Of a stretch of 64,000 bases of DNA, positions 1-64,000 are shown piece by piece. Both the position numbers and the translations under genes were made by a program. This DNA is from Acidobacteriota bacterium (lineage in GTDB: Bacteria > Acidobacteriota > Terriglobia > Terriglobales > Acidobacteriaceae): contig JAJXWS010000001.1 of NCBI GenBank assembly GCA_021781495.1, positions 73,551-137,550 on the forward strand, read 5' to 3'. The notes below the pieces were generated by a model. It made no database searches and was not told where the DNA came from. It worked only from the letters and a program-made list of their open reading frames with translations. The number at the start of each line of letters is the position of its first letter. The first letter of the stretch is position 1.

Positions 1-807
1 GAAGTTGCCGCCGAAGCGCACCAGCGGCGTATGCATCTCCCTGGCCATGGCAACGGCGTCCGGATCCAGTCCGTCCTTTGCGTCCGCCGGCATCAGCGAG
101 AACTCGTCCAGCTCTACGCGCTCGTCGCCGGCAACTTCCACAACAAAGTCCGCTGGGTCCAGGCGATGCAGCTTTCCCTCCGCCACCTGAAGCGTAAAGG
201 AGTATTTCTTCCAGTCCGCGTCCGTCACGTCCATGCGCTGCGAGGCGAGCACATCGTTGCTGTTCCGGATGCGCAATGAGACCGTGATTGCGTGGTCGCC
301 GCTCAGGTGCTTGGCATAAAAGCTGCCCACGTAGTCGCGCGTGCGATGAACCGGCAGATAGACCCTTTGCCGGATGCCGGTAGCCTGGCCCGGCACGCCA
401 AACACACGCAGCGACTGCCACGAGTTGGCCGCGTCGCCATAGTGAATCTCATAGCGGTTGCCCTGGCCTGCATCCAGCGGCTCCCACGGCAGCGGCAGAT
501 CCAGGTCGCCCGCGCGGCGCAGATCGGGCTGCTCGCGCAGCATCTGCTCCACTTTGTCGGGGCTCCACAGGCCCGACTCGAAGCTGGGATTCTGCAGTAT
601 CTCTGCCCAGAGTCCGTTGTAAGTGGAGTTGCCGATTGGCTCAAGAAACGTTCCGAAGATGGTGTGCGGAATCGCCTGGCCCGCAACCTTCGCGGCATAC
701 ACGTCGATGGTGGCTGTCTGCGGAATCGGCTGTACAACCGTAATCTGTCCTTGCGCGCTGACCGCGAAGCACAGTGAGAATGCACCCAGAAGAACTCGCT
801 TGATCAC
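1..807 (-). CDS. GH51 alpha-L-arabinofuranosidase, N-terminal part (runs off the left edge)
   Basis: Not in the ORF track; read manually from GTG at 807: MIKRVLLGAFSLCFAVSAQG (signal peptide)...IPHTIFGTFLEPIGNSTYNGLWAEILQNPSFE...MHTPLVRFGGNF, matching the GH51 N-terminal FxE..G...Y.GlWAE and RfpGGNF motifs. Confidence 0.85.
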   Translation of the reverse strand, partial: MIKRVLLGAFSLCFAVSAQGQITVVQPIPQTATIDVYAAKVAGQAIPHTIFGTFLEPIGNSTYNGLWAEILQNPSFESGLWSPDKVEQMLREQPDLRRAGDLDLPLPWEPLDAGQGNRYEIHYGDAANSWQSLRVFGVPGQATGIRQRVYLPVHRTRDYVGSFYAKHLSGDHAITVSLRIRNSNDVLASQRMDVTDADWKKYSFTLQVAEGKLHRLDPADFVVEVAGDERVELDEFSLMPADAKDGLDPDAVAMAREMHTPLVRFGGNF

Positions 808-890
808 AACTTTCCTTCCTTCGCTGAAACAAACCAGTCTTGCTCCGGCGCCCCGCGAATGCATGGCTGTGCAGGCGGGGCGCCAGTCTG

Positions 891-3284
891 CTACTGCAAA
901 GTGGTAACGTGCACATAGTCAAACTGCGCAATGTAGCCCGAGCGGTTGCCGGCGTACAGGCAGATCTTTGCCCCGCTGCCCAGTTGATGCACCCACGTAC
1001 CGCCCTGGATCCACGTCACGCCGTCATTGCTGCTGTACGCGGTGTAGTGCTCCTCGCCGTCCACATCGCGCTTCACCAGGCGCACCCACGCGCTCACTTC
1101 GGTTGCAATCGCCGCGGGGCCTAGGTTGGTCGCACCCCAGGTGGGATACCCGGTCTGCTGCACCGTCTGCGCCTTGATGAACTCGATCTGGCGCGTGTCG
1201 TTGTTGTTGTACAGGTCCACGCGGACAAAGTCGCTGTCGTCCTTGTAGAGCAGGATGCCAGCCTGCGCGTAGTTGGGGCCCACGCCGCTTGTGGGCAGGT
1301 TGATGCTGAGCCTGGTCTCAATCATGTAGTCGCCCGCCGGGGTCGGCTCCTCAATCATCGGCACATTCTGCATGGCGCCGATCGGGTCATACGCCACTGA
1401 AGTCACCTGGTAGGCTGAACCGGTCAGCGTGTAGGCGGGCGTGCCGTTCAGGAAAGACCATTGCGAGCTCAGCGTCGTGCTGTTGAACTCGTCTGAAAAC
1501 GCAGGCAGGGGCGTGCCGGGCGCGTCCGGCACGGCAAGCGTGGCGACATAGCTGTTGGTTGCGCCGGGTTGCGCCGCGGGCATGGGCTGCGGTGCGTCCT
1601 TATCGGATGCGCCAAAGCCACCACGCACGACGGGCCAGTCATTCACCCAGTCCAGCGCATCAATGAACCCCGGCCGCGCGGTGTAACCCACGATGCCCGT
1701 GTAGTACGGGGTTGCCGCAAGAATGCCGTGATAGAGCATGTAGTCGTGTCCGGACTCATCCGTAAAGACCACGTTGCCACCGGGGCCGATGACGCTGTTT
1801 CCGTTCATGCGAATCACCGGCGTTCCACCCGGATTGGTGGCCAGCATCGAGATTCCCTGCGCATCCAGATACGGCCCCATGGGCGATGTGGCGCGGCCCA
1901 CATACACGCTGTATCCGCTGAGCGGGCCGTTGCAACAGTTGGTGGACGAGGCGAACAGATAGTAGTAGCCGTTGTGGTACCACCAGTTGCCGCCTTCATA
2001 GCGATTGTCCACGGCCACCTGCTGCTCGCTCGTCGCATCTGAGGTGAGCCCGTCTGCCGAGAGCTTGCGAACATACAGCCCGCCGCCAAAGCTGCCGAAC
2101 AGGATGTAGCGCTGGCCTGAGGAATCCTGAATCTCATCCGGATCAATGGTGGAGCGATAGGACCCTGAGCAGCAGTTCGTCGCCAGCTCCGGCGCAACCA
2201 CCGGCGTGCCGCTGTCTACAAACGGGCCCGCGGGACTGCTGCTCGTGCCCACTCCAATGGCCGAGCCGTTGCCGGGCAGGCTGGTGGCCGAGGCGGCATA
2301 GTACAGATAGTACTGGCCGTTGAAATACTTGATGGCGGGCGCCCACAGCGAGGCCCCACTCACGTTAGCCCAGGTTGGCAAACCGGCAAAGGCATTGTTC
2401 AGATAGGTCCAGTTCACCAGGTCCGTGGAGCTGAAGATATTGATGTAATGCGGATTGGGATCGTTTGGATAAAGCTGATCGCTGGTGCAGTACAGATACC
2501 ACGTGTCCGTGCTCCCGCTCTGATCCTTGTAAATCGCGGGGTCCGCGCAACTGACCGCGGTAAGCGAGCCCGACAGATTCAGCGTCAGCGGATTGCTGAA
2601 GGTGGTGGCCGCAGACACGCTGATGCTGACGGCGACAGAAGGAGCGGCGGAGGTGGCGTACGTAGCGTCTCCGCTGTACGTCGCCATAACCGTATCCGCG
2701 CCCACAGGCAGCCGCGTGGAGGTGAAGTGCGCGTTGCCCAGCGGATCGACGGCCGCCGTTCCCAGCGCGGTCGATCCGCTGCTGAAGGTGACCGTGCCCG
2801 TGGCCGTAGCGGGTGTAACCGCTGCTACAAGCTCCACCGGAAGCCCCTGCGTGGAAGCCGCTGCTGTGCTCGTCAAAACCAGCGCGCTCACCAGCTTGTT
2901 TACGGTCACCTGCACGGCCGCGGACGTGGAAGCCGTATAGCTCGCATTGCCCCCGTAGCTGGCCGTGATGCTGTGCGTACCGGCGGTCAGTGTTGAGCCC
3001 GACCATTGCGCCTGCCCTGAGGCATTCAAGGTCCCGGTGCCAAGACTCGTGGCGCCATCGTAGAACGACACTGACCCCGAGGCGACAGCGGTGCTGCCGG
3101 AAGTTACGCTGGCCGTGAGCGTGATGGAGCTGCCCACGTTGATGGTCGCCGCCGAAGAGGACAGCGTGGTGGTGGTCGACGAGGCGGTCGGCGTCGAGTT
3201 GCCCGATCCGCCCGAACACGCGGATAAGAAGATGGAGGCGAGAAAGACGAGTGCGAACGATACAAACAACCGATAGCAGCGCAT
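891..3284 (-). CDS. Lipoprotein GH43 glycoside hydrolase (arabinanase/xylosidase-like) with two Ig-like domains and a C-terminal beta-sandwich domain
   Basis: Lipobox FLSAC; Thr/Ser-rich Ig-like repeats (VTFSSGSTALGTA, Y.GDA.Y..S.S); GH43 catalytic motifs ADPAI, WAP, IDP, YEGG. Confidence 0.88.
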   Translation of the reverse strand: MRCYRLFVSFALVFLASIFLSACSGGSGNSTPTASSTTTTLSSSAATINVGSSITLTASVTSGSTAVASGSVSFYDGATSLGTGTLNASGQAQWSGSTLTAGTHSITASYGGNASYTASTSAAVQVTVNKLVSALVLTSTAAASTQGLPVELVAAVTPATATGTVTFSSGSTALGTAAVDPLGNAHFTSTRLPVGADTVMATYSGDATYATSAAPSVAVSISVSAATTFSNPLTLNLSGSLTAVSCADPAIYKDQSGSTDTWYLYCTSDQLYPNDPNPHYINIFSSTDLVNWTYLNNAFAGLPTWANVSGASLWAPAIKYFNGQYYLYYAASATSLPGNGSAIGVGTSSSPAGPFVDSGTPVVAPELATNCCSGSYRSTIDPDEIQDSSGQRYILFGSFGGGLYVRKLSADGLTSDATSEQQVAVDNRYEGGNWWYHNGYYYLFASSTNCCNGPLSGYSVYVGRATSPMGPYLDAQGISMLATNPGGTPVIRMNGNSVIGPGGNVVFTDESGHDYMLYHGILAATPYYTGIVGYTARPGFIDALDWVNDWPVVRGGFGASDKDAPQPMPAAQPGATNSYVATLAVPDAPGTPLPAFSDEFNSTTLSSQWSFLNGTPAYTLTGSAYQVTSVAYDPIGAMQNVPMIEEPTPAGDYMIETRLSINLPTSGVGPNYAQAGILLYKDDSDFVRVDLYNNNDTRQIEFIKAQTVQQTGYPTWGATNLGPAAIATEVSAWVRLVKRDVDGEEHYTAYSSNDGVTWIQGGTWVHQLGSGAKICLYAGNRSGYIAQFDYVHVTTLQ

Positions 3285-3350
3285 GAATGGTCCCAGTAAG
3301 AGGATTGCAAGGAGCGCTGTGCGTAGATCGTTCCCGGCGCAGGCCGCGCA

Positions 3351-4532
3351 CTACTCCTTGGTTTTAGATTGAGCGGTGGGCATTGGCGCGGACCCGAATC
3401 CGGCGGAGATCGCGCTCAGTGCCTGCGGATTCAGCTTCGCGTTCTCAGCCTTCATCCGCGTGTATTCCTGTACAGCCCGGTTGGCATCCTGCTGCCTTCC
3501 CAGCTTGTGATAGACCCGCGAAAGTTCGTACTCGATGCGCGGTGCCAGCTCCGGCTCGGGATGCATGGCGCGCGCCTTTTCCAGAGCCACAAGCGCATCC
3601 TGAATATGACCTAAATCGAACTCGCCCAGACCCAGATAAAAGTAGGTGGCTGGAACGTTCCGGTAGTTGGCCACCACCTTGCGCAGAAGCACAAGCCCCT
3701 CCTGCGGATGATTTGTTTCGATGTCCATCTTGGCCAGGTTGTACATCGCGATCGGGTTGTTAGGACTCAGCTCAAGCTCTTTGGCATACGCCTTCTGAGC
3801 CAGGTCCGCCTCGCTCGACTTGCGATACTCCTCGGCCAGTTGCTCGTAGAGGTCGGAGTTGTTCGGCATCTGCTTGATTGCCTCCAGATACTCCGCGATG
3901 GCCTCCTTGTGCTGATTCTGCTGTGCGTAGATCTGTGCCTGAACCTTGTGGACATGCCATGAGTTGGGATCGATCGCCGCCATGCGCGCATAGCTGGCGA
4001 ACGCCACGTCACTGTGTGCCTTGCCACGATATTCAAGGATGTTGAGATCGTTTGGAGCCAGCTCTGCTGCACGGTCAAGCGGCGCCGTGGCCTTCTCCGG
4101 ATGTCCATCCTGCAGCTCAACCACGCCCAGCCACATCTCTGCCTGGGCGTTCTGCGGATCAAGCGCGGCAGCGCGCTGCAGTGCCTGCACCGCATCGTTC
4201 ACGCGGTGCATCTGCGCATATGCAATGCCCAGAAAAAGATTCGCGCCCGGCAGGTCGGGAACAAGTGTAACCGCGCGTGAAAGCAGATCCGCTGCCTCTG
4301 GAGACTTGCCAAGCCGCAGGTCCGCCACACCCAGGGCCATCAGCGCGGTAGCGTTATTCGGCTCTGTTTTCACGGCCTGCTGAAACCACTTCACCGCTTC
4401 ATCGAACCGGCCCGCGTGCATGGCGTCCGTGCCGTTGCGGAGCGCTTCGTCCGCTGAGGAAGGCGCCTGCGCCGGCAGCAGCGAGGCAGCCAATAGACTG
4501 CAAAACATCAGTAGCGAGCAGAGTGTTCTCAT
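3351..4532 (-). CDS. Secreted tetratricopeptide-repeat protein
   Basis: Start moved to ATG 4532 (MRTLCSLLMFCSLLAASLLPA signal peptide); multiple TPR units (A...LG......G...EA...L..A..L.P). Confidence 0.85.
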   Translation of the reverse strand: MRTLCSLLMFCSLLAASLLPAQAPSSADEALRNGTDAMHAGRFDEAVKWFQQAVKTEPNNATALMALGVADLRLGKSPEAADLLSRAVTLVPDLPGANLFLGIAYAQMHRVNDAVQALQRAAALDPQNAQAEMWLGVVELQDGHPEKATAPLDRAAELAPNDLNILEYRGKAHSDVAFASYARMAAIDPNSWHVHKVQAQIYAQQNQHKEAIAEYLEAIKQMPNNSDLYEQLAEEYRKSSEADLAQKAYAKELELSPNNPIAMYNLAKMDIETNHPQEGLVLLRKVVANYRNVPATYFYLGLGEFDLGHIQDALVALEKARAMHPEPELAPRIEYELSRVYHKLGRQQDANRAVQEYTRMKAENAKLNPQALSAISAGFGSAPMPTAQSKTKE

Positions 4533-4706
4533 TCGAAGATGGTCCCCTTGATGAAACATTGCAATCACTCGAACGAAGAGCACTCTACTGCGGTTGACCT
4601 TGAGTTCGCAATGCAGCGGCCTGGTACAACCCGGCCGTAATACAGGGTGAACAGCGGGGATATGGGACGCGCTCCATATCCCCGCCGGGCCTGGAAACAC
4701 CCGCGG

Positions 4707-7700
4707 CTAGAACGTAAAGCGCGCGGTTAGCTGAATGTTTCTCGGCGAGTTGATGGTCCCTTGCGGCAGGCCGAACGTACCGTAGCTGTACGGCTGCAGG
4801 TTGGGAATGGTGAACGTGTGCTGGTTGAAGGCATTCAGCAGCTCCGCCTTGATGCTGAGGGTGTAGTCCTCATACAAGGGGAACTTCTTGATGATGCTCA
4901 GGTCGTCGTTGAAGTACGGCGGCGTGCGCACCTCGCTGGTGGTTCGCGGAATGCCGACACCGAAGCTGTAGGGCTGGTTTGGCGAGCCGTTGCAGTTCGC
5001 CAGCTTGGCCGCCGTACAGTCGCGGTTGTAGTTGTTGTTCCGGTCGTAGAAGGCGATCGGCGCCCCTGCAACCGGCGAGCCGGTACGCGTTACGTCGTTG
5101 TACTCCATGTTGAACATGGTGTTGACGTTCGGATCAAGCGATCCTCCCGGCGGCACCACGACAAACGGATTGATGTGTTTTGCGCCGCGTTTGTACACCG
5201 CGCTCTTCAAAGAGCTTCCCGGCTGCCTGCTGAAGCGAATGCAGTTCTGGAATCCCGGAATGCCCCATCCGCAGCCGAAGGAAAGCGGCTGGCCTGACTG
5301 CATGCGTTGCACAGCGCCCAGTTCCCATCCGCCCAGGATGTAGGACACAGCACCGTGGTTCGCAAAGCGCTTGCCCTTGCCGAACGGCAGCTCATAAAAG
5401 CCGCTGATGACAAGCGTATGGCGGATATCCATGGCCGAGATGGCCTTCTCAGCATGGAGGTTGTTGACGTTCATATCCTGCGAGATACCCACACCGGAGT
5501 TGGGCAGCGCGCTGTCCGCATCCGTAAAGGTCTTGCCGTAGGTGTAGGAGGCCTGCAGGTTCATGCCCTGGTGGAAGTGGCGTGTCACGCTGGCCACCAG
5601 TGCGTTGAAGCTGGACATACCCACGTTCTCAAGGCAGCAGCCCTGGTCGATGAAGTCGTACTGCGGGAAGGGCCGCAGGGCCGACTGCAGTGAGGGATTG
5701 CCGCCCCAGTTCTGCAGGAACTGCGGGAAGGGCAGCGGAATGCCGGCGGAGTTCCCCTTGAACGGCTCATAGAGCGAGTTGCCCAGGGAGAAGTACTTCT
5801 CCGGCATGTTGTTCGGGTTAAGCAGGTTCGACGAAAGATCCGTGGAGTGGTTGCCGATGTAACCCACGGTCAGGATCAGGTCCTCCGCCAGCTGATGCTG
5901 CACCTGCAGTGTCCAGTTGTACACCGTCGCAGGGCGGCCGGCGCTGGGGGCAATGTAGGAACCGGGCACATACTTGCCGTTGAAGTAGCCCGGATTCTCG
6001 TCAGGAGGCGGCGTAAACGCGGGCATACCATTGTCGATCTGGAACGACGGATCGAAGCCGTTGTGGCTGGGCGCCGTCGGGTAGGCCGTGTAGCCGGTGA
6101 CCATGCTGCCGCCAAAGTCGTCATACACCAGCGGGCCATAGATAATGCCGGCGCCGCCGCGGATAACCGTCTTCTGGTGCAGGAAGTCCGGCGTCCAGGC
6201 AAAGCCCAGGCGGGGACCGATGTCCTTGTGCCAGGTGTTGGCCCAGCGCGTGTTGCAGCCGTTGCACTTGTCGCCAAAGACCAGCGCGCCGGGAATGCCG
6301 TATGCCGTGTCAATCGCCGTGGGACTGAAGTTGGACGTGTTGTTGTGCGCCTCAGTGCGCGGCACATCCACGTCGTAGCGCAGTCCGATGTTCAGCGTAA
6401 GGTTGGGTGTGATCTTGTAGTCATCCTGGATGAAGAACGCATAGTACCAGGAGGTCCACCGCTGGCCGCGCAGAACGACGTTCGTGCCGCCGTTGTCTGC
6501 CTCGCCCAGCATCATGCTGGCAAATCCAAGACCGCCGCCCTGTGCAATGGCTCCGGCCGTCTCATTGCCGCTGAAGTTGATCCACTCGTTTCTGCCGTTG
6601 ATGGGCGAGTACTGCTGGAAGCGGATGTCGGCGCCGACCTTCACGTTGTGATGGCCGTGCGTCCACACCAGGGCATCGTTCAGGCGAATGCCGTTATCCA
6701 CGTTGTCGCCGTTATTGCCAAAGCCCAGGCCAAGCGGGGCATCGCCCGTGTTGATCAGCGGGAAGTTCTTGCCGCCCGTGTTGCTCAGGCCCACAAGCTG
6801 GCTCCAGTTCTTCCCAAGGTTCACGGCCTGCGAGTAGTTCTTGCTGTTGCTGCGGTTGGTGCCGATAACCAGGTAGTTCAGCAGGTTGGGCCGCAGCGAG
6901 TAGTCCAGTCCCATGCGGAAGAAGTGGGTGGTGAAGTCCTGGTACCAGCCCTGCGTGCTGACCGGCGAAGGCAGTGTGGCAAAGCCGCCCGTGAACAGAT
7001 CGTTCTCGCGGGTGTTGTAGGAGCCCCAGATCTTCGCCTTGTCACTGAAGTTGTGGTCAATGCGAAGGCTGTAGGTGGTGTTGGTGATGGGCTTCAGAGA
7101 CAACTGCGTGTAGTTGCTGAACACGTCGTTGGTGGTCGGCTTGGGGTAATAGGCAACCAGCGCCTTGGCCACCGTGCTCAGCCGGCCAGCCGGAATCACG
7201 TTCGTCGGGTTCTGGTTGGTCCCGAAGGCCGTGCGGCATTCCGTGGTGCCTCCGCCCGGCAGCGTCACGGTCTGCGTGCTCGCCGGATCAAAGATCTCGC
7301 CCTGGTAGACGGGCGTGCCGTCGCACGGGTTGGTGCCGGTCTGGATGTTGGTCAGGCGATCCGAAAAGTCTCCCTGCCGCTCAGACATCGTGGGAATCGT
7401 GCTCGTGACCGATGCGCCCAGCGTGTACTTCAGCTGCTCCCAGGAGAAGAAGAAGAAGCTCTTGTCGCGCCCGTTGTAGAGCTTGGGAATGCGGATGGGG
7501 CCGCCGAACGTGCCGCCGTAGTCGTTCTTGTGGTCGGCAGGCGTCTTGTAGCGGTTGCGGCACTGCGGAGTGTCGTTGGTGCCGGTGCAGTAATAGGAGC
7601 GCCAGCCCTTGTTGAAGAAGGTGTTCGCATCCAGCGAGGTGTCGCGATAGATGTCGTAGATGGTGCCGTGATAGGCGTTGGTGCCGCTCTTGGTCACAAA

Positions 7701-8438
7701 GTCTTCCACGCCACCGGTCGTGCGGCCATACTCGGCCTCGGGCAGCGATGTCGTAACCTTGAACTCCGCCAGCGCTTCCACTGAGGGCGCCTCTTCGTCG
7801 TACGAGGAGCCGTTCTCACTGCGCTGCTGGCTCACGCCATCAATCAGCACTTCGTTGCCGTAGTTCTGTCCGCCGGCAACCTTGGAAAGAAAGATGCCGT
7901 TGTTGCTGTTGGCCGCGCCGGGGCCCGTGGTTGCCGGCTGCAGAAACACAAAGGCCTCGTTTGCGCGCATGGCGCCAACGCCGCCCAGTGCAAGCGGAAG
8001 ATCCGTAATCTGCTTCTCCGTAATGATGCCGCCCACATCGGACGACTCCGTCTCCAGCGTCGGCCCAATGCTGCTCACCGTCACTTCCTCTGAGATGGAG
8101 CCCGGCTGCAGGATCACATCCAGAGACGCGACCGTGCCAATCTGCACCAGCACATTCTTTGTAACAGTGGTCTTAAAGCCCGTCGCGCTCACGGTTACCG
8201 TGTAGGTACCAAGAGCCGCGTCTTCAAAGCGATACAGACCCACCGAGGTGGTTACCGCGTTGTATGTGGAGTTGGTGGCCGAGTTAACAATGGTCACCTT
8301 CGCGCCGGCGATGACTGCGCCTGTCGAGTCAGTCACGACTCCGGCCAGCGAACCGTGCACTGACTGTGCCTGCAAACCCACTGCAAGCAGAAGCAGTGCG
8401 ACGACCGCAAAGCATCTCCCAAGCATGTACCTTCTCAT
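4707..8438 (-). CDS. TonB-dependent receptor, Oar/carboxypeptidase-regulatory-domain type
   Basis: Signal peptide, GSLAGVVTDSTGAVIAGAKVTI N-domain, LPL plug region, EFKVTTS...AEYGRTTGGV, LNIGLRYDV, C-terminal PRNIQLTARFTF. Confidence 0.93.
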   Translation of the reverse strand: MRRYMLGRCFAVVALLLLAVGLQAQSVHGSLAGVVTDSTGAVIAGAKVTIVNSATNSTYNAVTTSVGLYRFEDAALGTYTVTVSATGFKTTVTKNVLVQIGTVASLDVILQPGSISEEVTVSSIGPTLETESSDVGGIITEKQITDLPLALGGVGAMRANEAFVFLQPATTGPGAANSNNGIFLSKVAGGQNYGNEVLIDGVSQQRSENGSSYDEEAPSVEALAEFKVTTSLPEAEYGRTTGGVEDFVTKSGTNAYHGTIYDIYRDTSLDANTFFNKGWRSYYCTGTNDTPQCRNRYKTPADHKNDYGGTFGGPIRIPKLYNGRDKSFFFFSWEQLKYTLGASVTSTIPTMSERQGDFSDRLTNIQTGTNPCDGTPVYQGEIFDPASTQTVTLPGGGTTECRTAFGTNQNPTNVIPAGRLSTVAKALVAYYPKPTTNDVFSNYTQLSLKPITNTTYSLRIDHNFSDKAKIWGSYNTRENDLFTGGFATLPSPVSTQGWYQDFTTHFFRMGLDYSLRPNLLNYLVIGTNRSNSKNYSQAVNLGKNWSQLVGLSNTGGKNFPLINTGDAPLGLGFGNNGDNVDNGIRLNDALVWTHGHHNVKVGADIRFQQYSPINGRNEWINFSGNETAGAIAQGGGLGFASMMLGEADNGGTNVVLRGQRWTSWYYAFFIQDDYKITPNLTLNIGLRYDVDVPRTEAHNNTSNFSPTAIDTAYGIPGALVFGDKCNGCNTRWANTWHKDIGPRLGFAWTPDFLHQKTVIRGGAGIIYGPLVYDDFGGSMVTGYTAYPTAPSHNGFDPSFQIDNGMPAFTPPPDENPGYFNGKYVPGSYIAPSAGRPATVYNWTLQVQHQLAEDLILTVGYIGNHSTDLSSNLLNPNNMPEKYFSLGNSLYEPFKGNSAGIPLPFPQFLQNWGGNPSLQSALRPFPQYDFIDQGCCLENVGMSSFNALVASVTRHFHQGMNLQASYTYGKTFTDADSALPNSGVGISQDMNVNNLHAEKAISAMDIRHTLVISGFYELPFGKGKRFANHGAVSYILGGWELGAVQRMQSGQPLSFGCGWGIPGFQNCIRFSRQPGSSLKSAVYKRGAKHINPFVVVPPGGSLDPNVNTMFNMEYNDVTRTGSPVAGAPIAFYDRNNNYNRDCTAAKLANCNGSPNQPYSFGVGIPRTTSEVRTPPYFNDDLSIIKKFPLYEDYTLSIKAELLNAFNQHTFTIPNLQPYSYGTFGLPQGTINSPRNIQLTARFTF

Positions 8439-8808
8439 GGACTTTCATTGCCTCCAGAATTGCCCTGTAGGGTGCTGGCTCCTCAGAACTGCAAGAAGAC
8501 CGCCCCGCTCTGTACGTGGAAACACACCTGCGCCGCAAAACGGACGCAGGCCGCCAACTCGGAAAAGGCTATTCATCTGAGAAAAGAAAATCTTGAGCGG
8601 GTAAGCCTATTGACAATGCCCACGAACGATGGTCTACTGCCAACTCCGCAATTGCCGGGAAATTCCCTTCGGCAGCGGGCCGCAATCACTTCATGCCGCG
8701 CCGCATGCCCGCCCGTAAGCGCGCAAGACATCGCGCCGCGACGGCATTCTTCCCGTGCGGTGATTCGAAATGCATGTTGTGCAGGACGGCCGGGGGCCTG
8801 CGGCTGCG

Positions 8809-9498
8809 CTACATCTCCTCCGGCTGCACGATGCCGCGCGCCAGGCAGAAGCTCACCGCCTCTGTGCGGTCAGAGACTTCCAGCTTCGCCAGCAGGCTGC
8901 TCACCTGGTTCTTCACCGTGCTGGGCGAGATGCCATACACTGAGGCGATCTCGCGATTCGTCAGGCCTCGGGCCAGCAGCTTCAGCACCTCCAGCTCGCG
9001 CGCCGTCAACGGCTGGCGAAGCACGCGATCCGCAAACTGGCGCTGAATGCTGGGCGAGATCCAGCCCTTGCCCGCATGGACGGCGCGGATTGCCTTGATC
9101 AGCATCTCGCGCCCGGTGTCCTTCAGGATGTAGCCCAGCGCGCCGGCGTTCAAAACCTGAAAGATCTCTTCCTCGGTCTGGTAGCTGGTCACGATCAGGA
9201 TGCGGGCATCGGCGGCCTCTTTGCGAATGGCGCGAACCACCTCGATGCCGCCCTTCTGCGGCATGCGCAGATCCAGCAGCACCACATCGGGCCTGAGCCC
9301 CCGGAACAGCTCAATGGCCTGCGCTCCGTCTGAGGCTTCGCCTACCACCTCAAAACCGTGCTCGGATCCAAGCAGGTTGCGGATGCCGATGCGATACACA
9401 AGATGATCGTCCGCCACCAGAATCCGGATGGAGCGCTCCGTTGCGTGGCCATCCGTGTGCCGCTGCCGCGCGGGAGCGGTATTTCTTTCCTTTGTCAT
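8809..9498 (-). CDS. NarL/LuxR-family response regulator
   Basis: IRILVADDH, LLDLRMP, GYILKD, LTARELEVLKLLARGLTNREIA HTH. Confidence 0.93.
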   Translation of the reverse strand: MTKERNTAPARQRHTDGHATERSIRILVADDHLVYRIGIRNLLGSEHGFEVVGEASDGAQAIELFRGLRPDVVLLDLRMPQKGGIEVVRAIRKEAADARILIVTSYQTEEEIFQVLNAGALGYILKDTGREMLIKAIRAVHAGKGWISPSIQRQFADRVLRQPLTARELEVLKLLARGLTNREIASVYGISPSTVKNQVSSLLAKLEVSDRTEAVSFCLARGIVQPEEM

Positions 9499-10943
9499 GC
9501 TGCGGCCCTCACGCGAACCGTGGTTCCCTCCGATGTCGATCGTAATTCAAGTTCCGCATTGATGGCAGCGCAGCGCTCGCGCATCCCGATCAGGCCGTAG
9601 TGGCCTTCCTGCGGACCAAGCACCTGGGCCGGGTCAAAGCCTCTTCCATCATCGTTTACCTCCACCATCACTTCTCCCTTGCGATACACCACGCGAACCA
9701 CAATCTTTTGCGCATGGGCATGGTTGACGGCGTTCACCAGCGCTTCCTGCACAATGCGGAACAGGTTGTTCACCGTGTTGTAGGAGAAGACCGCGGGCTC
9801 GCCCAGCACATGCTGCTCCATGGTGGACTCTGACGCGGACCGGAGCTGTTGAATGCAGCGCGCAATCAGCACGTCCAACCGGTCGTTGCGCGAGAGCGAG
9901 CGCAAAATATCAATCGAGACATGGGATTCATCGCGGCTGTGCCGCACCATTTGCAGAGCCTCGCTCAGCAGCTCTCCGGCCCGCTCGGCATCCCGTTGAA
10001 TCATCTGCTGGGCTGCTTCCAGTTGCAGCGTAATGCCCGCGTATCCCTGCGCCAGCGTATCGTGAATGTCGCGCGCAATGCTGGCGCGCTCTTCCGCCAC
10101 CGCTCGATAGCGCGCGTGCTTGATGCGGTAATAGCTGTTGATGCCGATGAGAATCAGAATCGTGGCAGCGCCGGCCAGCATCAGAATGTGCGCCCGCGTC
10201 CACCACGAGGGCGGCTCTATCACCTCAATGTCTTCCAGCGTCCGCAACTGCAGCGTAAAGGCATCGCCGTGGTCCGCCTCCGCGCCGTGCGCCTCCACGC
10301 CATGGTTAATCATCAGGATGCCCGTAAGCCGCAGCGTTGCACCCGGCTGCATCGACCGTACCGGCAGCTCGCCATCCACGTTGTCACTGGGCAGCACTGC
10401 GGAAAAATTCTGATGTCCTCCGCGCAGGTTCAGGCGCACGCCCGTAAGCCCCGCCGGTGTAAAGTCCACCAGCTCGGCAACTGTCTGCACCAGAAACAGT
10501 TCGTTCTCGCCGTCGGCTGCCTGGTCGGGCGTAATGGAGAGCGGCAGCGGCATGGAGCCTCCCCACAACCGCCGCATCTGCCCCTCCTGCACCTGCGGCT
10601 CCGGCGCAATCGTCATGCGGCCGGTCACCTCCACCTCGTCTCCCAGCGCAATCTGCTCCGTTCTGGGCGACTGCACCTCGACGGCCCCGGTGCGATCCTC
10701 AATCACAATGCGATGCTGATTCAGCGTGACAATGCCGCGCACTACCACCGGCACCGGGCTCGCGGAAAAACTGGCCGCCTGAATGGCAGACTCAATCGAC
10801 TGCAGATGCGGCTCGCTCGACTCCTGTGCACCGGCCATTCGCGCCGCAGGCACCAGGAGCAATGCAACCAGAGCGCATGCACAAAAAACGCTGCCCAGAT
10901 AGCCGGACTTACACACCGCGCGAATGACGAATGGATTACGCAA
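9495..10943 (-). CDS. HisKA_3 sensor histidine kinase with extracytoplasmic OB-fold-like sensor region
   Basis: Signal/TM, single TM before EERASIARDIHDTLAQG (H-box), EALVNAVNHA, DDGRGF, GHYGLIGMRER; 4-nt overlap with the response regulator. Confidence 0.9.
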   Translation of the reverse strand: MRNPFVIRAVCKSGYLGSVFCACALVALLLVPAARMAGAQESSEPHLQSIESAIQAASFSASPVPVVVRGIVTLNQHRIVIEDRTGAVEVQSPRTEQIALGDEVEVTGRMTIAPEPQVQEGQMRRLWGGSMPLPLSITPDQAADGENELFLVQTVAELVDFTPAGLTGVRLNLRGGHQNFSAVLPSDNVDGELPVRSMQPGATLRLTGILMINHGVEAHGAEADHGDAFTLQLRTLEDIEVIEPPSWWTRAHILMLAGAATILILIGINSYYRIKHARYRAVAEERASIARDIHDTLAQGYAGITLQLEAAQQMIQRDAERAGELLSEALQMVRHSRDESHVSIDILRSLSRNDRLDVLIARCIQQLRSASESTMEQHVLGEPAVFSYNTVNNLFRIVQEALVNAVNHAHAQKIVVRVVYRKGEVMVEVNDDGRGFDPAQVLGPQEGHYGLIGMRERCAAINAELELRSTSEGTTVRVRAAA

Positions 10944-10974
10944 TGCAAACCTAGATATACTCTACTCGCCTGCA

Positions 10975-11628
10975 ATGGAATTCTTCCGCAGATACAAACG
11001 CAGATGGCTTGCGGTCATCGCTGTTGCCCTGGCGCTCACGGCCGGGGCATCGATCGCCTATCGCATACGAACCCGCACCCAGCCCAGCGGCCCCTACGCC
11101 AGCCTGCAGGGCTGGCAGCAGATCAGCGGGCGATGGAACGAGCACGGCGGCATCTTCTCCAACTCCAACTACGGCCGCGGAGACATGCTCATCGCTCCTC
11201 ACTCGCTGGGCACCGACTATCACATCAGCGCGGATATCCGCTTCGATCTGCTCTTTCCTGAGACGCACTACGGCGATGCCGGCCTGGTCATTCGCACCAC
11301 CGATCCCGAGCCGGGCGTGGACTCCTACGAGGGATACTACGCAGGCGTGCGCCCCGACGATCAGGTCATCCTGCTCGGCCGCGCATCCTATGACTGGCGC
11401 GAACTGGCAACCGCGCATCTGGTCACTCCGCTCTCTGTGGGCTCGTGGTATCACCTCGATCTCTCCGCCCATGGCTGCGAGATCGCGTTTGCGCTCAGCC
11501 CGGTGAACGGCGGCCCTGCCGCGCGTCTCAAGTACAACGACAAGCAGTGCCTCACGCAGGGCGTGGCGGGGCTGCGGTCCTTCTATGCGCAGGCCTCCTG
11601 GCGCAATGTCCAGGTCAGTTCCAACTAA
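10975..11628 (+). CDS. Membrane-anchored DUF1080-like (concanavalin A fold) protein
   Basis: Start moved to ATG 10975; N-terminal TM; GRW....G, DY.ISADIRF, GDAGLVIR, GWYHL.L...G, GVAGLRS...A..RNVQV pattern. Confidence 0.65.
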   Translation: MEFFRRYKRRWLAVIAVALALTAGASIAYRIRTRTQPSGPYASLQGWQQISGRWNEHGGIFSNSNYGRGDMLIAPHSLGTDYHISADIRFDLLFPETHYGDAGLVIRTTDPEPGVDSYEGYYAGVRPDDQVILLGRASYDWRELATAHLVTPLSVGSWYHLDLSAHGCEIAFALSPVNGGPAARLKYNDKQCLTQGVAGLRSFYAQASWRNVQVSSN

Positions 11629-11653
11629 GCCCCTACGCACCTGCCGTGGCGGA

Positions 11654-12634
11654 TTACCTCGTTCGCCGCAACAGCGTCGCCACCGTAGGGTTTGCATCCA
11701 TGCTGTCGCGATCGATGATGGCCACCGGCAGTTGCGTGGAGTAGCTGCGCGCATCCTTGCCCGCAAGCGCGGCGCGCATGGCCTGCATGGCACGCGTGCC
11801 CAGCTCATGAGGATCACTGATAATCAGCGCATCGATACGGCCGCTACGCAAGCCCTGCAGCTCATTCCTCTCGTCAGAGACGCCGATCAGCAGCGGCCGC
11901 TTATGCGTGTGCGGATCGAAAGCATACGAAGCGGCATGCGTGGAGAACTCGTCCGTGGTAAAGATGCCCTTGATATTCGGATGCTCCGTCAGCAGGTCCA
12001 GCACCGCCTGGTGCGCCCGCGCCCAGTCAGACAGGCCATACTTCACGCCCACCAGCTTCACCCGCGGAGAGCGGGCAATCTCATCGGCAAAGGCCTTCTC
12101 AATCAGCGAGCTCTCTTCCACCGTGGGGCTCACGCCCACCACGCCCACTTCGCCCTTGCCGCCCAGCAGGGCCACAAAGCGACGAGCGGCCAGCCGGCCT
12201 ATCTCTTCCTCGTCCAGGCCGATGAAGGCAGCGGGGTCCTTGGTCGAGAGCGCGATGGGGCTGCCTACAATCACCACCGGGATATTCGCCCGCACCGCAT
12301 CCTGCAGCACGGACGCCAGCACAAGCTGGTGCGCGGGGCAGACAATGATGCCCTGCACGTGGCGCGCAATCGCGTTCTCCACCATCTGCGCCTGCTCGGT
12401 GTAATCCGTCACGGACTGTGGCGCGGCCAGCTCGGTGCGGATTCCCGCGGCCTCGGCGTTGGCCCGCACGGCATGATCAAAGTTCTCCCAGTACTCCATG
12501 CCTCCGGTGGGCGTGATGACCATGACCGTGGGGGGCTGCCTGTGCCGGCACCCAGGGCAGAAGACAAGCAGTGCCAGCAGGACCCATGCGCGTCCCCACA
12601 CCGGATGCTGCCCTCCGCACTGCCCCTGCTTCAT
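11654..12634 (-). CDS. RbsB-type periplasmic sugar-binding protein (probable lipoprotein)
   Basis: Hydrophobic N-terminus with Cys; Q..MVENAIARHVQGII, ANIPVVIV, GEVGVVG, HPNIKGIFTTDE, GRIDALIISDP..LG periplasmic-binding-protein type I motifs. Confidence 0.85.
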   Translation of the reverse strand: MKQGQCGGQHPVWGRAWVLLALLVFCPGCRHRQPPTVMVITPTGGMEYWENFDHAVRANAEAAGIRTELAAPQSVTDYTEQAQMVENAIARHVQGIIVCPAHQLVLASVLQDAVRANIPVVIVGSPIALSTKDPAAFIGLDEEEIGRLAARRFVALLGGKGEVGVVGVSPTVEESSLIEKAFADEIARSPRVKLVGVKYGLSDWARAHQAVLDLLTEHPNIKGIFTTDEFSTHAASYAFDPHTHKRPLLIGVSDERNELQGLRSGRIDALIISDPHELGTRAMQAMRAALAGKDARSYSTQLPVAIIDRDSMDANPTVATLLRRTR

Positions 12635-12788
12635 TGCATCCCCTCATCGCTGCCGCACAACCGCATTGCGCCGCCGGATACTTTGGAGCATACAACACCG
12701 CGCACTGCGCCGCATGCAACGCCCCGCGCATGCGGCGGCAACGACCTGCATAGCCGTGCAGGCCGCTGCTTTCCCTCTCAGTACCGGA

Positions 12789-14900
12789 CTACTTGCCCTG
12801 GTTGCGGCTCGACCACTTCTGCCACAGCGCGGTGTCCGCCAGCATGCGGATGTAGACTCCGCCCACCACCGAGCGCGCCTGAAAGCCCACCTCGCGCGCG
12901 GTGATCGTGTCATACCAGTCGGTCATCGGTACGCGATCCGGCGTCTTGCCCAGAAACACAAACGCCGGATGCACAAGCGACTGGAAATCCGCCGGATTGC
13001 TGGCCAGGGTCGCGGACCAGATGGTCCAGTCCAGCTTGGTATACGTGGCGCGATTGTCCAGCGGCAGTCCGTACGGGTTGATGTGACGCAGGTAGAAGGC
13101 CACCTCGCGCTGCGCCACCTGCTGCGGAAACATGTGCAGCCCCAGAATCTGGTCCCACACCAGGTTGTACTTCTGGCTCCACGTGCCCGCCTTGTCAAAA
13201 GCCAGCCGGTAGTGGTCGCCATCGTTTGCCATGCTCACCCACTTGGCGGCCATGGACTGCGCCGCCGCCTGGTAGCGCGTCGCCGCGGCCTCGTCGCCGA
13301 GCTTTCGCGCCAGTTGCGCATATGCGGCAAGCGCCTCAATCGCCTTGATGGAGAGATTCGTGTTGTGCGCCAGATGCCCGGCAAAGTCATCCGTGCACAA
13401 CTGGTTCGCGGGGTCGAATCCCTTGTCCAGCAGGTACTCCGCCCACCGCGTCACCAGCGGCCAGTGCCGCCGCGCAAAGCTCGTATCGTGCTCGGCCTGG
13501 GCAATGGCGGCAAACAGCAGAATCATGTCGCCGGACTCTTCCACCGGCATCTGATCCACTTCGCTCTCTTCGCCTCCGCCGTAGAGCTGGCCATTCGCCA
13601 GCGGATAGACACCCAGATCGTGTGGCGCAAACGGAAACTTCCAGCGCCCCGACTGCGCATAACGCGCCACCGGCTCCAGCTGCGCCTCCACCAGCTTGGG
13701 ATTGAGGAACAGAAACATCGGCGCCGAAGGATAGATCACATCCACAGTGGAGATGGAGCCGTTGCTGAAGTTCTCCTTCGGCATGAAGAAGGGAACGCCC
13801 GCGCTGTCTTCCACAAGCTTGTGCGCCGCAATGGCCTGGCGAAAGGCCAGAACCGAAACCGCCGCATACTCCCGGCCGCCCGCCTGCACCAGGTCGTGCT
13901 CCAGCTCGCGGTCATAGGCCTCGGCGCGCTGCTCCAGCGGCTGATAGTCCCGCTCTGCACCCTGCAGCAGGTCGGCAAAGCTTGCAAACTCCTTGCGCCA
14001 GTAGGGCAGCAGCTTCTGGTGCATGTACTCCACGGAGTAGACGTCGTCATACGCCAGCAGCACGTGGCGGCTCACCGCGCTCGCGCCGACCTTGCCCAGC
14101 GGCAGCGCAAGGTTGAGCAGCGGCGGCGCGGGATAGCGGCTCTGCGGCACGCGCGGCTGATTCAGATCATCCGTGCCGGCCAGCGTGCCCGTGCGCAGAA
14201 ACTCGTCGCGGTCCTTCGCATTGCCTGCCGCGGTCGTGGCCGCTCCCTGCCCGTCCGGAACCGCCAGGTAGAAATATCCCCAGTTGATGCGCAGATTATC
14301 GCCCCACTGCCGCAGCATCGACTGCCGTTGCGTGCCCACGCGGAGTAAATGCATTCCCGGAATCCGCGCCCGCGACCACGCCACATTCTCGTCGCGCGTG
14401 TTCGTCGCCAGGGCGCCGTCGGCGTCCAGATACAGCGTCACGTCGTGTTGCGCGCCGTCGCGCGATTTCACCTGCCACGTCAGGTACGTGACCGGGCGCG
14501 CCATCACGCGCAGATCGTCTGGAAACGCGGGCGTAAAGAAGCAGAGCCGCAGCTCCACCTCCGGACTCTCCAGCGTCACCAGCGTGCGCGTCGGCGTAAT
14601 CGTCCGGCCCACTTCCTCCAGCGGCGCAATCTCGCGGTGGGCATCGCCCAGGTAGCGATACGTCTTCTCATCCACCCGCACAAAGCCGCTCAGCGGCTGC
14701 GGCACGCCCGTCCAGTGGCGCGTGGGCCCGTCGGTCAGTCGGTCAGCGTCGGACCAGATGCTGAAGTAGGGATCGTGCGTAATCAGCGGTGTGGCCGGGG
14801 CGCGAAGGTCCGCCGGAGTATCCTGCTGGGCTGACAAGTCGGCTGAACTTCCCAGTGCGAGCGCAATGCAGCTGACCGCGCTCAGGACAAATTTATACAT
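12789..14900 (-). CDS. GtaA 'glutaminase A'-like DUF5127/DUF4965/DUF1793 secreted protein, (alpha/alpha)6 barrel
   Basis: Signal peptide; LRAPATPLITHDPYFSIWS, KENFSNGSISTVDVIYPSAP, APHDLGVYP, MPVEESGDM, CTDDFAGHLAHNTNL, SQKYNLVWD, YTKLDW motifs of this family. Confidence 0.8.
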   Translation of the reverse strand: MYKFVLSAVSCIALALGSSADLSAQQDTPADLRAPATPLITHDPYFSIWSDADRLTDGPTRHWTGVPQPLSGFVRVDEKTYRYLGDAHREIAPLEEVGRTITPTRTLVTLESPEVELRLCFFTPAFPDDLRVMARPVTYLTWQVKSRDGAQHDVTLYLDADGALATNTRDENVAWSRARIPGMHLLRVGTQRQSMLRQWGDNLRINWGYFYLAVPDGQGAATTAAGNAKDRDEFLRTGTLAGTDDLNQPRVPQSRYPAPPLLNLALPLGKVGASAVSRHVLLAYDDVYSVEYMHQKLLPYWRKEFASFADLLQGAERDYQPLEQRAEAYDRELEHDLVQAGGREYAAVSVLAFRQAIAAHKLVEDSAGVPFFMPKENFSNGSISTVDVIYPSAPMFLFLNPKLVEAQLEPVARYAQSGRWKFPFAPHDLGVYPLANGQLYGGGEESEVDQMPVEESGDMILLFAAIAQAEHDTSFARRHWPLVTRWAEYLLDKGFDPANQLCTDDFAGHLAHNTNLSIKAIEALAAYAQLARKLGDEAAATRYQAAAQSMAAKWVSMANDGDHYRLAFDKAGTWSQKYNLVWDQILGLHMFPQQVAQREVAFYLRHINPYGLPLDNRATYTKLDWTIWSATLASNPADFQSLVHPAFVFLGKTPDRVPMTDWYDTITAREVGFQARSVVGGVYIRMLADTALWQKWSSRNQGK

Positions 14901-15211
14901 GCTGGATTTCCTCGAACCGTTATGACGAATCTATTGATTCTTCTCCCCGCCCGCACAGGGGAACAATAGGTAGGTTGACCCATTTCCGCGGTCCCCGGCA
15001 GCCACGTAAGATGAGCGGGTTCAATCCGTCGCATCCTGCTTCTCCGGCCCAGCTTAGCACCCCCGCTCCCGCTCTTCCCGGCAATTCGCCGCTCCTCCGC
15101 ATGGGCAACCTGCCCTGCGTCATGGATAATCGGAGGCAGCAGGTCCATGTGCCGGTTCGGCGGCTTCCCCGTGGAGCCTCTCAGGCGCATCCAACACCAC
15201 TGAGGCAAACC

Positions 15212-16516
15212 ATGATCACGCGGCAGGCGATCCGCCCCTCCGGGGAATCCGCACTCGGCAACCTCTCCATCTCCGCGCTCCTGCGTCCCTCCGCGCTCTG
15301 GGCAGCGGGCCTGTTTCTCATGCTCTGCTTTGCCACCGCCACCGTGTTCGTCAAACAGGCGTGGGCGCTGCAAACCTTCCAGATCGGCATCTACGCGCTG
15401 GTCGCGGCCTACCTGCTCAGCAGCCTGCGTCGCAGCGCACTGCCCGTCGCCGGCAGCGCGCTGGAGTGGCTCATCTACGTCCTGCCTCTCTGGGGCCTGC
15501 TCCAGATCTCCATCCACACCACGGCCTCCAGTTTTGAAACACGCGGCGAAGTCCTGCGCTGGGGCTCGCTTGCAGGTGTCTTCTTTCTCACCCGCGCCGT
15601 CACCGTCTCAGCAAACGCCCGGCGCATCTTCCTCAGCTTCTTTCTCGGATTTGCCACCGTCATGGCGGTGCTGTGCCTCACCCAGCTCTTCACCTCCGAG
15701 GGCAAGGTCCTCTGGATATTCCCCACCGGATACCCCGACGTGTACGCCACCTTCCCCTACCACGCCAACTACACGCAGTTCCTTGAGCTTTCCCTGCCCA
15801 TTGCGCTCTGGCGAGCTCTGCAGCAGGGCTGGCGTTCCTGGTGGTATCCCCTCTCCGGCGGAGTCCTCTACGCCTCCGCCGTCGGCTCCGCATCGCGCGG
15901 CGGGGCCTTTATCTGCACCGTGGAGATGGTGGTCATGCTCGCGTACTGGCTGCTAATCCTGCGCCGCGCAAGCCGCTCCGTTCGCACCCGTACCGCCATA
16001 CTTACCCTGGCGCTCATTCCCGTGGTCGCCGCCGTCTTTACCGTGGCCGTGGGCTGGCAGAACGTCTGGAATCGCTTCCAGGACAAGGACCCGTTCAGCG
16101 GCCGGCGCGAGTTCCTCATCGCTGCCGTAAAGATGGCTGAGCACCGGCCCCTCGCCGGCTTCGGCCTCGGCACATTCCCTGAGGTGTATCAGCGCTTCGC
16201 CGTCAAGGACTTCCCCTTCTACGCCAACCACACTCACAACGACTGGGCCGAGTTTGCCGCCGACGGCGGCATTCCATTCCTGCTGCTCGTCCTCATCCCC
16301 TTCGCGGCCGCCATTCCCACCGCGCTGCGTCATCCCTGGGGAATCGGCCTGATTGCCGTGATGGCGCACGCCTGCTTTGACTATCCCTTCCCGCGGCCCG
16401 CCGTCTCCGGATGGATCTTCGCCCTGCTGGCCGTGCTCTACGCGACGCGCGCGGCGGACCGCGGCGCGGAGCAGGCGCCCAGGCCGGCCCCGGTCGCGGT
16501 GTTGTCCCGGGCCTGA
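15212..16516 (+). CDS. O-antigen ligase (Wzy_C)-like polytopic membrane protein
   Basis: Start moved to ATG 15212; about 10 TM segments; SASRGG, GRREF..AAVKM...RPLAGFGLGTF, HTHNDWAEF..DGGI, HACFDYP motifs. Confidence 0.85.
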   Translation: MITRQAIRPSGESALGNLSISALLRPSALWAAGLFLMLCFATATVFVKQAWALQTFQIGIYALVAAYLLSSLRRSALPVAGSALEWLIYVLPLWGLLQISIHTTASSFETRGEVLRWGSLAGVFFLTRAVTVSANARRIFLSFFLGFATVMAVLCLTQLFTSEGKVLWIFPTGYPDVYATFPYHANYTQFLELSLPIALWRALQQGWRSWWYPLSGGVLYASAVGSASRGGAFICTVEMVVMLAYWLLILRRASRSVRTRTAILTLALIPVVAAVFTVAVGWQNVWNRFQDKDPFSGRREFLIAAVKMAEHRPLAGFGLGTFPEVYQRFAVKDFPFYANHTHNDWAEFAADGGIPFLLLVLIPFAAAIPTALRHPWGIGLIAVMAHACFDYPFPRPAVSGWIFALLAVLYATRAADRGAEQAPRPAPVAVLSRA

Positions 16517-16562
16517 GGCGGGCCCGCAGCGCCGCCATCAACGCCGTGCAGGCATGTGCAAT

Positions 16563-16940
16563 TTACATCGGCTGCGCGGATTGCGCCGCGCGCACCGGCG
16601 GCGCCTGGTTCCAACTGGAGTCGTCCGCAGGAGGCCGATACGTGGTGATGTAGCGCAGGAAGATCCAGAACACCACCAGCATCAGCACAAAAACGCCGGC
16701 CGCAATCAGCTTCCGGATCAGCTGCTTGCGATAGCGCACATCCAGTTGGCGCCGGATTCTGTACCGCACCGAATGGCGCCGCATTGACCCGGCCAGGTCG
16801 GCCGTCCTGGGACCATAAAACCGGCGTCTGCACTGGCGGCAGCGATAGGCCTGCCTGCCGAGCAGGCCCTGGAAGGTGTCAGTCCACTTGTGTCGATGGG
16901 AAGGCCGGATATCCGTGCTGGTACAGAACGTGCATTTCAT
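16563..16940 (-). CDS. Small Zn-ribbon protein with a C-terminal transmembrane helix
   Basis: CTFC...CRQC Cys pairs; LIAAGVFVLMLVVFWIFL TM; ATGA overlap with the upstream gene's stop. Confidence 0.7.
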   Translation of the reverse strand: MKCTFCTSTDIRPSHRHKWTDTFQGLLGRQAYRCRQCRRRFYGPRTADLAGSMRRHSVRYRIRRQLDVRYRKQLIRKLIAAGVFVLMLVVFWIFLRYITTYRPPADDSSWNQAPPVRAAQSAQPM

Positions 16941-18142
16941 GCCGAGGGTCGAGTCTGAATCCTTGTCGAACGTATCACCACCGCGCCAGAGACCCGAACC
17001 GTGCCCAGAGCACGCTGATAGCCAAGCCGCACCTGCAGCAGCGGTGTCTCGGGCCCCACGGTGAAAGGCACACCGGCGCTCAACATCATGGTACTGGAGA
17101 GAGAGGGCGACTCGGCAAGCACTTTGCCCGATTTGGCATCCACAATCTGCCAGCGGATTCCCGTATCAGGCGGAATGTTCTCCGTGCGATACGAGTACGC
17201 AAGGCTGTAGTTGCCGGGCGCCAGGGCCACCGTCTGCTCCGCAAGGGTGCAGCTTTCCGGTTCGTTGCCGTTCAGCTCCGCCTCCAGGCCCGACGGGCCC
17301 GGCCAGGAGTGCAGACCGTCGTTGGTGCCCAGCGCCCAGTCAAAGCGCACTGGCTGCGGCGGCCGCGCAAACGATCCGTTGTAGGGCAGGCCCTTGTCCT
17401 CCGGCACCCATCCCTGCGCCTGCAGCCCATGCCACAGGTTGGTGGCCGCGCCGGCATCCCCCACCTGCACAAGTCCATCGATCAACGAAAACAGCAGCGG
17501 TCCATCCGTGGCCTGTGAGCCGTCACGAACCAGCCAGGCGGCCACACGGGCCGATGCGTCCAGTTGCCCCACCCCCAGCAGAAACCGCAGATACTGGCGA
17601 ATCACCGCGGGATTGTCATTCAGCACCTTCTGCTCAATCACCGCCGGGTCCGGCGAAACGCGCCAGCAGAGCAGGAACAAGGCTCCCACATCGTCCGCCG
17701 GCATCTGCGCCGCCGCGCGAGCCCACGTCCAGAAGGCCGGAATGTTGCCCTGCCTGAGGTAGAAGTTGGCCAGGCTCCACCGGGGCACATACGTGTGGTC
17801 AATCGAGTAGGCATGCAGCAGCAGCTTCTCCGCCCGGCCCGCATCGCCCTCGGCCTCGTAGCGCAGGCCCAGCTCGATATCCGCCTGCGCGTTGTAGGGG
17901 TCCAGCCGCAGGGCCCTCTCCAGCAACTCCTGCGCGTGATCGTCATCCAGCTGCGCCAGCCGCATGGAGTAGGCTGAAGCATCCGGAGCCAGCCGGATCG
18001 CCTCGCGAATCGACGCCTTCGTGTCCTGCCGGAACAGAAAATCCGCCCGCGCCAGCTTCCAGCTGTCCCACATGGCGAACAGGCACACGCCCGCCACCAC
18101 AAGGCGTACGGCACGGGAAACTACTCTGCGGGCTGGCTGCAT
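16937..18142 (-). CDS. Membrane-anchored TPR protein with a C-terminal carbohydrate-binding-like beta-sandwich
   Basis: Start moved to ATG 18142; N-terminal TM; TPR-like units (ALRLDPYNAQADIELGL); C-terminal YNGSF...FDW, LAPGNYSLAYSY segment. Confidence 0.65.
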   Translation of the reverse strand: MQPARRVVSRAVRLVVAGVCLFAMWDSWKLARADFLFRQDTKASIREAIRLAPDASAYSMRLAQLDDDHAQELLERALRLDPYNAQADIELGLRYEAEGDAGRAEKLLLHAYSIDHTYVPRWSLANFYLRQGNIPAFWTWARAAAQMPADDVGALFLLCWRVSPDPAVIEQKVLNDNPAVIRQYLRFLLGVGQLDASARVAAWLVRDGSQATDGPLLFSLIDGLVQVGDAGAATNLWHGLQAQGWVPEDKGLPYNGSFARPPQPVRFDWALGTNDGLHSWPGPSGLEAELNGNEPESCTLAEQTVALAPGNYSLAYSYRTENIPPDTGIRWQIVDAKSGKVLAESPSLSSTMMLSAGVPFTVGPETPLLQVRLGYQRALGTVRVSGAVVIRSTRIQTRPSA

Positions 18143-18406
18143 GCGGGTCGGCCTGAGCAATGGCGCGCTCTGCGCGCGCCGGAATCAACACCACGGGGCA
18201 GGGAATCTCTCGCCTGCCTGATAAGCATAGCGCAACCGGGCAGATACCACCCACCCAGGCCGCAATTGCCCGTATGACATTGGTAGTACGAAGCTTAGGG
18301 TGTTACTATCGGTTCGCTTTTTTGACAAAAAATATTTGGATTTCGGCTCCTGACTACGATATATGTAGTGTGGGAGAGAAGTCTGCTTCCAAATCCGGAG
18401 GAGTCC

Positions 18407-19291
18407 ATGAATAAGAAATTGCCTGCTGCTGTAATGCTGCTCAGCATGTTGCCGTATGCAACAGCGGGAACATCCGCAATCGGCACCGCCAGTGCGCGGG
18501 GCGATATGCGCGTGGATGGCTACAGCGTGAAGGGCGATGCAACGCTCTTTAACGGATCCGTGGTTGAGAGCGGACAAGCCTCCGTGGCGCTGCGCCTGAG
18601 CAAAGGCGGCGAGGCCAAGCTTGCCACTGACTCGCGCGGAGCCTTCTACAGCGACCGGATGGTGTTGCAGCACGGCTCCACGGAGTGGACGCCCGCAAGC
18701 AACTACGCGGTCAACGCCGATGGCCTGCTCGTGGCTCCGGATGCGCCGCATTCGCGCGGCGTGGTCTCCGTCAGCAAGGCAAACACCGTTGAAGTGGCCG
18801 CGCTGACCGGCGGATTCCGCGTGAGCGACAGCCGCGGACTGCTCCTGGCCCACGTCACTCCCGGACATGCACTGTCGTTCGGCTCCCTGCAGGCCGCCAC
18901 TGAGGGCTCCTATCAGGTCACGGCAACCGGCGCATTCACTGAGTCGGCAGGGCACTACTACCTGAAGACAACAGATACGGGCATGCTCTACGAAGTGCAG
19001 GGAAGCAACCTCCAGAACCTCGTCGGCAAGACGGTCACGGTTAGCGGCACCCTCGATCCCAACATTCAGCCCGCTGGCGGAGCCTCTTCCGTCATCACTG
19101 CCAGCGGCACCAGCGCGCAAACGCCCGCCGCGCAGGGCTCTTCTTCGCAGGCCCCGCAGCCCGCCGCCACCCAGGGCGGATTGTCCAACCGGAAGAAGCT
19201 GATCATCGGCGGAATCATCGTGGGCGGAGCAACCGGCCTGGCCCTTGGCCTGTATGAAGCCAACGAGTCCTCAACCCCCGCGAGCCGCTAA
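18407..19291 (+). CDS. Secreted beta-rich hypothetical protein with Ala/Gln/Ser/Pro linker and C-terminal Gly-rich hydrophobic tail
   Basis: ATG 18407 after GGAG; signal peptide MNKKLPAAVMLLSMLPYATA; tail KKLIIGGIIVGGATGLALGLY; followed by an intrinsic terminator. Confidence 0.75.
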   Translation: MNKKLPAAVMLLSMLPYATAGTSAIGTASARGDMRVDGYSVKGDATLFNGSVVESGQASVALRLSKGGEAKLATDSRGAFYSDRMVLQHGSTEWTPASNYAVNADGLLVAPDAPHSRGVVSVSKANTVEVAALTGGFRVSDSRGLLLAHVTPGHALSFGSLQAATEGSYQVTATGAFTESAGHYYLKTTDTGMLYEVQGSNLQNLVGKTVTVSGTLDPNIQPAGGASSVITASGTSAQTPAAQGSSSQAPQPAATQGGLSNRKKLIIGGIIVGGATGLALGLYEANESSTPASR

Positions 19292-19319
19292 ACACAGCGA
19301 ACCGAATCCGCAGTCACAC

Positions 19320-19357
19320 AAAATCCCCGGTAGCGCACACGCGCTGCCGGGGATTTT
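19320..19357. terminator. Bidirectional intrinsic terminator between convergent genes
   Basis: AAAATCCCCGGTAGCGC-acac-GCGCTGCCGGGGATTTT inverted repeat with A/T tails. Confidence 0.8.
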
Positions 19358-19448
19358 CATTGCGGCAAGTCAGCGCCCTTGGTGCGCTGCGGCGTGCTGC
19401 CGCGCGCATTGGTTATCGTCGCAGCCGGTAGCCCACAAAAAACTGTCT

Positions 19449-20003
19449 TTAGCGATTCAACTGCGCAGAACTGGTGGAATAGGAATCTCGCGTGGACTCC
19501 ACCATCTTCCGGATGACTTCCAAGTCACGTAACTCCGTCTGCACTGAGAAGTAGTGATCCGTGGCAGAGAGTGCAATGACCACGCTGCAGTGTGGCCGCA
19601 GATCCGTCACCACGCCCTCCCTGCCCTCAAAGAGGCCGCGCGTTAGCCGCACGCGGGTTCCAACGCTGATGCGCGGATGGGGACGCAGCTGGTAGCCGCC
19701 GGCCAGTGCCGCGCGGATTCGCTCAATCTCGGCGCTGTCCACCATATCGGCCTTCGACCTGCCCAGCAGCCGCAGCGTTCCCGGCGCAGAGATCACGGCA
19801 ATTCTCGACTCCGGGCTGAAGCGCACAAAGATGTACCCCGGAAACAGCGGCCGTTCCACGATAACCGTGCGGTCACTCCAGCGCGAGCGCTCCGTATAGA
19901 GCGGGAGATAGTGGTCGAGCGATCTGGTCTGAAGCTGTTTGGCAACTTTCTTTTCGTGATTAGCAACGACCTGCAAGACGCGCCACGGCTCATCAGCAGA
20001 CAT
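19449..20003 (-). CDS. NusG paralogue, UpxY/LoaP-type transcription antiterminator
   Basis: Start moved to ATG 20003; W.VL.V..NHEKKV...L, YLPLY...SRWSDR.V.VERPLFPGYIFVRF; KOW-like VGTRVRLTRGLFEGREG. Confidence 0.88.
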   Translation of the reverse strand: MSADEPWRVLQVVANHEKKVAKQLQTRSLDHYLPLYTERSRWSDRTVIVERPLFPGYIFVRFSPESRIAVISAPGTLRLLGRSKADMVDSAEIERIRAALAGGYQLRPHPRISVGTRVRLTRGLFEGREGVVTDLRPHCSVVIALSATDHYFSVQTELRDLEVIRKMVESTRDSYSTSSAQLNR

Positions 20004-20387
20004 AGAATGTCCCATCCTGGGCAAGGCAAAATTGGCAAGAAGCAGTCACGGCGTCGTGCAGGAAATCGCCGAACTATCTGAGGAGTTCCAATCCGGCCGG
20101 AATCGTTCCCGTAGCCGAATGCAGTTGTGTGCAGGGGCCCGACTTAATACGGATTAGAGAGGAGCAGTTTCGGATCTGCAAGTCCTCTAAGGTTGTAGAC
20201 CTTTTGTTCCTGAATCCGTCTGCCGCTGACCCATCCATCCCTCAAGGGTAGTTTTTGACTGCCATGAGCTGAGTATATCTCGCGGTCGCGCGCGGTCGTG
20301 CCGGCCCCCGGTGAATCCTTGTTGAAAACCGGCATCCGGCCCCGCCTCTGTTCTCAAACAGTACAGGCAGGGCCCTTCCACGCCGCG

Positions 20388-22859
20388 TCACATCGGCAAC
20401 GCTGCCTGGTACTCCGGTACCACACCCAGAGACTCCAGCGCCCCTGCCTGTCCGTTCCGGAATGTGGGAGCCATGCCCGGCTCAAAGAAGATGGCAGCCT
20501 TCGGGCTCAGCGGCAGAATCTGCAGCAGGAAGCCGCCCGCATTCTCCCCGGCAAGAAAGCGCTTCAGCCCGATGCGCCACGGCTTGCCGTTGTAGAAGTC
20601 GTCTGCCAGCAGATGCTCTCCGCTCAGCAGGCGCGCCTCGTCTCCCTGGTAGCGAACCGTGAGATACGCGTCGCTCAGCCCCTGCATCGCATCCTTCGGA
20701 AGCGTTACGCGCCACTGGGCAGCATCCGCAAAGCTCGCCTCATCCGGAGCCATGGCCACCGTGTGCGATCTCCACGCAAAGCTGGGGCCAAGCAACGGCT
20801 CGGGCGCCTTGCCAAAGCCGCGCGCCTGCTCCACGCCAAGCGCAATCTTCTTCCGCGGTGTCTGCAGGTGAACATGCCGGAACAGCGGCTGCATTGCTGC
20901 GGTGCGGGCATGGCCGGGCGCAGGCTCAAACACCTCCGCGTCAAATTCGTTCTCGCCCATCTGCCGCAGCAGCACGCGGCCACCCTCGCTGAAGACCTGC
21001 GCATGCGTCAGCAGCAGCCGGGGCTGCCCGGCCACGGAGACGCGCCACAGATTCTTCGCATCCTGCGCGCTCAGCACCACCACGTGCGTCACGCCCTGCC
21101 TGCCGTGCACGGTCAGAGCAACCTCCCGCGCCGGCGCCACATTCTCCAGCCGCACAAGGCCATCGGCCTGCGTTACAGCGTGCCCCCCGGCCTGCACTGC
21201 GCCGCGATCCTCCGCCGGAAACGCAAACTCCACCGGGATGCCGTCCGTAGCCGCGAAGAAAACAAAGTCCTCTCCGTTGGCGCGCGTCTTCAGGACCGGC
21301 TGCGCCGTGGCGTAGCGCAGGGGAACGCCGCCCAGGTCCAGGTTCACCGGCCAGTAGAAGTAGCTGTCCGCGGGCAACGTAACAGGGTGGGCCGGCACCA
21401 GTATCGTTCCCTGCGGCGCATGAATCTCAAACTGCGTTGCCGGCCACGCGGGCATCTGGTACTCGCGCACGTGGTTGTTCACAAACAGAAACCCTCTCTC
21501 CCCCTGCATGCGCAGCGACGCGCGCGGCACCGACATATCCGCCGGGCTGCCCGGACGCGGCGCCGGCGCAATCACCCGCATAGGCGCAAGCTGCGCGCCA
21601 AAGTCCTGCAAAAAGTAGTGGTAGAGCTTCAGCTCGCGCAGGCTCGCGCGCATCTGGCCAAACTCGCCCAGCGGCGCCTGAAAGTCGTAGCTTTTCACCG
21701 GCAGGTCATTGGGATAGTTCGTCCGCTGCGACTCCTGCAACGTGCTCAGCTTGCCATCCGGATTCTCTCCGCCGTGATACATGTAGTACCCCAGCAGGTT
21801 TGCCCCCGAGCCGAGAATCACCGGAATCATCGCATCAATATCGTCCGCCGTCAGCACCGGCCTGCGGTGATAGGTATCCTGCATCCCGCCGCCAATCTCC
21901 GCGGTCAGGAAGGGAACCCGGCTGCGCAGGTTGTCCTGCTGCCGCTCCCCGGCGGTATGCACTGCGCTCGCTTCCGTCACCGGCATGGCGCCCATGTTGC
22001 TTGCCACCCGGCTCGCAAACCGAAACGCATACACCTCGCTGGGCGGCAGCTCAGTGCGGCTCTCGCCCCACGGCGCATCCGGATACCCGCCATACACCGG
22101 CAGAAACAGGTCGTCCGGAACCGTAGCGTTGTCCCATCCCGTCACCGTGTACAGCGGCACATCCAGTCCGTTCTCCTGTGCCATCCGCTTCAGCGTGGCC
22201 AGGTGTTCGCGTCCCTGCCCGGGGCCGCGCTGCGAGTATTCGTTCTCAATCTGAATACCGATCACCGGGCCGCCGTCCTTCCACAGCAGCCCCTTCAGTT
22301 GCTCGCCAATCTGCGCGTAGAACTGTCGCACCTCGGCCAGATAAACCGGGTTGTTCGACCGCACGGCACTGTTCTTCAGCACCCAGTCCGGCAGCCCTCC
22401 GTTGCGCGCCTCGCCATGCGCCCACGGACCGATGCGCGGATACAGCAGCATGCCGTGCTTCGCGCACAGCTCGGCAAACTTGCGCAGATCGTTCTGCCCG
22501 CTCCAGTCAAACCGGCCTTCCACCTCCTCCACGTGCAGCCAGAAGACATACGTGGCGATGACCTGCACGCCGCTGGCCTTCATCTTCAGGATCTCTTCCT
22601 CCCAGTAGGCCTCGGGATAGCGCGAGAAGTGGAACTCGCCCATCACCGGGATCCACGGCTTGCCGTTTCGGGTCAGATACTGGCTGTTGACCGCGAGCAC
22701 CTCGCCGTCCGGCGCGCGGTTCGTGCCCAGTTGCGTGGGCACAGGCTGCGGAGCGGGCGCGGGAGCCGTTGCGTTGAAGAGGAGCCGGTGTGCCTGGGGC
22801 TGCGCTACGGCGCTGAGAGGAATGCCTAGAAAAATGAGGAGGCCGAAAATGCGGCGCAT
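20388..22859 (-). CDS. GH35 beta-galactosidase
   Basis: Signal peptide; GKPWIPVMGEFHFSRYP..YWEEEILKMKASG, TYVFWLHVEE.EG.FDWSG, GGPVIGIQIENEY, YYMYHGGEN. Confidence 0.9.
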   Translation of the reverse strand: MRRIFGLLIFLGIPLSAVAQPQAHRLLFNATAPAPAPQPVPTQLGTNRAPDGEVLAVNSQYLTRNGKPWIPVMGEFHFSRYPEAYWEEEILKMKASGVQVIATYVFWLHVEEVEGRFDWSGQNDLRKFAELCAKHGMLLYPRIGPWAHGEARNGGLPDWVLKNSAVRSNNPVYLAEVRQFYAQIGEQLKGLLWKDGGPVIGIQIENEYSQRGPGQGREHLATLKRMAQENGLDVPLYTVTGWDNATVPDDLFLPVYGGYPDAPWGESRTELPPSEVYAFRFASRVASNMGAMPVTEASAVHTAGERQQDNLRSRVPFLTAEIGGGMQDTYHRRPVLTADDIDAMIPVILGSGANLLGYYMYHGGENPDGKLSTLQESQRTNYPNDLPVKSYDFQAPLGEFGQMRASLRELKLYHYFLQDFGAQLAPMRVIAPAPRPGSPADMSVPRASLRMQGERGFLFVNNHVREYQMPAWPATQFEIHAPQGTILVPAHPVTLPADSYFYWPVNLDLGGVPLRYATAQPVLKTRANGEDFVFFAATDGIPVEFAFPAEDRGAVQAGGHAVTQADGLVRLENVAPAREVALTVHGRQGVTHVVVLSAQDAKNLWRVSVAGQPRLLLTHAQVFSEGGRVLLRQMGENEFDAEVFEPAPGHARTAAMQPLFRHVHLQTPRKKIALGVEQARGFGKAPEPLLGPSFAWRSHTVAMAPDEASFADAAQWRVTLPKDAMQGLSDAYLTVRYQGDEARLLSGEHLLADDFYNGKPWRIGLKRFLAGENAGGFLLQILPLSPKAAIFFEPGMAPTFRNGQAGALESLGVVPEYQAALPM

Positions 22860-23085
22860 AACCAGAAAGGCCTTTCAGGATTTGGAGTGCAAGGCCCGCG
22901 CAACATGGTTCCCCGCAGGGGCCTTTTCATCCCTGCAAAGCATGCTATGCCTTCGCATACGCGTCTCGAATCGGCTGAAAGACGGATTGGAAATAAATTC
23001 TTGCAGCCGGTGTGTTGTTGGCCTATGCCGGCCTAATCCGCGCATCTGCACTCGCTCGAAAGATACCGCACGAATGACGAGCCGA

Positions 23086-23706
23086 CTAAAGATGGATCAG
23101 GCCGCGCTGCAGGGCATTCACCACCGCCTGCGTACGGTCGCTGGCGTTCAGGCGCATCAGAATCACGCTTACGTGGCACTTTACCGTGGCCTCGGTAATG
23201 CCAAGGTCGGCGGCAATCTCCTTGTTCGATTTGCCCTTCGCCACCAGCGCCAGCACCTCGCGTTCGCGCGCGCTCAGGCTGGAGTCCGGCGTGCGCGCCG
23301 CCAGCGCCTGCGACATCGGCGGCGGCAGATACCGTCCTCCGGTGTGCACCTTGCGCACCGCGTTCACCAGCATCTCCTGCGGCAGGCCCTTCACCAGGTA
23401 GCCGCTCGCTCCGGCCTCCATGGCCTGGTGGATATCCTCATCGCCTTCGTAGGTGGTCAGCACAATAAAGCGCGCCGCCGGTGCCTGTGCGCGGATGCGC
23501 CGGATCGTCTCCACGCCGCTGATGCCCGGCAGCCGCAGGTCCATCAGTGTAACGTCCGGCAGCAGCCGCTTATGCTGCTCAAGCGCCTCTTCGCCCGTTC
23601 CAGCCTGGCCCACCACTTCCATTTCTTTTGAGGAGGCAATCAGCGCGGCAACGCCAACCCGCATGATCGGGTGATCGTCCACAATGAGGATGCGAATGGG
23701 CTTCAT
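23086..23706 (-). CDS. NarL/LuxR-family response regulator
   Basis: IRILIVDDH, LMDLRLP, GYLVK, LSAREREVLALVAKGKSNKEIA. Confidence 0.93.
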   Translation of the reverse strand: MKPIRILIVDDHPIMRVGVAALIASSKEMEVVGQAGTGEEALEQHKRLLPDVTLMDLRLPGISGVETIRRIRAQAPAARFIVLTTYEGDEDIHQAMEAGASGYLVKGLPQEMLVNAVRKVHTGGRYLPPPMSQALAARTPDSSLSAREREVLALVAKGKSNKEIAADLGITEATVKCHVSVILMRLNASDRTQAVVNALQRGLIHL

Positions 23707-23746
23707 CGGCGTAACGGTTGATTATAGTGGCGGCTGGACAAGCCTG

Positions 23747-26700
23747 TCAGCCGCGCAGCGCCTGCTTCAGCGTCGATTCCGAAGCCGCCGCCGCGCCCGC
23801 CCGCCGCACCCGCACCGTCACCCGCGTGCCGCGGCCGGGCTGGCTGGCAATCGCAAGCTGGCCGCCGATCTTGTTCACGCGCTCCCGCATGCCCTGCATG
23901 CCATAGTGGCCATCCTCGGGCTGTAGCGTCGTGTCAAAGCCCTTGCCGTCATCCACCAGCCGCATCTCCAGCGCATCGTCGCTAAAGTCCAGCTCCGCGT
24001 TGATCTGCTCCGGATGCCCATGCAGCACCGCGTTGAAGAGCGCCTCCCGCGCCACCATCATCAGCTCGTGCGTCTCCTGCTGCCCCAGCGGAAACACACT
24101 CCCCGTCGTACTGCATCGGACTTCGACGGCATACTCGCGACTCAGCCGCGCCGCCATCTGCTTCAGTCCGCTGCTCAGGTCGGTCGGCGCCTGCTCCCCG
24201 GCGCGCAGGTTCCACACCGCCTGCCGCGCCTCGTCCATCGTGGCGCGAATCTGCGTGTTGGCGTAGTCAATCAAATGCAGTCGCGACTCCGTGTCGTCCC
24301 GGTCGCAACTGGCCGCCGCCTCCAGCATGGCAGAGATGCTGGCGCAGCCCTGGATCAGCGTGTCGTGCATCTCGCGCGCCAGCCGCGAGCGCTCTGCCAG
24401 CACCGCCTGGTAGCGCCCGTGCACCTGCTTCATGCGCACTTGATACACCAGCGCCGACAACAGGCCCAGCAGGATGGCGCAGATGGCGATGAACCACGGC
24501 GTGCGATAGAAGTACGGCTTCTTCACCAGCTTCACGCTGGCCTCCATCACATGCTCGGGATGGTTCATCTCCCACGCCTGCACCCGGAACGTAAACCGCC
24601 CCGCCGGCAGATTCGTGTACGTCGCCGAGCGCCCCTGCGAGTCCGCAAAGGTCCAGTCGTTGTCAAAGCCCTCCATCCGATACCGGAACTGCAGATCCTC
24701 CTGTGAGCGCAGCATCACGGGCTCATACCGGAACTCAATGCGCGACGCACCCGCGCCCAGATGCAGCTCCGCCGCAACCGGCACCGCCTTGCCATCCACC
24801 GTAATCGCGTCAAAGCCCACCCGCGACAGCACCGAAGGCTCATCCTCCGTGGGACGAATGCTCCATAGCCCGCCGTTGGTGGGGAACCACACCTCGCCGC
24901 TCTTCGCAATCACGCCCGAGGGCTGCGTGCCGCCATAGAAGAGCGTGGATTTCTCGCCCGTATCCGCGCGATACAGCCGCAGCCGCAGCCGCTCCTCGCG
25001 CCCATCGGCCAGTGCATCCAGCTGCGCGCGATTCAGCAGCATCACGCCCAGCGGGCTGCTCAGCCAGAAGTGCTTTCGGGCGTCCTCAAGAATGCAGAGG
25101 ATGCTGTTGCTCGCCAGTCCGCTCGCCGTCGTGTAGTGCGTCAGCCTGCCGTTGCGATAGCGATACAGTCCGTCGCTGCGCGTGCCAAACCACAACCCGC
25201 CGTCGGCGTCCTCGTGCAGCGCCCACACCTTCTCATCCTTCAGCGCATCGGTCACGGCGTCGTGCAGCACCTGTCCGTTGCGCAGATGGCTCAACCCGCG
25301 CTCCGTGCCAATCCAGATGTCGCCGTTGCGGTCTTCCAGCAGCGAGCGGATGCTGAAGTACACCAGCCCGCTGTCCATCGTCATGTTATGAAAGCCCGAC
25401 CGGTCCAGGTGGCTGATGCCCGAGTCCGTGCCGATCCACAACGTGCCGTCGCGCGCCTCCAGGATGCCGCGCACAAAGTTGTTCACCAGCCCGTTGCTGG
25501 TCATGTAGTGCTCGGTGCCCCGCGCCGTCACCCGATAGATGCCGCTGCCATCGGTGCCCACCCACAGCGCGCCGTCGCGCGCGCGCAGCACATTGCGCAC
25601 ATGCACGTTGTCCACGCCGGGCAGCCGCGCGGCCTGCACGCGCTCTCCCTGGATGTGCACCAGCTCATTCGACGCCGCCCACAGGCTGCCGTCCGTGTCC
25701 ATTGAGACTGTGCCGAAATCCGAGTCCGCCGCCGCCGGCAGCTCCAGCACGTGTACCGGCGTGGGGCTCAGCCGCACCATGCCGATCTGCGTGCCGATCC
25801 ACACGTCGTTCCGGTCATCGGCAAAGATGGAGAGCACTGTGTTGCTCACCAGCGGCGACGGAGTGGTCAGCCGAGCCACGTCGCTGCCCGCCTCGGCATA
25901 GTGAATGCGAAAGATGCCCTCGCCGATGGTGCCCGCCCACAGCTCGCCACTGCCCACCTGGCGCAGCGTGCGCACCGTGCCGAACACGCCCGGCACGCGC
26001 TCAAAGCGCGAGCTGCCCGGCCGCAGCCGGAACAGCCCCGACACCGTGCCCACCCAGATCGAGTTATCGCTGGTCTCCAGAATCGACTTCACGCGATGCT
26101 GGCTCTCCGTCCCCTCCAGCGTGTACTCCGTAGGAACGCCGTTCGCAATGGCGTACAGCCGGCCCGCGCCCGCCCACACCCGCCCCAGATGATCCTGCGT
26201 AATGCCGTGAAACTGATTCGCGGGCATCCCCGGCCGGTCATCGATGCGAGTTGCCTTGCCGTTTGTCACGCGAAACAGGCCGCTATCCGTGGCCACCCAC
26301 ACCGCGCCGTCCCGGTCCTGCAGCAACGCGCGCACAAACACATCGGTCAGCCCGTCCCTCGCCGTATAGGTGCGAAAGACACCGTCGTGCATCTCCACCA
26401 GTCCGCCGCCATCGGTGCCAATCCACAAGTGCCCGTCGCGCGTGGTCAGCAGGCAGAAGACGCTGTTCTCCTGCAACTCCGGCGTATTCTCATGCGAGTA
26501 CACCTGAAAATGTGCGCCATCAAACCGCAGCAGCCCTTCCGTGGTGCCAATCCACAGATAACCGTCCGGCGTTTGCGCAAAGGCTTGCACCGTCTCTCCC
26601 GGCAGGCCATCCTGCGACTGCCACGAGCGCGCCGTAAAGTTCAGCTCGCCGCTCAGCGAGGCGGCAGGCTTTGCGCCCGGACGCACCGACGCCGCAAGAC

Positions 26701-26761
26701 ATGCCGGCAGCGCGACACACGCCAGCGCGCACAAGAGCACGCCGGCAAGCGCCTGCTGCAT
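23747..26761 (-). CDS. Sensor histidine kinase with beta-propeller (Reg_prop) repeats, Y_Y_Y domain and HisKA_3 kinase
   Basis: Repeated D..G.LWIGT..GL units; FRYRMEGFDNDW...YTNLPAGRFTFRVQA (Y_Y_Y); TM; ERSRLAREMHDTLIQG; DDGKGF; HYGMQGMRER. Confidence 0.92.
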   Translation of the reverse strand: MQQALAGVLLCALACVALPACLAASVRPGAKPAASLSGELNFTARSWQSQDGLPGETVQAFAQTPDGYLWIGTTEGLLRFDGAHFQVYSHENTPELQENSVFCLLTTRDGHLWIGTDGGGLVEMHDGVFRTYTARDGLTDVFVRALLQDRDGAVWVATDSGLFRVTNGKATRIDDRPGMPANQFHGITQDHLGRVWAGAGRLYAIANGVPTEYTLEGTESQHRVKSILETSDNSIWVGTVSGLFRLRPGSSRFERVPGVFGTVRTLRQVGSGELWAGTIGEGIFRIHYAEAGSDVARLTTPSPLVSNTVLSIFADDRNDVWIGTQIGMVRLSPTPVHVLELPAAADSDFGTVSMDTDGSLWAASNELVHIQGERVQAARLPGVDNVHVRNVLRARDGALWVGTDGSGIYRVTARGTEHYMTSNGLVNNFVRGILEARDGTLWIGTDSGISHLDRSGFHNMTMDSGLVYFSIRSLLEDRNGDIWIGTERGLSHLRNGQVLHDAVTDALKDEKVWALHEDADGGLWFGTRSDGLYRYRNGRLTHYTTASGLASNSILCILEDARKHFWLSSPLGVMLLNRAQLDALADGREERLRLRLYRADTGEKSTLFYGGTQPSGVIAKSGEVWFPTNGGLWSIRPTEDEPSVLSRVGFDAITVDGKAVPVAAELHLGAGASRIEFRYEPVMLRSQEDLQFRYRMEGFDNDWTFADSQGRSATYTNLPAGRFTFRVQAWEMNHPEHVMEASVKLVKKPYFYRTPWFIAICAILLGLLSALVYQVRMKQVHGRYQAVLAERSRLAREMHDTLIQGCASISAMLEAAASCDRDDTESRLHLIDYANTQIRATMDEARQAVWNLRAGEQAPTDLSSGLKQMAARLSREYAVEVRCSTTGSVFPLGQQETHELMMVAREALFNAVLHGHPEQINAELDFSDDALEMRLVDDGKGFDTTLQPEDGHYGMQGMRERVNKIGGQLAIASQPGRGTRVTVRVRRAGAAAASESTLKQALRG

Positions 26762-26904
26762 CCGAAACAAGGCTGTGGGATGTGGTGACGGCTTCAGGTC
26801 AGCCTCCCGGTGCTGTCTCTGCTCGTGCAGCGCGCACCCGGTCTATCCTCATCTTCGCTCACGGTACAGGCCCTGACAACTCGCCGTCGTGCGCGTACAA
26901 AGAA

Positions 26905-26940
26905 GCAGGCCCGGCCGCCGGGATGCGCGGTCGGGCCTGC
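26905..26940 (-). terminator. Terminator-like hairpin downstream of TonB receptor 2
   Basis: GCAGGCCCGGCCGC...GCGGTCGGGCCTGC stem followed on the minus strand by TTCTTT. Confidence 0.55.
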
Positions 26941-26955
26941 ATGGTTCCGTGGTGG

Positions 26956-29900
26956 TTAGAAGGTGAACTTCAGAGCAGCCTGGCCAAGGCGCGAGGCATT
27001 TGCCGCGTAGCCCTTGCCGCCGTTGATCTGGCCAAAGGTGGAGCTGCTCGGGTTCGTATCCGGATTGCCCATCACCGGATGGTTGAAGGCGTTGAACATC
27101 TCAAACCGGAACTGGATCTGATACTTCTCCAGAATCGACCAGTTCTTCATCAGCGCGGAGTCCACATTGAAGCTCGGCGGACCGTAGATCATGTTTCTTC
27201 CGCTGCTGCCGAATTCGCCGTCCTTGCGGGGGACGAACGCGGCCTGGTTGAAGTAGCCCTTGATCCAGCTCGACCGGCCGCCGCGACGAACCTTCAGCGA
27301 CTGTCCGGCAACCAGGTCGGCGCGGTCGCTGCAGCTCGTCTTGCAGCCCGAGCCCGTGTTGTTCTCGTTCAGCGACGGGTCAATCGTGTTCCAGTACGTG
27401 CTGTTGCCGCCCGAGATGCTGAACGGCGAGCCCGACTGCAGCGTGATGATGGGGCTCAGTTCCCATCCGCCCAGCACCTGCTGCACAATCATCCTCTGGC
27501 TCTTCAACGCCGGCGTCTGATAGACGAAGTTGGAGGTCCACGTAAACGGAATGCTCAGGCTGGAGATGCCGCGGTTCCACCGCAGATCAAAGGGGTCCCC
27601 GATCTCCGGCGTGCCGAAGGAGATGTTCGCGGCGCTGGCCACGTCAATCGTCTTCTGCCACGTAAAGCTCGACTGCGCCTGCAGACCGTGCGCCATGTTC
27701 CGCTGGACGTTGACCTGCAGCGAGTTGTAGTTGCCCGTGGCGTCGCTGTCCTGCTCCAGAATCTGCGTGAACCGCGAGAAGGGATTCGTCGATCCGTGGC
27801 CGCCGCTGTTGCAGGTGGCGCAGTAGACCGCGAAGTTCATGTCGCGCACATACGACTGGTGGTACGACTCGCTGCCCACATAGGCCAGGCGAATCGCCAT
27901 CGTCGGGCTCAGTTGCTGCTCCACGGATGCGTTCCACGCCTCCGTCATGCCGGCCTTGAAGTTGCGGCCGAACGACGCGCCCAAACTCACCTGGTTGGGG
28001 AACGCGTTGTAGCTTGACGGCGGCTTGTAGCCGATAGACGCAAACGGCGGGAACGGGCTAACCCCGTTGGTGCCGAAGCTCGACGTCTGCCACGGGTTGT
28101 GGAAGTTCATGTAGCCTTCGATGGTCTCCGTCTGCCCCGGAACCTGCGATGTGGTGCAGGAGCCGCCGTTCGGGTTCATCACGCCGTTGGTGGAGCAGAT
28201 CGGCGTATTCGAGGGCGCGTTCGGCACAATCGTCGTGGCAAACGGACCCACGTCTGCTACGTGGTTGTAGGAGGAGTACGCCACCGGTCCGCTGAACAGG
28301 CCAAAGCCCGCATGGAACGATGTGCGCGGCAGGTTATGCGGCTGGTATGCCACGCCCACGCGCGGCTCCCAGTAGCCGTAGTTGCTGGGACGAAGCTGCG
28401 CGTTCATCCCCTTGTCGCCGGGGAAGATCAAACCCGTCGGCGCATTGGGATACATCGCGCTCTGCTGGCCCGCGACAAACGCCGCGCCGCGGCCGCCCAC
28501 GGACGTGGGAGCCAGGTCCGGATCCCAGCGCACGCCCAGCGTCAGGGTAAGTCCCGGACGCACGCGGTACTCGTCGTTGAAGTACGGATCCACCAGCCAT
28601 CCCTTGATGTCGGCGATCTCTCCGGCGCCCTGCGTGAATGAGGACATGTAGCCCAGCAGCCAGTCCGCCAGACCGTTGCCCGTGTAGCCGCCGCCGAAAC
28701 CGATGATGGCATTCGTGGGATACTGCGTGTTCTCCACCGCCGACTGCCGCAGCAGGTCAAGACCCGCCGAAAGCGTATGCCGATGGACGGTCTTGATCAG
28801 CGTGTCAGAGAAGCCCATCGTGTAGCGAACTTCCTGCGAAGGCTCCGTCCAGCCGCCGTTCGCGCCGCCAAAGTACGCGCCTTCCATGTAGCAGGAGCCC
28901 GGCAGCTCCGTCACGTTGATGTAGCGCGACCAGCACATGTTCTTCCCGCCGTGGTCCACCACCGCTGCCGCGTTGTGCGCGCTCTGCTCGTTCCAGAAGA
29001 CAGAGGCCGTATTGACCGTGTCCGCGTTCAGCGTCCAGGTGTGCTGCAGCAGCTCGTTGAAGTACCACATGGTCTCGCCAAAGCCCTGCTGCCAGTTGGT
29101 CAGGTTCAGCACAGACAGCACGTTGCCCGGCACGTCGCCCGAGGGCTGTGTGAACTTGTCCACAAACGACCGCAACGTCAGGCGCTGCTTCTCGCTCAGG
29201 TTGTAGTCCAGCCTGCCCGTGTACTCGTCGTAGTTCTGCTTCAGCGCCGCGGCGTTGTAGTACATGCCGCCGGCCAGGTTCTGGTTGGTCAGCGTGCCGG
29301 GGCCGGTTCCCGAGGCCGCGCTCGAGTGTCCCGGCAGGCCGTCGTTGGTGAACTGCACCGCCACCGGATCAAGCCCGGTCGCGCCGCCGATCAGCTGGTT
29401 CGGCACCCCGTTCACCGTCTGGAAGGGTCCATACAGCCATCCGCAGGAGGTGGTGCCGTATCCGGCGCCGCCCTGCCCGCAATAGGTCGGGTTGTTGGCC
29501 TGCGCATATGTCACCAGGCCGCTGAAGTCGCCGTTCAGCATCTGCTGCGTCGGCGTCGTCGTCTGGCTGGCTGCGCCCGTTCCCACCTGCTTTGTTCCCT
29601 GGTAGTTGAAGAAGAAGAACAGCTTGTCCTTCAGCGCCGGTCCGCCCACATAACCGCCGAACTGGTTGCGCTTCAGCGGATCCAGCTCGTGCGAGTTCCA
29701 GTTCTTCGCATTCAGATCCTGGTTGCGCAAAAACTCAAACAGGCCGCCGTGCCACTGGTTCGATCCCGAACGGGTGGCCATGCTGACCACGCCGCCCGGC
29801 GAAAAGCCGTAGACCGCGCTGTAGTTGCTGGAGAGCAGCCGGAACTCCTGTGTCGCGTCCGGGTTCGGCGTCGGCGAGTTCACCGCCATGTAGTTGTCCA

Positions 29901-30537
29901 TGTTCGACACGCCGTCCAGCATGTAATAGGTGCTGCCCTGGCGGCCGCCATTCGACGACGCACCGGACTCATTCGGGAACGAGAAGCCGCCCTGCACCAC
30001 AAAGCCCAGCTTGTTCACGCCGTCCACCATGCCCGGCGCCAGCAGCGCCAGCGCCGAGGGATCGCGCCCGTTCAGCGGCAGCTGCGTCACCGAGTACTCG
30101 TTCACCGTGGTGCCCAGCTCGGCCGTGGTTGTGTTGATCAGCTCCGCGTCCGCTGTAACGCTTACGGTTTCGCCTTTGGCGGTGGCCACCTGCAGATGCA
30201 CGTTCTGCGTCGCATACAGGTTGGCGTTGATCACAATACCCTTCTGCACGTACTCGGCAAACCCCGGTGACGCGACCGTGAGAGCATAGTTGCCCGGCGG
30301 CACCAGCTTGAACAGGTACACACCTGTGCTGTCCGTGGAGATCGATTGCGCGTAGTTGGTGCCGACGTTCGTCAGTGTCACCGTCGCCCCCGGAATCGCT
30401 GCTCCGGATGGATCGGTGATCTGTCCCGTCAGGCTGCCGTTTGTGCCTTGTGCGAAGGAGAGCGCGCTGGAGCCGAGCAATACGGCAAATACCACCGCCA
30501 GCAACACCCGCAGATGCCTCGCGTTGACCAAATGCAT
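26956..30537 (-). CDS. TonB-dependent receptor, Oar/carboxypeptidase-regulatory-domain type
   Basis: Start moved to ATG 30537; GSLTGQITDPSGAAIPGATVTL, LPLNGRD, QEFRLLSSNYSAVYG, LTLGVRWD, C-terminal LGQAALKFTF. Confidence 0.93.
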   Translation of the reverse strand: MHLVNARHLRVLLAVVFAVLLGSSALSFAQGTNGSLTGQITDPSGAAIPGATVTLTNVGTNYAQSISTDSTGVYLFKLVPPGNYALTVASPGFAEYVQKGIVINANLYATQNVHLQVATAKGETVSVTADAELINTTTAELGTTVNEYSVTQLPLNGRDPSALALLAPGMVDGVNKLGFVVQGGFSFPNESGASSNGGRQGSTYYMLDGVSNMDNYMAVNSPTPNPDATQEFRLLSSNYSAVYGFSPGGVVSMATRSGSNQWHGGLFEFLRNQDLNAKNWNSHELDPLKRNQFGGYVGGPALKDKLFFFFNYQGTKQVGTGAASQTTTPTQQMLNGDFSGLVTYAQANNPTYCGQGGAGYGTTSCGWLYGPFQTVNGVPNQLIGGATGLDPVAVQFTNDGLPGHSSAASGTGPGTLTNQNLAGGMYYNAAALKQNYDEYTGRLDYNLSEKQRLTLRSFVDKFTQPSGDVPGNVLSVLNLTNWQQGFGETMWYFNELLQHTWTLNADTVNTASVFWNEQSAHNAAAVVDHGGKNMCWSRYINVTELPGSCYMEGAYFGGANGGWTEPSQEVRYTMGFSDTLIKTVHRHTLSAGLDLLRQSAVENTQYPTNAIIGFGGGYTGNGLADWLLGYMSSFTQGAGEIADIKGWLVDPYFNDEYRVRPGLTLTLGVRWDPDLAPTSVGGRGAAFVAGQQSAMYPNAPTGLIFPGDKGMNAQLRPSNYGYWEPRVGVAYQPHNLPRTSFHAGFGLFSGPVAYSSYNHVADVGPFATTIVPNAPSNTPICSTNGVMNPNGGSCTTSQVPGQTETIEGYMNFHNPWQTSSFGTNGVSPFPPFASIGYKPPSSYNAFPNQVSLGASFGRNFKAGMTEAWNASVEQQLSPTMAIRLAYVGSESYHQSYVRDMNFAVYCATCNSGGHGSTNPFSRFTQILEQDSDATGNYNSLQVNVQRNMAHGLQAQSSFTWQKTIDVASAANISFGTPEIGDPFDLRWNRGISSLSIPFTWTSNFVYQTPALKSQRMIVQQVLGGWELSPIITLQSGSPFSISGGNSTYWNTIDPSLNENNTGSGCKTSCSDRADLVAGQSLKVRRGGRSSWIKGYFNQAAFVPRKDGEFGSSGRNMIYGPPSFNVDSALMKNWSILEKYQIQFRFEMFNAFNHPVMGNPDTNPSSSTFGQINGGKGYAANASRLGQAALKFTF

Positions 30538-31007
30538 GTACACCTCCTGAAGTAGTTCCCCTGGCTGCCGCGAGTGCCCGATTGCATCTTGAGCTGTGCA
30601 TCCGGCCAATTGCGTAATCGTTTTCAACTTCGCGACCGCCAAGTCCCTGACGCCCCGAGAAGTTCCCCCACTGATTCCAGTTCCCCAGAATCCTCACACA
30701 CTGGCGGGAATAAGCTTTTCTGAGCCGAAATGAACTCTACTCTCGCCACACAACACCTCGTATCTGCCGAAAGTAGGATTGGAAAAATAAATTTCTCGCC
30801 CCGCCAGGCCCCGCTCCTCGTCTGATAACACGCGCATTATCTTGAAATTATCTTTCCCCGCCGGCAATTTCCGCCCGCCGTGCTCAGCCTCTCCCGCACA
30901 GCCGCCCATCCAGCCCAACCCGTCCGACTTCCGGGGGATGCCTGCCGCCTCTCCCGGGCGATACACTCGTCTTCGTGCGCGGAATCGCCTCACGGAACGG
31001 CCCTCGG

Positions 31008-32684
31008 ATGTCGCCTCTCAACCTGCCCCATCTTCGTAACCCCGCCCGCCATGCCGCCGGAGCGCCCTCCATTCCGGCTCGGCGCTGGCAGACGGCCGCC
31101 GCAGCCTGCCTGCTGATGGCCGCCACGCTGGGCCACGCGCAATGCACGCCGCCGCCCGCGCTCAAGGCGCGCCTCGGCAGCAAGCCCACGGCTCAGACTT
31201 ACTCCGCCCTTGGCAGCTGGTTCGGCGACCACAAGCAGTTCGGCTGCGCCGCGCAGGCCTTTGCCTCGGCCGCTCGCCTGCAGCCCGGCTCGGCGGCCAT
31301 CCAATATATGTGGGGCCTCAGCCTCTACTCGGCCGGCCGCGACGCTCAAGCCGCAGCCCCCCTCCGCAAAGCAGCCGCGCTCGATGCCCGCGACATCCGC
31401 CCGCATCTGGCGCTGGCCACCCTGCTCGATCACCAGAACCAGCCCGCCGACGCTGCCACGGAGTGGCGCGCGGCCCTGGCCATCGACCCCGCCAACACCA
31501 CCGCGCTCGACGGCCTCGCCCACGACCTCATCCAGCAGAAGGACTACCTCGGCGTTGTGGCCCTGCTGGATCGGCCCGGCGCAACCCGCCCCCGTACCCC
31601 GCAGCAAAACCTGAACCTCGGCATGGCCTACGCCGGGCTCGTCAAGCTGAATGACGCCGTGCGCGTCCTCCGCGAGGGCTTCACCGCCGCTCCGGACTCC
31701 ATCCCCCTGGCCGATGAGCTGGCCGTCGTTCTGCTGCTCCAGAGCAGGACTGAAGAGGCCTATGCGGTCCTCGACAGCGTCCTGCAGAAGCACCCCGCCG
31801 ATCAGCAGACCCAGTTGCTCTACCTGCGCGCGCTGGTCAACAACCACTCCCCCAAGGCGCCCGCCATGGCCGCCAGCCTGCTCGCACAGTATCCGGACCA
31901 GTGGGAAGTGCTCTATCTGAACGCCGAGCTTGCCGCCGCCACGGGCGATACGCAGCAGGCCCGCGCCCTGCTGGAAAAGTCCACCACGCGCAATCCCAGC
32001 GCCGCCGAGCCGCAAAAGCTGCTCGGCACCGTGCTGGTCCGCATGAACGATCTGCCCGCCGCCCGCGACCACCTGCAGAAGGCCGTCGCCCTCGACGCTA
32101 CCGATCCCGGCGCCGTCTACGATCTGGCCCGCGTTCTGCAGCGCCTCGGCGACACCGCTGGCGCCCGCCGGCAGATCCAGATCTATCAGCAGCTTAAGAG
32201 CGCCCAGGCCGGCCGCAGCCAGTCCGCCGGAATCGCCGTGGAAGGCGACCAGGCCATGACCTCCGGCAATGCCGAGCTGGCCGCGAAGTACTACCGCGAG
32301 GCTCTCGACGAAAATCCCAACGAGCCGCTCCTCCACTACAAGCTGGCGCGCGCCCTCGACAAGACCAACGACATCGCCGGAGAAAAGGCCGCGCTCGAGC
32401 GCGCCCTCCAGCTCAATCCCCGCCTGGCCGAGGCGCAGAACCAGATGGGCTACCTGGCCGTGCGCGCGGGCGATGCCCCGCAGGCCGAAGCCTACTTTCG
32501 CGCGGCTGTTGCAGCCTCGCCTTCCTATATTGTGGGGTGGGTGAATCTGGCCGCCACGCTGGCCAGCCAGGCCCGCTGGTCGCAGGCCCGCCAGGCCATC
32601 CAGCAGGCGCTCCAGATTGATCCGGAAAATGCGGAAGCCCGTCAGCTCGACCAGGCCATTACTGCCGCCCAGCAGAATCCATAA
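31008..32684 (+). CDS. Secreted TPR-repeat protein
   Basis: Many TPR units (ALAIDPAN, ALQLNPRLAEAQNQMGYL); start uncertain (30975, 31008 or 31116). Confidence 0.82.
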   Translation: MSPLNLPHLRNPARHAAGAPSIPARRWQTAAAACLLMAATLGHAQCTPPPALKARLGSKPTAQTYSALGSWFGDHKQFGCAAQAFASAARLQPGSAAIQYMWGLSLYSAGRDAQAAAPLRKAAALDARDIRPHLALATLLDHQNQPADAATEWRAALAIDPANTTALDGLAHDLIQQKDYLGVVALLDRPGATRPRTPQQNLNLGMAYAGLVKLNDAVRVLREGFTAAPDSIPLADELAVVLLLQSRTEEAYAVLDSVLQKHPADQQTQLLYLRALVNNHSPKAPAMAASLLAQYPDQWEVLYLNAELAAATGDTQQARALLEKSTTRNPSAAEPQKLLGTVLVRMNDLPAARDHLQKAVALDATDPGAVYDLARVLQRLGDTAGARRQIQIYQQLKSAQAGRSQSAGIAVEGDQAMTSGNAELAAKYYREALDENPNEPLLHYKLARALDKTNDIAGEKAALERALQLNPRLAEAQNQMGYLAVRAGDAPQAEAYFRAAVAASPSYIVGWVNLAATLASQARWSQARQAIQQALQIDPENAEARQLDQAITAAQQNP

Positions 32685-32696
32685 AGCTTATGCCAC

Positions 32697-32740
32697 AAAA
32701 AAAGGCGGCCTCCCGGAAGAGCATCCCCGGAAGGCCGCCT
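32697..32740 (-). terminator. Intrinsic terminator of the FadL-like gene
   Basis: AGGCGGCCT...AGGCCGCCT stem with an A-tract on its left, giving a U-tract on the minus strand. Confidence 0.75.
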
Positions 32741-32744
32741 GTCT

Positions 32745-34082
32745 TCAGAAGCTCTTCGACAAGCCGATCGTCAGCGAGTTCTCTGACATTTTGCTCGTCA
32801 CGCTCGTGCCGGGAATCGGCCCCATCGAGGAGATCCACGGCCCGGTAATCGAGTTCTGAAACGCATGGTAGTACGTCACGTTGGCTTCCCAGATGCCAAA
32901 CTTCTGCACCACGCCGCCCGAAACATGATGCTGCACAATCGCCGGCGCGGGCGTGTTGAAGAACGTGTACTTGTCCGGCACCGGATTCTGCGAGTAGTTG
33001 TAGCCCACCATCAACTTGGTGCGCGAGGCCACCTTCTGCTGAATGCCGCCGCCCATGGCCCAGATGTTCTTCCATCCAAAGCCGGCCACCGAGTCGTCCG
33101 GATCGTAGCCCACCTCGTCAAAGCCCGAGGTGTTGGTGTAGTTGAACCACCGCGCATCCACGCCGATATGCGTGCCCTCGCTCGGAGAGATGCCCACGCC
33201 CATCGTCACCAGTTGCGGCAGATCCATGTTGAAGTTCAGCGCGTGCGCCGCCCCGGTCAGGTCCGTCGTCTTCCAGTTGAAGTCCTGAAACCACACCGGC
33301 GAGTGATACGCAACGCCCACGCTCACCACCTTGTTCATCTCATAGCGCAGGCCCGCCTGCGCGCCAACGCCAAACGCCTTGGCATTGGTGTTGGCAGACA
33401 GGTAATAGGGCATCGTGCTGCCCGCCGTCACCGGCGCGGAAAACGGAGCCGGAATCACCTTCAGCATGGAGTAGGCCGGAACCAGCGAAACGCCCACCGA
33501 CAGCCGGTCCGTCACCTGCCGCGACATGCCCAGCGGCATGGTAATCAACGCGTAGTTCGAGCGCAGCCGGCCAAACCCGAATCCGTTCGGCGCCTGCGGC
33601 GTCAGAATCGGATTGGAAAAGTTCGTGTTCTCGTCATAGTTCACGCCAAACCCGCTCACCGCCAGCAGGGCGCCGTGATACGCATTGCGGCTCCCCTCCG
33701 GGTGATACACAAAGGCCAGCCCCGGCATGAACGATGTGTTGCGATGGCTCACCGTGGTGCCGCTCAGCGTGGCCGCCGGCATGCCCGGACCAAACGCGTT
33801 GGCGTCCACCGTGCTCGACAGCGACCGCCAGGGAACAAAAGCCGTGGCATGAAACTCCAGCCGGCGGCCCTTGAAGTTCGTCGTACAGGCCGGGTTCCAG
33901 GCAATCGAGCCCGTAGCGTCAATGCAAAGCCCCGTGTCCGCGCCTCCCATCGCCTCGTTCACCGGACCTGCGCCATGCAGAAAGTGCCCGTCCGTTGCCA
34001 GCAATGCCGCTGGACCAAGCAGCAAAATGCCTGCCAGAAGAAATCCAAAAATCGCGCTCGTCGGTCGTCTGTGCGTGTTCAT
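32745..34082 (-). CDS. OmpP1/FadL/TodX-family outer-membrane transport protein
   Basis: Signal peptide, then TDGHFLHGAGPVNEAMGGADTG...WNPA (FadL N-terminal hatch motif), SGFGVNY, C-terminal IGLSKSF. Confidence 0.85.
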   Translation of the reverse strand: MNTHRRPTSAIFGFLLAGILLLGPAALLATDGHFLHGAGPVNEAMGGADTGLCIDATGSIAWNPACTTNFKGRRLEFHATAFVPWRSLSSTVDANAFGPGMPAATLSGTTVSHRNTSFMPGLAFVYHPEGSRNAYHGALLAVSGFGVNYDENTNFSNPILTPQAPNGFGFGRLRSNYALITMPLGMSRQVTDRLSVGVSLVPAYSMLKVIPAPFSAPVTAGSTMPYYLSANTNAKAFGVGAQAGLRYEMNKVVSVGVAYHSPVWFQDFNWKTTDLTGAAHALNFNMDLPQLVTMGVGISPSEGTHIGVDARWFNYTNTSGFDEVGYDPDDSVAGFGWKNIWAMGGGIQQKVASRTKLMVGYNYSQNPVPDKYTFFNTPAPAIVQHHVSGGVVQKFGIWEANVTYYHAFQNSITGPWISSMGPIPGTSVTSKMSENSLTIGLSKSF

Positions 34083-34149
34083 AGTCGTTCTGCTTTCCTG
34101 TTGGATCCCTTAAGCTACGTGTCTGAAACGGGATCTCTGCACAGGTATA

Positions 34150-34165
34150 AGCACGTGACGTGCCA
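34150..34165 (-). promoter_or_regulatory. Sigma54 (-24/-12) promoter of the FadL-like gene
   Basis: Minus strand TGGCACGTCACGTGCT matches TGGCAC-N5-TTGC(A/T) with invariant GG and GC correctly spaced; a sigma54 activator gene lies immediately upstream. Confidence 0.8.
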
Positions 34166-34225
34166 AACGACAAGCAACAGATACGACACGACTTGTCTGA
34201 TTTTTTGGAAATTCAGTGAGACGTG

Positions 34226-34270
34226 TTGTTGCAGCGAAACGTTTCAGTTTGAAACGTTTCGCTGCAACAA
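34226..34270. promoter_or_regulatory. Perfect 21-bp inverted repeat, probable upstream activator sequence
   Basis: TTGTTGCAGCGAAACGTTTCA-gtt-TGAAACGTTTCGCTGCAACAA, centred about 109 bp upstream of the predicted sigma54 start site. Confidence 0.6.
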
Positions 34271-34273
34271 GCG

Positions 34274-35701
34274 CTACTCCAGGTCCAGCTCCCGCATTCG
34301 CCGCCACAGCGTCGACCGGCTCAGACCCAGCGCCTTGGCCGCCTGCGACCGCTTCCAGTGGTAGCGCTCCAGTGCGTCCAGCAGCCGCACCGCCTCGGGA
34401 TTCAGCGTATGCATCTGCGCGGGCGCGGCATGGGCCGGGGTATGCAGCTCCGCGGGCTCCGCCGGCAGTGCCGCCGTCGCCGCCGGAGCATGGCGCAGCT
34501 CCTGCGGCAGGTCTTCCGGCAGGATGGTCTCGCGCCGCGCCACCACCACCGCGTACTCAATCACGTTGGCCAGCTCCCGCACGTTCCCCGGCCAGGAGTA
34601 GTCCAGCAGCAGCCGCATCGCCTGCGGAGAGATGCGGCACACCAGCCCGCGCTGTGCCGTGATGCGATTCAGCATGTGATGGGCCAGCGGCGGAATATCC
34701 TCGCGTCGCGAGCGTAGCGGCGGCACCTCGATCGGCACCACGCACAGCCGGTAGAACAGGTCCTCGCGCAGCCGTCCCTGGCGCAGCGCCGCGCGCAGAT
34801 CCACGTTGGTGGCCGCAATAATGCGCGCATGCGTGGTGCGCGTCGTGCTTTCGCCCACGCGCTCATACTGGCGATCCTGCAGGGCGCGCAGCAGCTTTAC
34901 CTGCAGTTGTGCGGGCAGGTCTCCAATCTCGTCCAGAAACAGCGTGCCGTTGGAGGCCAGCTCGAACCGGCCGATGCGGTCGCGCACCGCGCCCGTAAAG
35001 GCTCCGCGCACGTGGCCAAACAGCTCGGACTCCAGCAGGTCTCCCGGCAGCGCACCGCAGTTCACTGCCACAAACGGGCCGCCTCCGCGCGCCGAGTTCT
35101 GATGGATGGCGCGCGCCACCACCTCTTTGCCCGTGCCGCTCTCGCCCGTAATCAGCACCGTCGCCTCGCTGTGCTGCAGCGCCTCCACCAGCCGGAAGAT
35201 GCGCTGCATCGCGGGCGAGCAGCCCACAACGCCCGAACAGAACACCGGCGCCTCGCCGCACGCTCCCTCCTCCTCGGCCGGGCGCAGCAGAATCAGGTAC
35301 CGCACCAGTGGGTCGCAGATGGCCGAGTCGTCGGAAAGCATGGGCGCGGTGGTAATGGAGACCAGCCGCGGCTCCGAGTCGCGAAAGCGCAGCGTGGCCC
35401 GCCAGCCCTCGCGCCGCTGTCCGTCCAGCAGTGCCTGCCGCAGTTGTCCGCGCGCGCCAAACAGGTCTTCTCCCAGCAGCTCTTCCACCGGGCGGCCCTT
35501 CAGCTCAGCCGCGGCCCCTTCTCCCAGAAACTCCTCCAGCATGCTGGAAGCGTGCAACACATGAAACGTCGGATCGAGGCACAGAAAGGCGCGTCCCACT
35601 GAGGCCAGGGCGCGCGTAATCCCGTGCAGAGCCGCCTCCGTATACGGATTCATCATGGGGTCAAGCTCTGCCGAGGGGTCAGTGCCCGCAGTGGAGGTCA
35701 T
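34274..35701 (-). CDS. Sigma54-dependent transcriptional activator (PAS-like + AAA+ + Fis HTH)
   Basis: Start moved to ATG 35701 (GGAAGGAG upstream); TGESGTGKE Walker [56 protein letters not shown]. Confidence 0.93.
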
Positions 35702-35855
35702 GCCGTAAGCTCCTTCCTGCGCCGGGTGGCGCAAATGGAACCTGCGATTGTAGAACGCATTCGCCCGCAAACTCAAACCTGCCCCGGGGCACGCCGACCG
35801 CAGGCCGGGCTGAGATCAGTCTCTCAGGCCGCCCGCAACGGCGATGTGCAGCCGG

Positions 35856-37403
35856 TCACGGCTGTGCCTTAGGCGCCGCGCTGCCGGGCGCCTGCCCAGC
35901 CGCCTCCGCTCCGGGCTTAACCTCTGGAATACCAATTACATCCGTCCCTAGTTCCACGCACGTCCTCACCAGGTTATCGGCCACCATCCGGCCGAAAATT
36001 TTCTTCCCATCGTCGTTCAGATGGGTGCGGTCCAGCGGCGATTTGCCGTTCTCCGCCCTCTGGTCGGCGTGGCCCACGGCGTCCAGCGCGTCCGCCTGCG
36101 CCTGCGTCAGGGTGCCCAGCAGCCGGTCAGAGAGCGCCAGCAGGTCCACAAAGCTCACGTCCTCCTGCTCGGCCACCCTCCGCGCCGCGTTGGCATAGAG
36201 CTGCAGATCGCCGTTCCACGGCTTGCCCTCCCGAAACGTGCGCCGCGCCAGCGGAGACAGAATCACCGGCACCCCGCCGATCGCCCGCACATCGCGGATG
36301 TACCGCCGCAGATTGTCGGCATACGTCGTCTCCGGATCGGTGTGCCGCGCCGGGTCGGGTTTCTGGTCGTTATGGCCAAACTGGATCAGGTAGTAGTCGC
36401 CGTGCCGCGCCAGCGCTCGCGCCCATGCCCCCTCGTCCAGAAAGCTCTTCGTGCTGCGTCCGTTCAGCGCATCGTCCACGCAGGTCACGTTCTTTGTCAG
36501 GTCGGCGCAAAAGCCCGGCCCCCAGCCACCCTGCGGAGCCACGGTCGAGTCGCCCACCAGCACAATCGTCACCGGAGCGCCGTTCAGGATGCGCATCTCC
36601 TTCACACCCTCCGCGGGCAACGGCGCGGCCTGCGGCTGCACATACCTCTGCAGCGGCGGCACAACTGCGCCAAGCCGTACGGCCACCATCCGCCCAAACA
36701 CATAGCTGCCCTGCCAGTTCAGGTGAGTCTTGTCGAAGATGGTCTTGCCGTCCGCGTCTTTCTTTGTAATCGCCAGCCTGTCGCCCTCGGCCTCGCCCGC
36801 CTTGTCCAGATACGCAATGCTCTCCCGCTGCAGGTCGATCAGCGGAACCTGCATCGCGCGCGCCACGCCGCGCATGGCCTCGCTGTACTCCGCCAAGTCC
36901 GAGTGGATCCTGCCGTCCTTGCCAAAGTACCGCCGCGTCAGCGGAGTCACCAGCACCGGCTGGATGCCCGCCGCGCGCGCCTCCGCGACAAAGCGCTTCA
37001 GGTTGTCCACATACTGCGGCAGCGGCACCTGCCGGTCCAGGTGCTGCGGCGTCACCACGTCGTTGTGCCCAAACTGAATCACCATGTAGTCCGGCTTCGT
37101 CGCCAGCGCATGGTCCCACAGCCCCTGCTCGCGATAGGTGCGCGTGCTCGCGCCGCCCTTGGCCATGTTCACGCAATCCACCTGCGCTGACAGGTTGGCG
37201 CAAAAGCCGCGCCCATAGCCCGCGTGGTCCGTCTGCGTCGAGTCGCCGATCAGGTCAATCCGCACCGTCGTCCCCGGCCTGCGCACCGCGGCCGTCTGCG
37301 CGTCAAACCATCGTCCCGGATCGCCCTGCGCATGCGCCGCGCAGGCCATGCCCGCCAGCACGCCCGCCGTCACCAACCACTTCGTCCCATTCCGCCATTG
37401 CAT
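35856..37403 (-). CDS. Tandem SGNH (CE12-like) rhamnogalacturonan acetylesterase with two catalytic domains
   Basis: Start moved to ATG 37403; two complete sets of GDST / G(A,R)ST / IQFGHND / D.THLN motifs. Confidence 0.88.
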   Translation of the reverse strand: MQWRNGTKWLVTAGVLAGMACAAHAQGDPGRWFDAQTAAVRRPGTTVRIDLIGDSTQTDHAGYGRGFCANLSAQVDCVNMAKGGASTRTYREQGLWDHALATKPDYMVIQFGHNDVVTPQHLDRQVPLPQYVDNLKRFVAEARAAGIQPVLVTPLTRRYFGKDGRIHSDLAEYSEAMRGVARAMQVPLIDLQRESIAYLDKAGEAEGDRLAITKKDADGKTIFDKTHLNWQGSYVFGRMVAVRLGAVVPPLQRYVQPQAAPLPAEGVKEMRILNGAPVTIVLVGDSTVAPQGGWGPGFCADLTKNVTCVDDALNGRSTKSFLDEGAWARALARHGDYYLIQFGHNDQKPDPARHTDPETTYADNLRRYIRDVRAIGGVPVILSPLARRTFREGKPWNGDLQLYANAARRVAEQEDVSFVDLLALSDRLLGTLTQAQADALDAVGHADQRAENGKSPLDRTHLNDDGKKIFGRMVADNLVRTCVELGTDVIGIPEVKPGAEAAGQAPGSAAPKAQP

Positions 37404-37428
37404 CGCGCGTCTGCTCTCCCTTGCTGCT

Positions 37429-38793
37429 CTACCTGGGAAACGGCACAAACATGCCGGAGCAGGCGTCCGTCGCCGCGTCCGTGCCTGCCTTGCCTGTCAC
37501 CGTCGTGTCCTGCCCCGCCAGCTTCATGTTCACCGGCCCCGGCCCAAGATGAAAATCGCTGTGCCGGATCGAGTACGTATAGGCCGCCGGATCGTCCAGC
37601 AAAACGCCATCCAGCGCCACCCCAACGCGCTGTGCAGCCGAGTAGCCGTTGAACGAGATCTTGCCGCTCCCGTACAGCCGCACATCGCGCAGCGTGATGT
37701 CGCGGTAGGTGGGCAGCCGGTTGCCCTGCAGCGTGCCCGCCGCCGTGTACCCCGTGTCAAAGAACAGCGGATTGGGCGAGTTACGAATGCACACGTGGTC
37801 GTAAGCCACATCCTGCACCAGCCCGCCGCGCGAAGCGTTCGACTTGATGCGGATGCCGTTGTCCGGGCCATCCAGCGACAGGTCCGCCACCCGCACTCCG
37901 CTCACTCCGCCATATGTCTCGCTGCCAATCGACATGCCATGGCCCCAGTAGAAGTGGTCATGGCTCACCGTGATATGCGACGCGCCGCCCTCGCCGCCCT
38001 TGATGGCCACGTTGTCGTCTCCGGTCCGGATGTAGCTGTGCGTGATCGTCACGTTGCGCGCGCCGTTGCCCGGATCCACGCCGTCCGTGTTGCGCGCCAG
38101 CCGCTGCGGCGTGTCAATCTTCAGCCCCCACACCGTGAACCCGTCGCCGCTGTTGTACACCACATGAAAGTTGGGCGAGTTCTTCAGCGTGATCCGATAC
38201 AGCGTGAAGTTGTCCGCGTGGTTGGCCACAATCAGCCGGAAGCACTGCTGATGCCCGCCCGCGCGTGCCTGCTCCGCCAGCTCCCACCAGCTCACCTCCC
38301 GGCCCAGAATCTTCATCCCGCCGCGGCCATCAATCACGCCATCGCCCATCACGCCCGCATCGCGCACATTGTCCGCGGCAATCAGCGGCCGGCAGCCCGG
38401 TCCCGCCTGGTTCACAACCCCGCAGCTTCCCGGCGAGCGCTCAAACACCGCCGCATCGCGCGAGGCAAACAGCGTCGCTCCGCCATCCACCACCAGCGTC
38501 ACGCCGTTCCGCAGTTGCAGCGGCCCGCTCAGGAAGGCGTTGTTGCCGCCCTGCGCGCGCAGCTCCACCGCCTTGCCCGCCGCACAGTGATTCAGCGCGT
38601 CCTGAATGCGCCGCGTATCCAGCCGCGTTTCATCCGCGGCGGCAATCCCACCGGCATCCGCGCGCAGATGCGCGTCCAGCACCGCGCACGGCGGCGGAAT
38701 CGCGGGCTCCGTCACATTGCGCAGATCCTGCGCAGCCGCAGCCGCGCCTGCACAAAGCACCAGTACGCCGGCACAACTCAGCAAACTCTTCAT
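37429..38793 (-). CDS. GH28 polygalacturonase
   Basis: Start moved to ATG 38793 (signal peptide MKSLLSCAGVLVLCAGAAAAA); NTDG, GDD, GHG(MSIGS), RIKS catalytic motifs. Confidence 0.92.
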   Translation of the reverse strand: MKSLLSCAGVLVLCAGAAAAAQDLRNVTEPAIPPPCAVLDAHLRADAGGIAAADETRLDTRRIQDALNHCAAGKAVELRAQGGNNAFLSGPLQLRNGVTLVVDGGATLFASRDAAVFERSPGSCGVVNQAGPGCRPLIAADNVRDAGVMGDGVIDGRGGMKILGREVSWWELAEQARAGGHQQCFRLIVANHADNFTLYRITLKNSPNFHVVYNSGDGFTVWGLKIDTPQRLARNTDGVDPGNGARNVTITHSYIRTGDDNVAIKGGEGGASHITVSHDHFYWGHGMSIGSETYGGVSGVRVADLSLDGPDNGIRIKSNASRGGLVQDVAYDHVCIRNSPNPLFFDTGYTAAGTLQGNRLPTYRDITLRDVRLYGSGKISFNGYSAAQRVGVALDGVLLDDPAAYTYSIRHSDFHLGPGPVNMKLAGQDTTVTGKAGTDAATDACSGMFVPFPR

Positions 38794-38903
38794 CCCAACC
38801 TCGTCTCCGCAGTGGATAGCGTCCGCGCAGGCGGCTTTCCTGCGTTCCTCGCCCGGCATCACGCCCGTGTCCGCGCCAGTATCCGAACCCGCGTCCGAAC
38901 CCG

Positions 38904-38937
38904 TGGTCAGACCAGTGGCCTGACCACTGCCATTGTA
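38904..38937 (-). promoter_or_regulatory. Putative GH28 promoter (-10 TACAAT) overlapped by tandem FadR/GntR-type operators
   Basis: TACAAT at 38937-38932 on the minus strand; TGGTCAGACCA (38904-38914) and TGGCCTGACCA (38916-38926) lie across the predicted +1. Confidence 0.55.
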
Positions 38938-39213
38938 CGCGGCGTCGTCCCACGGCCCCGCGTGCGCACCGCCACAGCGGCACACGCCGCGCCGGTTCCA
39001 TCGCGCGCCGCGCACAAAGGCGTCATTGCCGCTCGCAATGGGCTGCTGCTATAGTCCTCACTGAACCGTCGCATTTGGCGCTGTTTTTTGCAGCTGCGCG
39101 CGCTGGAATCCCTCTCGCGCTGCCTTGCATCCCAGGCCTTGCGCGGATAAGCTTTCCCCCGCAGGACCGTGGCCCGCGCCACACAGAACGTTCAGGTTTT
39201 CGGAGTCATCCAG

Positions 39214-40302
39214 GTGACGAGCTCCCCAAAGAATCCGCCCGCAGCCAGGGACAAGCGCGCCAAGGGTGTCGTGGCGCATCGCAAGCCCACCATGAGCGAC
39301 GTGGCGCGGCTGGCGGGCGTGGGCACCATGACCGTCTCGCGCTTCCTCAGCGGCGCCGTGCCCGTCTCCGCGGAGACAGCGCGGCGCGTGCAGGTGGCCA
39401 TTGACCAGCTCAACTATCGTCCCAACGAGCTGGCGCGCGCCTTTCGCGGACAGCGCACCCGCTCCATCGGCCTCATCGTCCCCTATCTCTACGACTCCTT
39501 CTTCGCCAACTGCGCACACTCGGTCATCACGGCTGCCCGCGAGCACGGCTACTCCGTTCTGCTCACCACGTCCAATGAGGACCCCGACACCGAGATTGCC
39601 GAGGCCGAGCAGATGCTGCAGCGCGCCGTCGACGGCCTCGTCGTGATCCCCGCCATGTCGCGCCCCAGCGAGCTCACCCGCGCCATGTTCGGCAAGACGC
39701 CCGTCGTGGTCTTCGATCGTCCCGTCGCCAACCAGTCCTTTGACGTGGTGCTGGTGCAGAACACTGCCGGCTCGCATCGCGTGGTGCAGCACCTCATCGA
39801 GCATGGCCACAAGCGCATCACGCTCATGGGCCTCAGCCGCAGCCTCTTCACCATCAACGCGCGCTTCCTCGGCTATCGCCGCGCCATGCAGGAGGCCGGC
39901 CTCGAAGAAGACGCCTTCTCCGGCTGCAACTCGCAGGAGGACACCCTGCAGGCCATCCAGGAGAAGCTCGGCGGGCCCAATCCGCCCACCGCCTTCTTCA
40001 CCTCAAACACGCTCTCCACGCGCTATGTGCTCTCTGCCCTCATCAATCTGGGCGTCCGCATTCCCAATGACGTTGCGCTCGTCGGCTTTGACGACTTTGA
40101 GCTGTCTGACCTCACCGCCCCGCCGCTCACCGTGGTGCGCCAGCCCGCCAGCGAAATGGGGCGCGTCGCCGCAAGTCTGCTCTTCGAGCGCATCGCCCGC
40201 GGCGAGGTTCCGCAGACCGGCAACCGCATCGTCCTGCCCGTTGAGATCGTCCTGCGCCGCTCCTGCGGCTGCAAGCACCGCACCCCGGTCGTCATTCACT
40301 AG
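39214..40302 (+). CDS. LacI-family transcriptional regulator
   Basis: GTG 39214 after CGGAG; PTMSDVARLAGVGTMTVSRFL HTH, YRPNELARAF hinge, VALVGFDD, PPLTVVRQP. Confidence 0.93.
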   Translation: MTSSPKNPPAARDKRAKGVVAHRKPTMSDVARLAGVGTMTVSRFLSGAVPVSAETARRVQVAIDQLNYRPNELARAFRGQRTRSIGLIVPYLYDSFFANCAHSVITAAREHGYSVLLTTSNEDPDTEIAEAEQMLQRAVDGLVVIPAMSRPSELTRAMFGKTPVVVFDRPVANQSFDVVLVQNTAGSHRVVQHLIEHGHKRITLMGLSRSLFTINARFLGYRRAMQEAGLEEDAFSGCNSQEDTLQAIQEKLGGPNPPTAFFTSNTLSTRYVLSALINLGVRIPNDVALVGFDDFELSDLTAPPLTVVRQPASEMGRVAASLLFERIARGEVPQTGNRIVLPVEIVLRRSCGCKHRTPVVIH

Positions 40303-40329
40303 CCCCGTCGCGGCGCCTGCATCGTTCCG

Positions 40330-43300
40330 CTACGGCACACTCACCGTCTGCGTCTCCACGTTCCAGCCGCGCACGCCCACCGCTGGCTTCGCCGTTCCCG
40401 CCGCAAAGTCCACCGTGATGGTGCGCGTCTCGCCCGGCAGCATGGACACATAGTTCTCGCTGTAATACGCCGGCAGAATGCGCTCCCCAGTCGCGGCATC
40501 CTTCAGCGTCAACTTCACCAGCAGCGCCGCTGTCGTGCCCGTGTTCTCCAGCGTCACCGTGGCCCTGCGCTCGCCGCCACTCGCAGTCACCGTGGCCTTG
40601 GCCGTCAGCCTTGCCCGCTCCAGCGCATTCAGCTCGCGCAACGTAGCCTCCTCGCTCGCCCACCAGTAGAAGTTGTCGCTCACCGGCCTTCCATCCGCAT
40701 CGCTCACCTTCAGCGCCACGAACACCGTGTGCCCGTTGGCCAGCGTCGTCAGATCCGGCCTGCCTACCGGCGTTCTTGCATCGGCGGCAGCCTGCACGCT
40801 GCGGGTCTCGTCGCTCAACACGCGTCCATCCAGGCTCACCACGCGGGTCTCCACCTTGTAGGTGCGCGCCTCGCCCAGGTTGATCAGGTCCACCGCGCCC
40901 TCGCTCAGGTCAAGCTGCGCATGGATCGGCTCGCACGCCTTCTGTGTTCCGTAAAAGCTCGACTGCGTATCGTAGTCCCAGCTCAGGAAGTTCCACTCCA
41001 TGCTCGGCCACGCCGGCTGCGTCATCCAGATCATGCGGCCGGAGTTCGGCTGCCACAGGTGCGCCGCAAAGCCCTCAAAGATGGCGCGATGCCCCACGTA
41101 GTCCAGCATCTGCGCCTTGCGCTCAAAGTCCTCCAGGCTGGTGGCCGCGCCAAACTCTGTCTCCATGTGCTGCAGGAATGGCTTCACCGCGCCGTTCCCC
41201 GTCTGGTGCCAGTCGTGGTACGCCCACGTATCGCTGATGGGCCACCGATCCGCCTTCGGGATAAACGACTTCAAGCTCTCCAGCGTGGGCACGCTCGGAA
41301 TCCCCAGCTCCACGCTGAAGCCGCGATTGATGCGGTAATACGCCTCCAGCGGCTGATACTGGTACGGACCCGAGTTGCGCAGATTCACCTGGTTTGAGCT
41401 GCCCGTGTAGTAGCGCGTGTGGTCCAGCGTGCGCACCAGCGTGGCCAGTCCCTCGTTCACAATCGGCTGCGGCACGCCCTCGTTGCGCCCGCACCACACC
41501 ACAATCGACGCGTGATGGCGATAGCGCAAAATCGTGTCGCGCGCATTCGTCAGGAACAGTTGCGGGTCCTGCGCCTCCAGGTTGTAGTTCTGCGTGGAGT
41601 CCCAGAAGTCGTTCCACACCATCAGGCCGTACTTGTCGGCCAGCGCGTAGAAGCTCTCCTCCGTGTCCTGCCCCATCCAGTTGCGAATCATGTTCACGTG
41701 CGCGTCGCGATGCAGGCGGAAGTAAGGCTCCAGCCGCTCCACGCTCACGCGCTTGCGGCTGTCGTCCATGCCCCAGTTGCCGCCGCGCGCGGCAATGCGC
41801 ACGCCGTTCACCCGGATAACCAGGTCAGTGCCGGGCCATCCTCCCTCCACCGGCCGTATTGAGGCCGACCCCTCCGCGCCGGGCTCCAGCGTCTGCACCC
41901 ACGCATGCCGCATCCACTCTGGCAACTGCTCACCCGCGGGCAGCAGGTTCGGCGTTCGGTCGTCGATCTGCCGAATCCCCGCGTGGCTTTCGTCAATCAG
42001 CGGCAGCGCGGCATCATGCGTGCGGCTCGGCAACACCTCCACACGGCGCAGGTGGCCCGTCTCGTCCATCAGCGACGTCTCATAGCTCACCTCGCGCATG
42101 CCAAACTCAATCTGCTCCTGCGCGCTCACCTTGCCCGCCGCGGCAAAGCTCACCGTCAGCGTGTGCAGTGCGGGCTCGCCGTATCCGTTCGGCCACCACA
42201 GCCGCGGATGCTGCACCTTCAGTTGCGCATACTCCGCCGGCTCCAGCCGTACCACCGTCTCGCCCGGCTCCAGCCGCACATGCCGGGTCACCTTCACATC
42301 GTCAAAGCTCGCCGTCAGCTCGCCCTCGGTCGCCTGCGGCAGCGTGTTCGTCACGGGCGCCTCAATCTCGATATCCGCCTCGCTGCGGTCCGCCCTGGGC
42401 AGCGTGGTCACCACCTGCAGATCCCCCAGCTTCACCGCGCCCGTCGCCGTCAGCACCACATCCTGCCACAGGCCCGTGTTGCGGTCGCGAATGCCGGGAA
42501 TCCAGTCCCAGCCCTCGGTTGCCGCAAAGGTCGGCCCATCCAGCACCTGGATGCCGCCGTTCTCGCCCGGTCCCCCCTTCAGCGACTGCTCATGCGCAAT
42601 CCCCGGATGCGGCGGCGGGCTCACCCGCACTGCCAGCGCATTCTCGCCCTGCGCATGCACCAGCTCCGTCACGTCAAAGCTGCCGCGCACAAACGCACCC
42701 GTCACGCTGCCCAGCCTGTGGCCGTTCAGCCAGGCCTCCGCCGCGTAGTTCACGCCTTCCAATGTCAGCGTCAGCCGCTGCCCATGCGCCTGCGGCGGCG
42801 TCTTGAACTCCCCCCGATACCAGTAGTCCTGATGCGCCAGGCTCTCGGGAATCGCCAGGTTGTTCAGCCCATAATCGGGGTCGGGATAGATGCCCCTATC
42901 AATCATCGTGGTCAGCACCGTGCCCGGCACGGTGGCCGCCAGCCAGTTCTTCGTCGCAAAGCCGGGCCTGGCAATCGTGTCGCCCGCAGCCTTCACCTCC
43001 GGAGCCGCCGCCAGCATCCACCCGCCGCGAATCCGCCACTGCTCCGCGCCAACAGCTTCCATGCGGCTCACCGCGGGCGGCAGTGGCTTGGCCACCGGCT
43101 TCTGGATGCCGCCCTTGCCGCGCGGCAGCGTCGAAGGGTCCTGCGGCGCGCTGTATCCAGCCTGCGCCCGCGTCTGCACCGGCCAGTGGCCGGAAGCCTC
43201 TTCGTACGTCGGCAGCGCAAAGTCTGGCGGAGCCGCGACCAGCGCCTGCACCTGCTCCGCCGTCAGCGCCTCGCCATACACCTTCACGCCCGCCAGCTTT

Positions 43301-43908
43301 CCGCCAAAGTGGTGGCCATCCACGCGCGCAGGCAGCGCCGGAGCCATCTCCAGCAGCGCCGCCACCGCGCCCTCTGCCGGCTCGCTCTGCAACACCGGCC
43401 TGCCGTCGGCATACAGTGTCACCTTCGCGCCCGCGCCCACCGCCACCGCCAGGTGCCACTGCGCGTTGCTCAGCGCGGTCGTAGCCACCGGCATGCGGCT
43501 GGCCTGCGCGCCGCTGCCCAGCCACAGCCCAAGATGGTTGTCCTGCACGGCCACAAAGCGCGCATCTTCCGCGCCCGGCTCGCCCACACCGGCCAGCAGC
43601 ACCGTTCCCTTCAGCGGCTCCGACGCATGAAACCAGAACGCCAGCGTCCAGCTCGACCCGCCCTGCAGCATCGCCGCCGTGCGGCCATTCGCGGCGGCCC
43701 CGTTCGCCAGCGGCTTCGTCAGCCCCGGTCCATCCGGCAGAAACACCGCGTTGTACGGCCCATACGCCTCCGCCGGCAACGGCTGCGCGCTCGCCCGCGC
43801 AACGCCCGGCAGCATCGCCGCAAACACCAGCGCCGCCGCGGCCATCGGCAGGCGGCACAGAAGGGAACTCACACCACAGATAGCTTTGCTTTGCGTGGGA
43901 ATAGACAT
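40330..43908 (-). CDS. GH2 glycoside hydrolase (exo-beta-glucosaminidase/beta-mannosidase-like) with N-terminal LamG-like domain
   Basis: LamG-like WHLAVAV...VTLYADG segment; ATVPGTVLT, EGVNYAAEAWLNG, GWDWIPGIRDRNTGLWQDV, NGVRIAARGGNW, VVWCGRNEG, GFSVELG; start uncertain (43908 or 43845). Confidence 0.88.
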   Translation of the reverse strand: MSIPTQSKAICGVSSLLCRLPMAAAALVFAAMLPGVARASAQPLPAEAYGPYNAVFLPDGPGLTKPLANGAAANGRTAAMLQGGSSWTLAFWFHASEPLKGTVLLAGVGEPGAEDARFVAVQDNHLGLWLGSGAQASRMPVATTALSNAQWHLAVAVGAGAKVTLYADGRPVLQSEPAEGAVAALLEMAPALPARVDGHHFGGKLAGVKVYGEALTAEQVQALVAAPPDFALPTYEEASGHWPVQTRAQAGYSAPQDPSTLPRGKGGIQKPVAKPLPPAVSRMEAVGAEQWRIRGGWMLAAAPEVKAAGDTIARPGFATKNWLAATVPGTVLTTMIDRGIYPDPDYGLNNLAIPESLAHQDYWYRGEFKTPPQAHGQRLTLTLEGVNYAAEAWLNGHRLGSVTGAFVRGSFDVTELVHAQGENALAVRVSPPPHPGIAHEQSLKGGPGENGGIQVLDGPTFAATEGWDWIPGIRDRNTGLWQDVVLTATGAVKLGDLQVVTTLPRADRSEADIEIEAPVTNTLPQATEGELTASFDDVKVTRHVRLEPGETVVRLEPAEYAQLKVQHPRLWWPNGYGEPALHTLTVSFAAAGKVSAQEQIEFGMREVSYETSLMDETGHLRRVEVLPSRTHDAALPLIDESHAGIRQIDDRTPNLLPAGEQLPEWMRHAWVQTLEPGAEGSASIRPVEGGWPGTDLVIRVNGVRIAARGGNWGMDDSRKRVSVERLEPYFRLHRDAHVNMIRNWMGQDTEESFYALADKYGLMVWNDFWDSTQNYNLEAQDPQLFLTNARDTILRYRHHASIVVWCGRNEGVPQPIVNEGLATLVRTLDHTRYYTGSSNQVNLRNSGPYQYQPLEAYYRINRGFSVELGIPSVPTLESLKSFIPKADRWPISDTWAYHDWHQTGNGAVKPFLQHMETEFGAATSLEDFERKAQMLDYVGHRAIFEGFAAHLWQPNSGRMIWMTQPAWPSMEWNFLSWDYDTQSSFYGTQKACEPIHAQLDLSEGAVDLINLGEARTYKVETRVVSLDGRVLSDETRSVQAAADARTPVGRPDLTTLANGHTVFVALKVSDADGRPVSDNFYWWASEEATLRELNALERARLTAKATVTASGGERRATVTLENTGTTAALLVKLTLKDAATGERILPAYYSENYVSMLPGETRTITVDFAAGTAKPAVGVRGWNVETQTVSVP

Positions 43909-43971
43909 GACGGACTTCATCCTAGTGGAACCGCGGGCTTTTTTCGAATCCGGCAAGCAGAAAGAGGACGC

Positions 43972-44549
43972 ATGAGAAAAAGATGCTGGAGAGGCATCGC
44001 ACCCCTCCAGCTCAAGGAGGAGACCAACGGTTTTCCTCCGGGCCGCCGTGCGTTTGCGCAGTACATCCTGCGCCGCGCTGGCCGCGCATCCCCACGACCC
44101 GACGGCGGAGCTGCTCTACCTGCGCGTGCTCGTCCTCGAGCAGGACGACGCCACCGCCCGCCCGCTCGTCCAGCGCATGCTCGCCGAGCACCCCGGCAAC
44201 TTCGACGCGCTCTATCTCTCCGGCATTCTCGACGTCGATGCGCAGCGGTACACCGACGCCATCGCGCATCTGCAAAAGGCTGCCGCGCTTAACCCCGGCC
44301 ACTACGACGTGCGCTACCAGCTTGGCCTTGCGCTCTTCCGCACGCAGCAGCCACGGCACCGCCGACATCCAGGTCCACTGGCCCTCCGGCCTCGTGGAGT
44401 CGCACCCCGCCGTCGCCGCCAACCAGCTTCTCTTTCTGCTTGAGGGCAGCGGCCGCGCCGTGCCCACGCCGCTCCGCCACGCCGCAGGGGCATCCCCTGC
44501 CGTGCAGGCGCAAACAGTCGCCGCCGCGGCAGGCGCGCCAAAACGCTAA
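43972..44549 (+). pseudogene. Deletion remnant joining a TPR-protein fragment to the C-terminus of an ASPIC/UnbV (CRTAC1-family) protein
   Basis: ATG 43972 with AGAGGA RBS; one frame gives a TPR fragment (LAAHPHDPTAELLYLRVLV...ALNPGHYDVRYQLGLAL); a different frame from about 44350 gives HGTADIQVHWPSGLVESHPAVAANQLLFLLEG, typical of ASPIC/UnbV ends; no single continuous frame. Confidence 0.7.
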
Positions 44550-44577
44550 GTTGCAATTGTCGTGGAAATGTCGCGGA

Positions 44578-44736
44578 TCAGCGGCGCTTCTGCGCCACCA
44601 CGCGTGCCCGCACCAGCCGTTGCTCGCCCAGCATCACGGTGGCAATCAGGAACACCGGCAGCAGTCCGTTCAGCAGTCTCAGAAAAAGGTCGCGTATTCC
44701 TGCCGGGAAGAAGTGAATTCCGTTCGTAGATTCCAT
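44578..44736 (-). CDS. Possible 52-aa small membrane protein
   Basis: MESTNGIHFFPAGIRDLFLRLLNGLLPVFLIATVMLGEQRLVRARVVAQKRR: one hydrophobic segment with a basic C-tail; weak RBS. Confidence 0.3.
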   Translation of the reverse strand: MESTNGIHFFPAGIRDLFLRLLNGLLPVFLIATVMLGEQRLVRARVVAQKRR

Positions 44737-44841
44737 CGTGGGGCCCCCGGGCAGCCGCATGGCCACAAGCTGCCTTACACTCCTCAAAACGCAACCCGCG
44801 CAGAATTTCCTTTTTCCGCATCCCCGCCCGCACAAACACAA

Positions 44842-44870
44842 ACGCCACGGAGAACCTGTCTCCGTGGCGT
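44842..44870 (-). terminator. Intrinsic terminator of gltA
   Basis: ACGCCACGGAGA-N5-TCTCCGTGGCGT perfect 12-bp stem followed by TTGTGTTT on the minus strand. Confidence 0.8.
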
Positions 44871-44903
44871 CCATGCCTTTCGCAATCGTTGCCGATGCTC
44901 GCG

Positions 44904-46190
44904 CTACCGCTCTTCCATCGGAACAAACCGGCGCGACCGTTGCCCCGTGTACACCTGCCGCGGGCGCGAAATCTTCTGCTCGGAGTCGGTCAGCATCTCC
45001 TGCCACTGCGCCAGCCAGCCCACCGTCCGCGGAATCGCAAACAGGACCGTGAACAGCTCCGGCTTGAAACCCACCGCCTGGTAGATGATGCCCGAGTAGA
45101 AGTCCACATTCGGATACAGCTTGCGCTTGATGAAGTACTCGTCCTGCAGCGCAATCCTCTCCAGCTCCAGCGCAATCTCCAGCTTCGGGTTGTGGCCCGT
45201 CACGCGGAACACCTCTTCCGCCGTGCGCTTGATGATCTTGGCGCGCGGGTCAAAGTTCTTGTAGACGCGATGCCCAAAGCCCATCAGCTTGCCGTGTCCG
45301 TTCTTCACGCGCTGAATGTAGGCGGGGATGTTCTCCTTGGTGCCAATCTCGTCCAGCATTCGCAGCACCTCTTCATTGGCCCCGCCATGCAGCGGGCCCG
45401 ACAGCGCCGCGGCCGCCGCCGCTACGGACAGATACGGATCGGCCAGCGCGCTACCCACCGATCGCATCACGCTCGTGCTGCAGTTCTGCTCGTGATCCGC
45501 ATGCAGAATAAAGAGGATGTCCAGCGCCCGCGCCAGCACAGGATTAGCGGCGTACTTGGGCTCCACCATCTTCCACAGCATGTTCATAAAGTTTTCCGGA
45601 TAGCTCAGGTCGTTGTCCGGATACACATACGGAAAGCCCACGCTGTGCCGGTACGACATCGCCGCCACCGTCGGCATCTTGCCGATCAGCCGCTTGATCT
45701 GCTGCAGCCGGTTCTCCGCGTCATGCACATGCTTGGCCTCTGGATACACTGCCGACAGCGCCGCCACCGTGCTCACCAGCATCGCCATCGGATGCGCGTC
45801 GTAGCGGAACCCTTCCATGAACTGGCGCGTCGTCTCATGCAGCATCGTGTGATGCGTAATCTCGTACACCCAGCTCTTCAGCTGGCTCTCGTTGGGCAGC
45901 TCGCCAAACAGCAGCAGATACGCCACCTCAAGAAACGTGCACCGCTCCGCCAGCTCCTCAATCGGATACCCGCGATACTCCAGGATGCCGCGCTCGCCAT
46001 CGATATACGTAATGTTGCTGCGGCAGGAAGCCGTGTTCATAAACGCGGGATCGTACATCATCAGGCCAAAGTCGTCGTCGCTCGTGCGGATCTGCCGCAT
46101 GTCCATTGACCGGACTGTGCCGTCCACGATTGGCAATGTGTAAGTTTGATCCGTGCGGTTGTCTGTGACCGTAAGCGTATTCACTTCCAT
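44904..46190 (-). CDS. gltA: Citrate synthase
   Basis: Start moved to ATG 46190; YDPAFMNTASCRSNITYIDGERGILEYRGYPIE, HADHEQNCSTS, GPLHGGANEEV, LMGFGHRVYKNFDPRA, LYPNVDFYSG, ISRPRQVY. Confidence 0.96.
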   Translation of the reverse strand: MEVNTLTVTDNRTDQTYTLPIVDGTVRSMDMRQIRTSDDDFGLMMYDPAFMNTASCRSNITYIDGERGILEYRGYPIEELAERCTFLEVAYLLLFGELPNESQLKSWVYEITHHTMLHETTRQFMEGFRYDAHPMAMLVSTVAALSAVYPEAKHVHDAENRLQQIKRLIGKMPTVAAMSYRHSVGFPYVYPDNDLSYPENFMNMLWKMVEPKYAANPVLARALDILFILHADHEQNCSTSVMRSVGSALADPYLSVAAAAAALSGPLHGGANEEVLRMLDEIGTKENIPAYIQRVKNGHGKLMGFGHRVYKNFDPRAKIIKRTAEEVFRVTGHNPKLEIALELERIALQDEYFIKRKLYPNVDFYSGIIYQAVGFKPELFTVLFAIPRTVGWLAQWQEMLTDSEQKISRPRQVYTGQRSRRFVPMEER

Positions 46191-46354
46191 AAAAAAGAGA
46201 TCCTCCGATCCCGGAAAAGATAGAGTGCCAGATGCTATCGCGCTCGCACGCCTGAGCCGGCCGCCAACTCCGCTTTCTCCTGCCGGTGAGCGCTCGTACC
46301 GGAGTGGCAATCTCGCATCAACGTAGATTTACGGTGCCTGAAGCTACACGTGTC

Positions 46355-46370
46355 AGTGATTCTGGTCACG
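46355..46370. promoter_or_regulatory. CRP/FNR-family-like box upstream of gltA
   Basis: AGTGA-TTCTGG-TCACG. Confidence 0.5.
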
Positions 46371-46428
46371 AAAAGCAACGATTACAGGATAACCGCCACA
46401 GCAGGGAACTCGCCTTTCCCCCTCAGCC

Positions 46429-46444
46429 CGTGACACAAATCACC
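46429..46444. promoter_or_regulatory. Second CRP/FNR-family-like box upstream of gltA
   Basis: CGTGA-CACAAA-TCACC, 74 bp from the first box. Confidence 0.45.
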
Positions 46445-46499
46445 ACAATGCAGCCAGTCTTATAGGCTGATATGCGCTGCCGCATCCCTCGCCCGCTCA

Positions 46500-46537
46500 C
46501 AAAAAAATGCGGCGAGAGAAGCATCCCCTCGCCGCAT
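46500..46537 (-). terminator. Intrinsic terminator of the GH16 gene
   Basis: ATGCGGCGAG...CTCGCCGCAT stem followed by T7 on the minus strand. Confidence 0.78.
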
Positions 46538-46561
46538 GCTTGCGCAGTCCCGCCCCGTTCG

Positions 46562-47752
46562 TCAGTTCGTATACACCCGCACGTAGTCCACCAGCATCTC
46601 CGACGGAAACGGCGTCGTCGCATCCGGGCTGCCCGGCCACTGTCCGCCCACCGCCAGGTTCAGGATAAGAAAGTTGCCGCCCGCGTCAAACGGCCACACC
46701 GAGCCGCCCAGGCTGCTGATGCTCGAGGTCGTGTACGTCACGTATGGATGTGTCGGGTCGTCGATGTAATAGGCCACCGTTCCCTTGCTCCAGATCATCC
46801 CGTACGTGTGCCACTGCGCCGCCGTCTCTCCGCTCGGGAAGTAGTACTTCGTGCTCAGGTTGGTGCCCGTAAAGCCGGTTCCGTGGACGGAGCCTGCATT
46901 CCAGTCCGGCGTCAGTGCCGGGCCCACGCGCTCCAGCACATCCTGCTCGCCGCAGGCTGGCCAGTTCACCGTCTTGATGTTGTTGCCCAGCAGCCACACC
47001 GCCGGCCAAAGCCCCTGCGCCTCCGGCACCATCGCCCGAATCTCCAGCCGTCCGTACTGCAGGCTGAACAACCCCTGCGACTTCAACCGCGCAGAGCTGT
47101 ACACACCCGCCGAGGGCTGCCGCGCCACAATGTGCAGATAGCCATCCGTGCCCACATACGCATTCGGATTCGACGCGTCGCACGGCGAACCCGTCGCGCC
47201 CCAAGCGCAGTAGTACTCCAGCTCGTTGTTGCCCCAGCCGCCAGCGCCCGTGTCGTAGCCCCACACCGTCGGATTCGGCTGTGCCGGCGCGCCCGTCGTA
47301 TTCGTGAACTCATCCGACCACACCAGCGTTCCAGCCGCGATATTCGCCGCGAACGACTGCGTGGCCACCGTGCTCGCCGCGCCGCCCGATACCATCGCCA
47401 TCGCCTTCAGCGTTATGTTCGACGCCACCAGAAACGGCGCCTGGTACTGCGCCGAGTTCGTAGTCGGCGTGCTGCCGTCCGTCGTGTAATAGATTTGCGC
47501 TCCGGTGGTCGTGTCGCTCAGCGTCACAATCTCCGCACCGTTCTGCGCCGCCGCGGTCGCAATCGTCGGTGTCGCCGCCGGCGTGGAGCCGCCCGTCGTC
47601 CCGCTCATGCTGGTTCCGCCGCTGCACCCGGTGGCAAGCCCCACCATCGCCCACACCGCCAGCATGGACCGCACCCAATGCCGCTTCTGCCGCTGCGCCG
47701 CTTCGTCGCCTGGCGTTGTTCTCAACCCCATCTGCCCTTCATTCCGTCGCAT
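46562..47752 (-). CDS. Lipoprotein GH16 (laminarinase/beta-glucanase-like) with an Fn3-associated/chitobiase-like domain
   Basis: Lipobox LATGC; IYYTTDGSTPTTNS..Y..P; LVWSDEF, GGWGNNELEYY, YSSARL, YGRLEIRA, GLWPAVWLLG, catalytic EQDVLE (ExDxxE), MLVDYVRVY; start 47752 or 47731. Confidence 0.9.
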   Translation of the reverse strand: MRRNEGQMGLRTTPGDEAAQRQKRHWVRSMLAVWAMVGLATGCSGGTSMSGTTGGSTPAATPTIATAAAQNGAEIVTLSDTTTGAQIYYTTDGSTPTTNSAQYQAPFLVASNITLKAMAMVSGGAASTVATQSFAANIAAGTLVWSDEFTNTTGAPAQPNPTVWGYDTGAGGWGNNELEYYCAWGATGSPCDASNPNAYVGTDGYLHIVARQPSAGVYSSARLKSQGLFSLQYGRLEIRAMVPEAQGLWPAVWLLGNNIKTVNWPACGEQDVLERVGPALTPDWNAGSVHGTGFTGTNLSTKYYFPSGETAAQWHTYGMIWSKGTVAYYIDDPTHPYVTYTTSSISSLGGSVWPFDAGGNFLILNLAVGGQWPGSPDATTPFPSEMLVDYVRVYTN

Positions 47753-47908
47753 TGTTCTACCCCGCCTGTGGTCTCCGCAGGCACATATCTTCCAGCGCCA
47801 CGGTCCCCGGCTGTCCATCTTCCCGCTTTTGCGCGTCTCCGCACAAGTTGGAGCACTCCGGGCCGCCCGCAACAGGCCACCCGGAGTGCCATTGTTTCTT
47901 GCCCAGGT

Positions 47909-50900
47909 TTAGAAGGTCAAGCGTGCTCCAAACTGGCCCACACGGCCTCCCACTCCGCCATAGCTGATGATCTGCCCGAAGGTTCCATCCGCCATGTTCG
48001 TGTCCGGTCCACCCAGCTGATTGCGATTGAACAGGTTGAAGAACTCCATGCGCATCGTCAGGTTGTAGCGTCCGTCCGGTCCCATCGCGATGCTCTTGTG
48101 CAGGCCCAGATCCTCGGTCGCCAGACCTGGATTCCGCACCTGCTCCTGGAAGTTGCCCGCCGTGCCAAGCTGCCCCGGCGCGGGGTTCTCGAAGCAGGAG
48201 GTATTCAGATACGGCTGGAAGAGCTTGCGCTTGCCCGTCGTCAGCTTGCAGCCTGACGCCAGATTCACATACACCGCGTTGAAGCCCGGATAGTAGTTCG
48301 TCGAGTGCACCTGGATAGGCGTGCCCGTGTTGTAGTGGAAGTCTCCGTTCAGGCTCCACCCGTTGATGATGGTGTTCACCACGCCGTTCACCCCGTTGAA
48401 CAGCGCCTGTCCGCGACCGAAGGGCAGGTTGTAGATGATGTAGCCCTTCACAATGTGCGTCATGTCAAACGACGAGATGTTCTTCGCTTCGTTCTTCAGG
48501 TCGTAGATGTTCTGCAGGCTGCCCGTCCACCACAGTTCCTCGAAGCCCGAGTCCACGTCGCCGTGCACCCGCGCCCAGGCGTAGCTACCCTGCAGAGAGA
48601 GTCCCTTCGCCGACCGCTTCGTCACGCTCAGCTGCAGGCTCTTGTAGTCAGAGTTGCCCAGCGGCGGCCCCACCGTGAACAGCGGACCATACGACACCGC
48701 CACCTGCGGATAGGGCGTAATGCCCTGCCAACCGGGGCCTCCATATCCCCACGCCGGGTTGGCTACATACGAATCCGGGAATTTCCCATTCAGTACGTAG
48801 TTCTGCATGTTGGCTACGGTCGGCTGGTTGGTCAGCAGGAAGCCGCTCTGCAGATGGTAGCTGTGGCTCTGGATCCAGTCCGCGTCCACAATGGTTTCCC
48901 GCGCCACTTCCCGCTGCACACCCACGCTGTACTGCTGCGTGTTGCCCGGCGTCAGCGAGCGCGGATCGATGCTCACCACGCCCCACTGCGTGTAGTCCGG
49001 CGTCTGCACCTGCGACAGCACCGGCTGATAGCCATTGTCCCAGTTGAAGTTCGCCTCCGAGCTGTGCTGGTAGTAGCCCGGGTTGCCCGTCTGCTGATAC
49101 GGAATGCCGCCCCACGTGTTCAGGTTCAGCGGCGTAAAGAACACGCCGATATTCCCGCGCACCACCGTCTTCTCGGTCACCTTGTACGCAATGCCGATGT
49201 GCGGCGCGTAGTTGTAGTAGTTCTGGCGAGTCTCAAACGACTGGCTGCCGTTCTTCAGATACTTGTACAGCCCCATCTCTTTCGTGACAGGGTTCATCTC
49301 GTTGAGCACAAAGCTCGACCAGTGTCCGTACTTTTCCTTGTAGGGGTTGTTGAAGTCCCAACGCAGGCTCAGGTTCACCGTCAGTCGCGGATTCACCTTG
49401 AAGTCATCCGTGACGTACCACGAGAACGCCTTGCGCCGGCCATACACCGGATCCGCCGGCATCTCGGTCGCCAGGTAAACGTCGCCCAGCAGGAAGCTGC
49501 CGAACGCGTTGCCCAGCTGGTTGTAGGCGCTGTAGTGCCACCAGTTCGGCGCCGTTGTCACAGGGTCAAAGTGAATATTGTTGAAGGTGCCCGAGTCAGG
49601 ATGGCTGTTGAACTGCATCGCGCGGAATTCCACGCCGAACTTGACGTTATGGCGTCCGCGATTCCACGACAGCTCATCGCTGTAGATGAACGTGTTGCCG
49701 GCATAGAAGTCATTGAACTGGCTGCCCAGTCCAGAGAAGTTCCAGCCGTTCTGGTAGTTGCCTCCGTTGGTGTACATGCCGGAATCAAACACCACCAGCG
49801 GGAAGTTGCCTGCGCCCGCGTTGATGCCCAGCTTCTTGTCCCAGCCCGCCGCCTGCGAAATAGCAATGCTCGGGTTGCGGAACCGGTTGAACGTCGCATA
49901 CACCGTGTTCACCAGCGTCGGTGAGAAGGTGTACGTGTCGCTCAGGCGCGCGCCCGGCGCCGTCGTGTTATGCCAATAGGCATTGGCCATCGGCCCGCCG
50001 TACTGGCTGTTCGGCGACCACACGCCGCCCTGGTCAGCGTTGATGCGCGGATAGTTGTCGTAGTAGAACGAGCCGTTAATGTGTTGCCGCTCGCTCGCGT
50101 TGTAGTCCATCTTGATGCTGCTCTGCGTGTTGTGGAACCACGGGTCGGGGTTGTACGCCGGGCCCGCATTGTTTGCCGGCAGCGTCGACTCCGGCTTGTA
50201 GTACTGGTGAAACAGCTGCACAATCTGCGCTGACGTCGCGCTGATGCGGCTCGTGGGAATCTGGTTGTTCACAAACACGCAGCCGAACGCGCCATTCGCC
50301 GTGGTCGCCGGATCGATGATCGCGCCCTGATAAACCGGGTTTCCGCAGTCATCGGTGGCCGGCGCGCCGCCGCCCCAGGGATAGATCGGTACGCTCGGCG
50401 AGAGCATCGGGCTCAGGTCGGCAAACTGCGTCGGGGTGCCGTTTGAGTCCAGGCCCAGCATCGCGTCCGTGGGCACCGTGCGCGAGTTCGGGCCCAGGCT
50501 CCACATCGCCTGCATGTACCGCTCAAACGCGCCAAAGTAGAACAGCTTGTCCTTCACGATTGCGCCGCCAAAGCTGCCGCCCCAGTCAGAAAGCGAATCG
50601 CTCTTGTGCAGATACGAGTCCGCGTTCGCCGGGTCCGTAACCGCCGCCAGGTGGTTCGACGCGCTCAGCGCATCCAGCGCCGTCGAGTGCATAAAGCCAA
50701 ACAGCGAGCCGTGAATCTGGTTCGTGCCCGACTTCATCTCGTACCGGAATACGCCGCCGCCGCTGCGGCCCGCATCGGCACTGATGCCCGCCGTATCCGC
50801 CTGGAACTCCTGCACCGCCTCCATCGGCGGCTGCGACTCGCTGATGTAGCCGCCCAGCTGCGATACCGCTGACGTGCCGTCAATCAGCACTTCCTTCGTC

Positions 50901-51445
50901 AGCGCCATGCTGCCGTCAATGTGCGAGCTGTAGTCGGAGCCCTCCGCGCCCGGCACATACGCAAAGATGAAGTTGGAAAGGTTGCGGCTCCCCTGCACGT
51001 TCAGCGGCAACTCACTCACCGCTTCGCTGTTCAGGTTCGTGCCCACCGCGGTGTTCTCCGTCTGCAGCAGCGGAGTCGCGCTGGTCACTTCCACGGTCTC
51101 CGTCGCGCCGCCCACCTGCAGCGTCGGATCAATCTCCGCCACCTGGCTGATCAGCAGCGTCAGTCCCTTCCGGTCCAGAGTCTTGAAACCGTTCTTCGAA
51201 AACCGGACCGAATAGTTCCCGATGGGCAGGTTCCCCACCCGGTAGAAACCAAACTTGTCTGTCGTCGTGGTTGAAATTTCATTGGTGCCGGTGTTCGTCA
51301 CTTCTACCTGAACGCCCGGCAGCACGGCCGTCGATGCGTCTTTGACGGTTCCGGTAATTGTCGCTCGATCCGACTGCGCCCAGAGCGGCGCGGCCAGGCC
51401 AACGAACAGGGCAAGGACGAGAATCCACGTCCTTCTCAGCGTCAT
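47909..51445 (-). CDS. TonB-dependent receptor, Oar/carboxypeptidase-regulatory-domain type
   Basis: Signal peptide, ATITGTVKDASTAVLPGVQV, LPLNVQG, AVQEFQA, LSLRWDF, C-terminal GQFGARLTF. Confidence 0.93.
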   Translation of the reverse strand: MTLRRTWILVLALFVGLAAPLWAQSDRATITGTVKDASTAVLPGVQVEVTNTGTNEISTTTTDKFGFYRVGNLPIGNYSVRFSKNGFKTLDRKGLTLLISQVAEIDPTLQVGGATETVEVTSATPLLQTENTAVGTNLNSEAVSELPLNVQGSRNLSNFIFAYVPGAEGSDYSSHIDGSMALTKEVLIDGTSAVSQLGGYISESQPPMEAVQEFQADTAGISADAGRSGGGVFRYEMKSGTNQIHGSLFGFMHSTALDALSASNHLAAVTDPANADSYLHKSDSLSDWGGSFGGAIVKDKLFYFGAFERYMQAMWSLGPNSRTVPTDAMLGLDSNGTPTQFADLSPMLSPSVPIYPWGGGAPATDDCGNPVYQGAIIDPATTANGAFGCVFVNNQIPTSRISATSAQIVQLFHQYYKPESTLPANNAGPAYNPDPWFHNTQSSIKMDYNASERQHINGSFYYDNYPRINADQGGVWSPNSQYGGPMANAYWHNTTAPGARLSDTYTFSPTLVNTVYATFNRFRNPSIAISQAAGWDKKLGINAGAGNFPLVVFDSGMYTNGGNYQNGWNFSGLGSQFNDFYAGNTFIYSDELSWNRGRHNVKFGVEFRAMQFNSHPDSGTFNNIHFDPVTTAPNWWHYSAYNQLGNAFGSFLLGDVYLATEMPADPVYGRRKAFSWYVTDDFKVNPRLTVNLSLRWDFNNPYKEKYGHWSSFVLNEMNPVTKEMGLYKYLKNGSQSFETRQNYYNYAPHIGIAYKVTEKTVVRGNIGVFFTPLNLNTWGGIPYQQTGNPGYYQHSSEANFNWDNGYQPVLSQVQTPDYTQWGVVSIDPRSLTPGNTQQYSVGVQREVARETIVDADWIQSHSYHLQSGFLLTNQPTVANMQNYVLNGKFPDSYVANPAWGYGGPGWQGITPYPQVAVSYGPLFTVGPPLGNSDYKSLQLSVTKRSAKGLSLQGSYAWARVHGDVDSGFEELWWTGSLQNIYDLKNEAKNISSFDMTHIVKGYIIYNLPFGRGQALFNGVNGVVNTIINGWSLNGDFHYNTGTPIQVHSTNYYPGFNAVYVNLASGCKLTTGKRKLFQPYLNTSCFENPAPGQLGTAGNFQEQVRNPGLATEDLGLHKSIAMGPDGRYNLTMRMEFFNLFNRNQLGGPDTNMADGTFGQIISYGGVGGRVGQFGARLTF

Positions 51446-51549
51446 GGGAATGCCTCCAAATGATGCATGGTCCAGTCACCACCCCGCAGCGACGCCTTGC
51501 CTGTCCCGGCAGCTTTCGCCTCGTTTCGCGTGTTTCCGGAGCCACAATT

Positions 51550-51574
51550 TAAACCAGTTTTTTAAACCGGTTTA
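51550..51574. promoter_or_regulatory. Tandem LacI-family operator
   Basis: Perfect palindrome TAAACCGGTTTA (51563-51574, central CG) next to degenerate TAAACCAGTTTT (51550-51561), between the divergent TBDR and LacI genes. Confidence 0.7.
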
Positions 51575-51639
51575 GATTTTGCATTATTTGAGCTTTTTTC
51601 CTGTGCGATTGTCAACTGTCTTTTGCTACTATCGCTTCA

Positions 51640-52716
51640 GTGTCCAAGCCAAAACGATCGACGACCGCAAAACCAAGACCCCTTCCCAATGGCGATAAAC
51701 CCATAGGATTGCGCGACTTGGCTGCCTACCTCGGCCTCTCCCGCTCCACCGTCTCCCTCGTCCTCAACAACTCCCCCGTCGCCCAGGGACTCAAGCCGGA
51801 GACCCGCGAGCGCGTCTTCAAGGCCGCCCACGAACTCAACTACCGCGCCAACTACTTCGCCCGGGTCCTCAACAAGAAGCGCAGCCACATGATCGGCATC
51901 CTCTCCCCCGACCTCACCGAGGGCTACGACTCCGAGCTCCTCACCGCCATGGAGGACCTGCTGATCGAGCGCAACTACGTCTACTTCATCTCCAGCCACC
52001 ACTGGAACCACAACCGCATCCAGCAGCTGCTCCAGGTCTTCGTCGAGCGCGGAGCGGAAGGCATCATCCTCATCAACACCCCCGTTGACGCGGCCCCCAA
52101 CATCCCCCTCGTCTCCATCGGCAGCCTCACCCACGACTTTCCCGTCACCAGCATCGGCATCAACAACACCCTCGGCGTGCGCAAGGCCCTCGACCACCTC
52201 TACGCCCTCGGTCACCGACGGATCGCCTTATTCAAAGGCCACGCCGGTTCCAGTGACACGGAATCCCGCTGGCAAGCCGTTCAGCACGGCTGCCAACAGC
52301 TTGGCCTCGCGGTAAACGAGCGCCTGGTTGTTCAGCTTGAGCGCATCCGCGACGGCCTCGACCCCATCCGCGAGGGCTATCTGGCTGCCAACCGGCTGCT
52401 CCAGTCCGGTGAGCCCTTCACCGCCCTGCTGGCCTTCAATGACATGTCTGCCATCGGCGCCATCCACGCCCTGCGAGACGCCGGCCGCCACGTCCCTCAG
52501 GATGTCTCCGTCGTCGGCTTCGACGATGTGCAGGCCGCCACCATCGTGCAGCCCGCGCTCACCACCGTGCGCCAGCCCCTCGACCGCATGGGCGTCCTGG
52601 CCACCACGGAGATGCTCGCGCGCATTGAAGAGCCCACCCATCCCGTGGAGCAGTTCTGCCTGGAGCCCGAGCTGGTGGTGCGCAAATCCTCCGCGCCCTG
52701 CCCGCAGCCCGCCTAG
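51640..52716 (+). CDS. LacI-family transcriptional regulator
   Basis: GLRDLAAYLGLSRSTVSLVLN HTH, YRANYFARVL, FNDMSAIGA, VSVVGFDD, PALTTVRQP. Confidence 0.93.
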   Translation: MSKPKRSTTAKPRPLPNGDKPIGLRDLAAYLGLSRSTVSLVLNNSPVAQGLKPETRERVFKAAHELNYRANYFARVLNKKRSHMIGILSPDLTEGYDSELLTAMEDLLIERNYVYFISSHHWNHNRIQQLLQVFVERGAEGIILINTPVDAAPNIPLVSIGSLTHDFPVTSIGINNTLGVRKALDHLYALGHRRIALFKGHAGSSDTESRWQAVQHGCQQLGLAVNERLVVQLERIRDGLDPIREGYLAANRLLQSGEPFTALLAFNDMSAIGAIHALRDAGRHVPQDVSVVGFDDVQAATIVQPALTTVRQPLDRMGVLATTEMLARIEEPTHPVEQFCLEPELVVRKSSAPCPQPA

Positions 52717-52756
52717 CGCCCGTTCTTTTCCGTCAGGCCCGTCAGCAGCAGCGCCG

Positions 52757-52993
52757 TTACTCTCCGCCGCAAAAACCGCCGCCACCGCAGCACGGCCCGC
52801 CCATCCCGCACGCCGGGCCGGCCTCCGAGTAGCTCGACTGCCCGCCCTTGGAGATGGCTCCCGCGCCGCCGCTGATCAGCCGCCGCAGCGCCGCCCCGCA
52901 CTTCGGGCATGCCGCCAGCGGCGCATCCGACATCTTCTGGCGCTGCTCAAAGCAGTATCCGCACGTCTCGCACTTGTACTCGTATGCTGGCAT
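52757..52993 (-). CDS. FmdB-family Zn-ribbon regulatory protein (CxxC_CxxC_SSSS) with Cys/Gly tail
   Basis: MPAYEYKCETCG..FE..QKMSD.....CPKCG...RRLIS; tail CGMGGPCCGGGGFCGGE. Confidence 0.88.
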   Translation of the reverse strand: MPAYEYKCETCGYCFEQRQKMSDAPLAACPKCGAALRRLISGGAGAISKGGQSSYSEAGPACGMGGPCCGGGGFCGGE

Positions 52994-53095
52994 CGATCAA
53001 TACCTCAATCCTGGGTTGCTGAAATCCATTATAAAAAGGCCGCCGCGCACTCTGCCGGCGGGTTTGCGCCACCGGCAGGGTCCGCTGTCAGGCCA

Positions 53096-53485
53096 TTACT
53101 TCTGTGCTGCGCTCTTCGCCATCTCCTGGTGAAGTGCCGCCAGTTCCTGCATCTTTGTCGCCGAGTCCTTCAGCGACTGCGCAATATATTCGCAGTGGTT
53201 CACCGTCCCCGTTGCCCACTTCGACGAGCTGATCAACGGATTCTTCCTGTACTGCTCCGCCATCTGCGCATGTTCCTGCGACTCGGCAAGATACTTCCTT
53301 GCCTGCGCGTCATAGTACTGCGCAATGCGCTCATGTTCCGCTGGGGTCTTGGCCGTGGCAATCAGCGCCATCAGCTGCTGCCTGCTCAGTTTCTCCGCGG
53401 GGTGCTGGTGCTGCATGGTCGCCTGGCCATAGGCGGAGAAGGCCAGCGCAAACGTCAGTGCGATTACGGCAAATGTGTGTTTCAT
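53096..53485 (-). CDS. Secreted helical His/Met-rich protein, putative metal-binding
   Basis: AGGAG RBS; signal peptide; MQHQH, AKTPAEHERIAQYY, EHAQMAEQY, NHCEYIA, LHQEMA. Confidence 0.8.
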   Translation of the reverse strand: MKHTFAVIALTFALAFSAYGQATMQHQHPAEKLSRQQLMALIATAKTPAEHERIAQYYDAQARKYLAESQEHAQMAEQYRKNPLISSSKWATGTVNHCEYIAQSLKDSATKMQELAALHQEMAKSAAQK

Positions 53486-53582
53486 CGGAATCTCCTATGC
53501 GAGTTGCATTCGATCGACTATCGGCTCTCAGTAGCCTCAACGGCCCTGAAGAAGGAATCGTTGCGGTGTCGCGTAGGAAGGT

Positions 53583-53999
53583 CTAGATCCGGAAGACTCG
53601 CAGGCAAAGATAGCGTTCATTCTTCGGCGTGCGCACATCTCTTCGCGCCGGGCGGCCGCTCATGCCCACGCGCTGCGCACGCACGGCAACTGTATCCGTT
53701 GCCTGCGCCGCCAATGCATTCTGCCCCAGTGTCGGTTCCATGCGCAGAATCGCTCGCCGCGCTACGGAAACCCGGCACCCCTGCTCGCCGCACGCCGCCT
53801 CAAACAGCGCTCGCGGATTCGCAACTCTGTGGCTCGCCACGCCGGCGGCCATGTTCATGCCGCTCATCTGCATACAGCAGCCTGCGCCGCAGTGGCTCTG
53901 CGCGCACGCAGCCGGAATGCACTCCTGCTCTCCCATCGCCTGTTGCAGCGTAAGCAGCGACGCAAGTACAAGCACCACGAGTTGGACGGCTCGCTTCAT
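53583..53999 (-). CDS. Cys/Met-rich signal-peptide ORF ending YLCLRVFRI, candidate regulatory upstream ORF
   Basis: Start moved to ATG 53999; MKRAVQLVVLVLASLLTLQQAMG, then ECIPAACAQSHCGAGCCMQMSGMNM...CGEQGC; co-oriented 97 nt upstream of 53096..53485. Confidence 0.65.
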   Translation of the reverse strand: MKRAVQLVVLVLASLLTLQQAMGEQECIPAACAQSHCGAGCCMQMSGMNMAAGVASHRVANPRALFEAACGEQGCRVSVARRAILRMEPTLGQNALAAQATDTVAVRAQRVGMSGRPARRDVRTPKNERYLCLRVFRI

Positions 54000-54041
54000 C
54001 CTCAGAGCAATCCAAGTATCCCGCGCTGCAGGAATCCCTGA

Positions 54042-54057
54042 TGTGACTCGCGTCACC
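54042..54057. promoter_or_regulatory. CRP/FNR-family-like box (class II position for the Cys-rich ORF)
   Basis: TGTGA-CTCGCG-TCACC; centred 41.5 bp from a +1 predicted from GATACT (54020-54015, minus strand). Confidence 0.55.
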
Positions 54058-54074
54058 CCCTGCTTGCGGCACTG

Positions 54075-54090
54075 AGTGACTTCCATCACA
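54075..54090. promoter_or_regulatory. Second CRP/FNR-family-like box in the divergent intergenic region
   Basis: AGTGA-CTTCCA-TCACA, 33 bp from the first box. Confidence 0.55.
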
Positions 54091-54232
54091 GACGCGCTTC
54101 TTCCGCCGCATTCCAATAAAGACAAATTGTGAGCAGGCACGCATGGCAGCTCCTGCACGTCGCTTCGGATCGGCTGCACGACCCTCTGCCATCCAGTCCA
54201 TGCATCCCTTGCTTCCCTTGGAGGAAATCAGG

Positions 54233-55684
54233 ATGAACTCCCTCAGGACCTGTCTGCGCTCCGGCGCGTTTTATGCCGCAATCCTTTCGCTATCCATACT
54301 GCTCACCTTCTCGCTCAGCGCCTGCTCAGGCGGCAGTTCCGCCTCCACCGGCACCACTCCGCCGCCTGCCGCCAAGACCATGGTCCAGGTCAACGTAGGA
54401 GACTCGCCCGCGGACTGGATGCTGGCCTTCTCCATGAACATCAGCTCCATGTCCCTCACCGGCAGCAACGGCTCCGCAGCCGTCGTCTCCACCGCCACGC
54501 CCATGGAGATGATGCACCTGATGGGCACCATGCAGCCGCTCGCCATGGTCAACCTGCCGCAGGGCACCTACACCGGCGCCACCGTCACCATCGCCTCCGC
54601 CACCGTGGTCTACATGGATCCCACCACCAAGACCGCCGTACAAAAAACCATCAACGGCCCCATCACAGGCAATGTCACCTTCGCCTCGCCCGTCACCGTC
54701 GGCTCCACGGCCATGGCCATGGGCTTTGATCTCAATCTCGCCAAATCCATCACCACAGACTCCAGCGGCAACCTCGCCATGTCCCCCGTCTTCAACACCA
54801 CCACGGGCATGCAGGGCTCCGGCAATCCTCTCGACTTCACCGACGGCGGCATCGAAGAGTTGATGGGCACCGTCTCCGGCGTCTCCGGCAGCAGCTTCAC
54901 CATGACGTCCATGCAGGCCGCGCAAAGCTTCACCTTCGCCACCAACGGCTCCACCGTCTTCAGCAACATGACCATGAGCAGCATGGCCAGCGGCATGATC
55001 GTCCTCGTCGACGCCACCCTCCAGTCCGACGGCTCGCTCATGGCCACCAGGGTCCAGTCCATGTCCGGCGCGGGCGGCATGATGGGCGGCGGCATCGTCA
55101 CCACGGTCACCGGCCAGCCCGTCACCTCGCTCACCATGATCATGCAGAACGGCGCTGGCACCGGCATGATGTCCTCCTACTTCGCCTCCGGTGTCACCGT
55201 CAACATGAGCGGAAGCACCTCCTACGAGATCAACGAAGACAACGTCGATATGTCCAACCTGCCCTTCACGCCTCGCTTTGACGCCAGCAACATCTACCCC
55301 GGCCAGGCCGTCATGCCCATCAGCACCACCGGCATGATGAGCGGCAGCGGCGGCATGATGGGTGGCGGAGGCATGATGGGCGGCACCACCATGTCCGGCA
55401 CCATCAGCGCCACGGAGCTGGCCCTCATGCCCCAGGGACTCAGCGGCGCCCTCGGCGCGGCGGTCTCCAGCGGCACGTCCTCCACCTTCACCCTCACCCT
55501 GCCGTCGGACTGCGCCTTCACCACCCTCACCGGCGCCACCAGCGTCACCGTCTATCAGCAGACAGACACCATCCTCGCCGGCACCTCGCCCCTTGCCAGC
55601 GGAGCCTCCGCCCACGTCTTTGGCCTGCTCTTCAACGACGGCGGCCAGTGGAAGATGGTCGCCGCCCGCATCGGCGCCAACTAA
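54233..55684 (+). CDS. Met-rich lipoprotein with DUF4382-like and DUF5666-like beta domains
   Basis: Start moved to ATG 54233 (GAGGAA RBS); lipobox FSLSAC; VQVNVGDSP...LP.GTYTGATVTI...GFDLNL (DUF4382-like); GTVSGVSGSSFT...TNGSTVF...VLVDATLQSDGSLMATRV (DUF5666-like); Met/Gly tracts. Confidence 0.72.
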   Translation: MNSLRTCLRSGAFYAAILSLSILLTFSLSACSGGSSASTGTTPPPAAKTMVQVNVGDSPADWMLAFSMNISSMSLTGSNGSAAVVSTATPMEMMHLMGTMQPLAMVNLPQGTYTGATVTIASATVVYMDPTTKTAVQKTINGPITGNVTFASPVTVGSTAMAMGFDLNLAKSITTDSSGNLAMSPVFNTTTGMQGSGNPLDFTDGGIEELMGTVSGVSGSSFTMTSMQAAQSFTFATNGSTVFSNMTMSSMASGMIVLVDATLQSDGSLMATRVQSMSGAGGMMGGGIVTTVTGQPVTSLTMIMQNGAGTGMMSSYFASGVTVNMSGSTSYEINEDNVDMSNLPFTPRFDASNIYPGQAVMPISTTGMMSGSGGMMGGGGMMGGTTMSGTISATELALMPQGLSGALGAAVSSGTSSTFTLTLPSDCAFTTLTGATSVTVYQQTDTILAGTSPLASGASAHVFGLLFNDGGQWKMVAARIGAN

Positions 55685-55757
55685 CGACACACCCGCGGGC
55701 GGCGCGCCCCTACCGTGCCGCCTGCGCCTTCCTCCGCCCTGTCAAAGAACTCCTCCC

Positions 55758-55800
55758 TGTGAGTCCGCTCACAATGCCCCTTTTCGAATCGCCCTATAAT
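55758..55800 (+). promoter_or_regulatory. Class II CRP-family promoter of the peroxiredoxin operon
   Basis: Perfect TGTGA-GTCCGC-TCACA (55758-55773) and perfect TATAAT (55795-55800); box centre at -41.5 from the predicted +1 (55807). Confidence 0.75.
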
Positions 55801-55912
55801 GCTTGCCGAATGCCGGTGGCCATCCGCGCCAAAGCGCGCCGCCACCGGCGCCGGAACGCCGCGGCATCGCCCCTGGGCCTGCGCGGCGTCCAGCACGAAA
55901 GGGGTACATCGC

Positions 55913-56602
55913 ATGTCAGTGCTAGAAGCTGTCAAGCAAGAATCGGCCACCGTCGCCTCCGATCCCGTCGTCGCTGCGCATCTGCCGCGCCTCGGCATGT
56001 CCGCCCCGCTCTTTGAGGCCGTCACCACCCACGGCAAAATCCGCCTCGAAGACTTCCGCGGCGGCTGGGTCGTCCTCTTCTCTCACCCCGCCGACTTCAC
56101 TCCCGTCTGCACCACGGAGTTCCTCGCCTTCGCCCAGATCGCGCCCGAGCTGCACAAGCGCAACACCGAGCTGCTCGGCCTCAGCATCGACAGCACCAGC
56201 TCCCACATCGCCTGGGTCCGCAACATCAAGGAGAAGTTCGGCGTCGACATCCCGTTCCCCATCATCGCCGACTCCAACAAGCAGGTTGCCACCCTCTACG
56301 GCATGATCATGCCCGGTGAAAGCACCACGGAAACCAGCCGCTGCGTCTTCATCATCGATCCCGCCGGCGTCCTCCGCGCCATGATCTACTACCCCCTCAC
56401 CACCGGCCGCAACACCGACGAGATTCTCCGCGTCATCGACGCGCTGCAGACCACCGACAAGCATCGCGTCGCCACCCCCGCCAACTGGCACGCCGGCGAC
56501 AAGGTCATCGTGCCGCCGCCCGCCACCATGGAAGAGGTGGACGCCCGCCTCAACGCCGGCTACGAATGCACCGACTGGTACTTCTGCAAGAAGGCTGTTT
56601 AG
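55913..56602 (+). CDS. Peroxiredoxin (Prx6/archaeal thioredoxin-peroxidase type)
   Basis: Start moved to ATG 55913; LFSHPADFTPVCTTEF, YYPLTTGRNTDEILR, VATPANW..GDKVIVPP, C-terminal YECTDWYFCKK. Confidence 0.93.
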   Translation: MSVLEAVKQESATVASDPVVAAHLPRLGMSAPLFEAVTTHGKIRLEDFRGGWVVLFSHPADFTPVCTTEFLAFAQIAPELHKRNTELLGLSIDSTSSHIAWVRNIKEKFGVDIPFPIIADSNKQVATLYGMIMPGESTTETSRCVFIIDPAGVLRAMIYYPLTTGRNTDEILRVIDALQTTDKHRVATPANWHAGDKVIVPPPATMEEVDARLNAGYECTDWYFCKKAV

Positions 56603-56615
56603 GAGGAAGCTCGTC

Positions 56616-56837
56616 ATGGCCTGTATCGGCAGTCAGGGGGAGTTGACCGAGTCCGCCCGCAGGATGCTCGCGGCCCTCGCTCCCCCCGCAACCCCTGAGG
56701 ACGTAGCCGCGCACACCGGCCTGCCGCTCTTCCGCGTGCGCGCCGGCCTGCGCGAAATGGCAGAGGCCGAACTGGTCCAGGCGCAGGACGGCCGCTACGC
56801 CGCAACCGAGCGCGGCCTCTCGTTCCTCTCCCGTTAG
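56616..56837 (+). CDS. Small winged-helix protein with N-terminal Cys, coupled to the peroxiredoxin
   Basis: AGGAGG RBS 13 nt after the Prx stop; MACIG...PEDVAAHTGLPLFRVRAGLREMAEAELV...GRYAATERG wHTH pattern. Confidence 0.75.
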   Translation: MACIGSQGELTESARRMLAALAPPATPEDVAAHTGLPLFRVRAGLREMAEAELVQAQDGRYAATERGLSFLSR

Positions 56838-57011
56838 CAAGCACCCATCCGGACGCGGGCCATGCTCAAAGCTGGCCCGCCCCGGACGATCCTGCCCCGC
56901 CCGGCATCCTCCGCCCGCAACACCTTCTGCAGGCACAGATCTTCGCGATATGCTGTAGGCAAAGCCGCCCCGGCCGCACGGCAACACCTGTGTGCCACGG
57001 CTCGCAAGTCC

Positions 57012-57245
57012 ATGCTGCCCCTCACCGAACTCGGCAAAGCGCTCCTCGCCATCGGCGTGCTGCTCGTCCTCGCCGGCGCGGGCCTCATGCTGGCCGCGCG
57101 CATCGGCCTGCCGCTCGGGCGTCTCCCCGGCGACTTCGCCTACCGGGGCAAGCACGTCTCCGTGTTCTTCCCCCTCGGCACGTCCATCCTCATCAGCATC
57201 GTGCTGTCGCTGGTCTTTTACCTGCTCTCGCGCCTCCACCGCTAG
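57012..57245 (+). CDS. DUF2905-family small membrane protein
   Basis: Start moved to ATG 57012; LGKALLAIG...LGRLPGDF.YRGKHVSVFFPLGTSILISIVLSL signature. Confidence 0.85.
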   Translation: MLPLTELGKALLAIGVLLVLAGAGLMLAARIGLPLGRLPGDFAYRGKHVSVFFPLGTSILISIVLSLVFYLLSRLHR

Positions 57246-57273
57246 CGCACGCCCGCAGTCCGCGCAGGCAAGG

Positions 57274-58428
57274 TCAGGGCAGCGCCGGCTTCCCGCTCGT
57301 CAGCGCGCGGATAATCTCCGCCTCGCGCTCCCGATACGGCTTGCCGTCCGGGTAAAACACGTCGTGGAACCAAACCGTCGGCTTCTCCAGCACATACGGC
57401 CGCTGCCACGAGTCCCACGGCAGATACGTCTGGCTCCGTCCCGCCACCAGTCCCCAGTTGATCGCCCCCACGTGGTGCTGCCTGGCCAGCGGCAGAATCG
57501 TATCGAACGTACTCCCCGCGCCCCGCGCCATGTACTCCGTGCAGATCAGCGGCCGATGGAACTGCTCCAGCGCCTTCACCCGCGCCTCAAACTCCTCCGG
57601 CCAGGCGTAGTTGTGAAAGCTGATCACGTCCGACTGCTCAATCTGCACCCGCGCCATCGGCGACATCGTCTGCAGCGAGCTCCAGTCGCCCTGCCACACC
57701 CCGCTCGTCAGCGGCTGCTCCGGATGCTCCGCGCGCGCCCACGCAAACACCTGCGGCAGCAGCGCCAGCACCAGCTCCGTCTTGTTCTTCGGGTCCTGGC
57801 TGCCATAGGAGCTGTCGTTGCCGTTGTCCGGCTCGTTCCACACGTCCCACGCCAGCACCCGCTGGTCCCGCGCAAACGCGCCGACCACGCCCTTCACATA
57901 GCGCTCCAGCCGCGGATACTCCTTCGCATCCTCCAGCATCTGCGCCCCCGGCGCCTGCACCCATCCCGAGTTGTGCACCCCCGGTATCGGCGGATGCTGC
58001 GGCCCCAGCTTCGGCATCGGGTCCCAGCACGAGTCGAACAGCACAAACACCGGCCGGATGTGGTGCTTCGCCGCAATCGCAAGAAACGCGTCCATGCGCT
58101 TCTCGAATCCCTTCGGATCCTGCTCCCACACCAGGTTGTGCAGAAACACGCGCATCGTGTTCATCCCGATGCCCTCCGCCCAGCCCAGCTCGCGGTCAAT
58201 CGTCACCGGGTCAAACGTCTCCGCCTGCCACATCTCCAGCTCATTGATCGCGTTCGACGGCACAAAGTTCGCGCCCACCGGCCATGGCTGCCGCGCATAC
58301 CACGCATTCGCCTCGGCCTCCGTCCAGCGCTGGCCCGGTTCGGCTTGCAGATAGGGAGATGTCGCCACGCCGGCAACGGCCAGCAGCAGATACGCGCAAA
58401 TGCGCAACAACCGGTTCAGTTGCTTCAT
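57274..58428 (-). CDS. GH5-family glycoside hydrolase (resembles subfamily 13, furanosidase-type)
   Basis: Signal peptide; GANFVPSNAINELEMWQAETFDP.TIDRELGWA, RVFLH, acid/base WDVWNEP, nucleophile ICTEYMAR. Confidence 0.82.
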   Translation of the reverse strand: MKQLNRLLRICAYLLLAVAGVATSPYLQAEPGQRWTEAEANAWYARQPWPVGANFVPSNAINELEMWQAETFDPVTIDRELGWAEGIGMNTMRVFLHNLVWEQDPKGFEKRMDAFLAIAAKHHIRPVFVLFDSCWDPMPKLGPQHPPIPGVHNSGWVQAPGAQMLEDAKEYPRLERYVKGVVGAFARDQRVLAWDVWNEPDNGNDSSYGSQDPKNKTELVLALLPQVFAWARAEHPEQPLTSGVWQGDWSSLQTMSPMARVQIEQSDVISFHNYAWPEEFEARVKALEQFHRPLICTEYMARGAGSTFDTILPLARQHHVGAINWGLVAGRSQTYLPWDSWQRPYVLEKPTVWFHDVFYPDGKPYREREAEIIRALTSGKPALP

Positions 58429-58457
58429 ACGTTCCTCTTCCAGGATGAAGCAAAATT

Positions 58458-60317
58458 CTACTTGGTCTGGCCCAGTTGTTGCGCCTTCGTCCGTTCCGCC
58501 GCCGCCTCCTCGGTCCGTCCCTGCCGCTCGTAGGCAATCGCCAGCTGGCTGTGCGGCTCGGCAAACGTGGGGTCGGCTGCAATCGCTTCCTGGTAGCGCG
58601 CAATCGCATCGGCAATCTGCCCGCGCAGCATCAGCTGGTTGCCCGCGTTCATGGCAAAGTTGGCCCGCTGGCGGTTTACCGCGCTGCGTGCCAGCGCCGC
58701 GCTCTCCTTGCGCAGCTCCGTCGCCTCGCCGCGCAGGCTCTTCATCTGGCTGCGCAGTTCCGCGGCCTTCTGCGTATCGCCCGCGCTCTCCGCCGCGTCG
58801 GCCTGCGTGGTCAGGTTTGCCGCCTGCTCCGCCAGCACTCCCGCCAGTGTCACCCGCGGTCCCGGCTGCCCCGGCAGCAGCGGAATCGCCTTCCGCAGCG
58901 CCTCCGCCGCCTCCGGCAGCCGGTTATCCTGCTTCAGCGTGCTGCCCAGGATGGCCCATGCATCGCCGTTCATGGGCCGCAGCGTCACCGCCTTGCGCAG
59001 CTCCACCGCCGCTTCATCCAGCCTGCCCATCTGCATCAGCAGAATGCCCAGCGTATACGGCGGGTCCTGCAGCGTCGGATCCATCTGCCCCGCACGGCTC
59101 AGCTCCCCAATCGCCTCCTCGTACCGGTCCTTGAACTTGTACGCCAGGCCCAGGTCGTAGTGCGTCTGCGGATCGTTCGGATTCAGCGCCAGCGCCTTCT
59201 GGAACTCCGCAATCGCCTCGTCAAACGCCGAAAGCTGAATCTGCGCCACACCCAGATCCTTGTGAATCACGGCATTGTTGCCGTCCAGCGCCAGCGCCCG
59301 TTCGAAGCTGTCCAGAGCCTCCTTCGCCTTGCCCGTCAGCGTCAGCGCCAGTCCCAGGTTAGTCAGCGCGCTGGTATTCTTCGGCTCCCGCGCCACCACC
59401 TGCTCAAACAGCGGAACAGCCTCCTGCTGCCGTCCCAGCCGTTGCAGCGCCATTGCCAGGTCCATCTGCGCATCCACCTGCGCCGGGTTCGCCGCCAGCG
59501 CCTGCTGGAACTCCTCCACCGCCGCGTCGTCGTTGCCCTGTGCCGCCAGGCTGCGGCCATACTCCAGCAGCAGTTGCGCGTTCGGCGGAGTCTGCTTGGC
59601 CGCCACCTCCAGCGTTGCAATCGACCCCGCCAAATTTCCCTCTTCGCGATACGCAATCCCCAGGTGAATCCGCGCCGCCATGTTCTGCGGATCCAGCGCC
59701 AGTGCATGCTCAAAGCGCTGCTGCGCCTCCGGCCAGCGGCTCTGCTGCGCATACAAGGACCCGATAGCGTCCTCCAGGTCGGCCCGCTCTCCTGTCAGCG
59801 TCTCCTCGGCCATCAGCTGCGTCAGCGCGTCCTTCGGCCGCCCCACCGCCGCCAGCGCGCGGCCATAGGCGTCATAGAACGCCGCATTCGCCACCGACTG
59901 CCCCGGCTGCTGCGACTGCCGCAGCGCCGTCTCAAAGTGGGGAATCGCCTTGCCCAGCTGCCCCATCTGCACCAGCGTCAGCGCCAGGTTCGTCTCAATG
60001 CCTGCATCCAGCGGACGCAGCCCCGCCGCCACCTCAAACTCCGGCAACGCCTCCGCCGCACGCCCCAGCTCCAGCAGCACCGCGCCCAGCGCCTCGTGCC
60101 CCTCCGGAATCTTCGGCTCCAGCTTCACCACTTCGGCAAAGTTCTTCCGCGCCAGCTCCAGGTTCCCGTTGGCGCGCGCCGCTATCCCCGCACGAAACGC
60201 GCTGTCGGCCTTCTTCAGCTGGTGCGGCCTGCCGTGCGGCGACTGCTCTGCGGCCATCGGCGCCACGCACAGCGCAGCCGCCAACCCCATTGCCAGCACC
60301 GCACGCCGCAGCCGCAT
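58458..60317 (-). CDS. Secreted TPR-repeat protein
   Basis: Signal peptide; long array of TPR units. Confidence 0.88.
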   Translation of the reverse strand: MRLRRAVLAMGLAAALCVAPMAAEQSPHGRPHQLKKADSAFRAGIAARANGNLELARKNFAEVVKLEPKIPEGHEALGAVLLELGRAAEALPEFEVAAGLRPLDAGIETNLALTLVQMGQLGKAIPHFETALRQSQQPGQSVANAAFYDAYGRALAAVGRPKDALTQLMAEETLTGERADLEDAIGSLYAQQSRWPEAQQRFEHALALDPQNMAARIHLGIAYREEGNLAGSIATLEVAAKQTPPNAQLLLEYGRSLAAQGNDDAAVEEFQQALAANPAQVDAQMDLAMALQRLGRQQEAVPLFEQVVAREPKNTSALTNLGLALTLTGKAKEALDSFERALALDGNNAVIHKDLGVAQIQLSAFDEAIAEFQKALALNPNDPQTHYDLGLAYKFKDRYEEAIGELSRAGQMDPTLQDPPYTLGILLMQMGRLDEAAVELRKAVTLRPMNGDAWAILGSTLKQDNRLPEAAEALRKAIPLLPGQPGPRVTLAGVLAEQAANLTTQADAAESAGDTQKAAELRSQMKSLRGEATELRKESAALARSAVNRQRANFAMNAGNQLMLRGQIADAIARYQEAIAADPTFAEPHSQLAIAYERQGRTEEAAAERTKAQQLGQTK

Positions 60318-60320
60318 CGC

Positions 60321-61358
60321 CTACTTCTCCGCCGGTGCGGGCTGCCCCTGCCCCTGCAGCTGCACCACCGTGCGAAACTCGCGATTCGCCGCCGCACGGT
60401 CGCCCACCGCCTTGTACGCCTGCCCCAGCAGGTTATGCGTAATGTAGTTCGAGGGGTCCATCCGCACTGCATGGTCCAGGTAGTGCAGCGCTTGGATCGG
60501 CTGGTTCATCTTCAGGAAGACCTCGCCCAGCAGGATGAACGGCCCCGTCGCATACGGCTTCAGCAGCACCGCGCGGTTCAGCGCCTGCTGCGCCTGCGCC
60601 AGCTGCCCCGTGCGCAGATATGCATCGCCCAGCCGGTCATACAGGTCCGGGTTCAGCGGATTCAGCGCGCGCTCGGCCTCCAGCTCGCGAATTGCTCCCG
60701 GCACATCGCCGCGCGCCAGCGCCACCTCGCCCAGCAGCTCGTGCGCCAGCGGCAGGCGCGGGTCCAGCGCCAGCGCCTTGCTCGCCTGCTCCCCTGCTGC
60801 GTCGCGCAGCTCGCGGCGCAGAAACATCCGCCCCGCCAGCAGGTAGGCCTGCGGCGAGTCCGGCGCAAAGCCAAACTGCGTTGCAAACGCATGCCGCGAG
60901 TCATCGTATCGCTGCACATCGGCGTAGCTCAGCGCCAGCACATAATCCGGGTCGATGTTCGCGCTTGCCACCGCCGCTCGCGCCTTCTCCAGCAGCGGAA
61001 TCGCCTCCGGCACGTGCCCCATGCGGAACAGGCTCACGCCGTGCATCTCCATCGACTCGCGATCGTTCGGGTCCTGCGCCACCGCCTTCGTAAAGGCGTC
61101 AATGGCCTCGGGAAACTTCTCCTGCTGATAAAAGATAATGCCGCGTAGCCGCTCCACGCCTGCCGGCTCCGGAGTCTGTTTCGCCAGCGCATCCAGCTGC
61201 GCCATGGCCTGTTCCAGCCGCCCGCGGCCGGCCAGTTGCTGCGCCTGCTCCAGGCTTGGCTGCTCCGCCGCTGCTGGCGTGCTGCTCTGCTGCTCTTGCG
61301 CCGTGCCGGAAAGTACCAGAAATAGAAAGACGAGTGCTAATACAAATTTGCGGAACAT
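60321..61358 (-). CDS. Secreted TPR-repeat protein
   Basis: Start moved to ATG 61358 (MFRKFVLALVFLFLVLSGTA); TPR units; stop 3 nt before the next start. Confidence 0.86.
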   Translation of the reverse strand: MFRKFVLALVFLFLVLSGTAQEQQSSTPAAAEQPSLEQAQQLAGRGRLEQAMAQLDALAKQTPEPAGVERLRGIIFYQQEKFPEAIDAFTKAVAQDPNDRESMEMHGVSLFRMGHVPEAIPLLEKARAAVASANIDPDYVLALSYADVQRYDDSRHAFATQFGFAPDSPQAYLLAGRMFLRRELRDAAGEQASKALALDPRLPLAHELLGEVALARGDVPGAIRELEAERALNPLNPDLYDRLGDAYLRTGQLAQAQQALNRAVLLKPYATGPFILLGEVFLKMNQPIQALHYLDHAVRMDPSNYITHNLLGQAYKAVGDRAAANREFRTVVQLQGQGQPAPAEK

Positions 61359-61447
61359 AAAGGGTCCTGCCCCTGCAGTGTAACTCCGCCGCCCGTTCCG
61401 TCGCGCAGGCAGCGCCCGCACGCGGCGCATCACGGCCTGCGGCACAC

Positions 61448-61476
61448 AAAATAAGAGGGGAGCCGAAGCTCCCCTC
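61448..61476 (-). terminator. Terminator-like hairpin after TonB receptor 4
   Basis: GAGGGGAGC-cgaa-GCTCCCCTC followed by TTATTTT on the minus strand. Confidence 0.7.
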
Positions 61477-61503
61477 GAGTTGTTTTGCGGCTCCTTCGCA
61501 CAA

Positions 61504-64000
61504 TTAGAACTGGATGCGCATGGAGAATTCGAGCTGACGCGGCGTTCCACCCGCACCCTGCCCGGAGATGACGCCATCAGACTCGATATTGCCACTCGGG
61601 TTGCCGGGATTGATGTGGTTGAAGGCGTTGAACGCATCCATGCGGAACTTCGTAACGATGTTCTCGTGGATCGTGAATGCCTTCGTGATCGCCAGGTCGT
61701 CGTTGAAGAACGCCGGCCCGAAGTAAGTGTTACGCTTCACGTTGCCGATGTTGTCCAGGCCCGGATTCTTGAATACTCCGGTTCCCGGGTCGGTCAGCAG
61801 GTTCGACGTCTGCTTCGTGTACAGTCTGCGCGTGCCCGTGCCGCCGCTGCCGGCCTGGAAGCCCGTGAGGCTGGTCTTCATCCGTGCACCGCCGTTCGAG
61901 CTAGGCCAGCCCGGCGCGCTCCACGGCACGTTGGTGTTCGATTCGTTGTAGCCCAGGCTGTACGGCAGACCGCTTGCATAGGTCAGCACCGTGCTCAGCT
62001 GATAGCCGCCGATCAGCAGGTCGGTCATGCGGTTCACGCCGCCGCCAAACTGCTTGCCCTTGCCGAACGGCAGGTCATAGCTGCCGTAGCCGGTCAACTG
62101 CTGCAGACGCGTATTGCTGTCGCGTCCGTGGGTGATCGTGTGATCCCACGTGTAGTAGCCCGACTGCGTGTCAAAGGCGCTTGCCCACTGGTAGTTCGCC
62201 GTCCATGACAGCCCATGGCTCATCTGTTGCGCCAGGGTCACCTGCAGAGCGTCGAATTCCGTGTTCTGGTTGTCGCCGTAGTAGTTGATGCCGTTCGTCC
62301 AGCCGCACATTCCGGCCGTCACGTAGGGCTCTTCCGGTGTCGAGTAGTTGGCGTCCTTGCAGGCTGTCAGGCTTCCGCCGTAGTAGCGCTGCAGGAAGTT
62401 CGTGGTCGACGTTCCACCGTTGGACGCGATCGTGTTCTGCGGCACGCTCGGATCCCAGTGCAGTGACTGGCCGTTCACCGAGTAGCTGGACGGCAGGTTG
62501 ATGGCAGGCTCGTTCGGGTTGGTGTTGTTGCTGTCACCGTCACCCAGCGTATGCGTGCCCTTGTTGGCCACGTACGCCACGGTCACCGTCAGGTTGTTGG
62601 TCAGCGCGCGCTGCACGCTCAGGTTCCACGCATCGATCGTCGGGTAGCTGAGCGGGTTCGGGCGAGCCTTGGTCGTTACCTGCGAACCAGGGTTCGGCAG
62701 CAGGCCGTTGCTCGGCACTGAGACCGGCGTTGGAGCATACGGGCCCTGCGACAGCGTGAACGCCGGAGCAATCGTCGTCGCCTGGCTGATCTGCTGGTTG
62801 GCCAGTACAGGCAGGTTCTGCGTCACCACGTGGCCGAAGATCGATCCGAACACGCCGATGTCGAAGCTCCGTCCGTAACCGGCGCGGATGACCGTCTTGT
62901 CGTCCAGCTGGTAGCTCACGCCGATACGCGGCGCAAACATCTTCGACGGGCTGTAGCTCCAGCCCATGTTCGTACCGATGCCGCCTACGCCGGCCACGTG
63001 CAGATAGCCGTCGTTCAGGTTCATCAGCGCGCCGTTGCCCGCCGCGTTCACAGCCTCGGGGAAGTAGATCTCATACCGCAGACCCAGGTTCACCGTCAGG
63101 TTGTGCGTCGCGCGCCAGGTGTCCTGCGCATAGAAGAACGTGCGCTTCTGGAATTCCTTCGCGTTGGTAGACGTCGAGACAAAGCGGTTGAAGCTCGTCA
63201 CGTCGCCCAGCAGGTAGGTGGCAAAGCCCAGGCCGCCCTGTGTCTCCGCCGCCGGATCCGACGTCGGGCCGCCGCTGAAGTTCAACAGGCCGGCGCGGTC
63301 GTTGTCCGAGGGAACGCGCAGGTTGCGGGCGTAGCGAAGGTCAGCGCCCATCTTGAAGGAGTGGTTGCCGATGATCTTCGTCCAGTTGTTCACAATCTGG
63401 AACTGGTCTTCGCGCTCTGTCAACGGGCAGTTGCAACGGTTGATGTTCAGGCCGTCGCCATACAGAGGCTGCGAGCTGCCGCCCGGCACGTAGCCGATAA
63501 AGAAGCCCGGCGAGCCGCCCGTAAAGTAGTTGCCCATGTTGATGCCCGGAATGCCCAGCTGGTTCGCAAACTGCACACTCTGGTCATGCTTGGAGTCGAT
63601 CACGTTGTAGCGGTAGTAGCCCAGACGGAAGTCCGTCAGCAGCTTCGGGTTGACCGCGATGTCCATGCCCGAGGCCAGGCTGTCGTTCGCGCCCTTGGCG
63701 TTGCCGCCAAAGTTGCCCAGACCAAAGCCCGGTCCGCCCGCCGCGCCAAACGCAACCTTGCCCGTCAGCGTGCTGGTAAACCGCGAGAAGCGCTCGAAGA
63801 TGTGCGCCTTATCGTTCAGCGTGTAGTCCACGCGCTCCGTCCACGAGTCCGTGTTCACGATGCCCGTGCCGTTGCCGTGGAAGTTCGAGTCCAGTCCGCC
63901 CACCGAGCCGGTCGAGTTCAGACCAATGTTCGTGGTGTAAGGCGCCAGGTAGGTCAGCAGGTTCAGAGCCGGCTGCGACAGGCGCGAAAGCGGAACCACG
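61504..64000 (-). CDS. TonB-dependent receptor (Oar type), C-terminal part (starts beyond the right edge)
   Basis: Open frame to the window edge; NLGLRYEIY, APRIGVSY, RAGYGRSF, C-terminal PRQLEFSMRIQF. Confidence 0.92.
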   Translation of the reverse strand, partial: VVPLSRLSQPALNLLTYLAPYTTNIGLNSTGSVGGLDSNFHGNGTGIVNTDSWTERVDYTLNDKAHIFERFSRFTSTLTGKVAFGAAGGPGFGLGNFGGNAKGANDSLASGMDIAVNPKLLTDFRLGYYRYNVIDSKHDQSVQFANQLGIPGINMGNYFTGGSPGFFIGYVPGGSSQPLYGDGLNINRCNCPLTEREDQFQIVNNWTKIIGNHSFKMGADLRYARNLRVPSDNDRAGLLNFSGGPTSDPAAETQGGLGFATYLLGDVTSFNRFVSTSTNAKEFQKRTFFYAQDTWRATHNLTVNLGLRYEIYFPEAVNAAGNGALMNLNDGYLHVAGVGGIGTNMGWSYSPSKMFAPRIGVSYQLDDKTVIRAGYGRSFDIGVFGSIFGHVVTQNLPVLANQQISQATTIAPAFTLSQGPYAPTPVSVPSNGLLPNPGSQVTTKARPNPLSYPTIDAWNLSVQRALTNNLTVTVAYVANKGTHTLGDGDSNNTNPNEPAINLPSSYSVNGQSLHWDPSVPQNTIASNGGTSTTNFLQRYYGGSLTACKDANYSTPEEPYVTAGMCGWTNGINYYGDNQNTEFDALQVTLAQQMSHGLSWTANYQWASAFDTQSGYYTWDHTITHGRDSNTRLQQLTGYGSYDLPFGKGKQFGGGVNRMTDLLIGGYQLSTVLTYASGLPYSLGYNESNTNVPWSAPGWPSSNGGARMKTSLTGFQAGSGGTGTRRLYTKQTSNLLTDPGTGVFKNPGLDNIGNVKRNTYFGPAFFNDDLAITKAFTIHENIVTKFRMDAFNAFNHINPGNPSGNIESDGVISGQGAGGTPRQLEFSMRIQF

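Follow-up and report, generated by a model that had tools for sequence, protein, structure and literature searches.

A leader peptide that may gate a periplasmic metal-binding cargo, and two neighboring units that probably share its low-oxygen regulon, in an Acidobacteriota genome

Six adjacent genes occupy positions 52,757 to 56,837 of the window, by which we mean the whole 64,000-nucleotide stretch of Acidobacteriota DNA analyzed here. A first-pass annotation had read them as one compact periplasmic copper (or silver) buffering and thiol-peroxide island. ORF coordinates and a motif scan confirm that all six open reading frames lie where that annotation had placed them and that the boxes it had noticed are present in the intergenic DNA; it was also right that the window holds no P-type ATPase, multicopper oxidase or RND pump, such genes being found on other contigs or at C196:8.7-22 kb. 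The leftmost gene (52757..52993, minus strand) encodes an FmdB-family zinc-ribbon protein, correctly recognized, with a Gly/Cys tail: it matches Pfam Zn_ribbon_8 at 1.5e-16 and TIGR02605 at 2.4e-19, and its CxxC...CxxC ribbon scores 69.2 bits (cut-off 31.3) and 60.6 bits (cut-off 34.4) against TIGR02605 and PF09723, respectively. Next to it lies a probable intrinsic terminator (53031..53094, minus strand) of the leader-sec129 operon described below, a GC-rich hairpin and then UUUUUAUAAU, whose U-tract overlaps the TATAAT of the FmdB gene. When the minus strand of 52990-53100 is folded, the whole 111-nt segment reaches -41.9 kcal/mol, with the main hairpin at nucleotides 7-63 and the U-run behind it; at a z of only -1.66, the assignment as an intrinsic terminator is suggestive. 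Having its own TATAAT after this terminator-like hairpin and no regulatory box, and being absent from all 49 related loci, the FmdB gene is judged to be an adjacent bystander that would not belong to the system described below.

The Cys/Met-rich uORF of the earlier reading proves to be a real conserved gene. It encodes an exported leader of 138 residues (53583..53999, minus strand) with 8 Cys and 8 Met, composed of a signal peptide, a C-x9-C-x3-CC cluster, a variable linker and a terminal LRVFRI-stop. By inspection, its N-terminus, MKRAVQLVVLVLASLLTLQQAMG, is basic and then hydrophobic with a small-x-small end, and this pattern is kept across 150 members of the family. C27, C37 and C41 are invariant in a seven-sequence alignment; the family consensus, C..(9-12)..C-x3-CC ... 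C-x-M ... C-x3-CC, represents a putative metal motif, and a spacer of ~60-110 residues separates the Cys cluster from the C-terminus. The family, which occurs in Acidobacteriaceae, counts at least 240 members at E<=1e-3; of the 150 best, 140 have RI at their end, and the conserved C-terminus reads R-Y-x-L-x-x-V-F-R-I. All six Arg codons and all four Val codons are in use among the last four codons, and this synonymous variation points to selection at the level of the peptide. The choice of stop codon is biased as well: TAA ends 40 leaders, TAG 27 and TGA none (0 of 67 against a background of 37%). The leader in the window ends RTPKNERYLCLRVFRI, with no Pro-Pro in the last 15 residues, and many relatives carry PP at about position -12 (for example, SPPARYILFQVFRI); the invariant element is VFRI-stop. 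No Pfam family matches the leader, DUF2946 (PF11162) included: none of seven close members matched DUF2946 at E<=10, and in the wider family 2 of 108 did so with a best E of 0.16, which is not significant.

Downstream of the leader lies the gene for sec129 (53096..53485, minus strand), a secreted protein of 129 residues with a signal peptide and more than 220 homologues, for which neither Pfam nor NCBIfam returned a match. H51, H72, H97, C98, H119 and M122 are invariant among 41 homologues, and AlphaFold2 predicts a helical hairpin (pLDDT 84; helices 48-81 and 90-128). Searches by sequence and by fold gave no PDB relative and no significant structural match to a known metal-binding protein. 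The protein resembles CnrX, ZraP and Spy in being a periplasmic helical hairpin with a His/Met/Cys ligand set, but the likeness ends there; with no Pfam or Foldseek match, sec129 is not a member of those families. We propose that it is a periplasmic soft-metal-binding cargo of the leader.

Wherever a sec129 locus has a leader, the leader precedes sec129 at a gap of ~97 nt; the intergenic region is 97 nt here, with a median of 97 and a range of 60-135 across loci. An anti-Shine-Dalgarno segment (53569..53579, minus strand), UUCCUACGCGA, starts 4 nt after the leader stop codon, and the Shine-Dalgarno AGGAG of sec129 (53492..53496, minus strand, read from sequence) is sequestered in an intergenic helix with it. 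The duplex energy is -14.8 kcal/mol, where shuffled sequences average -6.2 (p=0.002-0.003), and its flanks covary, being ACGCGA/UCGCAU here, GACGUU/AACGUC in L041 and UUGCG/CGCAA in L048. For the first 12 distinct intergenic regions examined, without exception, the minimum free energy fold pairs 9-13 nt after the stop with the Shine-Dalgarno, and pairing of at least 6 bp is found in the corresponding fold of 69 of 72 loci. Across these 72 leader loci the cargo falls mainly into three classes, namely sec129 (28), long Cys-rich secreted proteins (22) and short secreted peptides with CC repeats (14). The locus L044 runs leader, sec129, second leader, OEP, CusB-like and ACR_tran, so that sec129 lies directly upstream of a second leader and a cusCBA pump; the anti-Shine-Dalgarno of that second leader pairs with the Shine-Dalgarno of the OEP gene, and the whole 117-nt intergenic region folds at -49.5 kcal/mol. 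Throughout the leader family, then, the next gene encodes sec129, a metallothionein-like Cys-rich secreted protein or a CusC-CusB-CusA pump, which lends good support to a periplasmic function of soft-metal (copper/silver) type for the leader-sec129 pair.

How might such a leader work? It would be exported co-translationally, with its Cys/Met cluster already in the periplasm while R-Y-x-L-x-x-V-F-R-I has yet to leave the ribosome; if the ribosome dwelt on the TAA or TAG stop, it would cover the anti-Shine-Dalgarno 1-15 nt downstream, which would free the Shine-Dalgarno of sec129 and allow the periplasmic metal-binding cargo to be made. Metal is the putative ligand in this scheme, and the direction of its effect is as presumptive as the ligand itself. 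In other words, an exported leader peptide appears to gate the translation of a periplasmic metal-binding protein.

Divergent from the leader is the gene for a lipoprotein of 483 residues (54233..55684, plus strand; lipobox LSAC) that is 8.7% Met (43 Met) against a genome mean of 2.1%; among 2710 called ORFs of at least 100 residues it ranks second in Met content, the richer one being an unverified 125-residue ORF. Many of the Met residues are invariant, and the invariant positions include E92, M93, H95 and M100. The earlier description of a Met-rich, DUF4382/DUF5666-like protein survives in its Met content and in DUF5666, the sole Pfam match (4.8e-10), but not in DUF4382 (PF14321), which does not match even at E<=10. 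AlphaFold2 (pLDDT 76) predicts an N-terminal beta-sandwich and OB-like barrels joined by Met/Gly loops. These barrels, of the CusF fold class, and their MxM/MMGGGMM loops are reminiscent of CusF and of the Met-rich Cu(I) sites of CopA, PcoA and CueO, in likeness only: the Foldseek top 50 holds only generic OB folds (cold-shock domains, SSB, LysRS) and does not list CusF, the CusF family (PF11604) gives no Pfam match, and no significant structural match to a known metal-binding protein was returned, so the lipoprotein is not a CusF family member. Its distribution is patchy, 2 out of 41 genomes in the genus having a close orthologue, and no confirmed copper gene adjoins it in 31 related loci and L047, the exception being a possible leader-multicopper oxidase pair ~4 kb from the lipoprotein in L019. 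A soft-metal periplasmic function is plausible for the lipoprotein, which divergently adjoins the leader-sec129 pair in 8 related loci; the protein is probably a periplasmic sink for Cu(I)/Ag(I) or for oxidants.

Could the leader and its neighbors have nothing to do with metals? A plain translational-coupling hairpin, without regulated arrest, would yield the same RNA structure, and the RNA helix taken alone fits such coupling. The leader would then be an ordinary secreted Cys-rich protein that neither arrests nor senses metal, and sec129 and the lipoprotein, neither of which has a structural match among metal-binding proteins, would have non-metal roles at low oxygen, for example as envelope chaperones or as partners of the neighboring bc-type complex; indeed, the module abuts a Rieske and cytochrome b-tetrahaem c complex in L008, L010, L012, L013, L024 and L047. 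We regard this explanation as unlikely, if worth taking seriously. Plain coupling explains neither why the end residues of the peptide are so extremely conserved nor why TGA stops are avoided, the leader is kept while its cargo swaps to metallothionein-like proteins or a Cus pump, and the invariant residues of sec129 are exactly metal ligands.

The last two genes form a unit of their own. The first encodes a peroxiredoxin of the Prx6 (archaeal/Aquifex) type (55913..56602, plus strand) with AhpC-TSA (PF00578, 5.4e-32) and 1-cysPrx_C (PF10417, 1.5e-14) domains and a PRK13189 (NF009668) score of 303 bits against a cut-off of 211. Its peroxidatic Cys lies in PVCTTE and its C-terminal arm carries C-x5-C; it had been described as a three-Cys protein, but we count four Cys, three of which are those of the Aeropyrum/Aquifex type. 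The best solved relative, 5ovq (6e-87), has the same PVCTTE and the same YEC.DWY.CKK tail, and with the archaeal/Aquifex group, to which Aeropyrum pernix ApTPx (2cv4/1x0r) also belongs, the protein shares PVCTTE, the C-x5-C arm and a PRK13189 score above the cut-off. It is an ordinary member of its type, unusual only in its obligatory downstream partner and in the FNR-type box described below. That partner is a winged-helix (wHTH) protein of 73 residues (56616..56837, plus strand), which has only weak wHTH matches and an invariant N-terminal Cys3 (MACIG). The motif MxC[I/M/L/V], mostly MACIG, is present in 72 of 75 homologues, and 67 of them contain a single Cys. The gene is translationally close-coupled to that of the peroxiredoxin, with a 13-nt gap and a Shine-Dalgarno that overlaps the peroxiredoxin stop, and lies directly downstream of it in six of six loci; it is also rare, found in 5 of 151 genomes of the family. 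The operon would remove peroxide, and the single-Cys wHTH protein may be a redox partner of the peroxiredoxin. Thiol relays from a peroxiredoxin or peroxidase to a transcription factor are exemplified by Orp1-Yap1 and Tpx1-Pap1, and the general resemblance is that a thiol peroxidase is genetically coupled here to a protein of DNA-binding fold with a single conserved Cys; the differences are that the wHTH protein has 73 residues, belongs to no curated family and has a DNA binding and disulfide exchange that are hypothetical.

What the three units have in common is the box TGTGA-N6-TCACA, which precedes each of them. A one-mismatch copy at the leader promoter, TGTGACTCGCGTCACC (54042..54057), has its near end 43 nt from the leader ATG and its far end at about -58; a second, AGTGACTTCCATCACA (54075..54090), also with one mismatch, belongs to the lipoprotein promoter, and a third, weak box with two mismatches lies at 54128-54143. 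The peroxiredoxin promoter has a perfect box (55758..55773), the center of which is 30.5 nt upstream of the first base of a TATAAT (55796-55801) and hence near -41.5/-42.5. The box is conserved before orthologues: of 30 related loci, 25 have a copy with at most one mismatch 130-445 nt ahead of the lipoprotein match (chance expectation ~0.008 per locus), such a copy lies ~85-155 nt upstream of the peroxiredoxin start in four of the five peroxiredoxin-wHTH loci with upstream sequence, and 52 of 72 related leaders have a box, mostly at -52 to -57 from the ATG, with a few further, to -89. Since the same box is kept before orthologues of the units, the cluster is probably a group of low-oxygen regulon members.

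The window as a whole shows no enrichment of the motif, with 13 sites where 18 are expected. In the genome at large the enrichment is clear: on gene calls from a crude purpose-made ORF caller, 80 sites have at most one mismatch and 50 of these (62%) are intergenic, against 15% non-coding DNA; control half-site permutations gave 10-36%, or 40-67% for two controls with only 3-5 sites. The Pfam-confirmed genes downstream of boxes encode a NiFe-hydrogenase small subunit, HypC, CcmE, CydA, Usp, Pta, FeoA, a radical SAM protein, baeRF and a Crp/Fnr regulator itself, and multihaem cytochromes, GAPDH and two FNR-like regulators are also among the targets. In short, a palindromic box that is enriched in promoters stands at a class II position ahead of genes of anaerobic or microaerobic life. 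Just two full Crp/Fnr regulators are encoded in the genome, C104:14778-15509 and its paralogue C52:21083-21835, and one or the other most likely binds the boxes. Both have cNMP_binding and HTH_Crp_2 domains, an N-terminal C-x2-C-x8-C and the CRP-type recognition helix RETVTR, and in the C104 protein a further, central Cys corresponds in position to FNR C122. A Crp/Fnr-family activator that binds near -41.5 would switch on the three units, and we infer that it is a global FNR-type factor and not a copper regulator. Like FNR/ANR/Dnr class II promoters, the system has an autoregulated Crp/Fnr-family regulator with N-terminal cysteines, a box centered ~41.5-42.5 nt upstream of the inferred transcription start, and a regulon that takes in genes for cytochrome bd, hydrogenase, Usp, haem and cytochromes; it differs in a half-site that is TGTGA (CRP-like, fitting an R-E-x-x-x-R helix) and not TTGAT, in its Cys spacing (C-x2-C-x8-C), and in an oxygen response that is presumptive in this lineage.

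Oxygen need not be the signal. The Cys spacing (x2, x8) is unlike that of E. coli FNR (x2, x5) and a [4Fe-4S] cluster is only putative, so oxygen sensing is not proven, and cAMP or another ligand is possible. The box is moreover the CRP consensus, the recognition helix is CRP-like and the targets include GAPDH and Pta, all of which would suit a cAMP-CRP-type or other sensor of carbon or energy status, NO or redox, with a starvation or stationary-phase regulon. We give this reading a low probability: both regulators have the N-terminal Cys triad and one the central Cys, and cytochrome bd, NiFe hydrogenase with HypC, multihaem cytochromes, CcmE, Usp, FeoA and radical-SAM genes make up typical FNR/ANR sets. 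Furthermore, in the relative Acidobacterium capsulatum, usp genes and one ahpC homologue are induced up to 13-56-fold at nanomolar O2 (PMC11636273).

Returning to the leader, we propose by analogy that it is a CutF-like translational sensor. CutF-like proteins are defined by a Pro-Pro motif, and the CutF/CutO precedent has been described (mBio 2023, PMC9973294; bioRxiv 10.1101/2022.11.11.516240; bioRxiv 10.1101/2025.02.05.636593). With CutF-CutO of Rhodobacter capsulatus and the CopL, CruR, SilD and CusD leaders, ours shares a Sec-exported protein of fewer than 150 residues with a Cys metal motif, a conserved C-terminal motif of stalling type (the arrest being proposed here from sequence), an intergenic stem-loop of ~100 nt that hides the ribosome-binding site of the next gene, and metal-homeostasis genes downstream (the OEP/CusCBA pump in L044 and possibly the multicopper oxidase in L019). 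It differs in lacking a significant DUF2946 match, in a motif, (R-Y-x-L-x-x)-V-F-R-I at a TAA/TAG stop, that is not poly-proline and EF-P-dependent, in its new main cargo of sec129 and secreted metallothionein-like proteins, and in its occurrence in Acidobacteriaceae, where the operon is additionally under an FNR-type box. With a CutF-like arrangement, no significant DUF2946 match and no proline motif, it appears to be a new leader of CutF-like kind. A different comparison is with leaders that monitor the translocon, such as SecM, VemP and MifM: an N-terminal export signal, a variable spacer (here ~60-110 residues) and a conserved C-terminal peptide are the criteria by which monitoring substrates have been found, arrest is proposed with the stop codon in the A site, and ribosome stalling opens a helix in which the downstream Shine-Dalgarno is hidden, as is proposed here. 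The leader could accordingly report on export or on periplasmic thiol oxidation (Sec/Dsb capacity, or redox under anoxia), a role to which its Cys-rich cluster would be suited and for which FNR control would provide a link to oxygen, the driver of disulfide formation. We consider this quite improbable. Sec, YidC and Dsb components, or other parts of the protein-localization machinery, are never encoded downstream, where metal-type cargo and a Cus pump are found instead, and the closest experimentally studied architecture, CutF, is copper-responsive. The leader also differs from such monitors in its conserved Cys/Met cluster.

Do the six genes, then, belong together? By neighborhood they are three separately conserved units, namely the leader ORF with sec129, the 9%-Met OB-fold lipoprotein, and the peroxiredoxin with the small Cys3 wHTH protein, plus an unrelated FmdB gene, and not one inherited island. 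A single co-inherited island for copper/silver buffering and thiol-peroxide chemistry, to which the abundance of Cys, Met or His in all six products, the intergenic boxes and the metal-type cargo of the leader family might point, is very improbable and already contradicted by the neighborhood test: none of the 31 loci fetched with the lipoprotein orthologue, nor L047, has a peroxiredoxin, wHTH or FmdB gene, the lipoprotein is missing from five other peroxiredoxin-wHTH loci (one of them in the same genus), FmdB lies 3' of the terminator-like hairpin without a box, and the regulator is global, its ~50 sites being mostly upstream of respiration, hydrogenase and stress genes. What stands of the first-pass annotation is a well-supported soft-metal (copper/silver-type) function for the leader-sec129 pair and a plausible one for the lipoprotein, though not for the six-gene set; co-regulation likewise holds for the three units sharing a conserved box, to the exclusion of FmdB and under a factor that is not dedicated to copper. 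We think it reasonably probable that all three units are members of a single genome-wide regulon of FNR (low-oxygen) type, in which leader-sec129 has a second, translational layer of control. Low oxygen would be the unifying theme, with metal handling as one sub-function and peroxide removal as another. Only in this genome does the peroxiredoxin-wHTH pair lie beside the lipoprotein.

From window position 51640 onwards, ORF listing and profile scans recover a LacI-type repressor (51640-52716, plus strand), an FmdB zinc ribbon (52757-52993, minus), a secreted 129-aa protein without any family match, here called sec129 (53096-53485, minus), a 138-aa Cys/Met ORF with a signal peptide, here called the leader (53583-53999, minus), a divergent 483-aa Met-rich lipoprotein with the lipobox LSAC (54233-55684, plus), a Prx6-type peroxiredoxin (Prx; 55913-56602, plus) and a 73-aa wHTH protein (56616-56837, plus), followed by a DUF2905 gene and then a GH5-like gene. 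The first-pass annotation had read the six genes from FmdB to wHTH as a periplasmic copper/silver and thiol-peroxide island; its descriptive part holds with two corrections, as the lipoprotein, labelled DUF4382/DUF5666-like, has no DUF4382 match even at E<=10 and DUF5666 as its sole match, and the peroxiredoxin, counted as three-Cys, has four cysteines. P-type ATPase, multicopper oxidase and RND pump genes are indeed absent from the window; in this genome they lie on contigs C165, C112 and C43, on other contigs, or in an earlier part of C196. On C43 (80259-98732), away from the window, a 118-aa ORF with 7.6% Met adjoins the sole multicopper oxidase of the genome, and genes for a haem-porin-like protein, a cytochrome c and Rieske/cytochrome b lie about 10 kb beyond it; this is probably the canonical copper locus. 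The DUF2905 membrane-protein gene (56862-57245) follows the wHTH gene in this genome only, and its longest ORF, of 127 aa, probably begins ahead of the true start.

Are the six genes a unit? A scan of one genome per species returned 31 lipoprotein loci (50-72% identity), all labelled Acidobacteriota and mostly Acidobacteriaceae, from MAGs, and in none of the 31 do the flanks, of up to 6 kb, carry Prx, wHTH or FmdB. A search for the six-gene order in 31 lipoprotein, 6 wHTH and 13 sec129 loci was likewise negative. The gene for sec129 does adjoin that for the lipoprotein in seven related loci from other genomes (L001, L007, L008, L010, L012, L017 and L024) and in the later-fetched L047, the two usually being divergent with a Cys/Met ORF in between. 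Few genomes of the family (5 of 151) have the wHTH gene, which lies directly 3' of this Prx type in 6/6 loci, counting a copy on contig C172 of the same assembly; in the other five loci, one of them from a same-genus genome, no lipoprotein gene is immediately upstream of the pair, and a close lipoprotein orthologue occurs in 2 of 41 genomes within the genus. FmdB has its own TATAAT, located after a GC-rich hairpin and U-run 3' of sec129; this hairpin was revealed by RNA folding, having been missed by a consensus scan for terminators and promoters because its loop is long, and the same scan returned no sigma-70 promoters. Synteny, distribution and the FmdB promoter therefore resolve the stretch into three independent conserved units and a bystander, FmdB. 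We reject a dedicated six-gene copper island, since the set is not syntenic in related loci; the stretch brings together three neighbouring units of an FNR-type regulon. Of the earlier interpretation, what survives is a soft-metal role for the leader-sec129 unit, and for annotation, an appealing but wrong six-gene island gives way to three defined units. In one Terracidiphilus MAG (L012:4939-5736), the leader is frameshifted and sec129 truncated, reflecting either a decaying copy or an assembly error.

The regulatory signal shared by these units is an FNR/CRP-type box, TGTGA-N6-TCACA. Within the window it is not over-represented (13 matches at <=2 mismatches versus 18 expected), and 4 of the 13 fall in two promoter regions of this stretch. 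Across the whole 3.6-Mb assembly there are 80 sites at <=1 mismatch, 10 of them perfect, and 50 sites are intergenic as judged from crude in-house ORF calls, whereas 15% of the DNA is non-coding. Control half-sites were 10-36% intergenic for six permutations with 14-95 sites and 60-67% for two permutations with only 3-5 sites. The genes behind the best sites, checked against Pfam, encode a NiFe-hydrogenase small subunit, HypC, CcmE and cytochrome bd subunit I, and also two tandem-Usp proteins, phosphotransacetylase, FeoA, a radical-SAM enzyme, a baeRF-family protein, multihaem cytochromes, GAPDH and a Crp/Fnr regulator itself. Of full Crp/Fnr regulators, this genome has only two (C104:14778-15509 and C52:21083-21835); each is preceded by a box, begins with a C-x2-C-x8-C motif in its N-terminal part and has a recognition helix reading (S/T)RETVTR. 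R-E-x-x-x-R is the pattern of CRP, which reads GTGA, so the helix fits the TGTGA box. From the Cys motif and the target set, we infer that the box set is an FNR-type low-oxygen regulon. Soil and peat Acidobacteriaceae are dominant, genetically intractable and live at nanomolar O2, and this would be the first predicted FNR-type regulon and motif for them. The low-oxygen reading is consistent with Acidobacterium capsulatum transcriptomes, in which usp genes and one ahpC homologue are strongly up at nanomolar O2 (PMC11636273). Outside the window, at C165:41944-45949, a box separates a baeRF-family gene from a phosphoribosyltransferase/dienelactone-hydrolase fusion, next after which comes a 936-aa P-type ATPase; the cluster resembles dormancy/hypoxia loci of other phyla.

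The boxes of all three units are kept at orthologous promoters. Upstream of the lipoprotein, a box at <=1 mismatch lies 130-445 nt from the match in 25/30 related loci, where the genome-wide density of about one per 45 kb gives a chance expectation of about 0.008 per locus. For the leader, 52 of the 72 genes with upstream sequence have a box within 110 nt of the ATG, mostly at -52 to -57, which implies a very short 5' leader. For Prx, four of the five Prx-wHTH loci with upstream sequence have a box some 85-155 nt ahead of the start; in the window it is perfect (55758-55773) and has its centre 30.5 nt before an equally perfect TATAAT (55796-55801), a predicted class II (-41.5/-42.5) geometry. 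The CRP-like boxes noted at first pass in the intergenic DNA are thus both present and conserved, and co-regulation is supported, via a global factor rather than a dedicated one.

The first of the three units is that of the leader, for which a word-based protein search returned only the query. The family was recovered by collecting syntenic ORFs, which in seven loci all have a signal peptide and a C...C-x3-CC cluster and end alike in (V/I)(F/L)RI-stop, and then by profile search. The profile from these ORFs reaches, at E<=1e-3, representatives of at least 240 sequence clusters, each about 125-145 aa long and matched end to end; among the best 150, 113 end in VFRI and 140 in RI. Across 67 distinct leader genes, the last four residues are written with four codons for Val, two for Phe, all six for Arg and two for Ile, a synonymous variety that places selection on the peptide, not the RNA. 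The stop codons of these genes (window 53583-53585 and loci L007-L137) are TAA in 40, TAG in 27 and TGA in none, against a background in which TGA ends 37% of this genome's genes. TAA and TAG are the stops read by RF1, and their exclusive use hints at a release-factor-specific termination pause. A metagenome scan used 8 closer leader sequences as query, and the 80 loci that it gave are therefore biased to a ...Y[IL]L[FLY][QH]VFRI subfamily.

Directly after the leader stop lies a CUCCU-type segment (anti-SD) that, in the minimum-free-energy fold, pairs with the AGGAG Shine-Dalgarno (SD) sequence of the next gene, the cargo, across an intergenic region of median 97 nt. All 12 distinct regions in the initial test showed this pairing (duplex z-scores between -1.6 and -5.3), as did, with at least 6 bp, 69 of 72 intergenic regions, and covariation is seen in the SD flanks, as in the pairs ACGCGA/UCGCAU (window), GACGUU/AACGUC (L041) and UUGCG/CGCAA (L048). 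Pairing extends over roughly +1 to +15 past the stop, a stretch that a ribosome with the stop codon in its A site covers.

What does the leader control? Among 75 distinct leaders in the fetched loci, the cargo is a sec129-type protein in 28, a secreted protein of about 100 aa with 17-23 Cys (e.g. ...CSGEKCCKNGCDKNCC...) in 22 and a secreted CC-repeat peptide of about 57 aa in 14; a Pfam scan of the Cys-rich proteins matched no family. In a conserved slot between a NuoI-like 4Fe-4S ferredoxin with its adjoining leader and metH (methionine synthase), the cargo differs among genomes, being sec129 or a long or short secreted Cys-rich protein; the slot is seen in L041:4924-10479, L045, L058, L066, L070, L075, L080 and L107. 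L044 carries, in this order, a leader, sec129, a further leader (...SILRI-stop), OEP, a CusB-like protein with a Met-rich YtkA domain, and ACR_tran, and the anti-SD of the second leader, UUCCUUCCUUCUC, pairs with the pump's GGAGGAAGAG. This L044 copy (3400-8390), with its two leaders in series and its cusC-cusB-cusA-like genes, has no FNR-type box, and its contig also bears TrbL/TrbC conjugation genes and a Fic gene. In L019, a Tat multicopper oxidase is preceded by a divergent leader-like ORF (TILRV-stop), which has no obvious anti-SD and is therefore ranked as a possible family member only. Together, the Cys-rich cargo, the Cus pump and the L019 arrangement form the strongest evidence for the predicted thiophilic-metal role of the leader-sec129 unit; for the lipoprotein, the soft-metal function proposed at first pass is plausible only.

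Sec129 itself has more than 220 homologues with six invariant ligand-type residues (H51, H72, H97, C98, H119 and M122), and AlphaFold2 confidently models it as a long helical hairpin, the register of which would place H72 facing H97/C98 and H51 facing H119/M122, suggesting two possible sites. Neither a profile search of PDB sequences nor Foldseek against the PDB gave a significant likeness to a solved structure; the hits were helical-hairpin noise (EsxA, designed bundles and the fungal His-rich effector 5los, E 0.6). These searches gave no link to Spy, CpxP, ZraP or CnrX. The candidate periplasmic metal binders comprise three unannotated families: sec129, and the secreted Cys-rich proteins in their long and their short form. 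In two loci (L048:4495-4818 and L049:3594-3920), sec129 is followed by a secreted protein of 107-108 aa with the motif CGK(K/Q)HM...DAEC..ECVK and a sub-threshold DUF5818 match only.

The leader-sec129 unit would be a two-layer system, in which transcription and leader-controlled translation both govern a predicted periplasmic soft-metal-binding cargo. We propose that the VFRI terminus would arrest the ribosome at the TAA/TAG stop, as documented at stop codons for other exported uORF peptides, and that the arrest would respond to the already exported portion of the nascent chain, either to its binding of a soft metal or to its thiol state. Arrest would melt the anti-SD:SD helix and switch on a periplasmic metal sink, the exchangeable cargo being sec129, secreted metallothionein-like proteins or a CusCBA pump. 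An oxygen-sensing FNR-type factor would gate transcription of the module, directing metal buffering specifically to anoxia, the condition of greatest Cu(I) toxicity. We put forward this joint reading, of an undescribed Acidobacteriaceae Cys/Met leader family with VFRI stop arrest, metal/thiol response, exchangeable cargo and FNR-type gating, tentatively, as one rather more apt to fail than to hold in full.

The closest precedent is CutF-CutO of Rhodobacter capsulatus, for which it was shown experimentally that a Sec-exported Cys-motif protein stalls at a C-terminal proline motif under periplasmic copper, and that the stall melts a stem-loop hiding the cutO ribosome-binding site (PMC9973294). 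The leader family is alike in logic, with an arrest that is here predicted from sequence; unlike CutF-like/DUF2946 proteins, it has no DUF2946 match, and in place of the poly-proline stall motif of CutF it has a conserved terminal VFRI-stop. The leader-cargo system thus appears to be of the CutF kind and new in form, and it would extend the principle of a nascent exported protein as metal sensor to a new phylum, a termination-stage motif and modular cargo.

The second unit, the lipoprotein, has a Met content of 8.7%, the second highest of 2710 called ORFs of at least 100 aa in this genome, and a mean column identity of 69% with many invariant Met. Its AlphaFold2 model (pLDDT 76) has an N-terminal beta-sandwich and several OB-like barrels with disordered Met/Gly loops between them, and Foldseek returned generic OB folds only. 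Its recurrent neighbour is the leader-sec129 pair. Binding of Cu(I)/Ag(I) is plausible, given the composition, the CusF-like fold class, this neighbourhood and the known rise in Cu(I) toxicity without oxygen. Two other roles are conceivable. The same wealth of methionine may serve as an oxidant sink, or the lipoprotein may be a partner in the function of a bc-type complex. In several genomes its recurrent neighbours also include an unannotated protein of 439-460 aa that has CxxCH near its N-terminus, a Rieske protein and a cytochrome b to which four c-type haem domains are fused. At L008:1-4515, L024:26-1911 and L047:4483-8384, a 439-aa protein with an N-terminal CxxCH and no Pfam match is followed by Rieske and then by an 889-aa protein that joins cytochrome b to four c-type cytochrome domains; in several genomes this bc-type complex abuts the sec129/lipoprotein module.

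In the third unit, Prx is an ordinary Prx6-type enzyme (6e-87 to PDB 5ovq, with the same C-terminal C-x5-C), and what is new is its obligatory wHTH partner. The wHTH homologues are 72-83 aa long and carry MxC[I/M/L/V], mostly MACIG, at the N-terminus in 72/75; in 67 of them the motif Cys is the only cysteine. A putative thiol relay between Prx and the wHTH protein is an attractive idea, and the MACIG-wHTH partner constitutes a fourth unannotated family. Outside the window, at the end of contig C172 (1984-2778), a second Prx (85% identity) and wHTH (62% identity) represent either a paralogous pair or a related-strain contig in the bin, for which contamination is estimated at 4.7%.

Follow-up and report, generated by a model that had tools for sequence, protein, structure and literature searches.

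Layout of the locus

The window, the whole stretch of 64,000 nt that was analysed, carries on its minus strand two consecutive genes for putative secreted proteins, separated by a gap of 97 nt. The features of the unit are given below in the direction of transcription.

54075..54090, minus strand: distal CRP/FNR-type box, TGTGATGGAAGTCACT, with one mismatch to the consensus (sequence)
54042..54057, minus strand: proximal CRP/FNR-type box, GGTGA-N6-TCACA, with its centre about 50 nt before the start codon
53583..53999, minus strand: upstream open reading frame of 138 aa, MKRAVQ…CIPAACAQSHCGAGCCMQMSGMNM…CGEQGC…YLCLRVFRI, then TAG (sequence)
53931..53999, minus strand: start codon and predicted Sec-type signal peptide, residues 1–23, MKRAVQLVVLVLASLLTLQQAMG (family consensus and AlphaFold2)
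53775..53921, minus strand: putative exported Cys/Met cluster, residues 27–75 (alignment, homology to a sister subfamily)
53628..53774, minus strand: spacer, residues 76–124, of unconserved sequence and kept length (alignment, AlphaFold2, distance counts)
53586..53627, minus strand: last 14 residues, PKNERYLCLRVFRI, a divergent form of SSPPRY(I/L)Lx(Q/R)VFRI (family motif)
53583..53585, minus strand: TAG stop of the upstream gene (sequence)
53569..53579, minus strand: anti-Shine–Dalgarno (anti-SD) arm, UUCCUACGCGA, the 5′ arm of helix P1, beginning 4 nt past the stop (sequence, fold)
53518..53554, minus strand: inner stem-loop(s), counterpart of the family hairpin P3 (minimum-energy fold of the gap)
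53492..53502, minus strand: Shine–Dalgarno (SD) arm, UCGCAUAGGAG, the 3′ arm of P1 (sequence, fold, covariance model)
53096..53485, minus strand: downstream gene of 129 aa, secreted, probably helical, with an HCEY motif (sequence)

An earlier note on this DNA had described the frame 53583..53999 as having a signal segment, a Cys/Met cluster, a linker and the end YLCLRVFRI-TAG, and all of these statements were verified on the minus strand. Its label "uORF" understates a gene for a secreted protein of 138 residues.

The upstream protein family and its downstream partners

A word-based search with the 138-residue protein returned the protein itself alone; the family emerged from six-frame and profile searches. 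It comprises 315 clusters at 50% identity in a library of 1.84 billion proteins, and full-length homologues free of stops are found in 129 of 401 Terracidiphilus genomes; on both counts the gene can be taken as real. No members were detected in 145 other genera of the same class, and comparison of the family with Pfam and NCBIfam gave zero matches. Terracidiphilus is a dominant genus of soil and peat. The DNA of the window is present in mine drainage and mine tailings metagenomes, and the metatranscriptomes of the same study contain nothing at the locus; a search for RNA runs of a relative with a complete genome was likewise empty.

Family members are about 25% identical to one another, and outside the tail the identity is about 17–29%. 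The signal peptide, the Cys/Met cluster, a spacer of fixed length and the terminal PPRY(I/L)Lx(Q/R)VFRI-stop are kept. The family alignment gives the signal-peptide consensus MKRxxQxVAxxVxxLLAxQPALA, and helix 2–22 is the sole element of the upstream protein modelled confidently by AlphaFold2 (pLDDT 86–92). With MKR, the hydrophobic core and ALA all retained, the N-terminus of the family is predicted to be a cleavable Sec signal peptide. The cluster of the window copy contains cysteines at positions 27, 32, 37, 41, 42, 70 and 75, of which four (C27, C41, C70 and C75) show little or no variation across the family. The family motifs C-x3-C-P-M… and C-x-Q-x-C-C are represented in the window copy by C37-x3-C41-C42 and C70-x4-C75. 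This cluster is presumed to be the ligand-sensing part of the protein.

The spacer contains zero consensus residues in an alignment of 87 sequences, and its pLDDT in the AlphaFold2 model is below 50. The distance from the last motif cysteine to the C-terminus is 63 residues in 72 of 96 loci (sd 2.1), and the spacer measures 61–64 aa in 133 of 140 representatives; in the window, Cys75 lies exactly 63 residues ahead of the last residue. The length of the segment bearing the Cys motifs is more variable (sd 6.1). Judged from these counts, the spacer behaves as a length ruler, fixed in length and free in sequence.

In each of the 96 genomic loci, the tail pattern runs right up to the stop codon. 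The last residue is Ile in 142 of the 150 representatives, with Arg at −2 in 145 and Phe at −3 in 138. The codons of these positions are free (all six for Arg at −2, both for Phe at −3 and both for Ile at −1), and by this comparison the tail is conserved as a peptide, while synonymous codons vary freely. It is a candidate arrest or pause peptide. Prolines occur in family tails at −12 and −11 only and are absent in the window copy, a divergent member whose tail is without Pro-Pro. The stops of the family loci are TAA (47), TAG (46) and TGA (3), and TGA makes up 47% of stops genome-wide. Avoidance of TGA was considered as a sign of RF1 dependence and rejected, since the downstream genes are also rich in TAA and the sister subfamily described below mostly uses TGA.

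A small gene with a Sec signal follows 75–115 nt downstream in 96 of 96 loci. In most family members it encodes a Cys-rich secreted peptide of about 55 aa or about 100 aa; a weak match of one of these peptides to HvfA (a RiPP metallophore), with a score of 17 bits against a cut-off of 95, was not accepted. The 129-residue type found in the window is the downstream partner in 16 of the 96 loci. It has 223 homologues in Acidobacteriaceae and belongs to no Pfam or NCBIfam family. The earlier note had called this protein secreted and His/Met-rich; the first attribute stands, and the second reduces to a mild enrichment, as a count by eye gave 7 His and 6 Met among the 129 residues.

A sister subfamily, ending in LC(T/I)F(L/Q/R)I-stop, is homologous to the family over the N-terminal 68 columns (hhalign probability 97.9%, E 6e-13). 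Its spacer has 64 residues. It is located upstream of a cusCBA-type heavy-metal efflux operon, whose products are an OEP, a CusB-type adaptor carrying a heavy-metal-binding domain (HMBD) and an RND pump. Its anti-SD pairs with a different SD (UCCCUC with GAGGGA), both sides having changed together, and by sequence the subfamily repeats the design of an anti-SD with a fixed spacer. The neighbours of the modules ending in FRI are housekeeping genes (nuoI, metH, udk), and no conserved metal context was found in their gene neighbourhoods; the link to metals therefore comes from the sister subfamily, from the chemistry of the Cys/Met cluster and from the habitat, where mine drainage and tailings fit a metal role.

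Intergenic RNA and transcription

As the earlier note had stated, the arms of P1 in the window pair at 10 of 11 positions, including one G-U, with one mismatch (C-A) and a loop of 66 nt. The AGGAG at 53496–53492 lies 6 nt ahead of the ATG at 53485. Folding of 53480–53620, which the note had put forward as a check, gave it no support on its own: this segment alone folds no better than shuffles (z = −0.21), and at minimum energy the SD is paired with a different partner. When the fold is limited to the gap from stop to ATG, the helix put forward in the note does form (−28.3 kcal/mol; −15.5 for the arm duplex).

Across the family, the anti-SD arm starts 2–6 nt past the stop, most commonly at 5. 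Minimum-energy folds pair three or all four of the GGAG bases with the first 30 nt past the stop in 92 of 96 loci. Duplexes of cognate arms have a mean energy of −15.95 kcal/mol, versus −8.2 when the arms are shuffled and −9.4 when windows within the loop are used. The gap to non-cognate arms is modest (−14.2 kcal/mol), because a GACGU/ACGUC flank is common to most loci. In the covariance-model alignment, 87% of cells are paired versus 32–50% when the partners are slid, and the covariation score is 0.223 versus 0.144 in shuffles, none of 500 shuffles reaching the observed value. Compensatory changes are found in all five flank pairs of P1. The window matches the covariance model at 53480–53594 with 45.5 bits. 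The helix is far beyond chance across the relatives, not from the window alone, and these comparisons turn what could be a coincidence in a single sequence into a conserved module.

P1 closes a conserved stem around a loop of 60–90 nt, which holds the covarying inner hairpin P3 (closing pair GC in 32, AU in 29 and UA in 6) and is otherwise poorly conserved in sequence. RNAalifold on a MAFFT alignment gave this inner hairpin only, since bulges misalign the P1 arms, and the covariance-model alignment was then used for P1. A flank-type table anchored by regular expressions was too noisy to be used, and a third helix, P2 (GCAAA/UUUGU), received no support from pair counts. The inner hairpin was also rejected as an intrinsic terminator, as the U-tract is absent in most loci and a terminator scan of the window gap was empty.

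The motif TGTGA-N6-TCACA, with at most two mismatches, is present in 83 of 91 family loci versus 1 of 91 shuffled ones, and its centre lies 45–50 nt ahead of the start codon across the family. The proximal box likely serves the two-gene unit as its class II promoter element, and the unit would probably be transcribed from this CRP/FNR-type promoter with a very short leader. The distal box sits in the divergent region shared with a DUF5666 lipoprotein gene, at a distance that is unconserved elsewhere. An independent promoter inside the 97-nt gap, one of the findings that the earlier note had named as speaking against its reading, was not seen: sigma-70-like sites occur in 3 of 96 intergenic spacers, no excess over the 3.2 of shuffles, and none lies in the window gap.

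The note had proposed that a ribosome pausing at the end of the upstream gene frees the SD of the next one, and had suggested comparison of homologues for both the C-terminus and the helix. Both comparisons were positive, (V/T)FRI-stop being nearly invariant across the 150 representatives and the helix being conserved with compensatory flank changes, and the interpretation is supported accordingly. The fixed spacer of 63 residues, the position of the sister subfamily before cusCBA-type operons and the occurrence in mine metagenomes lend it further support.

Candidate mechanism, alternatives and relation to known systems

On this comparative evidence and by analogy, 53583..53999 and 53096..53485 probably form a translational switch of two genes, similar in type to SecM, MifM and CutF and based on an undescribed protein family. 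We infer ribosome stalling and a metal signal. As long as the end of the upstream gene is free of ribosomes, the downstream SD would be hidden by the stem. According to established footprints, a ribosome whose A site contains a stop codon covers about 9–12 nt beyond it. A ribosome at the upstream stop would keep the anti-SD single-stranded, and the SD would be freed. From its place in the upper exit tunnel, the conserved tail may slow peptide release, so that the open time would be set by the dwell of the ribosome on the stop. The last cysteine of the cluster would then be 63 residues from the P site, approximately the span of the exit tunnel and the SecYEG channel. If a soft metal bound the cluster as it emerges, or if the cluster were oxidised, the pull on the nascent chain could change and with it the dwell time. 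The analogy with CutF, together with outputs such as Cys-rich peptides and cusCBA pumps, suggests that metal would most likely prolong the pause and turn the downstream gene on.

A more specific version of this switch can be put forward tentatively, and we hold it to be somewhat less than an even chance. The VFRI-stop and LCTFLI-stop tails would be new proline-independent peptides that block or slow release within a transmembrane sensor, and the ruler of 63–65 residues would set the Cys/Met cluster at the periplasmic mouth of SecYEG as the ribosome reaches the stop. The system would then be a lineage-specific analogue of DUF2946 in Terracidiphilus, switching on cusCBA-type pumps and secreted metallothionein-like Cys-rich peptides upon the appearance of soft metals in the periplasm. 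Near the peptidyl-transferase centre the tail is free of proline, an observation that speaks against a programmed pause. VFR(I) may resemble part of the MifM arrest region, a likeness that was not used as evidence.

Plain translational coupling with no programmed pause, in which tail and spacer serve the mature periplasmic protein as a degron for PDZ or tail-specific proteases or as a partner-docking strand, is rather unlikely as the full explanation, though it is compatible with a pause. The geometry of the helix by itself couples translation: any ribosome reaching the stop opens the helix, and coupling of this kind needs no programmed pause. The terminal Phe-x-Ile-COOH could alternatively be a recognition signal for PDZ domains or tail-specific proteases. 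The last and third-last residues are hydrophobic in both subfamilies and the penultimate one varies (R, L, Q), as in a C-terminal peptide-binding motif, and SecM and CutF are rapidly degraded in the periplasm (PMC9973294). However, the conservation extends over 14 residues, including Pro-Pro-Arg-Tyr 9–12 from the end, which is longer than a C-terminal recognition tag, and a folded domain or degron leaves the spacer of fixed length, free sequence and predicted disorder unexplained.

Control at the level of transcription, as in TnaC or CruR, would have the ribosome at the stop block Rho loading or alter the inner hairpin, leading to read-through. Rho-dependent termination is reported for CruR, a DUF2946 leader, in the discussion of PMC9426467 given by PMC9973294, and in roughly one third of the loci a U-rich stretch (GAUUUGUGA) comes after the conserved GC-rich P3. 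In most loci P3 has no U-tract, the gap of the window yielded no terminator, and SD pairing is the strongest conserved feature (92 of 96 loci), which points to control of initiation; we consider transcriptional control very improbable. A spacer RNA acting as an autonomous sensor (riboswitch, thermometer or small-RNA target), with the upstream tail irrelevant, would account for the conserved multi-helix structure with covariation, but hardly seems credible given zero Rfam matches for the intergenic RNA, a loop poorly conserved beyond the hairpin stem and a 5′ arm that always begins 2–6 nt past the stop of one specific protein family.

The module thus looks like an unannotated kind of metal-sensing translational switch in Terracidiphilus. 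To our knowledge, few nascent-chain sensors of extracytoplasmic conditions have been described (SecM, MifM, VemP, CutF). If the switch reading is true, the present family would be an independent one with a different arrest chemistry, a proline-free hydrophobic tail with Phe-Arg-Ile at the stop. Its clean ruler, 63–65 residues of free sequence, makes the geometry of tunnel plus translocon directly testable. Three unannotated protein families are indicated: the sensor, the secreted Cys-rich peptides (with lengths near 55 and 100 aa) and the 129-residue helical protein.

SecM, MifM and VemP provide one close mechanistic parallel. In these systems, a stalled ribosome opens an SD-sequestering stem, and the pulling force of translocation relieves the arrest. 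The present module resembles SecM-secA, MifM-yidC2 and VemP-secDF2 in its exported nascent chain, its C-terminal candidate arrest sequence and its SD-sequestering stem. Unlike SecM, MifM, VemP, ApdA and ApdP, it is not located upstream of secA, secDF or yidC, and the family tails contain no RAGP/RAPP-like or other known arrest motif, which extends to the family what the earlier note had said of RAPP in the window. SecM, MifM and VemP arrest during elongation, whereas the pause proposed here is at the stop codon.

Conserved C-terminal motifs that cause arrest at a stop codon have been described in NSP-stop, NAP-stop and DGMK-stop (PMC10987492) as well as in PepNL, TnaC and SpeFL (PMC11890864), and the stop codon is required for arrest in all of them (PMC11890864, PMC10987492). 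The present family shares with these leaders the conserved residues directly before the stop. The termination-arrest peptides differ in that they are short leaders, cytoplasmic or associated with Sec, whose motifs are different and in no case end in FRI or FLI. A literature search did not find QVFRI as an arrest motif or any known arrest peptide resembling the tail.

The other close parallel is the CutF-cutO group of Rhodobacter capsulatus, with its CutF-like/DUF2946 leaders including CruR (Bordetella pertussis) and CzcI (Cupriavidus). In CutF, Cu-induced stalling melts a stem that hides the cutO SD (PMC9973294; bioRxiv 10.1101/2025.02.05.636593). Like these leaders, the present proteins are putatively secreted, with a length of about 100–140 aa, a Sec signal and a Cys motif within the mature portion, and combine a conserved C-terminal motif with an intergenic stem over the SD of the next gene (PMC9973294; bioRxiv 10.1101/2025.02.05.636593). 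Membership in DUF2946 (PF11162) was rejected: eight members at E up to 10 and three sister members at E up to 0.1 had no Pfam match, and a six-frame PF11162 search of eight genomes gave nothing over the cut-off and no sub-threshold match at the loci. The tail departs from that of CutF in being hydrophobic (VFRI-stop or TFLI-stop) and free of proline over its last 10 residues, which argues against a polyproline stall related to EF-P; the pause would fall at termination, and the spacer has 63–65 residues versus 45 in CutF. The targets of CutF/DUF2946 leaders are metal-detoxification genes (PMC9973294; bioRxiv 10.1101/2025.02.05.636593), and the sister subfamily heads cusCBA-type operons just as CzcI heads czcCBA. 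The main targets here are small secreted Cys-rich peptides and the 129-residue helical protein. CutF-like control of metal efflux operons outside DUF2946 would mean that surveys relying on this Pfam family undercount the mechanism.

An unannotated protein family with a conserved C-terminal tail

The earlier note proposed that a Cys/Met-rich upstream ORF ending in FRI-stop, with an RNA arm able to hide the Shine-Dalgarno (SD) sequence of the next gene, forms a metal-sensing translational switch. Its description of the ORF, the FRI end and both arms matches the minus strand exactly:

53999 to 53586 (−), upstream ORF, 138 aa, with a signal-peptide-like N-terminal segment
53585–53583 (−), TAG stop codon of this ORF
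53579–53569 (−), anti-SD arm UUCCUACGCGA, beginning 4 nt 3′ of the stop
53502–53492 (−), SD arm UCGCAUAGGAG, including AGGAG, 6 nt before the ATG at 53485

The ORF carries Cys at positions 27, 32, 37, 41, 42, 70 and 75, with several Met among them, and ends in ERYLCLRVFRI. Its GC3 (0.73) is below that of the neighbouring genes (0.84–0.89), and a word-based search among 5.8 billion proteins found nothing beyond the ORF itself. A six-frame search of 60 relatives turned up matches of equal size that were weak yet full-length and free of stops, all ending in FRI-stop or IRI-stop; several of them immediately precede a homologue of the gene downstream in the window. The ORF is a real gene and a member of an unannotated family. 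Profile A1, built from eight members, matched 315 clusters at 50% identity in a library of 1.84 billion proteins, 189 of them at E ≤ 1e-10. Within the window's genus, 129 of 401 genomes have a profile match, and a sample of 401 genomes across the class, covering 146 genera, gave matches in this genus alone. When 185,579 species genomes were scanned for an exact pattern, 39 records matched, all Terracidiphilus or Acidobacteriaceae/Acidobacteriota MAGs bar one labelled Bryobacteraceae. Pfam and NCBIfam models gave zero matches to family members at E up to 10. Membership of DUF2946 is ruled out by six-frame PF11162 searches, which found nothing at the family loci. As to habitat, four DNA runs from a single study, each labelled as a mine drainage or mine tailings metagenome, contain 99–100% of the sampled words of window positions 53000–54200.

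Family members share only ~17–29% identity with the window's copy. The parts kept are the signal peptide (MKRxxQxVAxxVxxLLAxQPALA), the Cys/Met cluster (C-x7-9-C-x3-C-P-M-x-M-x2-M-G-x-D-C-P-M … C-x-Q-x-C-C) and the terminal motif S-S-P-P-R-Y-(I/L)-L-x-(Q/R)-V-F-R-I. The spacer reaches a 50% consensus at no position, and its length is nevertheless fixed: 63 residues separate the last motif Cys from the C-terminal residue in 72/96 genomic loci (sd 2.1), as from C75 to I138 in the window, and 61–64 in 133/140 library representatives. The Cys-cluster segment is more variable (sd 6.1). Conservation of the FRI end, a check proposed in the earlier note, is evident in 150 representatives (final Ile in 142, Arg at −2 in 145, Phe at −3 in 138, Val at −4 in 124). 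All six Arg codons are used at −2, and the full sets of two Phe, two Ile and four Val codons likewise occur at their own positions; the motif is therefore under selection as a peptide and not as RNA. An AlphaFold2 model made with 87 sequences is confident for the signal-peptide helix alone, the remainder having pLDDT 41–63 and no secondary structure, so a folded domain does not explain the fixed spacer. Stop codons at the 96 loci are TAA (47), TAG (46) and TGA (3), while TGA closes 47% of long ORFs in the genome; the downstream genes are likewise TAA-rich.

The main alternative is plain translational coupling, with the tail serving in the mature protein as a Phe-x-Ile-COOH ligand of a PDZ or tail-specific protease. 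This accounts for the final three residues and for the variation at the penultimate one, but leaves the 14-residue conservation and the sequence-free ruler unexplained.

The helix between stop codon and Shine-Dalgarno sequence

The two arms of the window are complementary at 10/11 positions, and this helix by itself is indistinguishable from chance. Folding of the window region (141 nt), as suggested in the earlier note, did not favour it (z = −0.21), the SD pairing with a coding segment instead. The comparison of 96 distinct family loci is more informative. The next gene starts 75–115 nt after the stop in all 96 (most often 90–99 nt) and is always small, with a Sec-type signal peptide. In 92/96 minimum-energy folds of the stop-to-ATG spacer, three or more of the four GGAG bases pair with bases in the 30 nt that follow the stop; the start of the anti-SD is 2–6 nt 3′ of the stop, most often 5. 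The mean arm duplex is −15.95 kcal/mol, versus −8.2 for shuffled 5′ arms and −9.4 for loop-internal windows.

Covariance model R1, comprising the helix and an inner hairpin, matched the 96 spacers alone in a search of 316 kb, and Rfam had no match to the spacer. In the R1 alignment, standard pairs fill 87% of cells versus 32–50% with partners slid by 1–3 columns. The covariation that the earlier note called for is present (score 0.223 versus 0.144 ± 0.006 shuffled, reached by 0/500 shuffles). The SD:anti-SD core cannot covary in the FRI subfamily, because the SD is fixed; all five pairs flanking it have changed on both sides (GC to UA nine times, for example), and the closing pair of the inner hairpin is GC in 32, AU in 29 and UA in 6. 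An independent promoter in the gap, which the earlier note set against the switch, was not found: the window's gap contains no sigma-70-like promoter and no terminator, and promoter-like sites in family spacers show no excess (3/96 versus 3.2 in shuffles). Control of transcription, through Rho or attenuation, and an autonomous RNA sensor in the spacer are both less likely, since the paired element is the SD itself and the position of the arm is tied to the stop codon.

Downstream genes, efflux operons and transcription

The downstream gene encodes a secreted peptide of ~55 aa with 8–12 Cys in 67/96 loci (e.g., CSDCCHQKCDGKTCCKGSCNESCCQSK), a Cys/Lys-rich protein of ~100 aa in 11, a 129-aa helical HCEY protein, as in the window, in 16 and a CPxDHCPFCP peptide in 2. 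Searches of Pfam and NCBIfam found no family for any type. The ~55-aa and ~100-aa Cys-rich proteins with Sec signals constitute two unannotated families (loci L002, L007, L019, L020, L031 and ~75 others). They may be periplasmic metal sponges; their lone match, sub-threshold, is of one peptide to the model of HvfA, a RiPP metallophore. The FRI gene and its downstream gene form a self-contained module, since the surrounding genes are housekeeping (nuoI, metH, udk). Some genomes carry tandem modules, three in L088 (G714:C1:128728-132814) and two in L107 (G023:C27); one type of tandem pair ends in the CPxDHCPFCP peptide.

Partial profile matches devoid of the tail led to a sister subfamily, located as follows:

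L116 215–4997 (+), L117, L118, L119 and L121–L140, sister-subfamily gene directly upstream of an efflux operon

Its signal peptide and CPMM-type Cys/Met cluster are as in the FRI family (hhalign probability 97.9%, E 6e-13, the match being confined to the N-terminal 68 columns), and the C-terminus is LC(T/I)F(L/Q/R)I-stop. The spacer is 64 residues in 18/25 and 63–67 in 25/25, and an anti-SD lies immediately 3′ of the stop. The SD is often GAGGGA, with the anti-SD co-changed to UCCCUC and arm duplexes down to −21 kcal/mol. Sister stops are mostly TGA. The operon encodes an outer-membrane efflux protein (a homologue in 19/21 loci), a CusB-type adaptor that carries a heavy-metal-binding domain (HMBD), then a NosL/TRASH-like protein as well as an RND pump. 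The arrangement is that of CzcI-czcCBA and related CutF-like leaders (PMC9973294). The window's own genome has no sister-subfamily copy. Divergent from the window's module is a Met-rich DUF5666 lipoprotein gene (54143–55684 (+)), whose homologue (L120 2614–4068 (+)) sits close to a sister-subfamily gene in genome G724, which hints at a recurring metal island.

A TGTGA-N6-TCACA box (≤2 mismatches) precedes the start codon in 83/91 loci, versus 1/91 shuffled, its centre 45–50 nt before the start. Upstream of the 138-aa ORF, the window has:

54042–54057, CRP/FNR-type box, conserved across loci
54075–54090, second CRP/FNR-type box

By its sequence, the conserved box suggests a class II CRP/FNR site. 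In that case the leader would be just a few nt (a near-leaderless mRNA), and a trans-acting regulator would act on top of the translational switch; no regulator gene for the box was identified. A CUGCCGG…CCGGCAG hairpin noticed by eye 3′ of the 129-aa gene (53033–53078 (−)), with a U5 run further on, could end the two-gene transcript; a terminator scan did not flag it.

Proposed mechanism and known systems

The metal-sensing switch of the earlier note came through all the tests named there that can be run computationally; the pause and the ligand are what we infer. The established parts are a conserved Cys/Met cluster that is exported, a ruler that fixes the length, a peptide motif at the C-terminus and a helix that sequesters the SD and has its 5′ arm right behind the stop. 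From known ribosome footprints, a ribosome with a stop codon in its A site covers ~9–12 nt past the stop. A ribosome at the upstream stop would therefore cover the anti-SD, and the SD would be free only during its stay there. By analogy with CutF, SecM and stop-codon arresters, the 14-residue tail, lodged in the upper part of the tunnel, may delay release, the 63–65-residue ruler would set the Cys cluster just past the tunnel and SecYEG at the stop, and metal binding or oxidation of the cluster might alter the pulling force and hence the dwell time (PMC9973294; bioRxiv 10.1101/2025.02.05.636593; PMC10987492; PMC11890864). That metal turns the gene on is a guess from the outputs. The module would thus work like CutF, but it is not a DUF2946 member and has no proline motif.
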